Numbered from the whole stretch's first letter, positions 1-63,101 are shown. The stretch is 63,101 nucleotides of DNA, filler included, from Folioceros fuciformis (GCA_049999805.1; 6 parts of 6 records of this genome joined end to end with filler, not necessarily neighbours in it), one strand, 5' to 3'. The notes: generated from the sequence alone by a model not told the origin. Numbers and translations: made by a program.

Positions 1-2554
1 CCAAACACTCGTAGATGCTTGTATGACGGCTTCTTTCCAGACCACATCTCCTCTGGAACCTGTTCATCCTCAGCCCTATTAGGAGATCTGTTAATAAGAT
101 GCACCGCAGTAACCATTGCTTCTGCCCAAAATCCGTTTGGCAATCCAGAGTTTGACAACAAACTACGCATCCTCTCCTGGATGGTCATGTTCATCCGTTC
201 AGCCACACCATTCTGGGGAGGAGTATACGGCGCAGTCAATTCTCTCTTGATTCCCTTAGAATCACAGAATGACTGGAAAGCCTTCGAGACATACTCTCCC
301 CCATTGTTTGTCCTTAGACACTTTAGTCGGAGGCCAGACTGATTCTCCATAAGGGTGACGAATTTCTGAAACACTGTCAGAACATCATCCTTTTTCCTCA
401 AAGGATAAACCCACACCTTGCGTGAGAAGTCATCAATGAAAGTGACAAAATACGATGCACCGCCTAACGATACAATGGGCATATGTCCACAAACGTCACT
501 GTGAACCAACTCAAGAGGTTTACTTTTGTGTTTATCTCTTGCTCCATGTGGTGACTTCGTTTGTTTCCCATACAAACAGTGCTCACACACAGAGAAATCG
601 GAGAAGTCAAAAGCAGGGACGTAACCAAAACGAGATAAGATCTTCATTCTTTTTTGAGACATATGTTCTAATCGACTATGCCATAAGGAAACACTTGGCT
701 GTTCCGTTACACAAATCACATGATTCTTGACAGTGGTTACCTGAAGTGAGTACAAAGTGCCACACTTTGATCCACGAGCTAACACAAGAGAACCTTTGGA
801 GATCTTCCAAGAACTATCTCCAAACCAACAGTGGTAGCCAGCGTCATCCAACTGCCTGCGCTAATCATGCTTTTTGTCAACTTCGGAACATGCCTAACAT
901 CCTTCAATTTGAATGAAGATCCGTTGTGGAACTTCAGCTGCACATCACCAACGCTTGTAATCTCGCACGCGTAGTTATTTCCAAGCCGAACACATCCTTT
1001 CCTAGTAGCATCATAAGTGCTAAACCACTCCCTATGCGGAGTAATATGGATGATGCTCCAGAGTCAATTATCCAATTAGAGAATAAATGACTATCCACCG
1101 TTGTCAGTTGTGCAGAATGGAAGGAAGAAGAGATAAGAACATCTGCATCGTCAACAGAATTCACCTCGTTAGGCTTGGTACTTGAGCTCGCCTTGTTGTC
1201 GCTCTGCTTCTTTTAATTTTCTTTGTCCTTCTTGAACTTCTCGCAGTCCCTTCTGATATGGCCCTTCTTGTGACAATGATAACATTCAACATTGTTACGA
1301 CTACGAGACTTACTACGGGAAAGACTTTGCTCCTTGTATTTCCCCTTTGAAGTGGACCTTCCTCTCACCATGAGGCATTAGAACCTTTCGAAGGTTCCAT
1401 ATTCTTCCTGTTTACCTCCTCTGTTAATAGGCTACCTTCTACATTTACAACGGTAAGACCACTGGCAGGAGCGGAATTACTCAGAGCTGTACAAAAGGTG
1501 TCCCAGCTCTTTGGTAATGTGACCAACAGAAACATAGCTCTCACGGAATCTGGGAACGAGATACCTTGAGATGAGAGATGGCTGAAATGGTATTGAACTC
1601 ATTCAGATGATTGGACATCCTTTTCCCTTCCTTCATCTTCAAGTCCACCAGCTGTTTCAACTAGTACACCTGAGAAGCCGCACTTTGCTTCTCATATAGG
1701 TCACACAACTTCTGCCATAGCTCGTAACTTGTGGTCTTGTCTTTCACATTGAAGTAGACCGACTTCGACAATGTTAGCATGATGGTAGACCTAGCAAGCT
1801 CATCTAGATCTTGCCACTCATCCTGAGTCATGCTATCGGGTTTCACTCCTAGCAACTTTATCGGCTTCATCTGCTTCTTCTGCACTAGAACATTGTAGAT
1901 TTGTTCTTTCCAGAATGGGAAGTTAGTACCATCTAACTTCTTTATGTTAAACATGACGGTTTCTGAGGACGCCATATTTCAAAATCAATACAAATCAAGT
2001 AAAAAGGCTAGTTGGAAAACGATCAAGAATGTAATATAGATTTTGAAAGTTACCCTCGCGATTGTCCATAATTTAGGCCAACACGATGGGCCCAAGTCCG
2101 ATTCTGGTCCTCTTGGCGTTGCAAGATTAACTCGACCGTCTGCGGCTGGAATTCGGTCGCTCCCGACTGAATTCGCCCACGCCCACGTCCTAACCTATTG
2201 TGCACGACACCCACGTTCACGACTGGTGCCGGCGGCGCCCATGGCGTCCGAGCCCGCTGTGCCCATGGCGGCGCCCCCGCGGCCTGGCGCCTTCCGCCCG
2301 TGCTTGCTGTGGCGCTCCGGTGCGCCCACATTGCCTGCACCTACGGCCTGGCACCTATGGCGCCTCGCGATGCCGCTATCGCTGCCACAGCCTGAGCAAG
2401 GCACGGCTGGAGCCTGCTGCACTCCGGGCAGCAGGTGGCCTCAAATGGCCACCGGAATTTTGCCTTCACTTCGAAGCCTTCCTCATGCCTCAGTGCACCT
2501 CGTCCACAGCACCTGCCATCACCCTCTGCTCCACAGTCCTAGCTCCACAACCTC

Positions 2555-2566
2555 GCTCTGATACCA
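2555..2566 (-). promoter_or_regulatory. Primer binding site (tRNA-iMet) of copia element
   Basis: gctctgatacca on + = TGGTATCAGAGC on -, 2 nt from the LTR terminal CA. Confidence 0.92.
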
Positions 2567-2568
2567 GT

Positions 2569-2930
2569 TGAAGGATCAAAAAGGGAGCCACATGATGAAG
2601 GAGAAGAGGAGAGGAGAGGAGAGGAAGAGAGAAGGAGAAGAGAAAGAGAGGTCTCACAGTGTCTCTCACAACTCTGTTGCAAAGGGAGCTCAAGAGGGTA
2701 TTTATACCCTGTAGAAAAGCTCCCAAGGAAGCTTCACAAGAAGCTCACAGGAAGCTTCCTAAAGATTAGCTTAAGCTAATATAAACTAATGATACTTAAT
2801 TAGACACTAATCTTAGACTAATTACATTAGTCTAATTAAACTAATCACATGAGTTTAATTAGACTAATAACATTGGTTTAATTAGACTAATCACATTAGT
2901 CTAAGCACATTGGGCTTTAATAACCCTACA
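2569..2930 (-). repeat. 5' LTR of copia element
   Basis: Bounded by TG...CA, adjacent to PBS, internal attagactaat-type short repeats (2795-2905); outer end inferred. Confidence 0.75.
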
Positions 2931-4189
2931 CTTCGGTGACCCACCATTCCTTAAATTTCAGAGTGAAGTGAGGCCCCGAGTGGGCGAGTTGGAGAAGAAC
3001 ATCGAGAGTTATGTGTGGATTGTGACGAGAGAGTGTGTGAGTAAGAGCGCTGAAGAGCGCCCGTTGGAATGTGGTGCTGGGTGACTGACGTGGTGTGGGC
3101 TGTGAGTGGCCGTGGGTCACGAGTGTAGCGACAATAGAAGGGAGGAACTGTGTGATTGAATGATTGTGACGGCTGAGTGCGAGTTTGGAGTGTGCCGCAA
3201 GTTGGGCTGAGAGATTGTAAACCTGGAACGGTGGATGTGGTGCGCCGCGGAAAGAGGTCGTGCATGACAAGAGAGTGAATAGAGTAAGGAAATGAAGGAA
3301 GTTGGGCGTGACCATTTACTGTGATGGAATGTCGTGAGGTAAGGAGATGGCGGTATGTCAGTGAGACTGAAGCGGAAGGACTCACAGTGGTGGTGTGAGT
3401 CCAACCTAAGTGGTGGCTGAACATAGTAGTGGGTGACAGCGTGCTGACTGATTAGGGGCCGTGTATAGGTAGGTATGTGTGTGTGTGTGGTGGGTGCGCT
3501 GTTGTGCATAGTGAAGCCTAAGAGGCCCTGAGGGAGATGGAAAGAGTTAGTGGCAGACGCAGCGAGGGAGCTGGTATGTATGTGCGTATGAACTAAGTGC
3601 CCTTGAGTCCTAAGAGGGGTGGTGAGTAAAGCGCGGAGGGATGGAAGGAGGTGAGTTGTGTGGAAGGAGGGATCGCGAGTGAGAGAACGGAGACTGAGGT
3701 GAGACTCGTCTGTCAGGAGGCATAAGCTGGAAAAGTAAGTCGTGGGGTAAATTAGAGAGAGAGTGAGAGTAGAGAGAGAAAGGTTGAGGAGGAGAGAGAG
3801 AAAGAGAGAGAGAGAGGGTGGGCCCCATCGGGGTAGCCAGTTGGGCGACCGTCATGGAAGGGCGAATGTTGCAGTAGTCGTGGAGGCAACGAAGTAGCCG
3901 GGAGACAGTAGTTGGAGTGGCACGCATCTCGGCAGCTGAGTAACCCGTCAGGTAGCCCAGGGTTAAGGTAGTTGAGGGGGCGATAGTAGTAGTCGAGTCA
4001 TGGTAAGGTTGAGGTAGCTGAATAGGTGGTAGGTGAGCAGTAGACTGACCTTGGTAGTAACTGACTTTGTGAGAAAACCTGTGTTATTTAACACAACTCA
4101 TTCCCTTGGGATCGAATCCCAATGCTATAACGACAAAGGGGGTTTGTGTTGACCTCGCAGCACCCCCGGGTGCAATATTTTCCCCCACA
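2931..4189 (+). mobile_element. G/T-rich degenerate repeat, possibly a gypsy-type solo LTR remnant
   Basis: Strong G+T strand skew, (GT)n/(GA)n patches, no credible ORF, ends ...ttcccttgggatcgaatccc...cccccaCA resembling LTR 3' ends; inference only. Confidence 0.25.
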
Positions 4190-4524
4190 ATAGGATGCAT
4201 GCACAGGTGAAGCAATAGGAAGCTCACTGCATGGAGTGCGACAAAGTTAAGACCACCTTCAACATTCAGAATCTGCAGCTCCAGCCCTTTACCAGTATGG
4301 GCCTGCTCTTCCGGTTGTCCATCTCTGATGGTTTATCAATGGAACATCTCATTTTCCAATCATGGACTTCCCTCACTAATAGCAGATTGTGCCCAATTTT
4401 GTGGCATTGGTGGCTGAAATGCCACAAAATGAAATACCAGAGGCAAGTTGTGAGTCCTAGTAGTTCAACTTCAAGACCCCAAACTTCTGTTGACTACTAT
4501 CCAACCCTATGACTTGCTAAGTAC

Positions 4525-4950
4525 ATACTGCCCATACTTGGGACTCTAGAAGTTCTTACTGATCATACCATACTTGGGACTTGGGGAGTCTTGACTGATC
4601 ATACCATACTTGGGACTTTAGGAGTCCCAACTGATCATACCATACTCGGGACTTGGGGAGTCTCGACTGATCATACCATACTCGGGACTCTAGGAGTCCC
4701 GACTAATCGTACCATACTCGGGACTCTAGGAGTCCTGATTGATCATACCATACTCGAGACTCTAGGAGTCCCGACTGATATACCATACTCGGGACTTGGG
4801 GAGCTTCGACTGATTATACCATATTTGGGACTCTACAAGTCCCAATTGATCATACTCGGGACTCTGGGAGTCCCAAGAAATCATACCATACTTGAGACTT
4901 TGGGAGTCTTGATTGAAGGCACTACACTAGGGACTCTAAGAATCTCAACT
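4525..4950. repeat. Tandem repeat, 36-bp unit, ~12 imperfect copies
   Basis: Unit ~actgatcataccatact(c/t)gggactctaggagtcc(c/t)g; explains the TDHTILGTLGVP repeats in ORF 4591..5007. Confidence 0.93.
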
Positions 4951-7300
4951 GAAGAGCAACTCTTCCTCGAGGACGATATTTTTGAAAATGCTGTTCGAAG
5001 GGGCTAGTACCCATTCTCCGGCACCGGCGGTAGGTAGGTCTTTTGTTATTCCACATATGACATTTTGGGAGCAATAAGTTGTTTTTGAGAATGATGTTCG
5101 AAGGGGCTAGTATCCTTTTACCCTTTAGTCCAGCTCGGTTGGTTCCTCCAATCTTGAGTAGATGAGACTTTCCATCTCTTTTTCAATAATTGAAAATACT
5201 CCTTGTACACAAGATTTACTAAGAAATAAATTAAATATGGATTAATAGAGAAATATTACTTCTGTTAAACAAAGAGACTTATTTGGGGATGACCAAAAAT
5301 CATATGGGTACTCCGTAGTTCAACGTTTGATGATAATTTCAATACTCTTCAGATTATTTCAATTCATATATCAAGGTATTTATTCCAAAGCACAGATTAC
5401 TTCAGTTTGACACATCCAGGTGACCTCGTGGCATTGTGAGAAAGGCGAGTTCCTTCTCAAAGTAGCAAGGAATTGCTTGGCGTATCACCTACCATGCCCA
5501 ACGACAGCTTGTTCAAGGGTGTGTTGCTGCAACGCGTTTGGAGGGTTTGACTGATGTCAGGCAGCCCGCCTGTGCTGCCTGCGCACGTCTGTGCTCGTTG
5601 AAGATTTCATGGTGGTCGCACAGCCCTTGCGTGTCAAGTGTGGGCACACTGAAGTGTTAGCATCTGCTCCCTGAAGTTTTCACGGTTGCTGCAACCGCAG
5701 CCTGATGGTGGCTCCAACCGGGCCGGGATTGCTACGTCGTTGTCGCTTGCCCGAATCATTGAAAGGTTTTGCAATGGTAACATTTCCTCGTCACTCCCTC
5801 TGTAGTCGCTCGCGGGCGTACACGAAGCTCTCAAATAGCTGGAAACTAGAGTTGCGTGTCAGGGCACGGCAAATTGAGACATCCTCCCGTGTCACTCTTA
5901 CTAGGAATTCCGGAATCTTGGTCACACGGTCTTCGAAGGGATTGGGAGAGACCTGACGCGCTTCCTTCTCCACAAAGGGGAAGGAACCTCACAGCCTCAG
6001 ATCACATTACGCAGATGCGAAAAACAAGCACAGGTCTGTTTGCCTTGTCCCGCAAGCTCCGACAACAGCACTCGTCACACCATTGGCTCAAGCAATGGGC
6101 CGAGAGATCTGAGTACTCCCGCAGGCTCGGAGAAATGCTCTCTGATGCGCACAGAGGCCGAAGGACAGGCACAGGGTTGGTTGGAACTTGCCTTGAGCAA
6201 CAAGCTCCGACCAGGGGGCCCATCCAGCAACCTATTTTCACACACATGGGCTGACCTTCCAAGAGCCACAATACAGTCCAGTACAGTACAGTCCTTCAGC
6301 AGGCGCGCAGAAGGGTGTCTCGGCAGACAGACGTGCGGTCCAAAGCGGTCGTGCAGCTAGAAAGAGCCAACCCTCAAAATCATGGTCCTGAATCTCCAAC
6401 AGGAGCCACAAGAAGACACCTTAAGTACGAACGTCTTCCACCTCTTGAGCACATACAAATGACCCATGCCTTTTCTGCATCCAATTAATTGCGTAACCCC
6501 CCGGATACACAGTGGTCAATACATGTGAGCAGTCCAAGCCCTTAGCCGTGCTCCGTTTCCAGGCACTTCCCAACGCACACGAGCCTGGCAGCCAGAAGCC
6601 CGCAGGCAAGTGTTGATGCATTTGGGTGGAAGCATCAACGGTAGAGGCCGATTCGCACTCACTTGTGTGGACATCCGGTCTATCCTCCTTCCAGATATCA
6701 AAGCTGAGCCTCTCAAAGCAGCAGCAAGGACACTGCCACGAGATAGTATACTACCTTCCGAGCATCTCTGGCCTACTTTCCAAAGCCCACACCACAGCCA
6801 GGGACCACAGCCTCTGCAAGGCCTCCCATTGGCGTGCTCAGGGCAAATGTCAACACCACAGAGCCATCTTGTCGCCTCCCCATGTTTAGCAGCAGAGGGA
6901 CGAATCGCGTGCGTGAATCGCGAGAAAAAGGCACCGTGGTAACGCGCTAGTGATGGCAGAAATGAGGTCACTGCCCGTGCAAACATTGTTTTCTTGCTCG
7001 CCAAGCCACAGCACAACGCCAGAAACCACGCCACGACACACTGGCACCACCTAGCCCATCCCCAAATGCCCCGGGCAGTACGGGCAGATGGGTGGGCCCC
7101 GCTTCTTCCCGTTAATAGCTCTCCACTGGCACTCCCCACGATTTCACCCCAGCGATGCGGCTCCGGCGCCCCGGCCATCGGAGCCCGGGCCGTGCCGGGC
7201 CCCTCTTTTTATCTCTAAAGCTCTCACTACCAGTTCCCGTCCAACACACATGGACGACATGCAGCGCACTCGCCAGGGCAGCACTTAGTATGTGGGTCGT

Positions 7301-7380
7301 GAATCGCGAGTTTTGAGCCGTGAATGCCCCCTTGGGTCGGGAATCGCGAGTTTTGAGCCGTGAATGCCCCCTTGGTTCGG
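7301..7380. repeat. 40-bp direct repeat x2 upstream of GRAS gene
   Basis: gaatcgcgagttttgagccgtgaatgcccccttgg(g/t)tcgg occurs twice in tandem. Confidence 0.9.
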
Positions 7381-8109
7381 GAATCGAGAACCCACAGCCC
7401 AGAACCGAGAATCGGGAATCGGTATTATGTACATACCTATATTACCTCTTGAATCTCAAACCTGATACGCCCCTGACAGGAGTCAAAGGGATGTCAATCG
7501 GGCCAGGACCCCCGTTTTGCCACCTAATCCGCGCGCTCTCATTGGCCGAAGCCCGGTTGCGCCGACCTCACCTGGGCCGACTACAACGTTGGTGCGGGGC
7601 ATATCCTCCTGGATACCTGATCCTCTACCGCGTCTAACAACGGTTCGAGTCGCGACTCAAGCGTCTCACGGCCCCCGGGCTCATCGGGTCCAGGGTGGAT
7701 TATTCTATCGCTTTCTGCCTCTCCTCGACGGGCCAGTTCGATCCGACAAGAGCGGTAGGCATCACACACTCGTTTGGGGTTTCGGGCGACAAATTTCTAG
7801 AAGAGGGCGTGACCATGGCGTCCTTGAGCAGAGGGAGCTAGAAGGCGCCGCGGAGGTGCGGGAGCGGAAAGGGAGTGGAAGGACGCTAGCCTACTTTCTC
7901 CAGGAGAGGGAGCATATTGTTCCCGCCTTAACTCGGAGAGGGTGTGGGGTTCTTCAGTTGTGAGCGTCTTCAGTGAGAGTCTGAGGTCCGAAAGGAGAGA
8001 AACTTTGTGTAGGAGACGAGGAGGAAGAGTACGTGGCGGCGGGATGGCGGCGGGGGGGCGGCTTTGCCGTCCTGGAAGGTATTGAGGTCGCAGCGGGAGC
8101 AGCACAAGG

Positions 8110-10116
8110 ATGCAACGTGACAGCGGCTCCACTGCCCGGGCCTCTTCTCTTACAGCGCAATTGCAAGACGCATGGTTGCGCTCGCAGATTCCCAAGCTCT
8201 CTAAGGCAGTGCCCCTGTCCAGCCGTAGCCCGCGGTCTGCCGGGGTGTCTTCCTCGTCTTCATCCAAGGGCTCCTGGAGCAAGCCGGTGAAGCTCGACAA
8301 TGTGGCCAAGCCGTGGGGGAGCGGGGGTTTCGGGGAGAGTTTGGTGATCTCTGAAGTCGGTTGCGTGTGGACTCCCCCGTCCACACGGTCGCTTGAGAGC
8401 TCCGGGAGCGCTCCATTTTCCGAATGGAGCTCTTCGAGCTCACATGGGGTGGGACTGGATGACGATTTATGGGACAATATGTCCCCTCGAGAGAGCTCTC
8501 TGGCCTCCAACTCCAACTCGGGGTTTGTGAAGGAGGCAGCTCAAGAGAAGAAACTGGCACGGTTTGATACCGATGACACGTCCATTTTTGCCTCCTATGT
8601 TGCCGGGATGCTGAAGGATGAGTCGCTTGCTTCCAAAAGGTGTATGGTGGAGGAGAGTTTAGCTTATCAAGCGGGGCACAACGAGCTTGCGGATGTGATC
8701 GGCGCTTTTGGAAGTCTTGATAAGTTCGGCCTTGCCGCGCGTGAGGAAAACGACGATTCTGGTGGATCTTGCTTGAAAGGAAAGGCGAGCCTTTTGCCGG
8801 GGTCTCCTGTCCCACTTGATGATGTCGAGAAATGGATCGAGAGCTTGCTCAGCGCGCCGGCTCCGCCTGTTGAGACTCTTGCTGATTTCCAAGAAAATTC
8901 GGAGAGCTCGAGCTTGCGTCAGAAGGAGGAGATGTGCGGACCTGCCCCGCAGGCTCCGGATAGGGTTCTGCCTGGCTCGCAGATTCCAGATCTGGATATC
9001 TTGCTTCTGCAGTGTGCGCAGGCGGTGTCTTCCGACGATGTGCTCGTTGCCAACCGTATCGTCGGGGAAATCCGGCACTACAGCTCTCCCTACGGGAATG
9101 GCGTCCAGAGGCTGGCGCACTACTTCACCGAGGGACTGGTGGCTCGGCTCTCTGGGAGTGGGGCAGACTTGTACTCCGCCTCTCGCAGCCGTCCCACAGC
9201 CACCGCCATGGTGCGAGCGTACCACATGTACGAGACCAAGTGCCCCTACGTGTGTCTTGCACACAGGTTCTCGAACCAGGCTTTGTTGGATGCCTTCGAG
9301 GGAGCCTCTCGGGTCCATGTCGTGGATTACGGCGTGATGTATGGTTTCCAGTGGCCTTCGTTCATCAAAGAGCTCGCCGACCGCCCTGGAGGGCCTCCAC
9401 GTCTGCGCTTGACTGGAGTGGATTTCCCGCAGCCAGGGTTCAAGCCGGCCGAGCGCCTGGAGGATGTGGGCAAACGGCTGGAAGATTGGGCCAAGCTCTT
9501 CGGCGTGCCATTCGAGTTCCAGGCGGTGGCCAGCAAGTGGGAGGCTGTGCATCCTGCGGCATTGGGATTGCGGCATGACGAGGTGCTAGCTGTGAATTGC
9601 ATCTACCGGCTGCGCCACCTGCTTGATGAGAGCGTCATGCCCTCCAGTCCCCGAAAGCTCGTGCTGAACCGCATTCGGAGCATGAATCCCAAGATCTTTG
9701 TCACAGGCATAGTTAGCGGGTGTTACAATGTGCCGTTCTTCATGTCCCGGTTTCGGGAGTGCCTGCACCATTACTCGTATGTGTTCGACTCTCTGGACTC
9801 TATTGTCCCCAGAGACTGTGACGTGAGGGCTCTTTTGGAGAGGGAGATTCTCGGTCGAGAGATTCTCAACGTTGTGGCATGCGAAGGTACGGAGCGAGTG
9901 GAGAGGCCCGAGCCCTACTACCAGTGGCATCGCAGGCTGAAGAACGCTGGTTTCAGTCAGCTCCCGCTCTCTAAATCTGCACTTTCTACATCACTGGAGA
10001 CCTTGCGGCAGCATCACAAGGATTTCGGCGTTGCGGATGATGATGGCTGGTTGCTTCTGGGCTGGAAGAACCAGGTAGCTAAAGGTCTGGCTGCATGGCA
10101 GCCAGCTGAAGCATGA
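8110..10116 (+). CDS. GRAS transcription factor, LISCL/SCL14-like subfamily, intronless
   Basis: 668-aa ORF with LLLQCAQAV, QRLAHYF, VHVVDYG..GFQWP (VHIID), PQPGFKPAERL, NVVACEGTERVERPE and terminal GWK..AAW (SAW) motifs. Confidence 0.95.
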   Translation: MQRDSGSTARASSLTAQLQDAWLRSQIPKLSKAVPLSSRSPRSAGVSSSSSSKGSWSKPVKLDNVAKPWGSGGFGESLVISEVGCVWTPPSTRSLESSGSAPFSEWSSSSSHGVGLDDDLWDNMSPRESSLASNSNSGFVKEAAQEKKLARFDTDDTSIFASYVAGMLKDESLASKRCMVEESLAYQAGHNELADVIGAFGSLDKFGLAAREENDDSGGSCLKGKASLLPGSPVPLDDVEKWIESLLSAPAPPVETLADFQENSESSSLRQKEEMCGPAPQAPDRVLPGSQIPDLDILLLQCAQAVSSDDVLVANRIVGEIRHYSSPYGNGVQRLAHYFTEGLVARLSGSGADLYSASRSRPTATAMVRAYHMYETKCPYVCLAHRFSNQALLDAFEGASRVHVVDYGVMYGFQWPSFIKELADRPGGPPRLRLTGVDFPQPGFKPAERLEDVGKRLEDWAKLFGVPFEFQAVASKWEAVHPAALGLRHDEVLAVNCIYRLRHLLDESVMPSSPRKLVLNRIRSMNPKIFVTGIVSGCYNVPFFMSRFRECLHHYSYVFDSLDSIVPRDCDVRALLEREILGREILNVVACEGTERVERPEPYYQWHRRLKNAGFSQLPLSKSALSTSLETLRQHHKDFGVADDDGWLLLGWKNQVAKGLAAWQPAEA

Positions 10117-11108
10117 CATCTTCAGGTCCTCTCCCTTTTCGGATTTTCCTTGTATCATATTTCGCTTTTTTGTTCTTTTGTTAAACTTGGGATTTAGTTA
10201 GTGCCTTCACGATTAAGGTAGCTAGCTCATCGCAGTGACCTGCTTTGGCGACCGCGAGCCAGTAGCCAGTTCAGTTGGTAGGTATCATTGGCCGTATGCT
10301 GCATGTGCTCGTTGCCAGGTCAACATGGCTGTTCCACGATGTTGCCTGCCTCACGTACTTGTGGCGCAGAGTTATTCTTTGGCGTGTGCTCGTTGATGCC
10401 TTGCATTCCCTGGTGCACCGCCTTCACAGCCGCGTAAATCTTTTCCCTCCCGTCGCAAAACCACCTTTTTGAAAACTAGCGGAACTTTGAAACACGACAG
10501 GCCCTGACTAGCAACACAACACAAGAACTCTATTGTAGACACCAATCTGTTTGCAACTACAGGATAATCACGAACAGCTGCTGCCTCATCCCTCATCCCT
10601 AACAAGGTTATTCGGTAAGCCCTCGATTTGGCTACCGCCTTATCTTTAATCAGCATGGGAATATGGTAAGCCCTTGCCTTTGCTCTAAACCCACAAACTG
10701 ATTAGAAAGTCTAGCCATTATTTATTTACTATTTAATAAACATACATATTAAAGGATCTGAAATCATAGATTTCCAATATGTGTGGACCTCAGCCTTGTG
10801 CAAAATTTGTGGCAACCCAAACATGCTCAATCCGTATGAATCCCTCCTTTGTTGGGTGCCTTGAACGAGGGGCGTTACTTGAGTCCCCCTCTTCCTTCAT
10901 TCCGCGCATAATTTTTCAGTTGGTTAAAATTACCTTAGAAGCCTATTAAATGGCAAACAACAAGACCGTGTGAGCACACCGTCCCGTCACCTTGGAGTCG
11001 GTCAAGTTGGGACACTTGCCGGGAACTTCGCCTAGCGTTGTGCAATCGTAGCCGTAAAACAATTTGTGCCAGGAAGCGTGCCACATGATTGATGATCATC
11101 AGGAGCGT

Positions 11109-11996
11109 TCAAGACAGCATCCCTTGTCTCTGGGACTCCAGAGCTTCCAGCACACTGTCCACCCAGCCGTCCAGGCCAGGGTGTTGAGGATAGAAAACTT
11201 TCTGCAAACCTGCTTTCTTGGCTGCAACAGCAGAAGTACTCCCTATGCAAGCAGCGGCTCCGCTCCATTCTCTGGTACTAGCCACTAGGTCCATCCAGGC
11301 TTTCACAGCAGTGGGAGAGGCAAAGGTTGCCACGGGTGCTGAGGCAGCCAGATCCACGGCTGCATCATCTAAGCCTGTAGCAGACTCGGTGGAGTAAGTG
11401 TTGAGGCGGGTGACGCTGAATCCGCGCTGAGACAATCCGTTCTCAAGGTCGACTCCCGCCTTGCAAGATGCCGGATACAGCACCCTGGAACAGCCGTTCA
11501 TCACTTCAGGGAGTTCTGCGGCCAGAACTTTGGCGGTCGCTACCGACGGTGTGAACTCCACTTGACCGGACTCGCCCTCGAACACTTGGCCTGTGCCTGC
11601 CCCGACAACAGCAATGCGCACCTTCAGGGAGCCGGCAGCTCTCCAGGAGTCGAGAAAAACCATTGCGGCCTCTGGAGAGGTCACCACAATCCAATCAAAC
11701 ACCTGCTCCTGAAGAACCTGCGCTAGCATTGGCTGGTCCGGCCCTTCCCGGTGCTCAATCAGGGGAAGCTCGATGCACCCTATACCGAAGGCACTTAGGG
11801 CTTTGATGAGCTTCTCATTCTTTCCCCGCTCTCGTGTCACCACAACCTTGGAGCCCTGGAAATCCCCGCCACCGGCCATCATGTAGACTACATTGCCACG
11901 GCAGTTGGACGCTACAGGTCTCAAATCTGCTCTGAGTTTCGATGTCTGCTGCCCGTACCAACCTGTGGCAGTGCACCCGGAACCTAGCGTCGCCAT
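11109..11996 (-). CDS. HEMD: Uroporphyrinogen-III synthase, plastid-targeted, intronless
   Basis: VVVTRERGKNEKL, FDWIVVTSPEAA, IAVVGAGT, VLYPASCKA, RLNTYST, ASPTAVKAW, AACIGSTSA motifs after a transit-peptide-like N-terminus. Confidence 0.93.
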   Translation of the reverse strand: MATLGSGCTATGWYGQQTSKLRADLRPVASNCRGNVVYMMAGGGDFQGSKVVVTRERGKNEKLIKALSAFGIGCIELPLIEHREGPDQPMLAQVLQEQVFDWIVVTSPEAAMVFLDSWRAAGSLKVRIAVVGAGTGQVFEGESGQVEFTPSVATAKVLAAELPEVMNGCSRVLYPASCKAGVDLENGLSQRGFSVTRLNTYSTESATGLDDAAVDLAASAPVATFASPTAVKAWMDLVASTREWSGAAACIGSTSAVAAKKAGLQKVFYPQHPGLDGWVDSVLEALESQRQGMLS

Positions 11997-12147
11997 TGGA
12001 ACTTCGTGAGTTGTAGATGAAAGTTTGCAAAGAGGATTTGGATGACGCTAGCCAACAACGCGGGTGCTGACATACGCAGGTGGCATCACGGTACGCGGGC
12101 AAATGCATAGGCTCTCTACAAAATGTGCAGTGTCGACAACTAGTTAC

Positions 12148-13952
12148 TTAGCGAGCAAAGTCTCCCTGACCAAAGTAACGTCCAGATACAGTAATCAACA
12201 TGTTGAGCCTCACAAGCTCATCATCGCAACTGCTTTTCGCGGCGCGGAGAACAGCGCATCTTCTGTACAAATCCCTGAATGAGGCGCTGGTGTCCGCGTC
12301 CAGTGGCTTGTCCACCACAGCAGCAAGGGCAAACAGCCAACAGGCCTGACGCTCTGGCAATCCTTTGACGTTTCCCAGCCACAAAACATGATTCCTTAAC
12401 AAGGCTGCCCGTGACACTTCGTCTAAGCTAAGTAAAACAGCTGCATATGGTAGCAGAACAGGCTTCCGCTCCTTGGGCGTCTGCGCTCTGAAAGCCTGGT
12501 TCACGCCATTTGCATTATCTCTAGCAGATACCTTTACGTCTCCGTTAGATGTATGATCGTGGACACCGTTTGGGATACCTTCGCCGTTCTGAAAATGAAG
12601 TTCAAGACTAGCCTCCATGTTCTCCTCCTTGAATCCGAAATCCGTTTCGGCGACATGTAGTTCACTACCAGCTCCAGTCTCCTGTGGCTCAAAATACATC
12701 TTAGCACTCTGCACAGTTTGACCTTCATAAACGACACTTGCACCGCAGATACTTTCGTTAAGTTCAGCTCCAAAACTTCTGCCGTAAAGTTGTACCTCAG
12801 GTTCGATTTCACAGTCAAGCAGACTTGCAGCCTTCAGCTTCATAGTCGCTAGCTCGACGGAGCCATTATAATCATCGACTGAAACTTCATCACAGCTGTG
12901 AGCATCGCCCTCGACAGGTGACACCTTCTCCTGAACACATTGGTCTTCATCGTCACTAAACTGAGCAGGTTCACGTGTACCGAAACAGAATACCTGCCAA
13001 GCTGCCTTGTTCTGGACTGGTGGCAGCAAAGAGTGCCGTTCTGCTGGGTCGACCATTCCCGCAAGTCTCTAAACACACAGATCCAGGTTCAGAGTAAGTT
13101 CGATCCCATGCTGAATGTCACGAGACTCATCCTTGGTTACTAACCAGACGCAAGTCGGAAAAGTCTGCCAGAAACTCCGTTTCCCACGCCCTTGAAGGCA
13201 GAAGCTCTGAAGCACAAGCCGGGGCAGCAGCGATCTGCGGAATGTAAATCGTTTGAACAGCAGAAAACTTCTTTGGATTGATCTTCGAGACTTTCACTTT
13301 CGGACACCGAGCTGCCTCCCATCTAAAAGCCAACCGGCCATCAGCCGCAGAGAAACAAAGCACTCTCTCACCAGAAAATCAAAGCGCAAAACCCTCATAC
13401 CTGACTCTTCGCAAGTACTCCATTCCATCCTGCGGGGGACCATCCTCAAAATTAGGTTCTCCGTAAACCAAAAACGCTGGAGTCTGGGAACTCTCATTCT
13501 CGCTGTCCGAGTCCGCATACACATCGTCCACTTCCACGACCTCCGACTCGGGGACGACAGGATCGTATTCGAGGTCATGCGTCTTCTGTTTCGCATCAAA
13601 CAACACTACGCCTATAGCAAGCAAGCCGCAGAGTCAGTCCTTCCTGCCAACACAAACCAGAATGGAGCCCTAATGTTAAAGCAGACATGCACCGAGCACA
13701 AGGGAACGGAACAGCAACACCTGAAGAACGAGAAGAGTCTTTCTCAGCGCCGCGACACCGCCTATCCACATTCCGCTTCCGCACGAAAGGGATAGCTTTC
13801 TCCTCGTCCAGCTGGAACAGCTCGTGAACCACGGAGTTTGAACTGAGGAGAAAATCGTTCCAGGCAGAAGAATTTGAAGCATGCTCCCGCAACGCAAGGA
13901 GCGTATCCCTGTCGTAGCGCACCCGCGCGGCGTTGCCACAGACCATTCCCAT
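12148..13952 (-). CDS. GEMIN2: GEMIN2/SIP1 (SMN-complex protein); exons ~13952-13721, 13611-13401, 13322-13145, 13068-12148
   Basis: GEPNFEDGPPQDGMEYLRRVR|WEAARCPKVKV and C-terminal WLFALAAVVDKPLDADTSASFRDL...NMLITVSGRYFGQ; GT-AG introns join the exons in frame. Confidence 0.88.
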
Positions 13953-14490
13953 GCCTTCCCTTGCAGACGCTACTTTCACAACACAGTGTCCATGATAGTC
14001 GACACCTCGACTGCCTCTTCTCCCTGTAAATATCCCTATGAAACAACCACGAGTACAACCATCACGACGCAGCCAATTCGTCTGTTCTACCCTGACCCTC
14101 CCGTCCCTCCTTCTTGCCCTCCTCTAATGGACTCTTCCCATCATTTTTCGCATCAGCGAAGTCTCGTACACCGCATCCCCTCGTGATACTCCCTCACGAA
14201 CTCGTGCCACTACATCCATGAAGGGATCAGCCTCGCACGAGAGTCACGCAGCCTTGCATGAAATGCATAAAGCCCTGACCCTAGCTTGGGAAGGGTCTGT
14301 TTTATGTAGTTATGTTAACAGTAATTTCATTTAATATATTAAGAAGATATCCAAGATTTTAAAAGTTTTATATAGCCAATCCTACCCTCTAGGGTATGGA
14401 AATCATATATTAAATTGTATTGGATCTTGTTCACAAGAAAACCTGCATCTTATAGATAGTATATATAAAAATACATCTTATATATATCTT

Positions 14491-14590
14491 NNNNNNNNNN
14501 NNNNNNNNNNNNNNNNNNNNNNNNNNNNNNNNNNTTAATTAATTAANNNNNNNNNNNNNNNNNNNNNNNNNNNNNNNNNNNNNNNNNNNN
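14491..14590. other. Assembly gap with artificial six-frame-stop linker
   Basis: N44-TTAATTAATTAA-N44. Confidence 0.97.
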
Positions 14591-14599
14591 ATTCTCCTT

Positions 14600-15430
14600 A
14601 GCCTTTGCTCTTGCCAACCATAACTCATGTTCCATCGCTTCCAAATCCATGTATTTTCTTGATGTCCAAATCAAAAAATTTTAATTACTTAACTAAAACA
14701 TTAAAGATCCATTTTGCGCATGTACTTGTTATGTTGGCTAACTTCAAAAATTTCATTCATATCGTCTTATTATGCAACTAATAAACATAAATGATTATGT
14801 ATCGCACCATTGCCTTGGCTGTCCCTTTTTCTATGAGTGTTACAAATAATGGACTTGCATGCAAACTCTCATGTTGTTGTTCACATAAAAAATTGGTGGT
14901 GAGAATCACATGCTCCTTCTAAGCATTATTTGTAAGATATGTATTATATGTCTTCACTTCTGAAATGTCTTTCATCCCAATATCCTCCATAAACTCACAA
15001 AGGTCTTCGTATATATGGAAACTCAAATCCTTTGTAGCAATGAAGTAGGTCAACTTCAACAGATTGAAAAACTTCTTTTCCTTCTTGGAAAATTGCATTG
15101 TCGAAGTTCATTATATGGTAAGTATTCAACATTAGTTGAAGCTTGTTCTATGTACAATGACGTTAAATGATATGTGCTCTTTTAAAAGTTCTGGCTACTA
15201 GCTTTACCCAACCTTGATTTGTAGTCATTACTTGCTCGCTACACCATGACCATGTTTTTCACAAACGATACAAACAATTCAATTCCCTCCCTTGATTGAG
15301 CGCAACTCCACCTAATAAAATGCAACCTCTCATTCTTCCTTGAAGACTCTTGGCTTTTGTATCTTTCGTCTTTTTGTACTTGGTTGGCTTGCTTGGCTAG
15401 TGTCTTCACTTCTTGCTTGGTCATCACGTG
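14600..15430 (-). mobile_element. Degenerate hAT-superfamily (ZNF862-like) transposase fragment
   Basis: Minus-strand translation KKFFNLLKLTYFIATKDLSFHIYEDLCEFMEDIG (~14980-15085) resembles the YxIAKxxxPFxxYxxLC hAT motif; many stops, AT-rich. Confidence 0.55.
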
Positions 15431-17504
15431 GAGCCTCTCTAGAAAAACTACATATTGAACTTTGAGAAAAAATGAGTTATTTTTACATATAGATTAAAAA
15501 ATGCACACAAATAGTCGGAAAAAAAAGCTCTAAAAGAGAAGAAGTTAAAATTACATGAGCTCAAGGAAAAATGAACTCTAAACCCAAAGAGCTTAAAAAG
15601 AGATGAGCTTTAAAAGAAAAAAAAAAAGTACTTACCACAAAAGAGCAGTAAGAGAAAGGAACAAGGAGCACACCACGAGATTGCTTCACATCTGGTGTTC
15701 CTAGTTAAATAGGGAGGCAAGAGGTACAGGGGGTATTTGAGGATGGTGAGCTAGTAGCATTTGAGGTTGAAGGCACCCTAGATCCTTCCAGGTAGAGCGG
15801 AACTTGCAGATGGCAGTGGCAAGATGCAGTGCTAAGGCACCCTAGACTCTTATAGGTAGAGCGGAACTTGCAAATGGCGGTGGCAAGATGTGGTGCTCTT
15901 GTACGTAGACCTTGTGGACTGTGTCGCATTTGCTAATGAACCAATAGAGGGAGTTGACCTTATAGATTGTCCTTGTGGGCTGCAGTGACTATGGGAATTG
16001 TCACTGCAAAGTGGGTGGCACACTGCGTTGCAAGTGGCATATGTAGAGTGTAGTGGGGCTTGAATTGTCGTGTGTCGTAACTTGCACCATGCAACTGTAA
16101 GTCACAGGTAGAAGCTGAATACGATGATTGCAAATGTAGGTTATCATGAAGGGTGTGGCAGTGGTTTGTGTTGCGGTATGCATTACAAATTCAATGCTGG
16201 ACACATCCTTGCAAGTGTAGGTTGAGGATGTTCTAGATGGAGGGCTTGTAGAACCCTTGGACACTGCGTTGTAGATGACAGGATGCAGAAAACCTAAGAA
16301 GCCCTTGGAAAATGCTTGTCTAAACCCATTCCCCCTAATGTATGGTTCATTGCCCCCTACATACGATGTAGCATCACGATCGTTGTGTTGCGTGGAGGGA
16401 GAAAGACATGGCTAGTGATTTAGCCTTGCCTGAAGGGAAAATGGCTTGGGTTCGAGTGAAGGAGGAGATAGAGAGCATATTGCCTTTAGTATGATGTCCT
16501 CAACGTGATCTCATGGACCCTTGAAACTCTTAACCCTTAAGGAGATCGTGTGAAGGAAGCATTATATTGATATGTTGTGTGCGATGGGTGAGAGGGAGAG
16601 GGAAAAAAAAAACTGATATGTGGGTGATGGCTGGATCAGGATGGGTAGATTAGGATGCCCCAAAAGCAGCCTACTATCGAAACAACTAGACCAATTAGCT
16701 TAAAAAACGGGATCCTATAGTATATGATAGTGTTGGGTATTCCATACCCCATCAAAGGTTGAGGATAAATGGGATTAAATTTTAGAAGGTGAAATTTCCT
16801 TGTTATATGGAGTGGAATAATTTTTTTTCTTTGTGTATCAAGATATGTTGTGCACGTTTTTTGTATGCCCCATTTGAGATTGAAGACGAATAGGATCAAT
16901 TTTGAGATGAGGAATTTTTTTCACCATACGTGATGGGATAATTTTGTTTTAAGTGTTTCACATATATTGTCACTATGAACATGATGAGAATAATATTCCA
17001 TATTTGTGTTAACTATGTACATTGATATGAATCAATTCTTAGGGTGTATATAAACTTGTAATCTAACTAGAAATATAAAATTAATATGGCCTTTTCAATC
17101 TCCATAACCATGCTTAATATTTTATTCAAGTTATGTGATTCAGTAAAGTAGATTTTACGTAAGTAGGTTAATGCATATTAAATAGTATTTTTATTAAAAA
17201 AAATCTTTGTTAAAATTACTTTAAAATGACTTATAGATATAAATATTATTATCAAGTTAATATTTTATTTTTTTAATCTCAATGCAATGTATAATTATAG
17301 GTAAAATTTTAACCTTTGATCCTCTTTAAATTATTCTCTGGGGCGGTAAAAACTTTCATCCCGTTTTCAATAATATATATCACGCTATTATATTCATACG
17401 TCTCTATAGAAAAAGTCAGATTTGGACATCGGGACTTCTTTGCCGTCGCCCCTCTGAATCGACGAAAATTTCTGTCTTCGGGGGTTGCCTTTCTCGGGAG
17501 AGCC

Positions 17505-18622
17505 ATGACGACAGCTGCACGGCCAACATGGGCGCCGGCCAAGGGTGGCCATGAGCAGGGGGGAGTGCGCATGTTCGGGGCCTCCCAAAAGTTTTCCTCA
17601 CGGGATCTCGCGTCTCACACCACTCTCAAGCTCAGGTATGGCGCGAAGGTGTTTACAGCGATTTAGTGATCAAGGTGTGGCTGGTTGTAGAGTGTTGTCA
17701 TGAACGCTGAATTGATTCTGGGAGCGATGGTATGTGCACGGCTGGTTGCCCTAGTGGGAGATGAAATCTATTCTGCTGCGCAGGAAGGATGGGCAGGACA
17801 CCACAGAGGAGTTGAAGAAGCGGAGTATTAGGGAAGAGCTCGAGGACCGGGAGAGGAGGCACTTCTCGTCCAAGGACCGGAGTTACGGCTCGTCTAGCGT
17901 TAGAAGAGAGGAGGAAAAGGTCCTAGCCATCAAGAACATTGATGCAGACGACTCGGATGTGGAGGCTCAAGCTTCGGACGAAAGGTATGTGTGTTGGCCT
18001 GTCGTGAACTCTTTGCTAGCTTACCTGGATGACGGATTGATGGTTGGTGTGGTAGGGTAAGTATTGCCCTTGACAAATTAGGGTTTTGTTTGTTTTTGTA
18101 TGCAGTGATGACGACGATGACGAAGATGAGACTGCTGCCTTGATGGCAGAGTTGGAGCGGATAAAAAAGGAAAGGGCTGAGGAGGCTCTGCGCAAGGTGA
18201 GTTTTTTTCCTGCTTCTTTGTGACAGATGTGGCCAAGTGCTAGTTGAGGTCCTGGACTAGTGTACCGGGTCCAGGTAGAGAAGGGTTTTCTTACACTGTA
18301 TCGTGAATGCAGCAAAGGCAGCAGCAGGAGGACGAAATGAAAGTAAAGGAAGCTGAGATGATAAGAGGAAATCCTCTGATGAATCCCACGTCGTTTGCAG
18401 TCAAGCGGAGGTGCTGCCATATCTATCGCTTAAGCGCTTCTGAGAAGGACTTTCTTTCTCCATTGGTGTCTAACTACCTTTTCCCCCTTGGTGCACAGGT
18501 GGGATGACGATGTTGTCTTTAAAAATCAAGCTCGAGGGGAACCGAAGGTGACCAAGCGCTTTATCAACGACACAATACGAAACGACTTTCACAGAAAGTT
18601 CTTAAACAAGTACATGAAGTAG
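17505..18622 (+). CDS. CWC15: Spliceosome-associated protein CWC15/Cwf15; exons 17505-17635, 17784-17984, 18106-18196, 18313-18410, 18499-18622
   Basis: [15 protein letters not shown]...[43 protein letters not shown]...[24 protein letters not shown] introns in frame. Confidence 0.95.
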
Positions 18623-18693
18623 GAGGCCTGCTGTCATGTCCCTTAATGGCGGGGAAGCTTGTTCATTGAGATTTGGATGGTATATCCTGTGCC

Positions 18694-18965
18694 GTCAAGC
18701 GGAGGTACTGCCATTTCTCTTCCTTGAGTGCTCCGGTTAAGGATTTTCGTCCCTCATTGCTGTCTCACTACCTTGTCTGCCTGGGCGCGCAGATTGGATG
18801 ACGATGTTGTCTTCAACCTCGAGGGAAAGCGAAGGTGGCCGAGGGCTTCATCAGTGGCAAAGTACAAAACGACTTTGTACAGGAAATTCTTGAACGAATA
18901 CAAGTAGTAGGAGGTCCTTCACACTCTCTTATTGGTGTAGAGCTGGGAAGCCTGTTCCTTGAGAA
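18694..18965 (+). pseudogene. Degenerate tandem copy of CWC15 last intron, last exon and 3'UTR start
   Basis: gtcaagcggag|gtactgccat...gcag|attggatgacgatgttgtcttc...aacgacttt...gtaggagg...gggaagc..gttc.ttgag mirrors 18400-18672, with indels. Confidence 0.85.
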
Positions 18966-19643
18966 TTGTTGAAGTAAGCCATGTCTCCTATTATTGGAGG
19001 CTCTCCTCTGTACAGGAGCAAATACACTGTTCTGACACTAGGTCTAGCCGTGCCGCTCTTTCACTTCTGCGGGTGTGGTGGTTTTTTTTTTTTTTTCTCA
19101 GATGAACATTGTGTGCGCTTCCGCTTTTCCCTTTCGTGTGTATTGTGTGATCTTCCCCTCCTTTTCGCTTTGTGTACGAACAGGAACCGCGGAACAGGTG
19201 GTTGCCCGGGCCCCCACAAGGATAGTGGCCTGCCGGCTGTACGGCGCTTTAATTTCCTGATGGCTGTTAGACGACGAGATAAGTTTCGGCCAGATAGCAT
19301 GCACCCCTGGAGGTTCGACCCAAGGGGTTACCTTACGTACGGTCGATGAATTGACGATCGAGAATTTGTGGGCGGATTCATGCATCCAGCTAACTGGGCT
19401 CGCTGAGACATGCATCGAACATCGGCTTTCAGCCCTATCAAGGGTCTTATTCTGCTGGGTAGCCTGTTGCTGTTGAAAGAGATTTCTCAGCGAACACTGG
19501 CTCCTTTCAAGCACGGCATTCCAGCACAGTTCGCACTTGACATGACTGGATTGGTTGTGGGGTTAAATGCCGGACAAACGAAAGATACAGACAAGTTGAA
19601 AACCTTCCATTCTTGTCTAGACATACGCAGACACTGGCCAGAG

Positions 19644-22512
19644 ATGACAGGAGGCGCGCGGGTATCTTATTTCAGAATTGTGTCCGCCCAAGTTCTCAAG
19701 TTTTCTATGGGGGTGATTGTAGTCTGGTGGCTTGCACTTTGGGTGCTGAGGCTCTTTGCACGAGGATGGAAACCCGTTAGCATGTCAGTGACTCAAGCGA
19801 CGGACTGGAAATCGGTGTATGGAAACTCAGGTGATGGACCAACTTTGAAACTTAAAGTTCCATGGTACAATCGTTGTGCACATGTGATGACTTCACGAAA
19901 GAAGTCACTGAGTTCATTACAGTTTCCATATCCTACAGCTGGCTACTTCCTCCTGTTCGATGCTCCGGTCTTTGCAGTTGTATTATTGGCTGCTCTGTAC
20001 CTGCAGCTCAAGACAACAACTCGTGCACCACAACTCATGCTGTAAGCTGCCACGGAGTTGAGAGACCATTCTATTCCACTCTTCCAGATGAAATCTGCTG
20101 CCTTGTTGGGAATGTTACCGAAAAGCATCCTTAATGGTTTGTCAGGCCTGATTGGAGGGAGGGGCGACGTCGAGTGAGCCCATTCACATACCCATTGATC
20201 ATTCATGGGCCTTTAGGCATCGTGACAGCAGCGGAGCTCCTTGCTTTGGCGTCCTTTCTCATCCTGCTTTCTGTGATCGAGGGCTTCTACTGGAAATACG
20301 AATTTGAGGGTGTGGCCCCCAGAATTGTCAGGAAAACGTAATTCCAAGTATAAACCCCTCTTCCAGCTATGCTCCAAACTGTTCCGCAGGTTGATCTGTC
20401 CTTCATTTCCTGCCTAACCACTTGGACCTTCTCCTTCTTGTTGTATTCTCCCGATGAGCCACCCTCACACTATAGCAAGTACCTGTTGTCAAGCTGAAGG
20501 CCTTGTTCGCATTCAGGTGGCAGGCAAAAGTGGACAGTGCGAGCCACAAAACAGGCCACGCGGCATTGGTGTGCTTAGCAATTATCTTTTTCCCAGTCGC
20601 CAGGGGATCCATTCTTCTGCGGCTCGTCGACATTCCATTCGATCAAGCAGTCAAGTACCACAAATGGTTGGCCAACATCATGATGGTCGCTGTTGTCGCC
20701 CACGGCATAACCTGCTCCATGTACACGCACATGGTCGGCCACAGTCTCTGGGCTTCGGTGAGGTTGTCCGCCATCGGTTACGAGTGTCTTCCTGAAGCAC
20801 TGCTGTATTCACATACCCTTAAGTAACACCCTGCTGGTTGCAACACGCAGCTCTGCGAATGGAACAAGACCGGTTTCAATAACCTTGCCGGAACCATAGC
20901 TGCCGTCACAGGAATTCTCATATGGGCCACGAGCCTGCCGCAAGCTCGGAAGCACCTGTTCGAAGTTTTCTCCACCGTTCACCAGCTCTACATAATTTTT
21001 GTGGTGTTCACTGCGCTGCATGTAGGGGAGAAAATGTTCGACTCTGCTATGGCCGGCATCTTCCTCTTCTTTCTTGACCGCCTCCTCAGATTCACACAAT
21101 CCCAAAAAGCTGTGAGTCTCCTGTCAGTCCGCAGCTATCCAGGTGACACTGTGGAGTTGGTTCTCGCCAGGCACCCAAGTACGTCCTCTCCCCTGGTTTC
21201 CACGCTGATCTTTGCCTTGGAGCTGCGTCCATCTATCTGATCCTGTAACGCAGGTCTCAAGTACACTTCAGCCAATTTTCTATTCGTGCGAATCCCTACT
21301 ATATCCCGATGGCAGTGGCATCCCTTCACCATCACCTCAATTTCCAGTGTGGGTGACCGCATGAACATCCTAGTGAAGGCTGTGAAGCGGCAAGGGGCCT
21401 GGACACACCAGCTCAAGCAAATGGTGGATTCTCATTTCTCACCATCTTCTTCGAAAGTCCCACCTTCTGTCTCTGTCGAGGGTCCCTACGGCCACCATCA
21501 CAGCTACTTTCTACGGTACTTTCCATCCATGTTCCACCACTAAAGTTGAGATTTGTGGTTGTTGTGGCTTGAGTTCGGCTCAAGCCTCAACAACCATAGC
21601 ACGGAACTGATGAAGTGTCCCTGTTCCGAGCCAGCAGGTATCGCTCCTTGATCCTGGTGGCTGGAGGAAGCGGCATCACACCCTTCATTGCCATGTTACA
21701 GGACATTCTCCAGCGACCCCTGATGCAACAGCCTTGTTTACCAGAGGATGTGACTCTTACGTGGGCGGTGAAGACATCCTCCGAGATCTTGGTTCTGACA
21801 AACTCTCTGACGCTGCCACCCACTGACTACACAACCCCGATCACCTTGGACCTGCAGGCGTTCGTGACCGACAAGGTGTGCCCGAACTGGGAAGAAGACC
21901 ACGTGCAACAGGTGGACTTCATACTCAGAGGAAATGTCCAGCCACCAGGTGTTAATTCTGCAATGTCCAACTGGGGTGCGGTAACCATACCAGCAGGTTG
22001 CGTGCTAGGTTACCTGTGCATATGGGGCGCCATCTCACACTACCACGTCCAGGTGTGGGAACCCGAGTGGGCACGAACTCTGCTCAGACTCCTGGCCATA
22101 GCTCTGGCTGCCGCGATCTTTGGAGGAGTTAACCTTCTCTTCTCCTTCGCCGCCAAACTACCTGAGAAATCAGAGGAGCAACTGCATCAAAGTGGCGTGT
22201 TTGACAAGGCAGTCCTTCGCGTACATTCCGGCCAGCGGCCTAATCTAGAAGGTAAACGCAGGGCTGGAAAGGACTGACAGTTCCGCTGGCTGAAAAGACG
22301 CCGCTAAACCGCAACGAAGTGACACCATTGGTTTCACGGTTGCAGAGATGTTCGAAGAGTCAGCGAAGAGACTGGCGGGGGAACATGTGGGGGTATTTGT
22401 GTGCGGACCTGAGAAGATGCAACAGTCCGTGGCCGAGGAATGTCGAAGGCACAGCTCCTTGCTTGGAAGCAAGGTTGCCTTCCACTTCCACTGTCTGAGC
22501 TTCCACTTGTGA
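19644..22512 (+). CDS. FRO: Ferric reduction oxidase (FRO family); exons ~19644-19830, 19939-20041, 20146-20337, 20517-20757, 20851-21178, 21254-21515, 21638-22251, 22346-22512
   Basis: GPLGIVTAAE, FPVARGSILLRLVDIPFDQAVKYHKWL, QWHPFTITS (FAD), VEGPYG and LVAGGSGITPF (NADPH), VFVCGPEKMQ, FHFHCLSFHL*; splice phases consistent. Confidence 0.92.
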
Positions 22513-22784
22513 TGATACAGGGAAGAGCAGACAATCGTACAGAAAACAGAAAACGACTGAATCGGACGCTGCGAGAAAACTGGACGCTTTCAATTGAAGC
22601 AAAAAAATGCTGTGCCGACTTGTCTCAATCTGTCAAAACCGCTGCCTAGACAAGTAACCTCATCCCAACTTATTCAATTGCCCGTTGCTGAAGAGCCAGC
22701 AAAGGGATAATGTAAAATGAGCCTCTTCTCCGCGTAACGTCTTAGAACCCCAACAAGGGAGCTGCAATGGCCCCCTCACCTCCC

Positions 22785-23135
22785 TCACTCAGCGGTGGAC
22801 TTCTTCAAGTAGGAAATCAGGTCCGCACGCTCCTGAGGCTTCTTCAGCCCTGGGAACACCATCTTCGTGCCTGGAATGTACTTCTTCGGGTTCCACAGGT
22901 ACTCGTACAGAGTATCTTCATCCCAGTGCACGGCCTTGGTCTTGTTGGCGCTCGAGTATGAATACCCTTCTGCCGTCCCGGATTGCCTCCCAAACAGGCC
23001 GTGGAGATTCGGGCCCTGCCGGTGGCCGGCCCCTTTCTCCACGACGTGACACTGAGAGCACTTGGTCTTAAAAATTTTCTCTCCCGACTTTTCGTTACCC
23101 TCTGGTGCTTCCTTGAACGAACCAGGAGACGCCAT
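22785..23135 (-). CDS. CYTC: Mitochondrial cytochrome c, intronless CDS, probable 5'UTR intron (~23153-23278)
   Basis: [33 protein letters not shown] (CXXCH), [18 protein letters not shown]. Confidence 0.98.
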
Positions 23136-24863
23136 TTCTAATCAAGTACAACCTAAGCAGCCGTGGACGTGAGCGTCAGTCACCACCTAGGGCTTCCCGA
23201 ACACCTCCAAGCGAAAAATGGCAGCAGGAGCATCCGGCTGCTGTTGCAGAATTGATCATACAACGAGAGAAACTTACCTCGACGGAATCACGGTCGAGCG
23301 ATCCCTCGCTCGCAAAAGCCAAAATATCTCCCTCTAAAATTCCAAAACCTGTCGACAACCAGCTCATGCAGCTCAGTCCTCCACATTCACAGTCAGCTCC
23401 GAATCGGCAGGCAGCGATAGAAGCGTGATCCAGCAGAGCAATCCAGGCCCCCGTGTCACACACACAAGCAAGCTAATTTCATATGCACAGCCTCAGATCC
23501 ACAACATTCCAGCACCGAGTCGCACCCTCCGCCAAAGCCTCCGCTCACCACAACATTCCCCGCCACACCGCAGCTCAGAGACAACAGCGACACCGCCGGC
23601 CTTCTCAGACAAGCGTCATCCCTAAAACCTGCGTTTCGAACCTCGAGCACGTACCGTGGTCCAGCACCAACAGTAGCGACTGCCTTCTTGCGGTCCAGAG
23701 AGCCACAGCCACCAAGACGCAAACGAGGCGGGGCGTCGAGCTCCACCACCGCTCGATCACCAGCTCCTTCCGCAGACGTTCCAACAACCCAACAGCTCTG
23801 CACGGATCCTTAAGGGCGGCGAGAAAGCGGAGGCAAGCAACTGCACCGAAGAGAAGCCACGCCACGCGCCGATGGTGGTCCGCAATTTCGTTTAGAGAGA
23901 GTATGTTGGAATATACCTAACCAGTTGCACCTTGAGATTTTCTCGTTCATTAAGCTAAGTATGCTAATTGAGAGGGGGAATGTAATGGCACAACAACGCC
24001 TCCTCGCCTCGCCTGTTCAGGCCCCGTGGAGTCTATGCACAATTTTCATCGCACTCAACTTTGACAGACTCTTTGGCAAGTTCTCCACAACTCTCTCCAT
24101 CCAAAGCTCACAACTCAATTTCCTCTTAAGGAAACCAGCTTTCCTCGCACCAAGCCCGCATTTGCTGTAGCCTTCTCTAGATCATCCTCCTATATCCTAT
24201 AGACAATCACTCTTTGTGGAATTCTACATGAAGCATGTAACAAATGCATCTTCAACAAGAATCAACTCTTTCAAGAATTCTACACAATCATGCAAAACAC
24301 ATGCATCTTCAACATGCAGTTGCAATATTAATTTTTTACTTTTCACTATATCATTTGACTTGTACCTTTATTTTGCAAATCAAGTGTCGTTACTTGAACC
24401 CCAATTAGTTCACTAATTGTGGCCTGGAGTTTGGGGCATTAGAAAGAGGATTCCGAATTTTCTACGGAACCATATATGCTCTTCAGCAGACGTGTAGGGT
24501 GGAAACCGAGTCCCAGACGTGGAAGCCGCGTGGCCCTCTGTTCACAGTTACACGTTGCCTTGGTTGTACAAGGTGCAGCGTTGGGGTTGCTGGTGGGAGC
24601 TGCCGGGTTGCAGAACACAACCGACAGACTCCCTTGTCATTCCAATCGGGCCAAGGCACGTGGAGCGAGTCATAACAATCTTAGCGAAAATCTCCCCGAC
24701 AGCAAAGAACGTCAACACCCAAGGTCTTCAATTCTAGGGTTCTTTGGGTAGTTGCGTCTTTGCGACTGTACAACATGTAGGATCCGAGGAATCAACTAGG
24801 CTACAAAACTGAAAAAAGAAATGCTGTCCAAGCCGGGGAAGGCCCATATCCACGATAATCTTC

Positions 24864-26378
24864 CTACTCGAAAACAACTGAAGAGGGTCCCTTCTTGGAA
24901 CCTCCGTTGCCCTCATTCTCCTCATCGTCATCTCGGAATCGCTTGTGCGAGTTCCTCTTCCCTTGGTACCCATTCTCTTGCCGATCATCCTTGCCCTGAA
25001 AACCACCTCTGAATCCACCCCGCCCACCTCTGTAACCGGAATGGTGGCCACCCCTGCCTCCACGCCCTCTGTGATCCCCTCTGCCCGCGCAATTCCGCCT
25101 TCTAAGTTGCCCTTCCCTGAGCTTCTTCCAATACTCCTTCTCCGCGTCTCCATCAACAGACTCCACCGTCATCAAGAAACCCTTCAGTGCTAGGCCACCC
25201 GCCTCTGCTATAATGGCCGCTGTCCTAGCTTCTTGCGCTTCTTCGGGGCTCTCGAACCTCACAAAACCAGAAGTCGCGCCCCTTGTAAAATCGACGAATC
25301 TTACAACGCCAAACTGCTCCATGCAAGCCTTGATGTCTTCGCGTATCAAGCCGTTCTCGCCGATGCTTTTATCTCCCTCCTCCGACGCACTTGCTGCCAG
25401 TGCACCTTCCGCTGCAGTGTCGGAGGGAACTCCCTCCGGCTTACTTGCAGCGGTACCATCCGCTGTACTGTCGGAAGCGACACCTTCCGCCTCAATTTCA
25501 GAAGGAGCAGCGACCTCCGCTGCAGCATCAGACCCCACGTCCTCCGCCTTGCTGGCTCCTGAAGAGCTTTTGACTGCATCTTCCTCCGCCGGAACCCCTG
25601 CTGCATTTCTATTACTACTACCAGTCTCCTGTTTCTCCGGATTTTCCTTGCCTAACTCGGACAAAAAGAAGGCGACGATGAGACCCTGAGGATAAAATAA
25701 CTCCCCTTCAGCCTCCGCTCGCTCCCGCTCCAACTTGGCCTCCTGCTCCAACCTCGCATCCCGCTCTGCCGACAACTTCTTCATCCGCTCATCGAACGCC
25801 ACCTTCGGCTCCACCTCCAGCTCCACACCAATTTCCTCATATAAAGGCGCCGACCCGATCAACTTCTTCGCCTCCTCCTCCGTCGCGAACTCGATCAACG
25901 CCGAGCCACAAAACACCTTCGCAATGGGGCTCCGCGGCAACCTAACACTATTCACCTTCCCGAACGCAGCAAAAAAGGATTCCATCATCTCCAAGGTAGT
26001 GTCATAGGGCAAGGGCCCCGCAGCCACGGTCCTTGCATCAACCTCCGCCTGCACAACCTCCGGCCTCTCCAAATTCTCCAGCCTTCCCACTCTCATTCCA
26101 TCCTCCGACAAACGCAACAAGGCCGACTTCCTCAAAACCTGGGCAACTCCCAGTGTGATGTCCGCAGTCACAGCCTCCAGTCCATGCTCCTTCAGACCTA
26201 AATGACTCCTCATTCTGGAGAAAGAGCACACCACCTGGAGACTCACCAGCCCATCGTCGCTCGTCTCAATGGACTTCAGCAAAAACTTGTCTCGGGGAAG
26301 ATTGCTGTCACTGAAGTAGAACTCCACCTGCCTCAGGATCTTGGCTGCCGTGTCCTCGCTGAAGTCGAGAGGAGCCAT
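24864..26378 (-). CDS. LA1: Genuine La protein (La motif, RRM1, RRM2), intronless
   Basis: KILRQVEFYFSDSNLPRDKFL La motif, RRM (VNSVRLPR, GSALIEF), RRM2 (REDIK, VRFVDFTRGATSGFVRF, EKEYW), RGG-rich tail; first ATG at 26378 (MAPLDF). Confidence 0.93.
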   Translation of the reverse strand: MAPLDFSEDTAAKILRQVEFYFSDSNLPRDKFLLKSIETSDDGLVSLQVVCSFSRMRSHLGLKEHGLEAVTADITLGVAQVLRKSALLRLSEDGMRVGRLENLERPEVVQAEVDARTVAAGPLPYDTTLEMMESFFAAFGKVNSVRLPRSPIAKVFCGSALIEFATEEEAKKLIGSAPLYEEIGVELEVEPKVAFDERMKKLSAERDARLEQEAKLERERAEAEGELFYPQGLIVAFFLSELGKENPEKQETGSSNRNAAGVPAEEDAVKSSSGASKAEDVGSDAAAEVAAPSEIEAEGVASDSTADGTAASKPEGVPSDTAAEGALAASASEEGDKSIGENGLIREDIKACMEQFGVVRFVDFTRGATSGFVRFESPEEAQEARTAAIIAEAGGLALKGFLMTVESVDGDAEKEYWKKLREGQLRRRNCAGRGDHRGRGGRGGHHSGYRGGRGGFRGGFQGKDDRQENGYQGKRNSHKRFRDDDEENEGNGGSKKGPSSVVFE

Positions 26379-26716
26379 CCCCGCACCACAGAAATTCCAG
26401 AATCCTTTCACGCTCTACTCCTCCGAAATTGATATGATCCAGTCCTGAATTCCGCTCAGCACCCGAGCACTGTGACCTGGGTACAACAGCAGCTCAGAGC
26501 AACCCGAGCCCTAGCAGCCTGACCTAACCCGGTGACCGCTCAACGTTCACCGGAATAAACGGTAATCGGTGGCAAGGAAGCGTACATCAAATTGCGTGCA
26601 TACACACATTTTTAGAAGCTTCCAAGCAGCACGAGATATCTGCCTACAGTATTTTGATTGTCTTCCGATTTTTACGATGAAGCGCCCCGCCTATTCTTGG
26701 CGGCCTTAGCGGGGCC

Positions 26717-28374
26717 ATGACATTTGAGCGAGGCAATTTCGAGGAGAATGCGATCATGCGAGAGCGCCTGCAGATCCCAAATCGAGACGTATGCAATTCT
26801 GCGCAGAGCGGGATTCGAATGATCAGCGATGGAGCTGGCCATGAGGATGGGAAGGCCAGTAGCATGGTAGTTGGGAGTGGAGCAAGCTCGGGGCTCCATC
26901 AGCGGGGGCATGACACGAAATTGTGCTTTCCTCGGCCGGTTGCCGAATATGGAGATGAAATTGCCGCCCTGGATGAGAAGGAAAGTAGGAGGATGAAGAG
27001 AAACAAGGCCATCAAGACGTCCAAGCATTTGTTTGCGGGCGCGATGTCGGCTATAGTTTCCAGGTTTGCATTCCGAGGCTCAAATTCTGAGGTGGGAAGA
27101 GGGAAGTTGTGCTGTTTCAGGGATGGGATTGCCTTGTTAGGTTTCGGGTTTAGATCGGGGGTGTGTGTATGAGTTGATTCTGTTCGGGTTGCGGTGATAA
27201 CTTTGGCTGGCGTTGTTTTTTGGTTGCCTGATCATGCAGTGCTGCTTTGCAGAACTGTTGTTGCACCGTTAGAGCGTCTTAAGCTCGAGTACATTGTTCG
27301 TGGGGCAACAAAGAATGTGCTAGTTACTGTTCAAGACATTTTGTGTGATGAGGGCTTGAGAGGGTTTTGGAAAGGCAATGTCGTCAATCTGATTCGAACT
27401 GCACCCTTCAAATCAGTGAATTTTTTCGCTTACGACACTTATCGTAAGCAATGGCTGCTGCTGACGGGCAAACAGGAGGTGTCCAATTTTGAGAAGCTTT
27501 GTGCAGGGGCTGCGGCAGGGATAACGGCTACTCTCATCTGTTTCCCCATGGATACTGTATGTTTTTTTCTTATTTTGTATATTCTCTGGTTGTGTGCTTC
27601 GAATTTGGTTCTTGTGTATTTCAAGCATGGATTGATTTGTGCGGTGATTTGTGACAGAAGTGTAAGAACCATTTTGTGTAAGAGGCTGCTAAAATGCTGC
27701 TTGCAGATCCGAACGAGAATGGTGGCTCCAGGAGGGGAAAAATTGGGCGGTATAATTGGATGTGCCTCTCAGATGATCCGTACCGAGGGCTTTACTTCTC
27801 TGTATAAGGGTCTATTGCCAGCTGTTGTCAGTATGGCTCCTTCTGGTGCTGTATTCTATGGAGTATACGATATCTTGAAGACAAACTATTTGAAGTCACC
27901 CAAGGGACAGAAGGACACCAAGGAACGACTTGAGCGGGAGAAGCAGCTCCGTCTGTCCAATCCAGGAGGGTCAGACCCGATGAGGACTTTGGAGATCGGA
28001 CCACTGAGAACCCTGTTGTTTGGAGCTATAGCTGGGGCATGTGCTGAGACAGCAACCTACCCTTTTGAAGTTGTGCGACGCCAGTTGCAAATGCAGGAGG
28101 CCGCTACAAAGCTTAGCATCATAGGGACGACCCGTGCGATTGTGGAAAGAGGGGGAGTCGGTGCTCTGTATGCTGGTCTCCTGCCCAGCACGTTTCAGGT
28201 TGGTTCTGTCCTTCTGGCTTTCCTGTGGACATTGTCGTGCTCGTGGAGCCCAGCCATCGTGTGTTGTGTGGACTGAGCGGTTAGCTGTACTGGGAACTCT
28301 TGCAGGTTCTTCCATCTGCTGCTCTGAGCTACTTCGTATACGAGACTATGAAGATCGTTCTACAGGTGGAGTGA
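26717..28374 (+). CDS. Mitochondrial carrier family protein (Brittle1-like/BTL3-type); exons 26717-27063, 27253-27556, 27707-28198, 28306-28374
   Basis: Three PxD/ExxK/R repeats (APLERLK, FPMDTIR, YPFEVVR), KHLFAGAMSAIVSR, GFWKGN; GT-AG introns in frame. Confidence 0.92.
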
Positions 28375-29346
28375 TGTGCAAGCTGAAAATAGCGCAAACG
28401 CTAACCAACGGGCACCTTTCCCAGTAGAGCATCTGGCCGGGTACAATAGCACGTGGAAATATTGATCCAAATGGACACTTGTCAAGGACCAGGGCGCTAA
28501 CCATTTTTTTAAACTTAGGCCAGCTTATTTTTGAGTAAAACGAATCATGTGACACGGAATTTGAAGTTTGAGCACAGCATCATAGGTGTTGAACAATTAC
28601 GTGTTCAGCATAAATAGTTTGAAAATTATGATCCATCAATCATAAATAATCGTCAGGCTTCCCGCACATACTTAGAAGCAGTTCACGTGCTTTCCCCGTC
28701 CCAGTCCAGAAACATGAGCGCATCTACTTCATTCAGCGTTGCCTTGCAGCCCCCAACAGTGTTGGCGATCCTGAGATTCCGAGGAGCAGATGTCTGAAAT
28801 TCGAGTTGCAGGCCCGTGCTTCAGCTGTGATCTAACGTCCAACGCGAGTTCACCTCGTCTCCACAATCTTCTCGCCCTCGCCACTGATAGGTGAACTAGG
28901 AGTAGTAGACCATCGCCTTCCACACTAAGCAACAGAGTGCTCTGCGCCAACAAGTGCGATTGTTACAACATTTATGAAAAAACGTGATTGCTGAAAGAGG
29001 AGATAACCTCAGGGGCGTACTTGCTCTGTGCCTGAAGATCATAATATGCAGCCTGAATATACTCCACTCCATCCTCCGCGTTGTGAAAATCGTGGAACTG
29101 CAGCTCAGGTATGTGACTGTCCGTCAGCGCATTCCCCAAAGCCCTGGTGGGTCATCGAGCACAACAGGGCAACGGCTCCCGGTGAGTCAGCTGCAGAACC
29201 TGCACGCTCGTCCTCCTGGCTTGCGTCCTCGAGCGAGAGACTGCTCCGGGACGATCTTCAAGAGTGACGGAGAATCTCCCGCATCTGCTGAGAGGCCGGC
29301 ATCATGTCTCATGCTTCTAGCGATCTCTTTCGAGACGGCTAAGAAG

Positions 29347-29865
29347 TTAAGGGTGTATAGAAGAAGGCTTGGTTGCTGGCGACGCAGGAGGCCCTAGTGA
29401 GCTTGGCACGGGCATCGGCTCTCTGGTGGCGTACGGGCCCATGGGAACAGTAGGCGAGGGAAGCATAGGTGAGCCGATGGCCACCACCGGCTGCCCGATC
29501 ACCGTCGACTGCCCTGTGATAGGTCCCTGCTGCTGCATCATGGCGTCTCCGTTCGCCACGCTGGTGATGTCATGAATACTGGTCCTCTTCCTCTCCTTAT
29601 TGATCGAGTTCAAGCGGATAAAATACTTCTGCGCATGGCTGGCAACCTGCGTCGGCGTCCGGGACAGCACAAAGTTCCTCGATATATTCCTCCAATCTCC
29701 CTTCCCATACTTGTTCAACCCTAGCAGGAACAATCTGCTCAAACAAACACGGCAAGCAACACCAACACCAGCAGCTCATCAGACACATCCATCCATAGCA
29801 CCAAACTTCTCCCTCCCGCACCCGTAGGGACCGGATCACACATATCAACTTCCACGCACCGATGC
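29347..29865 (-). CDS. DIVARICATA-like SHAQKYF MYB transcription factor, 3' part (5' end lost in gap); last exon 29734-29347
   Basis: [43 protein letters not shown]...RTSIHDIT, with an intron at the conserved position. Confidence 0.92.
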
Positions 29866-29965
29866 NNNNNNNNNNNNNNNNNNNNNNNNNNNNNNNNNNN
29901 NNNNNNNNNTTAATTAATTAANNNNNNNNNNNNNNNNNNNNNNNNNNNNNNNNNNNNNNNNNNNN
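29866..29965. other. Assembly gap linker
   Basis: N44-TTAATTAATTAA-N44. Confidence 0.97.
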
Positions 29966-30330
29966 CATCTGCCACATAATCCCTATGCAGAAAGATATAA
30001 TAGGACCTTGCACGAAAGGACGAGAGCAGCTCTTACTTTGGCTGGACTCACACAAGGTTATTGGGCGGAAGCCGTTGACTCTATCAATTATGTATGCAAC
30101 AAGCTACCTTTGAAACCATTTTATGACACCACACCTTTTGAAAAGGTGGACTGGTCACAAGCCGCATATCGGCCACCTTAGGACTTTTGGTGCCATAGCT
30201 TATGCTTTCATACCAGAAGATAAACGCAAGAAGATGGACAACAAGCTACTAAGATGTATTCATTGGGTATTCAGACACTATTAAAGGATACAAGCTTTAT
30301 AATCCATCTACTCGGGAGCTATCTATAGCT
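29966..30330 (+). mobile_element. Copia integrase C-terminal fragment
   Basis: NRTLHERTRAALTLAGLTQGYWAEAV, GHLRTFGAIAYAFIPEDKRKKMDNK, GYSDTIKGYKLY. Confidence 0.88.
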
Positions 30331-32437
30331 CTTATTCCCTCACTGTTAGCTGTATCCCTGCCTTAGTAGGGAAGTATGGGTGAGAAGGAGAAGGAGTGTG
30401 GCGCTGGAGATGGAGGAGGTGAAGGGGTGTGGAGAGTGGGAAACTGGTTGAGCCCAAGCTATGGTGAGGGAGACGAATCCGCCACTGCGCGGAGTGGAAG
30501 GGGGATCCCTCCTTCCCATATTTCTTGAGCTGTGGGTTGTGGTGAGTGAGCGTGAGGTGTGGTTGATTTGCGAGACCTGGTTGTCCGGGGGTGGCGCCTG
30601 TATGCATGAAAAGTACTATGTAAGTCCCGACCTACGAGACTTGGAGTTTTGGGAAGAACCCCGCGGTGAACCCGTGGCATCGAAGGCATCGAAACATAGT
30701 CAATTAGGCTATCGGGTGGGCCCCACCACGATCGTGGGCTACAACGACCTACAGGGTTTGTGTGGGCCTCGCGGTGTCCCCGGACACAACATTTTCCTCC
30801 ACACCAGCATAACCCCCTTCCTATTCATGGTCTAACCCCCTGCCTATTCATGGTCCAAGGAACATTGCCCGGCTCTCAGATCCCAGCACATGCTCTCAGA
30901 TCCACATATCGCTTCCCCTGCACCTGCAGCTGCTCCGAGTCCACCACATGCTCTAGGAACTTGGCTCCAACAAATACGCCCTTCCGAACGATACAGAGCA
31001 GGTCCCTTTTTCCCAGAAAGGCTTAGTGGAGTTCATGTTTCTCCAAGCGGCAACAAGACCGAGTGCACCCCTCTATTTGGGAGGCCGTCAACAGAGCGCC
31101 AGTAAATCTTCCGATGGTGAGTCAGCCATGGAAATTCCAGTATCTGTCCCAAGCCTCCGTACTCAAGAATCCATTTCGACAGCTCCGGTTTGACTTTCAG
31201 CACCCACGGGCGTGACCCATGCTTCCATTGGTTCATCCTTTCCCTGTACACAGGCGCACTCCCGGGGGTGGCATAGAACTCCCCATCCCAGGCCACCAGC
31301 CTCTGGCTTGCACCCGTTGTCAGGCAGCTGGGATTCCCAAAAACCATATGTTGTTGTCCACATCGTACCTGAAGTCGGCCGCACCATCCAACATGTAGAG
31401 CTGGTCCTGAAGCAAAGAAAGGTTCCCCAATTGCGTCATCTCACCCTCCTCCCACATGGCCTGCAGGGCTGCCCAACCCCTACTGACGGGATGCAACACC
31501 TTGCTACTGCTTGGGCCCTGCAGCCCGCCAGCCAACCCGAGCCAACTAGTAAGCCCACATCGGCTGCTGCCTAGGCCCTGCAAACCGCAAGCCAACCCGA
31601 GCCGACTGGTTGGCCTGCCCCGCCTGCTGATTGGCCCCGGCCCAGCCTGCCTGCCTATGGCCTTACTGGCCAGCCTGCCAACCAGCCCACCTAACAGCCG
31701 CTGCCTAGCCAGCTTGCCCGGCCATCTGCCACGACTGGCCCGCCTGACTAGATCGATCCCTCAATCCAGCCAGCCTCCGGTTTGTCCTGAGCTGCCTGGC
31801 CTCTAGCTGGTTGGGTTCTGATAGCCACACCACCTAGCTTGGCGACCCGTCCATGCCCGCCTCTCCCGAATCCGCCACTGGCCAGGTCCGCCAGCTAGAG
31901 CCTGGGCGATGCTGGCCCCAGATCCAACCCACCGCCCCGGATCCTGCCAGTCTGCTAATCCAGCCAGGCTACCTGGGGACCGGTTGCGCACCTATCTGCT
32001 AGCTGCCTAGCCACCGATCCTCCCCAACCTGGCTCCCAGGATCCCGCCATCAACTGCTCCTGTCCTGTCTGGCCAGATCCGGTTAGCCAATAGGATCCTC
32101 CTGCAGCTAGTTGGCTAAGCTGCCGACCAAGATCCCCCACTTGCGGCTAGCCCCTGTCTGGCTCCCGCCTGTGCAACCGCCTGCCTACCAGTTGCCAGCC
32201 AACTTGCCGAGCTGCTTGCTCCCATCGAACCCCATTTCCAAATTCAAGGACTCCTATGCTCTGCCTGCTTTGCCAAAAGGTTGATGAACATGAGGCATTC
32301 AGAAGCTTGCCTCCGAAGGCCCAAGGTTCAGACCCTAACCATCCTACCCCGCCCAATTCCCTAATTATTTCCCCATAAACTTCAACTAAAAATAAAAATA
32401 AAAAATCTCTATCATTTTTTTAGGGAATCTATCTACT

Positions 32438-35400
32438 ATGTGGACTCCACATAGCCACTTAAGAGTTTTTGGAGTAGCAGCTTATGCCTACATACCTGTA
32501 GATAAGAGTCAAAGGATGGATAATAAGGTGTCTCAACATGTTTTTGTGGGGTATTCCGACACTATAAAAGGATACAAGCTATACAGTCCATCCACCAAGT
32601 GGCTCATTATAGCTAGAAGAGTAAGTTTCAACGAAACCTTTATTCTTCAGTCCCATCAACATGTTGTGACTGGGCATTCGCCATTGGATCCACCATTTAT
32701 ACAAGGACACACACCTACGTCAGATGACGAAATTCCAAAGTCAACAATGGACTTCCATGAATGTACTTATGATCCTGAAGCAATAGAACCTGTACATGCA
32801 TTAGATCAGAATGATTAGGATGAAGATTATGATGCCTTAGGCCTGTATGGAGATATTGATAATCAGGACCTTGAACAGGAACCAAACCCAGAGTTAGATC
32901 CTTCTCAGGATCAGGATGCAGTACAATTTACACCTGATCATAATGAACTGAATGATGAGCGCACCTACCTAAACCTTAATGACGAATTAGACTTCCTACC
33001 TCTTATGAATGAGGAAGCTGTAGTCCACGTACCTAGTCAATTTATCCCAAGACGGTCAGCACGGACACATTGTGCATGATCAAATTGGATAGACCCACCT
33101 TATGTTATGGGTGATAGCTTAGTATCTAGACAGAATCCATCTAATGATCTTCGCGTTTCCTTAGCACAAATGGCATAACACATGGCACTAGTTGTGATGG
33201 AGCCACCAAGTACACCCACAACATTTAAAGAAGCTCTCACCTCACCACATAAGGAAGACTGGCATAAGGCTATTGACAGTGAATACAAATCATTGATAGA
33301 TAATAAGACGTGGAAACTACTAAAGCTACCAGCATGACAAAGAACTACTACCTCAAAATGGGTGTTTAAGCTCAAGCTTAACCCCAATGGGTCTGTAGCC
33401 AGATATAAGGCCCGCCTCGTTCCACAAGGCTACACGCAAGTATAGGGACTCAACTATAATGAAACTTTTAGTCCCGTTGTCAAGCCAACCTCTATGCATA
33501 TTCTACTATGCTATGCCATACAACACAATCTATTAGTCCATCCGATGGATGTAAAAACAGCATTTCTAAACGGAGCTCTCGATGAAACTATCTATATGGA
33601 GCAACCAGAGGGATACGTAAAGGATCCTACCTTGGTATGAGAACTTCTCAAGTTGATATATGGCTTAAAACAGTCAGCCCGTATATGGAATGCGAGGGTG
33701 GATAAAAAGCTTAGAGCTCTCGGTTTCATTCCACTTACAGCTAAATTTAGCATGTATATCCTGCAAACAGACACAGAGCTTTGCATCATCGTACTCTACA
33801 TGGATGATAACTTTATATTTGCTAATAACTTTCAAGTGCTTACCAAAGTTAAAAGGCTCCTTAGTGAAGAAAATGAGACATGACTGATGTTGGACCCCTG
33901 CAATTCGCACTTGGGATTCAATTTCTTTTCAGCAGTGTCCACAATTCTGCCACCTTACATCAAGAGCACTTTATCAGGCAAATACTTACAAAATTCAAGG
34001 TGGAGGACATAAACCTTGTCACCACCCTTGTTGTGGTAGGAGAAAAATTGTCACTTCAGAACTGTCCAACCATAGATGCTAAGAAACACGAGATGTTGCA
34101 AATTCCTTCCAGAGAAGTCATTGGAAGTTTGCTGTACTTGGCAAGTTGGACTCGTCCTGACATCTCACAGGCCACATGGATAGTGTCAAGGTACTTGTTC
34201 AATCTAGGTAAGAAGCACTGGATTGCGGTCAAAAGGATACTCAGATATTTAAAGGGAATAAGGCACCTATGTCTTAAGTACACAGGCCACATATTTTCAC
34301 CTAACCTATTATTCGGATGCTGATTGGGCAAGAGACATAAATGGCAAAAAATCCATTGCTACCTACTCTACGGTGCTATGTGTATCAACAATTAGTTGGC
34401 AAAGTAAAAAGCTATCCACTATCAACCTCTCCTCAATAGAGGCTAAGTATAGTGCCTTGTCTCTAGCAACACGTGAAATCAGCTGGATCAAACAGTTTCT
34501 GACTGAAATCCACGTTCCACAAACAGAGGTGACAATTCTGCGATGTGATAACCAATCCGCTATCGCTTTATCTGCTAATCCAGTCCTTCACGCAAGATCT
34601 AAACACATTAAGATGCAATGCCACTACATAAGGCAGGCAATCGACCAGAAGCTGATACAACTTTAATATGTCCCAACAGCAAATAATGTTGCAAATATAC
34701 TAACAAAAGGGCTTTCCAAACCTCTTCACAAGCATCACAGGGACTCTTTGGGTCTTAAGCTAAATACAAGCATAGCCCAAAGCCATGTAATCCACACAAG
34801 TTAAGAGGACAATGAAAAATTCTGACCGAAGCGTGAGGAGGACAACTTACGAGTAAGCATTTGCCCTGCTTAGGATCATATATCACAGTTTCTAAATGAC
34901 CTGTAACAGCACAAGAACACACATCACGAGCTCTGGATGAAGTGCAACGAATATCAAATAAGAGATACACTGATATTTCTTTTAGTTAACCTTTTCATCT
35001 CTAGCAAAGTTTTCTTCATGATCATCAGGCAAGAGCATTACAAATGTTTTGGAGACCAGGAGCAGATTCTCCTATGACAAGGACGAGCTTTGAAGGCTCT
35101 GAAGCTGTTGACTTTTCTTTCTAGGTGCTCTTCCCCTTTCACATACGAGTTACATGTGCACAGCTTCTTGCCGCACGCGACAACTCCTCCACAATGGGCG
35201 TGTGACGCGCTACTCCCTGGCAGGTTGACATTAGGAGCAGCTAACAAGATTGCGAGTGCAATCTCTTGAGCATGATCCAGAAACCACAAAAAGCCAGACA
35301 CCGTCATGATTGACACGGAGGAGATGGTTCCCGACGACGAAGCGGTGAAGACTGACCACTTTAGCGTTTTGGCAGCCAAGGTTAGGGTTTTAGATTTAAC

Positions 35401-35580
35401 CCTTTGCAGTCAAATAATTTTTTTTATCCCAAGTTAGGCCTGAGGAAGAGTGTTAAGTAATAATTATATTATGCTTCAGCCCTAACTAGGCCAATGGGGG
35501 TTAGATATGAAAAGGAATTTATAAGTTATTAATTAAATTTTAGGTTTAACCAAATAGACACATAGAAAACATTACATCAT
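32438..35580 (+). mobile_element. Ty1/copia element 3' part: integrase C-term, RT, RNase H, long 3' region, PPT and start of 3' LTR (degenerate)
   Basis: HLRVFGVAAYAYIP; RT SKWVFKLK..YKARL, MDVKTAFLNG, IYGLKQSARIWN, LYMDD; RNase H ISWQSKK, CDNQSAIALS, HARSKHI; purine tract tgaggaagag (35441-35450) followed by TG at 35451. Confidence 0.93.
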
Positions 35581-35717
35581 TTTATTCAACCTTTTGTTCG
35601 TTTGAGTTATCATTATTATTATTCCTTTTTCTTAGCATGCTCCGCACTCTTTCTTCCATGTTTTGTCTAGCATGAGCAACTCCATTTTACAAGGTGGAAG
35701 ACCACATAGTGTGGTTG

Positions 35718-35817
35718 NNNNNNNNNNNNNNNNNNNNNNNNNNNNNNNNNNNNNNNNNNNNTTAATTAATTAANNNNNNNNNNNNNNNNNNNNNNNNNNN
35801 NNNNNNNNNNNNNNNNN
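35718..35817. other. Assembly gap linker
   Basis: N44-TTAATTAATTAA-N44. Confidence 0.97.
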
Positions 35818-35868
35818 AGAACTAACAAGTTGTGAGAAAGACATAATTGGCATGTCTACTCCCTGTTG

Positions 35869-36513
35869 CTAAGCTAGAAGTGCCGCTTGTGTTTGAGCAG
35901 CAGTGTGTGAGGTCATGAAATGAGACCAAGATTCAGGAAGGGAGAGCATGAGCCTCATCACTATTTCATCATCAGTCATACTAACTTTGGAAGCTCCTTC
36001 CAATCTTAAGGCCAGAATCCTGAAGGTATTCACGTGCTTCTCTACTGAATCACCTTCCCTCATTCTCAAGTTTTGGAAGTTCCTCAAAGCAATCATTGCA
36101 CTGACCATATTATGACTTGCATACAATTCCTTGAGGCGTGTCCAGATATCAGATGAAGTCTTCCCCCCTACAGTCTGACTCAACATTTCAGATGTTAGGC
36201 CACTATGAATGAGGTATTTGGCTGCGCTGTCTTTAGCTAACCAATATGCTTTGCATGTAGTCCCCACGCTAGGAAAAGATATATTTCCAGTTGCATATTT
36301 CAGGAGTCCTCTCATTTCAAGGACGCCTTCCATCCGGATAAGCCAGAAATCAAAGTTAGTACCATTAAATCTATCCTTGTCTTTAAAAGTTTGTGTGCTA
36401 AGGATAGATGATGATGAAACTGTATCACCCATATTGGATTTGGATGATGTAAATATAGGCTCTGCTTTGTTTATGTCAAAATTTATTTCCTGATCACTGT
36501 TTGATTCGACCAT
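35869..36513 (-). CDS. Copia gag (N-terminal part, ends at in-frame stop near gap)
   Basis: DRFNGTNFDFWLIRM, IWTRLKELY, FQNLRMREGDSVEKHVNTF, LMLSLPESW (UBN2/gag motifs). Confidence 0.9.
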   Translation of the reverse strand: MVESNSDQEINFDINKAEPIFTSSKSNMGDTVSSSSILSTQTFKDKDRFNGTNFDFWLIRMEGVLEMRGLLKYATGNISFPSVGTTCKAYWLAKDSAAKYLIHSGLTSEMLSQTVGGKTSSDIWTRLKELYASHNMVSAMIALRNFQNLRMREGDSVEKHVNTFRILALRLEGASKVSMTDDEIVMRLMLSLPESWSHFMTSHTAAQTQAALLA

Positions 36514-36523
36514 ACACTTCTAC

Positions 36524-37228
36524 TCACAGTGCATGTTTTTGCCACTGCAGAATCTGCCCCCACACACCTCTTCTAATTGCAGGCTTGGAGTTTCTCATAT
36601 CAACTTTGTTATAAATATTTGTGGAGCACGAGGAACATATATTGGGTAAGGCAAACCTTCGTACATGTTCTGCCTTACACGCACGCTTACAAGCTATCTT
36701 TCTGAAGGCTGAATCATTACTTTGCTTGGATTTCAGCAGCACGACAAGCTTGCTGTCCAAGTAAGAAATTTGTTCCTTCAAATATTGTAAGTCCACGCTT
36801 GTTGTAGATAAATGTCCTCGTATTTCATTGCAGCATCTGCCTAAAATCTTATTGCTTGTCTTAAGACGTTGAATTATTGTATTAACATCTATATGTGTGA
36901 CAGGCTCAGCAAAAGAAGGATCATAAAAATTATGTCCTACAATGCCTTTCTGTACACATCCTCTTGATGAATTTAATAATCCTTGTGAAGGAAGACCAAA
37001 CAACAGATTCGACTGTATTGGGTAAAGTGCTGCAATTAAAACATTGAAAGCTATTTGTAAATCAGTAATAAAAAAAGATTGTGACTGATTAATTTGGCTC
37101 CACTGTAGAATTCTTTGATGGAGTTGGGATGCAACTGACAATCCATCAAAAATTCTAGCTTTATTATAAATAGGGATCCTTTCTATAGGACATCGATCCC
37201 TACGCTGGTGGTCATAATTACTGGCCAT
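36524..37228 (-). CDS. Unknown 234-aa extra ORF upstream of gag, Cys-rich C-terminus
   Basis: Uninterrupted 705-nt ORF in AT-rich DNA, start context gcagccATGg, stop 10 nt before gag ATG; no family recognised. Confidence 0.65.
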   Translation of the reverse strand: MASNYDHQRRDRCPIERIPIYNKARIFDGLSVASQLHQRILQWSQINQSQSFFITDLQIAFNVLIAALYPIQSNLLFGLPSQGLLNSSRGCVQKGIVGHNFYDPSFAEPVTHIDVNTIIQRLKTSNKILGRCCNEIRGHLSTTSVDLQYLKEQISYLDSKLVVLLKSKQSNDSAFRKIACKRACKAEHVRRFALPNICSSCSTNIYNKVDMRNSKPAIRRGVWGQILQWQKHAL

Positions 37229-37836
37229 GGCTGCCAGATAATTTCTTGAATTTTAAAATGCAGAAACTTTGCATTGTTTGTTTTCTTTATTTGATATTTG
37301 ACATATAATTGTGCCAGCCAAGCAGCTACTCTTGTGGGCCTTCATTTAATTAATCTAAGTATCAATTCAGATGGAAGTGCATTAGATTATCTACCTGATT
37401 ATGTAGAATCTATATGCATTCATCAAATTAATCAAGAATGAAAGCATTCTTTTAAAGATTATGTTTCTTGAAATTCTATTAATTTCAAAACAAGAAACCA
37501 AACAAATATAAAATTGCACACATTTTTTTATGCACAATTTTGTTGTGCATCCATCTAAATACAATCAACAACAAACATGGCTCTGATATCGTGACAAATT
37601 ATGGAGGTAAATGCAAAGGAATTATATTAAAACATTGAGATTTACATTACTGGTTCAAGAAAAAAGACTTAGTTTACAAAACATGAAACTCAACTTAAAC
37701 TAACTGAAACGTTGTAGTTGTTCACTTATGACGTGACTCTTATGCAACATCACTTAAATATTCTAAACATAACTCTACATATCTTATCTTAAAAGCACAA
37801 ACCCTTTAATCATTATCAGCACTAGTTATCATTACA

Positions 37837-39929
37837 AATAGTCCCATCTCTCAACAACAGTGATTGGCGGGGGTGGAGTGGCGAAAGGGTCGGGCTTTGA
37901 AAGGGTGCTGTGGACGATCTTCCAAACGCCTTGGCCAATAAGGATCGACTTCATCCGAATGTGCCACATAGGGTAGTGTTGACCATTGAATCGGTCTTTC
38001 TCTCTAATGTGGTCGGTGAAGACGGGAATTGAGCCGGTGGAGGAAGTACTAGCCATGGCAGCTGGAGCGTTAATTGAAAGCGAGTTGAAGTGCTGTATAA
38101 GCTGGTCCACAACCTCCCTGTAGGTTTTTGGTCATAAACTCATGTGCTTAGGACCACTCAGTGTTTGACTAGTCTGGAATTTGCAAGCTATCCACCTCCA
38201 ATTTTGCTATATGACGAAGGCGAAAGACTAGGTCCACCAAACACTAAGTTGTGTGCTTGAGGTGATCCCACAGAAGAAAAGTTTGATCCGCAAAAGCCAA
38301 AGATTCCAGTTGTAGGATAGGCGAAGCTGGCTCAATCTTCACTTGCGCATATTCTGGTGGCGGTTCAAAACTCCTAAGGTCCAAGCGCTGGTGTGAAACG
38401 GCGCCAGGGACAACCGGTTCAGAATTGGTGTCCGAAAAAACTGCGTTCACACCGGTTGGGGCGGCCCAAATTGATTCAACGCCAAAATAGCAACTTAAGT
38501 TGCAGTTTCGCGGGCGGGGCAGCATTTCGCTTGCGAAACGACAACTTAAGTTGTTGTTTTGGCCCGGGCACCGCTTCGCGGAAGCGTTGGGCTCCGCCTG
38601 CCCGTAGTGCGCTGCTACGTCACGGCACTCCACCTCCAGCATCTCCAGCAAGTGCGATCGGCTGCGGGCGCTGGATCAGCGAGCCAGGGCGCCTCCTCCT
38701 GCTAAGCCCTATGTTTGAATTTGGTGGATTTTAAGTCAGGATCAGCTGAGAATTGCTTCTCATCTTGCAATCTTCCACTCCCCCTTAGATCAGCCTCAAT
38801 TCTCGACGTAGTTTGCTCGATTCTGGCATCATTTGGCAGAAGTTGAGTAATAGGGGGCAGATCCTCTGTGGGAATACCTTCTCCCCCTACACGCCTGTAG
38901 ATTGGGGGAAAATTGAGCCAATTTAGAGATACTTAGATCAACCGAGCTCCAATCCCCCTCTTCCCCAATCAGGCTCCAATCAACAATTTCTCGTGAGTTG
39001 AGGAGCCTAGATCTTGGCAGAGGAAGGACGCCCTGTAGGCGCGACCAGCCTTGGTTTGAAATGGCTGTGAATGGGGCATCAGCGCCTCCGATCGGTGTGC
39101 CCAAAGATCCTCCTTCTTCTTCTTCTTCTCCATGAGAGTGTATATGATAAAACCGTGCCTACTTGTGTCCACGAGAGGGGCTTGTAAGGGCCAATGCACT
39201 GGACTTCATCAAAACTCCACAATTAAGAGCCCAACCCACGGATCAATATTTGGATGGGGAGCCTTACATAGGGTTCTCATGGTTCAATACAGTTTTTTTT
39301 TTGTTTTTTTGTTCTTTTAAAACGAGATACACATCTAGAGCTCTTGCAGCTCTTTTAAAACAAGATACACATCTAGAGCTCTTGCAGGCCGTCGTGCTCT
39401 CTAGAAAATCTTCTTTCTAGATGTATAGTATTCTCAACCACCTAAGACTCATATCTTGAATCCTTAAAAACCCTCAATGATCTTGTGAAGTGAATTTTCT
39501 TCCATATTTTCTAATGATTTCTAAGAACTAGTCTAGGACCATTGGAGCCCAGCATACTCTACAGAAACACTACAAATCTAATATGATATGCTATCTAATT
39601 TGCTCTTTATCAACAGAGACAAAGAAGAGATAGCAAGCAAGTCCATGGCGGATCATGGCTCTGATACCATGTGAAAATCCTAGCAGTAGGATTGCATCTA
39701 ATCTAGCATGATTAGGATTGCATCTAGTTCAGCATGAGTAAGACGCCATGCTCAGAAAGATATTTCGTGTTAATCTACAAAAGGTGTGTACAAAGTGTGT
39801 CTTAAATAGTGTCATTGGGTGTCTCTTCCGAAGGGGCACACCCGTTCGTAATTATTAAATACTATTAATTACGGTCTACGATAACTAGCTGGTCAGCAGG
39901 GTTATGGGCATATTATCCATTCCGTAACA
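37837..39929 (-). mobile_element. Second copia element: LTR 39670-39929, PBS 39658-39669, ~1.5-kb leader, gag start truncated by nested insertion
   Basis: Perfect TGGTATCAGAGC PBS; TG...CA LTR; gag DRFNGQHYPMWHIRMKSILIGQGVW (37837-38110) cut at the neighbouring LTR edge. Confidence 0.88.
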
Positions 39930-40560
39930 CTCCCTCGTAAGCTGAACGTAACTTGACCAGTGGTGGAGGCTATCTCCCATGGAGCGCGATGCTCCTCTTT
40001 GATGCGCTCCCTTTGAAGGCTAATGAGAGCCTGTACATGCCATCTTGAGGTACGGCACTAAAGAGGTACAAGTCAGGATTCGTGGTCCTGAAAAAGTAGC
40101 ATGACCCCCTTGAAGCAAGCATCTTAAGATCGTCTTGCTTCAACAGCTGAGTCATGGAGACCAGGTTCTTGCCCATCTATGGGACTAGGAGCACATGCTC
40201 CAAGGTAAGCACCAAATTGTCCTCGAGGGGAAATTTGCAAGTGCCTTGTCCTATGATTGGCAAGTTGGATCTACTCTGTTCGTCACCAAGTAACACCCTT
40301 TCCTTGAGAGGACGAGTATCCAGCTTGGTGAATAGAGTACGATCGTTGCATATGTGGGCAGTGGCTCCATTGTCAAGATACCACCCGGCATCTTGATGCA
40401 ACTGGGTGTTGAGGCAAACCGTAAGTATCTTTACAGTTTTTGTCTCCACTATGATGGCATTCCCCTTAACTGCAATACTGGCTGCCTGTCACAAGTCAGC
40501 CTTCTACGGCTCTCTGGCCTCTTTCTTATCTTTGGATAATCTCTTGTCCTCTTTTTCGGA
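39930..40560 (-). mobile_element. Copia protease fragment running directly into PPT
   Basis: WYLDNGATAHICNDRTLF, LEHVLLVP*MGKNLVSMTQL; PPT-like cttacgagggag (39930-39941) abutting LTR. Confidence 0.85.
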
Positions 40561-40609
40561 TAATGATGTGGATTATCCATTCCGTAAGATATGAAGACAA
40601 GAGCCCTAC

Positions 40610-40985
40610 ACCCATGGTGCACGCAAACCGTGATTTCTTCAACTTGCGGATGAAGGACAATGAGCCTATTGAGGGCTATATACACAAGTTTAGAACTCTA
40701 AGGGCTAACTTGGCTTGTTGTGTCACTGTGTTATCAGAAGTTCAAGCAAATGTCAGCCTTCTTGCTTCTTTGCCAGACACTTAAAGCCATTTGGTTAGTT
40801 CTCAAAATGCAACTATAAGATCAGCAGTTCAAGCAACAACTACTAGCAGCACACCTGCTATTACTACCTGGTCATGAGAGCCTAACTCTCACTGGAGTGC
40901 TCTATGTTCCTGCTATGACAAAGAATCTCATATATGTCTTAAAGCTCTCTCAAGAACACAAGTGTAAAGTTTGTTTTGACCACAT
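40610..40985 (+). mobile_element. Copia gag and protease fragments, opposite orientation
   Basis: FFNLRMKDNEPIEGYIHKFRTL...LLASLPDT*; LTLTGVLYVPAMTKNLI. Confidence 0.75.
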
Positions 40986-42047
40986 AGATTGACTTCTTCC
41001 TTAGGCTTATGTCATCATCCATGCCTTTCAGGTCCAACAACCCAGCAAGAACCTTCTCTGTTGTCGATATGAGGATTTGCTGGCCACACTCCCTTGGTGG
41101 TATCCCTTGGAACGGCTTCCATGGCTTTGCGAGCATATTCTTCGGCTTCACGTAGCCAGCATCAACCTTTTTCACATCATCAAATGCTTTGCACTTGCCT
41201 TTTCCTTTCTTGTTCATGCCTACTGCTACATGTTTCCACTATTCCAGCAATTCACAAGCTTCCCATTTGCTGAATATCTTGTCTATGTTTTCCCAGACCT
41301 TCCCTTCCTGCTTGGCTATGCACAATATGTGTGTCCAATTATCCAACTTCGTCTACTTGTAAACATCATCTTCTCAACCCTGGTCATCCTCGATTAGTCC
41401 CAAGACCTTGTACAAGTTGAACTTCCATGCCATGGTGTGGAGGCAAAACCCCGGGCATTGATTGCCAACGGGTTCCACCTTTAGTGGCCACACTTATCCC
41501 ACTGTCGTTGAGACATAGGGTTTCGTTCCCACGAAGGAGCGATGGGGTTCCTTGCTGTTGTGGATGGAGGGTCGGACTTGATCGACTCGATGATGGATTC
41601 GAGGGCTCCCCTCCAGCTCCGCTCAGGCGTAGGACAGGCCTCGCTGTCCGGCGGTTAGCTGCACCTCTCTCGATGCCCACAAACTCACTCCAGTCAGTAC
41701 AACGACCCTAACCTCTTAGATCTGCGACTTCCCTCACTCACTTCACTCACTCTCTCACTCCAGCACCAACACCAGCAACTAACAATGACACCACTACCTT
41801 CTACACTTCCCTACTGACTCCTCCTACCCGGCAAGAGTCACTAGACTAACCCCAAAGAAAAGAAAGAAGGGAACACACTCCCCTCTTGGATATCTCCCCC
41901 TTACAACCTTACCAGACACCATGAAACATGGTCGGCCTATAGCACTTGTCCAAACAGGGAACAAGAGTGGACAGGTCGAGAGAAAGACACATCCTTTACA
42001 ATCGAGAGCTAGGGGCAAGCCCCTTCACCCTGGTCATTACACCTTGT

Positions 42048-42211
42048 GATCCTACCAGACACTATACAACCGGCAACACGCTGCCCGCGATCCTACCAGA
42101 CACTGTACAGCCGGCAACACGCTGCCTGCAATCCTACCAGACATTGTACAGCCGGCAACACGCGGCTTGCGATCCTACTAGACGTTGCACAGCCGGCAAC
42201 ACACTGCAGGT
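42048..42211. repeat. Tandem repeat, 41-bp unit x4
   Basis: gatcctaccagacactgtacagccggcaacacgctgcc(c/t)gc units starting at 42048, 42089, 42130, 42171. Confidence 0.9.
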
Positions 42212-42226
42212 CCTAAACCAAGTAGG

Positions 42227-42326
42227 NNNNNNNNNNNNNNNNNNNNNNNNNNNNNNNNNNNNNNNNNNNNTTAATTAATTAANNNNNNNNNNNNNNNNNN
42301 NNNNNNNNNNNNNNNNNNNNNNNNNN
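42227..42326. other. Assembly gap linker
   Basis: N44-TTAATTAATTAA-N44. Confidence 0.97.
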
Positions 42327-42428
42327 GGGCCTTGCCTTTTCCCTTCATCCGGGCCTTGCCTTTTCCCTTCATCCGGGCCTTGCCTTTTCCCTTCATCCGG
42401 GCCTTGCCTTTTCCTTTCATCCGGGCTT
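42327..42428. repeat. Tandem repeat, 24-bp unit x4 (truncated by gap)
   Basis: gggccttgccttttcccttcatcc; reads MKGKGKAR repeats on the minus strand. Confidence 0.92.
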
Positions 42429-45400
42429 TGTCCCATTTCCTCTTGTATCTGTCCGTTAGCTCACCTTTTATTCATGGGCCCTCAGCAATTCCTACTGCAT
42501 TTCTTGGTTGGTCTCATGGGCCTCTTTGACTTGAGCTAGGAGCAATTCCTGTTGTAATTCTTGGTTGGTTTCATGGGCCTCTTTGACTTGAGCTAGGAGC
42601 AATTCCTCCTGCTCCTTCAGTGTTTTCATTTTCTCTCAAGTTCGGTGGGCTTCTTCTTCTGCTTGCTCCTTGGCTGCACTCAGGGTTTGTCGAATTTCCT
42701 CCAGCTGCTGCCAACTTGCCTCAGCCTCAATTAGATTCTCCTATGCCTTTGCTTCCTTATGCCCCTGCATACTTAATCAGGTCAGTGCCTTGGTAGCTTG
42801 GTCCAACATATCCGCTTATGCCTGCACCATGGCCGTAGTCAGGCCTGGCAAGTCCACCTATTGTGGCTCGCTCCTAGAAGCCATTCTCTTGTCCAAAATC
42901 TGCCTTCCTAGTAGCGTGCGTACTCTGGCCAAATCCTTCTCTGGCAGCCTGGTCACCAGAGGAATGCTCTTGAAAATCCCTTCCCATCCTGAAAAGGGTT
43001 CCTCCTCCTGCACTTGCCCTAACTCACCCGCCACCTCAGCCAGGCCTGCTTCCTCTCCTGGCACTTTTTCTGAGGTGCATCCAACTCTTTGTTGGCCATC
43101 TTCTGGGCGACTTCCTGTTGCGCTGATTCGTCGTCACCTTGGCGAATCGCCCACCAACCTTCTTCTTCTTGGCAGGGGTCTTCCGCCCTGCTCCTGCCTC
43201 CCGCTTCCTGTTGCGCTGATTCGTCCGTCACCTTGGGGACTTGCCCACCAACCTCCTTCTTCTTGGCAGGGGTCTTCCGCCCTGCTCCTGCCTCCCGCTT
43301 CTTGCTGGTCGGGGCTTCCTCCTCTGAGCTCCCTGTGGCTCCTGATTCCCAACTGCTGGAGTCAGCCTCTTCCTTCAGCTCCTCCGGCCTCCACTTCACC
43401 TCTCGGACTGGCTTCCATATGTGTAAGGAGGCAACAACTTCAATCTCGGGTACCCATGTTCATGTGGCATATGGATTGTGTGTATGCAATGGGTGGCGGG
43501 TGGAATGTTGTGGTTGTTCTCTTGGCTGCAATGCATGCGGGTGTGTCCTGAGGGGTTGTGGCATGGGCTCGTGTGCCTGAATAGTGGTTGGCGCAGATGC
43601 TAACGCTGTACAGGGCGTTGGGGATGTTTATAGCTTACGACAAATTGTAACAATTCTACTTCCGCGTGCACGCAGCGATCGATGCAGCGATGCATTACGT
43701 TTTGTGGCTAGTGCTGGAGGACAACAAGAGAGGCTCCACAATTTACAATGCATATGTGGATGCAGTGCGGAAATTCGGGCACCCATAGCGAATACGCTCA
43801 GTCTATGCAGTAGAGCACAACCTCAAAGAGGCTGACATGAACCGTGCGCAGCCCAGGGCCCAAGGTAGCAACTTCATCTGGGGCCCTTTAGTTCACAATC
43901 AAGGGAGCGCAACCTTTTCCATGTGTATGATGTTGTGGGCACGAAGCACGGGGCTGGTTTGTGGCATAGTAGCTTCCTGTTTTCATAGCCTTGTCGTGAA
44001 ATTGGTGTGTACCCTCCTCTGCAAGAGAAAACCATTGACGCAGTCGTGATGACAGTGGATTGAGCACTTCTGGCGAGCATTGGGTGAGAAATGGGCATTC
44101 CTGTACAAGGGGTACCTGGTAGACTTGGTAAGGAGCAACGAATTGGATAAAACAAATCTGTGGCACATTCATTCCTTGCATGCTACGTTCATGCCCACCA
44201 TGAGGGGAGAGCTGGAACGATGGAGGCAAGTGTGGAATCGACATTGAGTACGGCGTATGAGGGGCCCGGATCGGGACATCTCAAGGCATGTCCCTGCAAT
44301 CGCTTTCCAAGAGGAAGAGCGGTTGCAGGGGTTGGTGCAGCCACCTTCGTATGGTGTAGTGGATGATGATGGAGAGGAGTATGCTGTCGGGGGCCCACAG
44401 TATGCGTAGAATGTGGCTCCGGAGATGCCCCGTTGAGGAGGATTGAGCTTCTGGATGGGGTGAGCTTCTGCAATTATGCAGGCGTGGTTGCAAGCTGTTG
44501 CTGTTGACCCGTAATTGACTTGTGCATGACTGTGCAATGGATGCCTGTTACCGCATTGTTCTTATAGGTTGAGTTGCCACGGTGGAGGAGATGGCAGATG
44601 TACATTTCCTTGTGCATGCAGTGCAGTTGAATAGGGGAAATTTGCATGCTTGTGGCAAGAGATTGGAGACCTGAACCCTGTTGTTGTTATATGTGGCTAG
44701 GAAATGTGGTTGCAGCTTGCATTTCGTGATGGTTGTTGGTAGCTGTAGGGGGTGTTTGCAAATGCAACTTGCAATTCCACATTCCATGTTGACAGGGCCA
44801 GACAACGAGTAGTTGAAGAGAGTGCTTCGTAAACAGAGGTGCACTGGCAATTTGTGGTGTAGCATTATGGGTGCAGTTTAAGTGTAGTGATTGTTGTAAT
44901 TGCAAACGTAGAGTGCATTTTGTGGCTGCACCGTGTGGGTAGAGCTATCGTTGTTGTTCGTGCATGTAGGATGTGTTGCAAGTTGTTGCTTTCGATGGAC
45001 TAGCCAAGCACAATATTGTAGTGGCGTTTCGGCATGTTGTCTGCAATTAACTTTTTTTTCTAGTTGCACCTTGCAAGCAACCCACCTCCACATTGTAGTT
45101 GCTTATTGTGGGTTGTGCTGATTGCAGGTGGTGGTAATTATAACCCACACTCCCTTCTGTGCTTTATGCAGGCATTGCAAGTCGCCCACGACAACGCTTA
45201 TATGAAAGGCCTGGAGGGTATGGACTGTTTGCCTGATATGTACGGCTTGCACTTGGCCTTGACCACATTGTGCAAAGAGTGCAAAAGCAGAATGGAGCCC
45301 TTGGATGCCTACCTACATGCTTGGATGCAGGAAGAGGCTACTCCGTGGGCGTGGATAGGCATTTGCCTGCTTTGCTCTCTGTAGTAATGGGGGGAGGGGG

Positions 45401-45810
45401 ATTTGCCCAGTGCCTTAGGGGTGTGTATGTTGTGGGGTGAGACCATGTGTAGGTTTGTCTTGCCCTCATAGTCTGTGAAATAAATGTGCCCATTTCATTC
45501 CCCACTATCGTTTGTTTGTCCCTTTGTCCTCCTCACATCGCATAGCGAGGAAGGCAAGAAGGAATGTCCTTTTGAGCAGGTTCTACATTGGAGTGGCAAA
45601 AACTCAGACGGTTAGGGGTGTCCATGGAGGCGACTATGTGTGCACAACAGACAACACGGTGAACGCTGAGGTGCGAAGGAAGGATGTTGAATCATGGATG
45701 CTAAACCCACAAGCCCTAACCCTAACTAAAAAAAAGTGAATGAGTGTGAGTGGAGGAGACGGACCCGAACGAGGGATAAAAGATAAAATAAGGGCACAAA
45801 AGATAAAATA

Positions 45811-45853
45811 AGGGCACAAAGTAGGTGTCCCGATAGCACCTACTTTGTGCCCT
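45811..45853. repeat. Perfect 17-bp inverted repeat (hairpin)
   Basis: agggcacaaagtaggtg-tcccgatag-cacctactttgtgccct. Confidence 0.9.
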
Positions 45854-46930
45854 ACGATCGAGGGGGCACATCTATTATGTCTAAAATGTTTGGACTGTAT
45901 ACGGCTGCCCTAGAGTTTGTGTGAAAGAGCTCCTGTCGGTATCGATATGCCATACACAACAGTGTAGGCAGACCATGGGGAAGAAGAGGTGTAGGCAGAC
46001 CATGGGGAAGAAGAGGATTGAAGACGTGTCAGAACTCTTTCGGAAGACACCATGGCTGCTGTGGCGCATAAGATGAATAGATAGTTATTCAAAGCAAAAT
46101 CCGACAACGGACATTCCTCCATCGTCCAAGAAAAAAAAAAAAAAAAAAAAAACTCTCAAACCTTAACGCCTCCCTTTCACCCGACTGCTCCTTTCACATC
46201 ATTCCCGACGTCACATCATTCGCGACATAGCGGTGGAGGGATGAGGATAGGGGGATTTGTTGAAGGGCCCAAGCACACCGCGAGGGAGAGCAGAGGACGG
46301 GGGTGGGATCAGATCAAGAGCCAGAGCAAGCTAGGTTCTGCTTGAAGAATTCAGCCGCGCGGGAAGTAGAGGCCCTTGAATGGGTGTCGAAAGGGATCTC
46401 TGTGCCATGCGGGGCTTCGAAAACTATGCTTGAAATGAGGTAGGGGAGGGCGGCCCTGGACAAACGCTGCGGTCCTGGATAAACGCTGTGATTGAGACAA
46501 GCCTTAGAAATGTCTCGTTTATCCAAGAGACCGAGCCCCCCCTAGAAATGTCTCGTTTATCCCAGGGTCCTGAGACACGGGCCTCAAGCCCTGCGATAAT
46601 GTAGTCAGACAAGAGGAGCGTTAGGTGCGTGCCCGTGTCGCAGACTCATGGTCTAATTCAGAGGAAATGAGAGCTTGAGTTGCGAGGGGCTGAGACCATG
46701 GAGAAGAAACCGTGAAGTGTACAAAACACACTGTTCTCGAACCCTTTTATCTTCTATTAGATGAAAGGCGCACAATTCTGAAAGCATGGCCGCTGTGGTG
46801 CACTGACCTCCTCGGGGAAGGCCCCGCAGCGGACAGCCCTCCACAGTGACGAACATAGGTAGAGATGCTAGGAGATACCCGGGGAGACAGTACTAAAATC
46901 TGACACCTCCCTCCGTCCGCTGTGGCCCGC

Positions 46931-47686
46931 CTACATTCTGGCCCAGCAGCGTGTACACAACGCCTGGCAATCGCCTTTGCAATCAATCTTGAATCCCAAT
47001 GCGCCAGGAGTTCGGAGAAGCAGATTCTTTAGCATGTTTCCAGAGATACCCCATGACTTCTCCAGGAACGCCACATTTTTCTTCATGTCCTCTTCAACAA
47101 GCAGTCCTAACGCTTCAGGAAACTTTTGCAATAATTTCCCAAGCTCGGGGTCTGATAGTCCAAGCTCTCTAAGGTAGCTTAGCACTGCGGCGACAGAACC
47201 CGGGTCGGGAAGTGTCCTGTGCTTCTCCTCTCCCCAGTAGGCAGACCGTCTCCATCCAAATGCTTTTGAGACCATCCCATGGGCTTCCTCTGCGCTGAAC
47301 CCCAGGTTAATCACGCCCTCACAGCTCCGTCGCCACTTCTCTTGCTCGATTACGCTCAGCTCCGCCCCCGACAAGGATGCACTGTCTCTTGTGCTTGCCA
47401 CGCTCAAGATCGGGCTGGCCCGCTGGTCGGTTGTCCATTCACACGCGTTATGAGGGTCCCATGGCACAAATGCTCTGGATGCGCGCCGCCTTCCTCCACA
47501 TCTGACGTTCCTTAGGGTACCTTCGGCAGAACTTGAACATGGTAAGGACGCCTGATTCTGTAAAAGGTCGAGGCAAGAGAGGCACGGCTCAGAAGACGTG
47601 TGACAGCCAGAAGTTAGAATTCGTGGCTGAACAAACACACCTTGGCACGGTGTGTTCCAGAGACAGGGTGATCCGCCACATTGCAT
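46931..47686 (-). CDS. Organellar mTERF-family protein (mTERF12/At4g09620-like), intronless
   Basis: KAFGW...YWGEE, YLRELGLSD.EL.KLLQKFPEALG, LLRTPGALG, C-terminal DCKGDCQALCTRCWAR; first ATG at 47686. Confidence 0.85.
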   Translation of the reverse strand: MQCGGSPCLWNTPCQGVFVQPRILTSGCHTSSEPCLSCLDLLQNQASLPCSSSAEGTLRNVRCGGRRRASRAFVPWDPHNACEWTTDQRASPILSVASTRDSASLSGAELSVIEQEKWRRSCEGVINLGFSAEEAHGMVSKAFGWRRSAYWGEEKHRTLPDPGSVAAVLSYLRELGLSDPELGKLLQKFPEALGLLVEEDMKKNVAFLEKSWGISGNMLKNLLLRTPGALGFKIDCKGDCQALCTRCWARM

Positions 47687-50600
47687 GGTAGGCAAGAGCC
47701 TGCCGTACCGAACTGCGTAGATGTGAGTTGCATCCTCCTAACGTCGCCTATGGTGTCACCAAGAATCCAAATGGTCTCCAGGGGGGGAACTTCCCAAAAA
47801 AATCGTCTTTCTTCGACAGCGTGCAGTGGAATTGCTCTCAGTCTGACTACTCCTGCCCAGTGGATGGAAGATGCTCTCCGGTTTCGTTAACCGATAAAGC
47901 GGTTACGTTGAGGTTTTAAGGTGTTGTTGAGGAAGCAGACGAGTGGAATAATTCCTGGCTGTTTGCGGAAACCACACGTCACAGCACGCGTGTTGCCTGT
48001 TACCTCCTGTGCCGTTGTGCCCAGTTGCCCTGGTCGTGGGCTGCATCAGGTCATGTTGTTGCATGGGAACGGTGATGGTCATGTTGCGTGGGAACTTGAA
48101 AGATCGGTAAGGAGCTCAGATGCAAGTGTTTGCTGTGCGGTCGGTCTGACTTCTGTCTGGCACACCTGTGCAAACAAACTTTTGGCCCGTTACCGTGGCT
48201 GGATGATGCTCTGTTTTAATCTGAAGTGGCAGGACGCCGTGAGTCTGCTCTTGAGGTATGTTTGTCAGGGCTTGCTTTCTAACTTTCTCGCCACTCGCTG
48301 CTGGTCATATGTTGATAGCGTGTCGTCTCCTTTGATTTTGGTAGGACAGCCTGGTCGATCCACATTGACAGCTGCTGCGTCGAAGTGCAATTCGTCACGT
48401 TTCGCTCTCATAGGGGATTCCCGCGTTGCCTTTCAAAACTTTTGTCGGAATCGGGCATGTTAGGCCTGGCGAGTGTCTGACGAGCATGTCTGTGCAGCTG
48501 AGGTGCTGCTTAGGTCTGTCGTAAATCACATGGGACTTGAACGCTGCCGTGTGGCAGGGACCCTGGCGATGAGCATTGCGTGAAGATATCTCCTGCTTCA
48601 GGCATGATCCTCTCACATCTTGTTTTTGATGAGGGTTCAACTTGCAGGGACGCATGGATGCCTGAACCTAGGAGCAGGTGGATTTTGGGTAATACATCGT
48701 GGGCTGACCGCTCACCGGAATCATCCGTGTAGAGGATGATACAAGGGAGCAGACAGAGCTGATCAGCACAGCAGCCCTGATGATCGTACAGGATGAAATG
48801 CTCTAGCAGGTAGATGATGAGGCCATGAGCAGTGCGAACTTTCCACAGGGACTTATTGGCAAGAATGAGACCCTGAGTTAGTGATACTTTGCAAAATAAA
48901 GTTAGTTCCTGCCGATTCCAGGGAAGAGTATGGGACTTGGTGGTGTATGCTGTAGGGACATTTGAGTTGAGTATTCTACGAAGTTTTTGTCTTTAGTGAC
49001 CCAACTAAGAAGCTGCTGACGATGGCAGTCAGTATAGTTCGGAGCAGAGTGTATGGAGCACATTTCTCTGACTAACCCACGGTTTCCGGCCATGGCTCCC
49101 GTGTTGTGCTGCAAATCAAAATGTAGTTGAGGGGGATCATTTTCTTTCCTCGGGAAATATGACACCAGGACTGTTACAACCAGATGAAGCAACAGCAATT
49201 CGGTCGTGTTTTAGAGGAGAAGAAAGAGGATCTCAACAGTCTGTCGACTTGGTGCTGAACTGTCAGATGGGGGTGCGTATCTGTCATGAACCGAAGGATA
49301 TGCCATTTGAGAAGGGCTTTACAAGTGGTACTAAAATTCTCAAAGCTCTTTGCAATGTCTATTGGGACTAGCTCCATCAAGAACCCTCTTTACATTCAAC
49401 AAGTGTATGAACATTCTCGGGACATCAAGTGATGGTCTGCAGTAGGACAGATCAGGAAGAAGAGTCCTCAGAGGCAGATGAGGAGAAACTCATATTGGAG
49501 GTAAGCGTACGATACAGCTGTCATGGTGATAAGTTCCTGGTGGGTTTCACCGCCTTAAAACCTTTCATAAAAGGCTCCTGCACCAGATTCAAAACTTTCT
49601 GAGAAAAAGCATGTGTATATTAGATTCAGTTTGACCATCTTGTGCGTGGGACTGGGGGGCATGTCAGGGCTATCAGGATGGGAGTTGTCGGGCTTCCGGA
49701 ACCCAAAGAAATGAGATATGATGCGAAGGGGATGGAATAGTGTTGGTGCTGAAGGCACGTCTTAAGCCAGTTGCAAAGCTTCGACAAGAGAGTTGGCATA
49801 TCCAGTTGAGGACTCGTGTCCTGATTGCCTGGGAGAGGGCTTCCAAGACAGATCAACTGTTGCTTCTAGCGTGGAAGCATAATCATGTTCTGCATGAGAA
49901 ACAGGGTAGTCACATGTACCTTGGAGATCCTGGAAGATAAGTCACATGTACCTTGCAGAAAGTTGAAGATGGTGAGAGAAAGCACGCTGTTCTAGAGTTG
50001 CTGGAAAAGGAGGTGGACATGATGAAGGTCCTGGCCTGGAATCTCCGATGATGGAGGCTCACGAAATTTTGACGCAGGTGATGCAAACAAGGATCGCAGC
50101 ACTATTCTTCTGCAGGTCTGGGCTTCGGTGGGAGGAGAGAACAGATACATTGAGGAAAAAAGGTGGAATACTTTTAGAAGGGTTGTCCCCGCTGATGCGG
50201 ACCAAAAGCCAATCTTCCATAAGTTTTATGCTACTTCGCATCTAGCGCTTGTGCCCGTCTCACTTCCAGTCCTTGTTGCCATCTACGTAGGTGATGGTGA
50301 AGTATATACTCAGGACTGAAATATGTTCGAAGACTGCAAGATGATCGCCAAGTTTCCACGCTGAGTGGAATACCGGGAGATGGTCCACGAGTCCATACGT
50401 GAAGAAAAATACCTTACCTGCTCCTCCAGCAGAACAGTGGAACTGTCGGGCCTTTCTTTGCTCCGGAGACTTCTGCTCATTGCCTCTATGTGCCTTGTGC
50501 ATGTGACACTGCACATGTGCAGGTCGGGCTCGTCCTGCCGTGCCCTGTGTCATTGACAAGGTGCCCTGTCTTCTGCTTAGCACATGGTTGTTTTGTATAG

Positions 50601-52448
50601 GGTGCTGTCGCTGGGATTTCGTTGCCTCGTACATTTTTGAGCGGGTCGAGTGTGGGGTATCCAAATACATCATGTTCTGGGAAGTCTTGGTGGAACGCTC
50701 TCGAAAGCAGGAGGCTCGTAAGTCTTCGGATCTGGTCGATGGTGTGTATGTTTGCTGGTCTACTGGACCGGAGCAGGAGTTCGCTGTGCGCAGAGGAGAA
50801 TTGTTGAGGTGTGTACAGAACTAGTGTCATTGAAGAGGGTGGTAAATTTGCGACGGGCCTGCAGCTCCAGTAGCGTGAGGGGATAGGTGGTTGAAGTTAA
50901 ACGTCAGCGAGTGACACGTTGGTTGCAGGCTGCTTGCCTGATGAGAGGATCCATCATACAAGCATTCCTTCCTTATCACGGTTGGACACGAGAGACGGGA
51001 GGAACAGAGGGTGCGTGTGCGTGCTGTCTGGATGTGGTGCGTTGGCTGCCTCCGAAGTTGAGCAATAACCGCCGATGTTGTGTCTCTCCTGCCGGCTCGC
51101 ATCGATCTTGTGTGTTGTATCAAACGATTACCCGATTCCCCGTTAGGGTACGTACAGGGAGGCTAACTACAGCGCGGCCAGTTTATTGGAGGCCGCGCGC
51201 ACTTGGCAGCCAATCATGGGCGCATTGATGTGGTGTATTGAACAGAAGCGGCAGGCTTGAGGGGGCACTCGTACATACACTGCACACGGCAGCAGGGTGG
51301 CTGCAGCAGTCGGGGAAGTGTGGCGCAGCCCGCCCGCTACTCATCTACTGTATGTAGATGCAGCCTGGACCACCCGGTGACACCCGTGACCAGGCTTGAT
51401 GATCCTTGCTGTAGGGCCTCCCAATTCCGCCTCCCCATGGCCTCCACACAAGCTGGCGGGGAATCAGCTGCACGGAAACCCACAGGCACACCAGCACACA
51501 AGCACAGAACAGTTTGCCAGGCCCGGCGATGTCAACATCGCGCAGGTGCGACTAGCGTACTGTTCGCGGCTTTTGGTGAGGGAGGGAATGTCGCTGTTTT
51601 GCAAGGGTGGCAGCCCAAGGTATAGCATTGCACCTGGGATAGCGATGTTATTATGTCCATGGGGATCAGTTCCCACAAGTTTGAGTGGGTAGTAGCAATA
51701 GTGGGACGCGGATTCCATCGCCTTTATCTTTACTCTGTTTCTCTTGTTGTGCATTTGCTGGCACTGGCAGTAAAAAGCCCGGTTCAGTTTATGTGCCCGC
51801 GTTCGAGATGGCTCGCAGTCACAATGGCCCCTCCCCGTCCCGTCCACTGTGAAGCCTGGATTATTAATAAACTGAAACACAGTAACCAAAAATGACGTCA
51901 TAAAGACAGAAAGTTTAGAGCCCGGGCGCGAAGACCAGGTACAGAGAGCTTCCCAGGTGATGAGGGTTGGGTGTTAAGACTGTTGGGACCTTGGGTAGAC
52001 GCGCCCGGTCGCCGTTGGATTATTGACCATATCGCAAACCGGGCAGAACTGGACTCGACAAAGCCGAGAAAAGTCTGGCTGCGGATCATAATAAAACAAA
52101 GAAACAATGCAATCCATATACAGTGTGTATGTACAAATGTACATACATGCAGTGTGGGGTGCGACCTAGCAACCAAATCCCAAGGCGTGGTTCCACTTTC
52201 CACATCCTACGGAACGGGGTCTCGGCTTCAAGTTAGGGGAGCGGGGTGTCGATGCGGTTATTGCGAATGCGATGATGTAACTAAACCTGGACGCGTCAAA
52301 CGGTGTTTGCCTTTAAGACAGGCGGGCTCCTTCGTCCAAGAAAAAAGCTCCCACAGCTTGTGCCTGTGCATGGATGATGATGAGTAGATATGATAGTACT
52401 GCAGCTCGCGCTCGCCCACCAAGGAAAGTAGGGCAGAATCATATACAA

Positions 52449-52501
52449 GTATGTATGTATGTATGTATGTATGTATGTATGTATGTATGTATGTATGTAT
52501 G
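52449..52501. repeat. (TATG)13 microsatellite
   Basis: Visible directly in the sequence. Confidence 0.97.
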
Positions 52502-53199
52502 ACTTATGAATCAACCCGAGCTCCAGCAGCACCCTCCACTCCCCAAGTTTAACGACCACCGCCTAACCAATGCCATCACCGACAGGTGGCCATGGCGGGG
52601 AAGCCTTTCTCATATGTACGATATCAGCGTCAGCATGATAAAAACGCGCCGCGTGGACATGTCTGATATTACCGTTTCATTGACGTGGCGCGCGCACCGG
52701 GGACTGCCGGTGTGGAGCGTGGCCGAATGATTGAACCCAGGCTCTGAGGTTCGACTTCCTGCCACGGAAGGAAGGGTCTACACCTGCCTGCGGCGTCTGC
52801 CGCTGGTACCTTGTTAGGCTTTAAACGGCCTTGGGTATTAGGGCAGCTTCAAGTTTTCAACTAACCGGTGCAACCCGAGCGTGAATCGTGATCATAAAAG
52901 GAGGAGGCTAATGGAAGGTACCGCATCACTGATTGGCAGTTGGTACGAGGCGTCACGCGGCGTGGTCGTCAAAGCGTCATGTAAGCCTGACCCACCCGAC
53001 CGTCCCATGCGATGCCGTGCCGTGCCGTTCCCAACTACATACAGTATGTACACAGCGCAGCGCTAAGGATGTCCCAGCTCCTTGCTAACCTCCTCACCCA
53101 GACTCCTCAGAGCCTGTCATTGGGTCACCTTTAAGATTGGAGACGGTGAAAGGGTTTTCGGGGAAAGCCTCTTCTCGTTTTTCTCCATCACCTCGACTC

Positions 53200-53345
53200 T
53201 GGTTTGTTCTTACTTTCCCTCTCTCTCCCTCACCCTCCTTCCCCCTGCCTTCCTCCTTCCTTCCTCCCTCCTCCCCCTCTCTCTCCCTCAACCTCCCTCC
53301 TCGTTCCTCTCTCCCTCCCTCTCTCTCTTCTTTTCTTCTCTCTCC
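53200..53345 (+). repeat. Polypyrimidine (CT-rich) tract, probable 5'UTR/promoter region
   Basis: ~145 nt almost entirely C/T; followed by (aggcacgc)x4 at ~53455-53488. Confidence 0.8.
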
Positions 53346-54651
53346 TCGGGTGGACAGCCAAGCAAGGTCCCCGGTCGACAATCGCTGGTCCCTTCCACCG
53401 TGTTCCCTTCTTCACCCGTGTGCTCGGTTGGCCCCAGGATCGACGAGGAAAGGGAGGCACGCAGGCACGCAGGCACGCAGGCACGCAGGATGGAATGAAA
53501 GAAGGCGAGCAAGGGGGGGATGGAAGCACGGTACAGTACAGCAAGACGACCGCTAGCAGAGCGAGCGAGCAGGGGCCGGGAAGACGCGGATAGCCTGCAG
53601 GGTGCCCCGAACATTCGCCTGGACTGGGTCCCTCCCCTTGCGGCTTAGTGAGTATGGCCCCCTGGCGACTTCCCAGAGCCCGGCCTCTGTAGCCTTCCCT
53701 TTTCCACAATTTGCCCTTTGCCGGGCCTACGAGAACACCTTGCTCTCTCTGGCCGCGGCACCTGGCCTGGAGTGCTTTCTTGCCTTTCCCTCCCCAGGCC
53801 TCCTCAAATCTTGTCTCCCTTCTTGTTGTTGTTATGATCACCGCACTGCTTCTCGCAATTCGCTCACTCCCGACTCCTCGCTTCTGTATTGCGGTTACGC
53901 CGCTTCTGCTTCGCTAATTTTCTTGTCGCTCGCCACTGGAGTACCCTACACACCGAATGGAGCTGGAGTTCGCTGTCATCCGGTGCCTGGCCTAGCGTTG
54001 TCAACTTTCTTGTCCTCGACATGAAAACTGCTGCTGCTTCTGTTGCTTCCCTGCCCTCTCCTCTCTTCTCTTCCCCTTCCCCCCTTCCCTCTCTAACCTC
54101 CGTGCAGCTCCCGGCCCTCTCGGCCGTAGCGCGCCTGCAGCCGATGAGTGATCACTCCCCTTGCCATTTTCTCCGGAATATTCGCCAGACCCACTTCTTC
54201 GCTCCCGCGGCCGCTCCTTCCCCATTTGTTCTTGGCGGAATTTGCAATGCCACCGCCTCTTTGCAGTGACTGCGGTTTTGGCGAATTTGCGGGCCACGCG
54301 TGCGTACCAGGATCCGCTCCCACCCCGTCGACTGGTACTTGCCAATTGCTGCTGGGACTTCCAATTTCGAGCTGTCAGCTGCGGCCGCTCCACGACCATC
54401 CAGTGCTTCTTGTGCCGCCGCGACTTACCACAATTTCGGTGTCGGAATAGCCGATTCAGCAGGGCTTAGCCCAGGAGGAGCACGCTTGCGCCACATCCAG
54501 GGTCACCAGGATCATTTACAGTCACCTGCTTGTTGCACAGGAACTTATACCTTGTGCTCTACGAGTCCCTGCCATTCTTCGGGCCCGGCTCCGCTCCCTC
54601 GGATCTGCTGCTCCCTTCCCCATGGACGACGCGGGTTGACTCCTTCACTTC

Positions 54652-57353
54652 ATGCGCAACGCCTCCGGGCTTATGCATGCCCTCCAGCCCTCGCCTCCGG
54701 CTTCCCCTAAACTCTCTCCTGGCAAATTGCGCAATGGTCGGACGAAATCTTTGCGCATCCAGGGAATTCAGCTTCTTCCGCAGCGCAGCATTATGCACTA
54801 CTTTGCTTGCCTCATCCTCTCCTTCTTGCTCAAGCGCCATGGACTCTTTCTTCTAGCGCCCGTTATCTACATCTCGGGGATGCTTCTTTACATGGGAACC
54901 ATTTCCCTAGAGATCCCCAGGATTCCCAAGTATTTGCCTCCTGGATCTCTTTATCGCAGCTCCGAAGTCTTTGACACGTTGTGGCCGGAAATGCAAGGAG
55001 ACACCAGAACGTTTCCTGGGGTGAGTCTGCTTGAATTTCCTCCTCCCTGTTGAAGTTTCCTCATCCCTGCAGCAACTTCAACAACCAGGAATTTCAATGT
55101 CGTGGAATCTGACTCAAGCAATCTGTCCAACTAGGTTAAGGAAGCTTGGGACCATCCTCGCTCTGAGGAAAGGTGGAAACCCTGCCTGCATCGTAATTCC
55201 GACACCGCAGGTAGGTACCTCTCCTCCGACAGTATTTGGCACAAATTTTGCACCACTTGACTCGCTTCATCGCTACGGTTTTTTTCTAATTCCTTCCAGT
55301 CTCAATTTTTCAGTGTCACGCTCAAATGGATATATTGTTATTGAAGCTAATGGAGGGCTGAATCAGCAGCGTTCCACAGTAAGTGCCACATTTGTGTCCA
55401 CATTGGGACTATACTCATGGGCGATTTGTGAAACAGATCTCTTCAGTTTCTGACAAGTCTCCTTTTGAAGTTCGATCTTTGGATCCATCATCACTGCTGC
55501 TTCTGGCTTGCACGAAGTTTTCAAACCTAATCATCGTGCTGAATGTGTAGATCTGCAATGCTGTCGCAGTTGCAAGGCTTCTAAATGCCACGCTTGTCAT
55601 TCCTCGCTTTCATCTGAATAGTGTTTGGAAAGACCGCAGGTAAGAAGCTCGGAAGCCTAACAGAAGTGCTTCCACTTTCTTGAATGATTTTGGCAAACAA
55701 ATTTGCGCAGTGGACTGGTTCTTAACCGAGAGCGACGTGGTATGCAGTGTTTTTGGCGATATATATGATGAGGAGCATTTTATCACATCGCTGGCAAGAG
55801 ATCTGACCATTGTCAGAGAACTTCCTCCTGAGCTTATGGACGAGCAAGGAAATATGACCAACATCTACAATGTCAGAGTCAAGGCCTGGGCGCGACCTGA
55901 GTTCTACGGGGAAACAGTTTTGCCAAAGCTGATTGAAAAGAGGTTTGCTACTGGACTTTGCACGCCGTTGTATTGTTGTTTCTACATAACCATCACAGCA
56001 ATGGTCACTCTCTAAATTTGGAGCCTCGGTCGCAATGTGTCTTGCAGAGTGCTTCGATTTGCTCCATTTGCAAACCGATTGTCTTTCGATGGAATCCCAC
56101 ATGACATCCAACAGCTTCGGTGCAGAGCAAATTTTGAGGCTTTGAGATTTGCAGAACCCATCTCTGTTGTAGGGCAACTGTTGGTGAAGCGAATGGTCGA
56201 CAAGAGTCGTTTGAGCAATGGAAGATATATTGCTGTCCATCTTCGCTTCGAAAAGGTTAGTGAGACTTCCGATTCTGTCGTTCCTATAAGGCTTTCTGGT
56301 GTCTACGGGGATTGACCTAATGGATTGGCCGTTTCTGCAGGATATGGTTGCCTTTTCATGTTGTATCTACGATGGTGGAGACGTTGAGAAAAAAGAGATG
56401 GATGAGGCCCGAGAAGTGGGATGGCGGGGTAAATTCACCAGACCTGGCCGAGTTATCAGACCTGCAGCTTTAAGGAGAGATGGCAAGTGCCCTCTCACAC
56501 CTGTTGAGGTGAAGACTAGCATCCTAGACTCCAAGTTTGACTTTGCACTGAAGAGAAAATTTGTACACAGCTAGCAAGTAACATCTGGTGTACCGGCAGG
56601 TGGGTATGATGTTAAGGGGAATGGGCTTTAAGAACGACACTCCCATTTATCTGGCATCTGGTCAAATCTACAAGGCTGAGAAGTTTGTTCAGCCTCTCAG
56701 GCAGATGTTTCCTGCTTTGCAGACAAAAGAGACTCTCTTGTCACGGGCAGAACTTGCTCCATTCAAGGTTGGTGCCCCTGCGAGTGTTGATTGTGCAGGT
56801 GGCTGTCCCAATTTGATGTGGCTGTCCCAATTTGATATGACATGCACGTGCTTAAGGTTGTCAAACCTATGGTTGCAGAACTTCTCGTCCAGAATGGCTG
56901 CGCTGGACTACACAGTGTGCCTCCACAGTGAAGTTTTTGTAACGACCCAGGGAGGTAACTTCCCGCAAATTTTGATCGGGCATAGGCGCTTGCTGAATAA
57001 AGGTCATTCCAAGACTATTCGACCAGACAAGCGCAAACTGGCTTTGTTACTGGACAACCCCAGCGTTGGGTAAGTACAGAACTGCAGCCTCTGACATTTT
57101 TCGCCGGTGGACTGTTGTGCCACATGTAGTGTAGCGGCCTTGGTGGTAGTGGCACTCACTAACTTGGTTTCTCGCTGGTACATACAGATGGGATGTATTT
57201 TCTGGGCACATGATGAGCATGAGACGACACAGTGACTTGAAGGGGCATGAGCTGAGGAAGCCGAACGCATCGATTTACACCTATCCTGCTCCGGAGTGCA
57301 TGTGTCTAGACAGACTCGTCAGATCACCTCCAGAGTTAAGCACACTCGTATAG
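54652..57353 (+). CDS. ESMD1: O-fucosyltransferase-family (GT106) protein, ESMERALDA1-like; exons 54652-55020, 55135-55210, 55314-55378, 55551-55639, 55748-55942, 56048-56255, 56341-56508, 56600-56767, 56879-57069, 57188-57353
   Basis: [101 protein letters not shown] introns in frame. Confidence 0.92.
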
Positions 57354-58882
57354 AATATTACAACTAGATCTTCCAAGAGCATCACTCCTGTTCCAGAAGT
57401 GGCCATTCACATCGTGGCTGCTTCTTGTACTCTACTACGACCTCCTTACCTGACTTTAAAGGGATTCTTGATGGCGGGTATAGGGCTGGACGGGTCACGG
57501 GTGTGGCTTTTCTCTACCGCTTGCTTAGCGTGTCACTCTTGTTCTTGCCACAGTGCGCACCCAGGAGCTGCTGTGAACTATGAGCCTTGTGAGATCAGAC
57601 CAGGTTGGCAAAACGAGAATGTGTCGGGTGCAAAGCGAGGCACGCGGGGAAGGGCAGTGTACGGGGCGTAGACAAGTTCATCACACATTTACGCTTGTCC
57701 GAGACCGGACGCAACGCCCTGTGTCGGCGAAGCCAGCGCATCCGCGCAGATTCGTCTGCTTCTGCTGACCCTGCCCTGAGGAAGGCAGAAGTTAGGACTG
57801 GCGTGCCACCTTGATGCCCTTAAAATACGTACTATTATCTTAAATGACTTGCAAGGAATGGATCAAGCAAAGAGCCGTGCCGTAATCCTGCATTCTCGGT
57901 CTCATGGACGTGCAGTCAAGAGCGAAGAAGGGTGTGGGTGCAGCTCATCCTAAGTGCATGACTGGCAAAGATGGTGCAGCGCAGCAAGCAGATTCGGCAG
58001 CGAAGCAGAAGGCAGGACAGAATGTAGGCTGGGGTACTAGGTCTGGTTCCAGGCTTCAGGCGGCAGGTCTGTGCGGGCAGGGACGGATACACCTCGTTTG
58101 GGAGCAATAGGAAGAAAGTGTGCCTGTCTGGTCACAAGGTTGTCGCACAGCGAGATGCAAATTGCTAGCAGTCGGCCCGTTTTCTAGGCTCTCAAGTGGT
58201 TGCAAGGACCAGACTCAGATCAAGCGTTCCGAGAAGAAGACGCCCTTGTCAGGTGGGCCGTTGAGGTGGGGCCCTTTGCACCTGCGCCCAGAGGAAGCCA
58301 TGGTGGTCCTTCATAACACACCGTATTTTTATCCGGGAGACGTTCTCTTGCCAAACGCGCATACGATCCGAACTCCTATTTTACTGAAAACAACAATGCC
58401 TTTCTTCTAGTCCTCCACAAAGCGGACAGAATGACATATGAAATTACTGCATCTATAAATCTTTGTTAATCCTTGGGTAATCTTTGTTGCTGTAGTTATA
58501 GATAGGTGAATGGGTGGCTCCCACAGACCATGTGCCAAAGAAGCAAACGGGGGAACGTGAGGGGCTGGCAAGACTCCTGCAAACTAAACGAGGCGACAAC
58601 GAAAAGTCAGCACCTCTCCTTTCCTAGACAGTCTTGGACACCGCAGCACGATGTAAGATGTATAGTTTCCTTTCCTAGCCACCACGGCGAGACATGAGAT
58701 GTATAGCTTCCTTTTCCAGACTGCCCGTCATGAAATTTTTAACTTTGTTGTCTAGACAGAGTCCTCGACACATCCATGAGATGAATAGCGTCTTAGATCG
58801 GCACTCTGGGTGCTTTAGGGGGGAGCATTTTACCTACCTAACCGAGAAAAACCCCTCCCCACAAGTCCTCCACTGCTATCAA

Positions 58883-59203
58883 CTACAAATTTTGGTGGCT
58901 CTTCCTCTTGTTGTTGCCCACCTTCCGCAGTTCCCTGGAAGAGTCGTAACATTCCTTGAACCCGTAATGCGGCTTCTTCTCATACCACGTATCCTGCTGC
59001 TCATGGGTGTCCCAGTGTTCGCCGCCGCTGCTCATTCCGTACTTGTGCACCCAGCCCGAACCGTTGTGGCCTTCCCCCCATGTTCTGTTCCAGCGTTCAC
59101 CGCTCGGCCCTTCCCACCATGTCTCGCCTTGCTTCACCCCATTGCTATGCTTGTCGAAGTGTTCGTCCCATTTATCCCCCCACTTGGTCCACCCTCCCCC
59201 ATA
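58883..59203 (-). CDS. LESV: LIKE EARLY STARVATION (LESV), Trp-rich starch-binding protein, 3' end only
   Basis: WGDKWDEHF...GVKQGETWWEG..GERWNRTWGEGHNGSGWVHKYG.SS.GEHWDTH...WYE..PHYGF; 5' part lost in gap. Confidence 0.85.
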   Translation of the reverse strand, partial: YGGGWTKWGDKWDEHFDKHSNGVKQGETWWEGPSGERWNRTWGEGHNGSGWVHKYGMSSGGEHWDTHEQQDTWYEKKPHYGFKECYDSSRELRKVGNNKRKSHQNL

Positions 59204-59303
59204 NNNNNNNNNNNNNNNNNNNNNNNNNNNNNNNNNNNNNNNNNNNNTTAATTAATTAANNNNNNNNNNNNNNNNNNNNNNNNNNNNNNNNNNNNNNNNN
59301 NNN
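59204..59303. other. Assembly gap linker
   Basis: N44-TTAATTAATTAA-N44. Confidence 0.97.
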
Positions 59304-61165
59304 CCCTACAACTGCCACCACAGAAGAGTATCTATCTGCAGTAGTTCTGATCCTTGCTGCCATGTACCTGCGGAAGTTACGGGTGGTTAGTTCTGTCAAA
59401 CCAGAGGAGGCAAGCTTTTAAGAAAATCAGACCTCCAGAATGGTTCTCCAAAGCTTGGAAAAGGAAAAAGACTGGAGGACGACGGTGGATGAAAGTCTTC
59501 TTACTGGTCTCGCTCATCAATGAAGGTCCGCGCCACTGTTGGCAAGGACTGCCCGAATGCTTGGATTGCCTGGGTGACACAGTCAGTATCCTTCATTTTC
59601 TCAACCTGGGCAGCGACAAGGATTGGTCAAGTTTCTCCTCGCTCGGTAGGACTAATTAGCTGGATGCTGCTTGCTGCAGACAAGAAGTCCTGTTCTTACC
59701 AACGCCCTCAGATCGTCGGCTCTAGGAAGAAACATAGATTGAACTACCATGAGTGGTATGTACCAAGCCTTTTCCTTAAAACTCATCATTCTCCATGCCC
59801 TCAGCAAAGTCACCTGGAAATGCAGACAAAATTGACCCAGCCATGTCAAAGTTGCAAGCTCATGCAGGGGAGAAAATCAGAACCAAAAACTCTAAAAATA
59901 TAGAGCCTATTGGAAGTTGAACCTGCAGCGGTCGATCGCCCAGAGTAACGTGTGCTCCATAAGCTTTTGCCTCTTCATATGCAACCCGAAACTCAGCACC
60001 GGGAACGACTTCTAATTTGGAAGCCACCTACTCATTTCACAGATTCACGTCATTCCAACAAGGATACAGAAACATAGCGTCACACCTGGCAGAACGGCAA
60101 CAGACCTTTCCCAGGAAAAGTTTGCAGACGACTTCAAGGGCAGTCATTCGCTTGCTTCTCAACGCATGCAGCATTTCGGTAAATGTAGGAACCTTCACAA
60201 CGGAAGTGAATATGAGAAGAGTTTCAAAAGAAGTTGTCTTTGCACCAAGACAGGGAACTTGACAGCTTTTCAAGCCAATGTCAGTACCTTCAACTTCTCA
60301 GGGCGGAGCAAACTGGTACGCAACTGACATAGCTCCAAGAAGACAGCCTGGAAGACAGGTCAAAGTAAGGCTTCTGTCTGAATGATATAACCATACTGCT
60401 GGATGTTAGAACCAGACGAGGCATTCCACAACACATCTGTACCTCTGGTTTTACACTGTGAATCAATCTGGCCACCTGGTCACAAGATGCCTGCCAAAAC
60501 GTTGGATAGTCGGTTAGATGCCTAAGGTAGAGCTGGGGAGTTCAACATCTTCAATCAGGCAGAGAACAGTGGGACCTTAGTGCACCTACGAGTTGCTTAG
60601 AACCCTTCCTGTCGACCAGACGTAACAGATGAGGGAAAAGGGGGAGTGAGCACACGGAACTCACCTGAGACACATGAGCCGTGCCAATGATGTGTATCGT
60701 ACTCAGACGACCACATGTTTCGGAAGTGTGTGTCAGGGTAGTGACATCTTCCCAGAAACGATCATCGTCTCCATATGAAGACGAGTGTTCATCCGACTTT
60801 GAATCCAAAGCCGTGCTGGCCGGGGTAGTGCATTCATCACTATGTAAGTGGCCCCCATCCTCGTGCTGAGCAGCCACACAGCCCTCCGAACAGTCCCCAG
60901 TGCTGTCCTCGGAACTCAATGGCGCACCAATACCAGTTACGTCCTGCTGCTCCTCACTTGCCCCATGGCCCAAAGTCTGGACTCCCGACACCCCTTCCTC
61001 GAGACAATGCACATCCTCCTCAATCCTGTCCTCTTCCCTTCTGGCAGATGCATCTGCTAGGGCGCCAAAACTGTGATACGAATCCAGACTCACCGACAGT
61101 GGCACATGCTCATCAATTTGCCCTGGCTGAACGTCGCGATCGAGGACAGGGCTGCTTGATTCCAT
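59304..61165 (-). CDS. TraB-domain (TRABD-like) protein, multi-exon, 3' end lost in gap
   Basis: IHIIGTAHVSQ|, SCDQVARLIHSVKPE, FLELC, PGAEFRVAYEEA...VTLGDRP, TFIDERDQ|YM, SVVAVVG; long acidic N-terminal exon from ATG 61165. Confidence 0.88.
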
Positions 61166-62279
61166 AGTCCAGAGCCGTTTAAATACACAATTCAAGCTTG
61201 AATCCCGCAAACCCAGATCTCATCAGTCGGCAGTGAATCGAGCCTCGCCGTCCCCCATCAGAGGCCATCTGCTGCACCGCACCTGAAACGGAAACGGATG
61301 CGTCTGCCGCCCAATCCCCAACCCGGCAGAGCAACTTGATCAAGAGAATCAGGAAGCAGGAGCCCCAGAACCTGCTATTAGGAGACTGCAATACTTTGAG
61401 TCCTTGTTCTCCCATAATCTTCGGCTCATTCGTGTACAGGTACGGTTTATAATGTACTTCCTACAGAGCAGGAATCAGGATCTACCACCTTCACTGGAGT
61501 CATGTTCCCCTTTCAGCACTCAGCATTGGCCACGATCCACATCCAAATTCTCACTCACCCACTCCCTCGGCAGCTTAAGGAATAGCGACATTCGCAACAG
61601 AGAATCATTTACCGCGACCATGTACATGTATTCCATTTGTGAGATTAAGAAAAACACTTAATTGAACGAGTTAAGCGTTTAGGGTGAGCCCGAAAAGTCT
61701 AATCCTCTCCTTCCCTCTCTACAGTTGCATGAGCTAAGTACATACAGTACATACTTGTCGCTGCGAGACGTGCAGACTTCCGACATCGGTCATCTCAGAT
61801 AGCGCTATGCTTGGACAAAGACCGCAGACAATGACTGATTCTGGTGGTGCTTCGAAAAAATCAGCTCGTGATGAGGACGAGCACCCTAGCATGGATCTGG
61901 GGTCCTCTCAACGGTGGACGTGAGATCAGACAGCACAGCCTCGCCAGCTCGAGTTGTGAAGCACACGTCTGAGATCTGAGACGAAGCAAGGAACAAAGAT
62001 GAACATGCTGCGTCTTTCTCCTTGACCTCACACATGAAATTCAAATACGCACACACGAAAGCACAGGGATGATCGCCTCCCCAATCGACCTGGAAATGAT
62101 GCACCTTGTTTTTCGCGCTTCACGTTCCACTTACAGTTGCCTATGCCAACCATGTCACGTACAGGTTGAGAGCCGATGCCCTTTCCAAATCAGTGCTAGT
62201 GATCTGTGTGAAAGTTATCTTGTGAGCTGTTATGGAAGCTGGAGCCAGGCGAGACGGTGGCATCTGCTGCTCACACCAC

Positions 62280-62535
62280 ATCTGTACCAGGTCCTTTGGT
62301 TTCACGATCTTGATCAATCTGGCCGCTTGGTCGCAAGATGCCTTCCTGCCAAACGTTGGATGGTTGTTTGCATGCCTTCGGGAAGCTTGAGACCACAGTC
62401 TGTTTGATCATGCTGAGGCTGGTGGGCTCGAGTCCACCTACTTCTTGTCTAGACTCTAGCCTTGGCTGCTAAGCAGTGAAAATGGTGACTCGGTGCGCTG
62501 ACCTCGCCCGAGACCCACGTACTGTGCCAATGTAC
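62280..62535 (-). pseudogene. Degenerate partial duplicate of TraB exon1-end/intron/exon2
   Basis: 62311-62362 (atcaatctggccgcttggtcgcaagatgcc..aaacgttggat) parallels 60462-60508; 62501-62533 parallels 60659-60690. Confidence 0.75.
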
Positions 62536-63101
62536 TTGGGCGCCCAGTGATAAAATATGTTGTCATAATTTTATGATAAATTAATATTAAATTGTACTAA
62601 TAAATTTATATTACTTCTTATGAATCTTCAGCTAGGAAGCGCTTAACCTTATTTTGACTGCCCCTAAAGTTATACCAAATCTTTAAAATTTTTAGACCTT
62701 TTTTCCTTGCTCACCATGATGTTACCATAATCTTTTATGTGCTATTCTTAGTCATTAGGCTTTAGGGGTTAGCCTCTAGTGTCCCTTCTATCATGGTTTA
62801 TCTCTTTCTAGAGGTAGATAGATTTTCCATCTTGCTTTTTTAAAATAAATAACAAGATTTACTTTACAACTAAGAAATATTTCTTTTTATTACAAATGTC
62901 TATATGATGTAAGTAATAGACGTGTAAGTTCTAAATCTTTTACTCTAGATTTTTACTAAACTTGAATATTATTCACTTTGAGACAAATATAAGAGCTCTT
63001 TTTATTCTAATTTTCTTTATGATATGAGTATCATACTTGCAAGCATTAAGATACAAGATAGATTGTTTTCTCTTGCAAATCTCTATGGAATATGTATATT
63101 A

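Follow-up and report, generated by a model that had tools for sequence, protein, structure and literature searches.

Introduction

Extra open reading frames (eORFs or aORFs) are reported from most LTR-retrotransposon lineages (PMC12786077), and about 4000 have been counted in plant elements, almost all of them without an assigned function. One survey (Neumann 2019, PMC6317226) defines four classes for both superfamilies (5'F, 5'R, 3'F and 3'R). With a minimum length of 250 codons, it counted such ORFs in 582 copia and 3372 gypsy elements, in 45 and 314 similarity groups, respectively, with a CDD match for only 21.4%. The only extra ORF presented in its main text as the hallmark of a copia lineage is the eORF-3'F of SIRE, found in 74% of elements (PMC6317226).

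Plant aORFs are described as lying mostly 3' of pol, and those resident in an element are present in most copies and usually lack a homologue (PMC7264820). In bean, 63 of 65 copia families are reported to carry the polyprotein ORF only and the other two to have 3' env-like ORFs; the same source places ORF0 of rice Retrosat2 between the 5' LTR and gag (PMC4093653). The 5' aORFs of sunflower Tekay group-2 elements are reported as conserved in 500 of 523 elements, with domain-less, fast-evolving, lineage-specific and partly helical products of predicted nuclear localisation, for which the authors speculate on a modulation of RNA silencing (PMC11728184). Conserved 5' extra ORFs have thus far been described mainly in gypsy lineages. 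A preliminary description of the locus studied here had placed extra 5' ORFs mainly in Ogre/Tat elements, to which chromovirus/Tekay gypsy elements are to be added on the account given in PMC11728184. In the literature searched, no main text was found to describe a copia family in which a sense ORF between the PBS and gag is conserved.

Here we analyse an extra ORF (aORF) at the 5' end of a copia element, found in a 63,101-nt stretch of DNA (the whole stretch that was analysed, hereafter the window). With a rough probability of 0.45, we tentatively regard it as an element-borne sense extra ORF of the eORF-5'F (5'aORF) class, located in the leader of a Ty1/copia family that is AT-rich, in a plant with GC-rich genes. 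Its unusual features would mainly be a place on the 5' side of a copia gag and a 10-nt stop-to-start junction; otherwise it would be one more putative orphan eORF. If a copia family has a conserved 5' cistron, the pattern extends to the other superfamily and, if conserved, the 234-aa product would be a compact candidate for packaging or counter-silencing roles; the 10-nt spacing also raises the question of how gag is translated.

Results

Composition of the window

The window consists of six contigs joined by five 100-nt linkers. These linkers are six-frame-stop spacers, any feature that apparently spans one is an assembly artefact, and contigs that adjoin in the window are not necessarily neighbours in the genome.

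14491-14590, 29866-29965, 35718-35817, 42227-42326 and 59204-59303, no strand: assembly linkers, N44-TTAATTAATTAA-N44
8086-10116 (plus strand), 11109-12047 (minus strand), 24864-26414 (minus strand) and 27173-28276 (plus strand): host genes, namely GRAS, uroporphyrinogen-III synthase, La/RRM/xRRM and mitochondrial-carrier repeats

The GRAS-family frame is without introns (Pfam, E 4.4e-117), and its domain, together with the other host genes, indicates that the source of the window is a plant. We checked the reading frames of four host genes; those for GRAS, La/RRM and HemD have a GC content of 0.56-0.58 and a GC3 of 0.57-0.66, and that for the mitochondrial carrier has values of 0.48 and 0.49. 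The composition of the GC-rich host genes contrasts sharply with that of the copia element that carries the extra ORF (element C, below).

Several repeats were observed elsewhere in the window. A 60-nt direct repeat pair (77% identity) lies at 31503-31622, and a copia integrase C-terminal segment is present in one contig as two 76%-identical copies (30251-30330 and 32535-32614); these suggest that further copia fragments, nested or duplicated, are present. At a contig end adjoining a linker (42049-42207), there are tandem repeats, about 77-82 nt long and 86% identical. Sampled words were present at fractions of 0.69 and 0.50 in two DNA runs (one sample, one study) and next to absent from a third run of the same sample, and no RNA run was listed with them.

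An extra ORF between a PBS-like site and gag of an AT-rich copia element

The extra ORF is located on the contig at 35818-42226 (6409 bp), the minus strand of which is a pile of nested copia 5' ends. On this strand we observed, in order, an LTR-like block, a PBS-like site, a leader, the 234-codon ORF, a 10-nt spacer and the gag of element C. The preliminary description had reported the same arrangement (LTR, PBS, AT-rich leader, 705-nt ORF starting at gccATGg, 10 nt and gag ATG), which is confirmed by the sequence and by the Pfam match of gag.

37592..37836, minus strand: inferred 5' LTR of element C, 245 bp, TG...CA, 28% GC, followed by the PBS-like site
37579..37591, minus strand: PBS-like site, tRNA-iMet type, agreeing with the canonical 12-mer at 10 of 12 positions, 2 nt past the ...CA end
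37229..37578, minus strand: AT-rich leader, 350 nt, 28% GC, 11 upstream ATGs
36524..37228, minus strand: extra ORF (aORF), 234 aa plus stop, 705 nt, TGA at 36524-36526
36514..36523, minus strand: spacer, 10 nt, with a gag-frame TAG inside it at 36520-36522 (three-frame read)
35869..36513, minus strand: gag of element C, 214 aa, the ORF ending within the Pfam domain

The 245-bp block would be the 5' LTR of element C, to judge from its ends and the site that follows; it is a single copy, blastn finding no second one in the window. Its proposed edge is a jump in GC content from about 0.29 to 0.52 at about 37840, which is the sole sharp break, since composition shifts gradually through the leader, the extra ORF and gag C. 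As in other copia-type elements, a site complementary at most positions to the tRNA-iMet 3' end directly follows the inferred 5' LTR. We take the consensus of this PBS to be a 12-mer that is complete (12/12) at the other two copia 5' ends in the window, those of elements B and D, and from which element C deviates at 2 of 12 positions. The 9-mer TATCAGAGC, which lies within the PBS-like site of element C at 37580-37588, occurs three times in the window against 0.56 expected, all three times on the minus strand, and each of the three copia gag starts in the window sits downstream of one occurrence.

The gag of element C is of the copia type, matching Retrotran_gag_2 with an E value of 4.5e-27 (95 bits, cut-off 27; profile positions 1-147 of 172) and, weakly, DUF4219 (E 0.014). 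Reading past the gag C stop with X did not lengthen the Pfam match, alignment with the gag of element D gave no extension past this stop, and on these comparisons gag C appears cut short relative to the domain model. Because gag C ends inside the Pfam domain, this copy looks dead, and we consider that it probably is. In a copy that is probably dead, an intact 705-nt ORF is uninformative on selection after insertion; its intactness shows solely that, at some stage of its past, the frame was maintained free of stops.

The contig ends 50 nt past the gag C stop, where the linker at 35718-35817 cuts element C, and it holds only the 5' ~2 kb of the element, without pol, 3' LTR or target-site duplication. 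Copia integrase and RT fragments do lie past this linker; as they are on the plus strand of another contig, opposite to element C, they are not its continuation.

Two further copia 5' ends in the window

Element C was inserted within the gag of an older copia, element B; about 72 codons into this gag, at the C LTR boundary, the frame is interrupted by the AT-rich newcomer. A third copia, element D, was identified near the start of the window.

37842..38056, minus strand: N-terminal gag fragment of element B (DUF4219, E 2e-10), the older copia that is host to the insertion of element C
38057-39929, minus strand: 5' end of element B, with an inferred LTR at ~39929-39670, a full 12-base tRNA-iMet PBS at 39669-39657 and gag ATG at 38056
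3-2563, minus strand: element D, third copia, with a PBS at ~2566-2555, a 576-nt GC-rich leader and gag ATG at 1975

The leader of element B is unusually long (~1.6 kb, 47% GC). It contains a sense ORF of 132 codons (38244-38642) as well as an inverted repeat of 83-85 nt around 38481-38563, and a 16-nt string from the start of the element B LTR recurs near 40570-40588. The gag of element D is broken by a stop and frame changes, and its gag_pre-integrs and rve matches (3-860) run off the window.

The open frame exceeds chance and carries a weak coding signal

From stop to stop, the frame of aORF comprises 242 codons (36524-37252). This length was reached in none of 2000 shuffles of the 1083-nt region (longest frame 73 codons on average, 154 at most); calculated analytically, a run of 242 codons without a stop has a probability of 2.8e-8. 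The region has a GC content of 35-38%. We conclude that the open frame is real and beyond chance. At 234 codons from the ATG, or 242 from stop to stop, it is shorter than the 250 codons used in Neumann 2019, a threshold that is a survey cut-off and not a biological criterion.

The aORF lies in sense orientation between the 5' LTR/PBS and gag, outside the polyprotein frame, which is the position of an eORF-5'F. This class, also called 5'aORF, is reportedly credited to Steinbauerova 2011 as well. The aORF TGA is separated from the gag ATG (36513) by 10 nt, and the two ORFs are in different frames. The start context of aORF, GCAGCCATGG (GCCATGG), is strong and near-identical to that of gag B (GCTGCCATGG, also strong), and that of gag C (AAGTGTATGG) is weaker than either. 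We also observed that aORF (37228), gag B (38056) and gag D (1975) all begin with Met-Ala-Ser and that gag C (36513) begins differently; aORF may hold the place of an ancestral first start, or the shared beginning may merely reflect a plant start-site preference.

Coding statistics gave a weaker signal than that of genes in the window. Three-base periodicity in aORF has a z of 1.72, which 130 of 2000 shuffles equal or exceed, compared with 4.78 for gag C, 3.38 for a copia integrase, 5.95-10.29 for three host-gene segments and 0.93-0.95 for the non-coding leader and LTR. Of the six frames, the open one scores best, but faintly, both for G at first codon positions and on a codon score trained on copia. 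With a GC content of 0.376 and a GC3 of 0.311, against 0.409 and 0.395 in gag C, the composition of aORF is native to the element and unlike that of the host genes in the window.

The weak periodicity would fit a meaningless frame, either a chance or relic opening in a leader that is AT-rich and expanded, or an unrelated gene next to an LTR-like block, and so would the low recognition score, the poor fold model and the lack of relatives reported below. Against it, the shuffles and the analytic probability exclude chance at this locus, and no tandem repeats account for the scarcity of stops: TRF found none in aORF, its two small arrays (37515-37549 and 37684-37710) both lying outside. On the opposite strand, the longest frame in this stretch does not exceed 51 codons, and the strong start context and the 10-nt fit to gag would have to be further coincidences. 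We regard a meaningless frame as quite improbable.

The extra ORF does not resemble gag

Another possibility is that aORF is a disrupted N-terminal gag extension or a diverged gag duplicate, its frame being continuous with gag in intact members of the family. Such cases have a precedent, in that Neumann et al. state that they dropped putative eORFs that are separate in some elements and part of the polyprotein in others (PMC6317226), and the Met-Ala-Ser start and strong context of aORF are those of gag in the other two copias of the window. At the junction, however, each of the two frames has its own stop (the aORF TGA and the gag-frame TAG), so no single indel joins aORF and gag, and gag C has its own 48-residue N-terminus ahead of the DUF4219 motif. 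When aligned with gag B, C or D, aORF (whole or its first 70 residues) scored at the shuffle mean, with 699 to 1863 of 2000 shuffles scoring at least as high. The gag-gag controls were clearly separated from their shuffles (B versus C, 94 against 22.4 ± 4.0, 0/2000; B versus D, 3/2000; D versus C, 1/2000), and aORF has no gag-family Pfam match at E <=1. Resemblance of the aORF N-terminus to a DUF4219 gag start, noticed by eye, was rejected by the same alignments. A match to a known gag extension, an outcome that the preliminary description had named as counting against its reading, was thus not found, given the shuffle-level alignments and separate frames. Judged by these comparisons, a simple frameshifted gag extension is unlikely, and we hold an origin of aORF from gag, as extension or duplicate, to be highly improbable.

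Features of the predicted protein

The aORF would encode a protein of 234 aa (~26.7 kDa, pI 9.8) that is predicted to be mostly helical and whose C-terminal 64 residues have a pI of 10.4. The two peptide motifs quoted in the preliminary description, a putative coiled-coil and a Cys/His cluster, are both present in it. In the register that fits best, residues 140-172 have hydrophobic side chains at 7 of their 10 a/d heptad positions. AlphaFold2, run without an alignment, gave a helix at 145-165 in a model that was poor overall (mean pLDDT 37.8, no residue above 70). The cluster is formed by Cys 180, 184, 198 and 201 and His 188, with the spacing C-x3-C-x3-H-x9-C-x2-C. Retroelement CCHC zinc knuckles have the spacing C-x2-C-x4-H-x4-C, which differs from that of aORF, and Pfam zf-CCHC did not match aORF at E <=1. 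The hydrophobic maximum, at residues 53-71, is borderline (Kyte-Doolittle 19-residue mean of 1.6).

In the ESM Atlas, the best score of aORF was 0.78, to KxDL clusters; this is under a level that shuffled proteins also attain, below what is meaningful, and the KxDL lead was dropped. The language-model recognition score of aORF was 1894, which is likewise too low to be meaningful, falling short of the value of 2300 that 91 of 100 known-family proteins reach. Zinc binding, nucleic-acid binding or anti-silencing activity of the protein, as read from its residues, is pure conjecture.

Homology searches and the origin of the extra ORF

Searches of large collections returned no relative of aORF. In Pfam it matched no family, the best being COG6_N (E 0.1; 13.2 bits, with 27.4 as the cut-off), and a full HMMER pass gave 0 matches at E <=0.001 among 1.84 billion cluster representatives. 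A word-indexed protein search gave 113 candidates, none at E <=0.01, and the two matches among PDB sequences (E 0.81-0.86) were not significant. Neither the 57 pattern matches in metagenome contigs nor the two in viral contigs were confirmed, and tblastn and blastn found no second copy of aORF within the window. On these searches, the aORF protein would be an orphan without a detectable relative.

We also ran the word-indexed search with gag C, which is Pfam-positive, and obtained 93 candidates, none at E <=1e-5. As gag C drew a blank, the genome's own ORFs are apparently absent from this collection, and the empty searches therefore bear on distant relatives and not on sister copies. One gag metagenome locus, from 48 pattern matches, was rejected as a 21-residue match only, on an unrelated GC-rich contig.

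These results bear on several sources from which the element could have obtained the frame. Similarity to a cellular gene, as in Bs1-like transduced host genes, was not seen for aORF in the searched collections; the match to a captured host gene that the preliminary description had set against its own reading was likewise not found in Pfam, the 1.84 billion representatives or PDB. No terminal inverted or direct repeats (TIR/TSD-like) were found around aORF, so a nested class-II element is not indicated as its source. Together, the element-like composition and the lack of flanking repeats argue against a recent host-gene capture or a nested transposon, and we consider host-gene capture to be unlikely.

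A broader alternative is an acquisition specific to this copy, in which a foreign coding segment arrived by transduction, by template switching or from an AT-rich selfish element or virus, and is preserved, roleless, in a dead copy. Transduced aORFs typically occur in one or a few copies, according to PMC7264820, and element C has no sister copy in the window. Such an origin would also suit the defects of this copy (gag stopping at profile position 147 of 172, PBS with 10 of 12 positions), the weak coding periodicity, which fits a decaying or foreign frame, and the long upstream ORF and 11 upstream ATGs, which look incompatible with efficient gag translation. On the other side, no donor was found among the 1.84 billion representatives, Pfam, PDB sequences and contig scans, and the composition of aORF is continuous with element C and unlike the window's host genes. 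The ORF is also complete, with a strong start, and ends 10 nt ahead of gag; it comes without a poly(A) remnant, filler resembling a UTR or repeats on its flanks, which is not the usual legacy of random capture. We consider an acquisition of this kind somewhat doubtful, though a serious contender.

Taken together, the evidence favours an element-borne ORF over a copy-specific acquisition, a gag extension and a meaningless frame being less likely than both. The sense orientation, the tight fit from leader to gag, the element-like composition and the lack of relatives favour the element-borne ORF over capture, and the published 5' ORFs of Tekay and Retrosat2 and the 5'F class of eORFs offer precedents for it; weighing against it are the weak periodicity, the faint codon-position signal, the recognition score of 1894, the defective copy, the 11 upstream ATGs and, in the main texts consulted, the restriction of lineage-typical copia eORFs to the 3' ORF of SIRE. 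The preliminary description had proposed an element-encoded accessory protein. A non-chance frame that is co-oriented with the element, element-like in composition and orphan favours the first part of this proposal, and the accessory function is pure inference.

Discussion

The case described here consists of one copy, truncated and defective, and its protein is an orphan; we present it as a lead and not as a discovery. If aORF is borne by the element, it may be the first cistron of an LTR-driven genomic RNA. Its product would be basic (pI 9.8) and largely helical, with a short segment of leucine heptads (residues 145-165) and a C-terminal third that is strongly basic (pI 10.4) and bears the C-x3-C-x3-H-x9-C-x2-C cluster. 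By analogy with what has been speculated for other 5' aORFs, our best guess for its role would be an oligomerising accessory factor associated with nucleic acid or RNA.

The translation of gag behind such a cistron can be envisaged in several ways. Under the established scanning model, far less gag would be expected to be translated behind an upstream ORF of 234 codons. The leader holds 11 ATGs, against 7.0 expected from its composition, each opening just 5-30 codons; with gag in addition lying behind aORF, simple scanning is disfavoured. We would guess that ribosomes terminating at the aORF stop reinitiate past the 10-nt spacer to make gag, or that gag comes from an alternative RNA in which aORF is missing or bypassed; a third option is that gag is simply unexpressed from this arrangement. 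A scan with splice-site consensus patterns gave a single acceptor-like site, 30 nt ahead of the gag ATG, and no strong donor; this is too faint a signal to support splicing.

In its fullest form, our proposal would be that a copia family not yet catalogued has aORF as its conserved first cistron, encoding a fast-evolving, basic Cys/His-cluster protein that oligomerises and acts on element RNA or host silencing, with gag made by reinitiation 10 nt on. We judge this full version to be unlikely. If it were true, aORF would be a copia counterpart of the 5' accessory genes of Tekay and Ogre, and its transcript a natural bicistronic LTR-retrotransposon RNA of plants.

Comparison with known extra ORFs

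Gene-transducing elements such as maize Bs1 offer one comparison, in that they carry foreign sense coding sequence within an LTR element and are described as occurring in one or a few copies (PMC7264820). Unlike Bs1, whose host-gene fragments are recognisable, aORF has no donor in the searched collections and its composition is not host-like.

Within the plant copia superfamily, the SIRE (Sirevirus) eORF-3'F or env-like ORF is, in the accounts of PMC6317226 and PMC4093653, the one well-documented lineage-typical extra ORF, and it is highly heterogeneous. Like aORF, it is a copia extra ORF without a conserved domain (PMC6317226, PMC4093653). Unlike aORF, which is 5' of gag and has a hydrophobic maximum that is only borderline, it is located on the 3' side of pol and is frequently longer (381-793 aa in the legumes reported).

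As in Ogre ORF1, Athila ORF-1 and the Retand eORFs, aORF is an extra ORF outside the polyprotein, theirs being described as characteristic of their lineages (PMC6317226). In contrast to aORF, for which Pfam gave no match at E <=1 to any of these domains, the extra ORFs of this OTA gypsy clade are reported often to encode PMD (PF10536), Transposase_28 (PF04195) or Athila ORF-1 (PF03078).

The 5' aORFs of the chromovirus/Tekay group have drawn published speculation on a role in binding RNA or in modulating silencing. The 5' aORFs of Tekay-type elements are those of gypsy elements and, as described, are ~400 aa long, proline-rich and largely disordered, carry a predicted NLS and have been shown to be conserved, unlike aORF, which Pfam and the 1.84 billion representatives do not link to them in sequence or by domain. 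Like aORF, the 5' aORFs of chromovirus/Tekay gypsy elements (sunflower Tekay 13-2, rice Retrosat-2 ORF0, RIRE3/RIRE8) are in sense orientation between the 5' LTR/PBS and gag, and those of Tekay type share with it, as far as described, predicted helices, no known domain and no sequence similarity across families (PMC11728184, PMC4093653).
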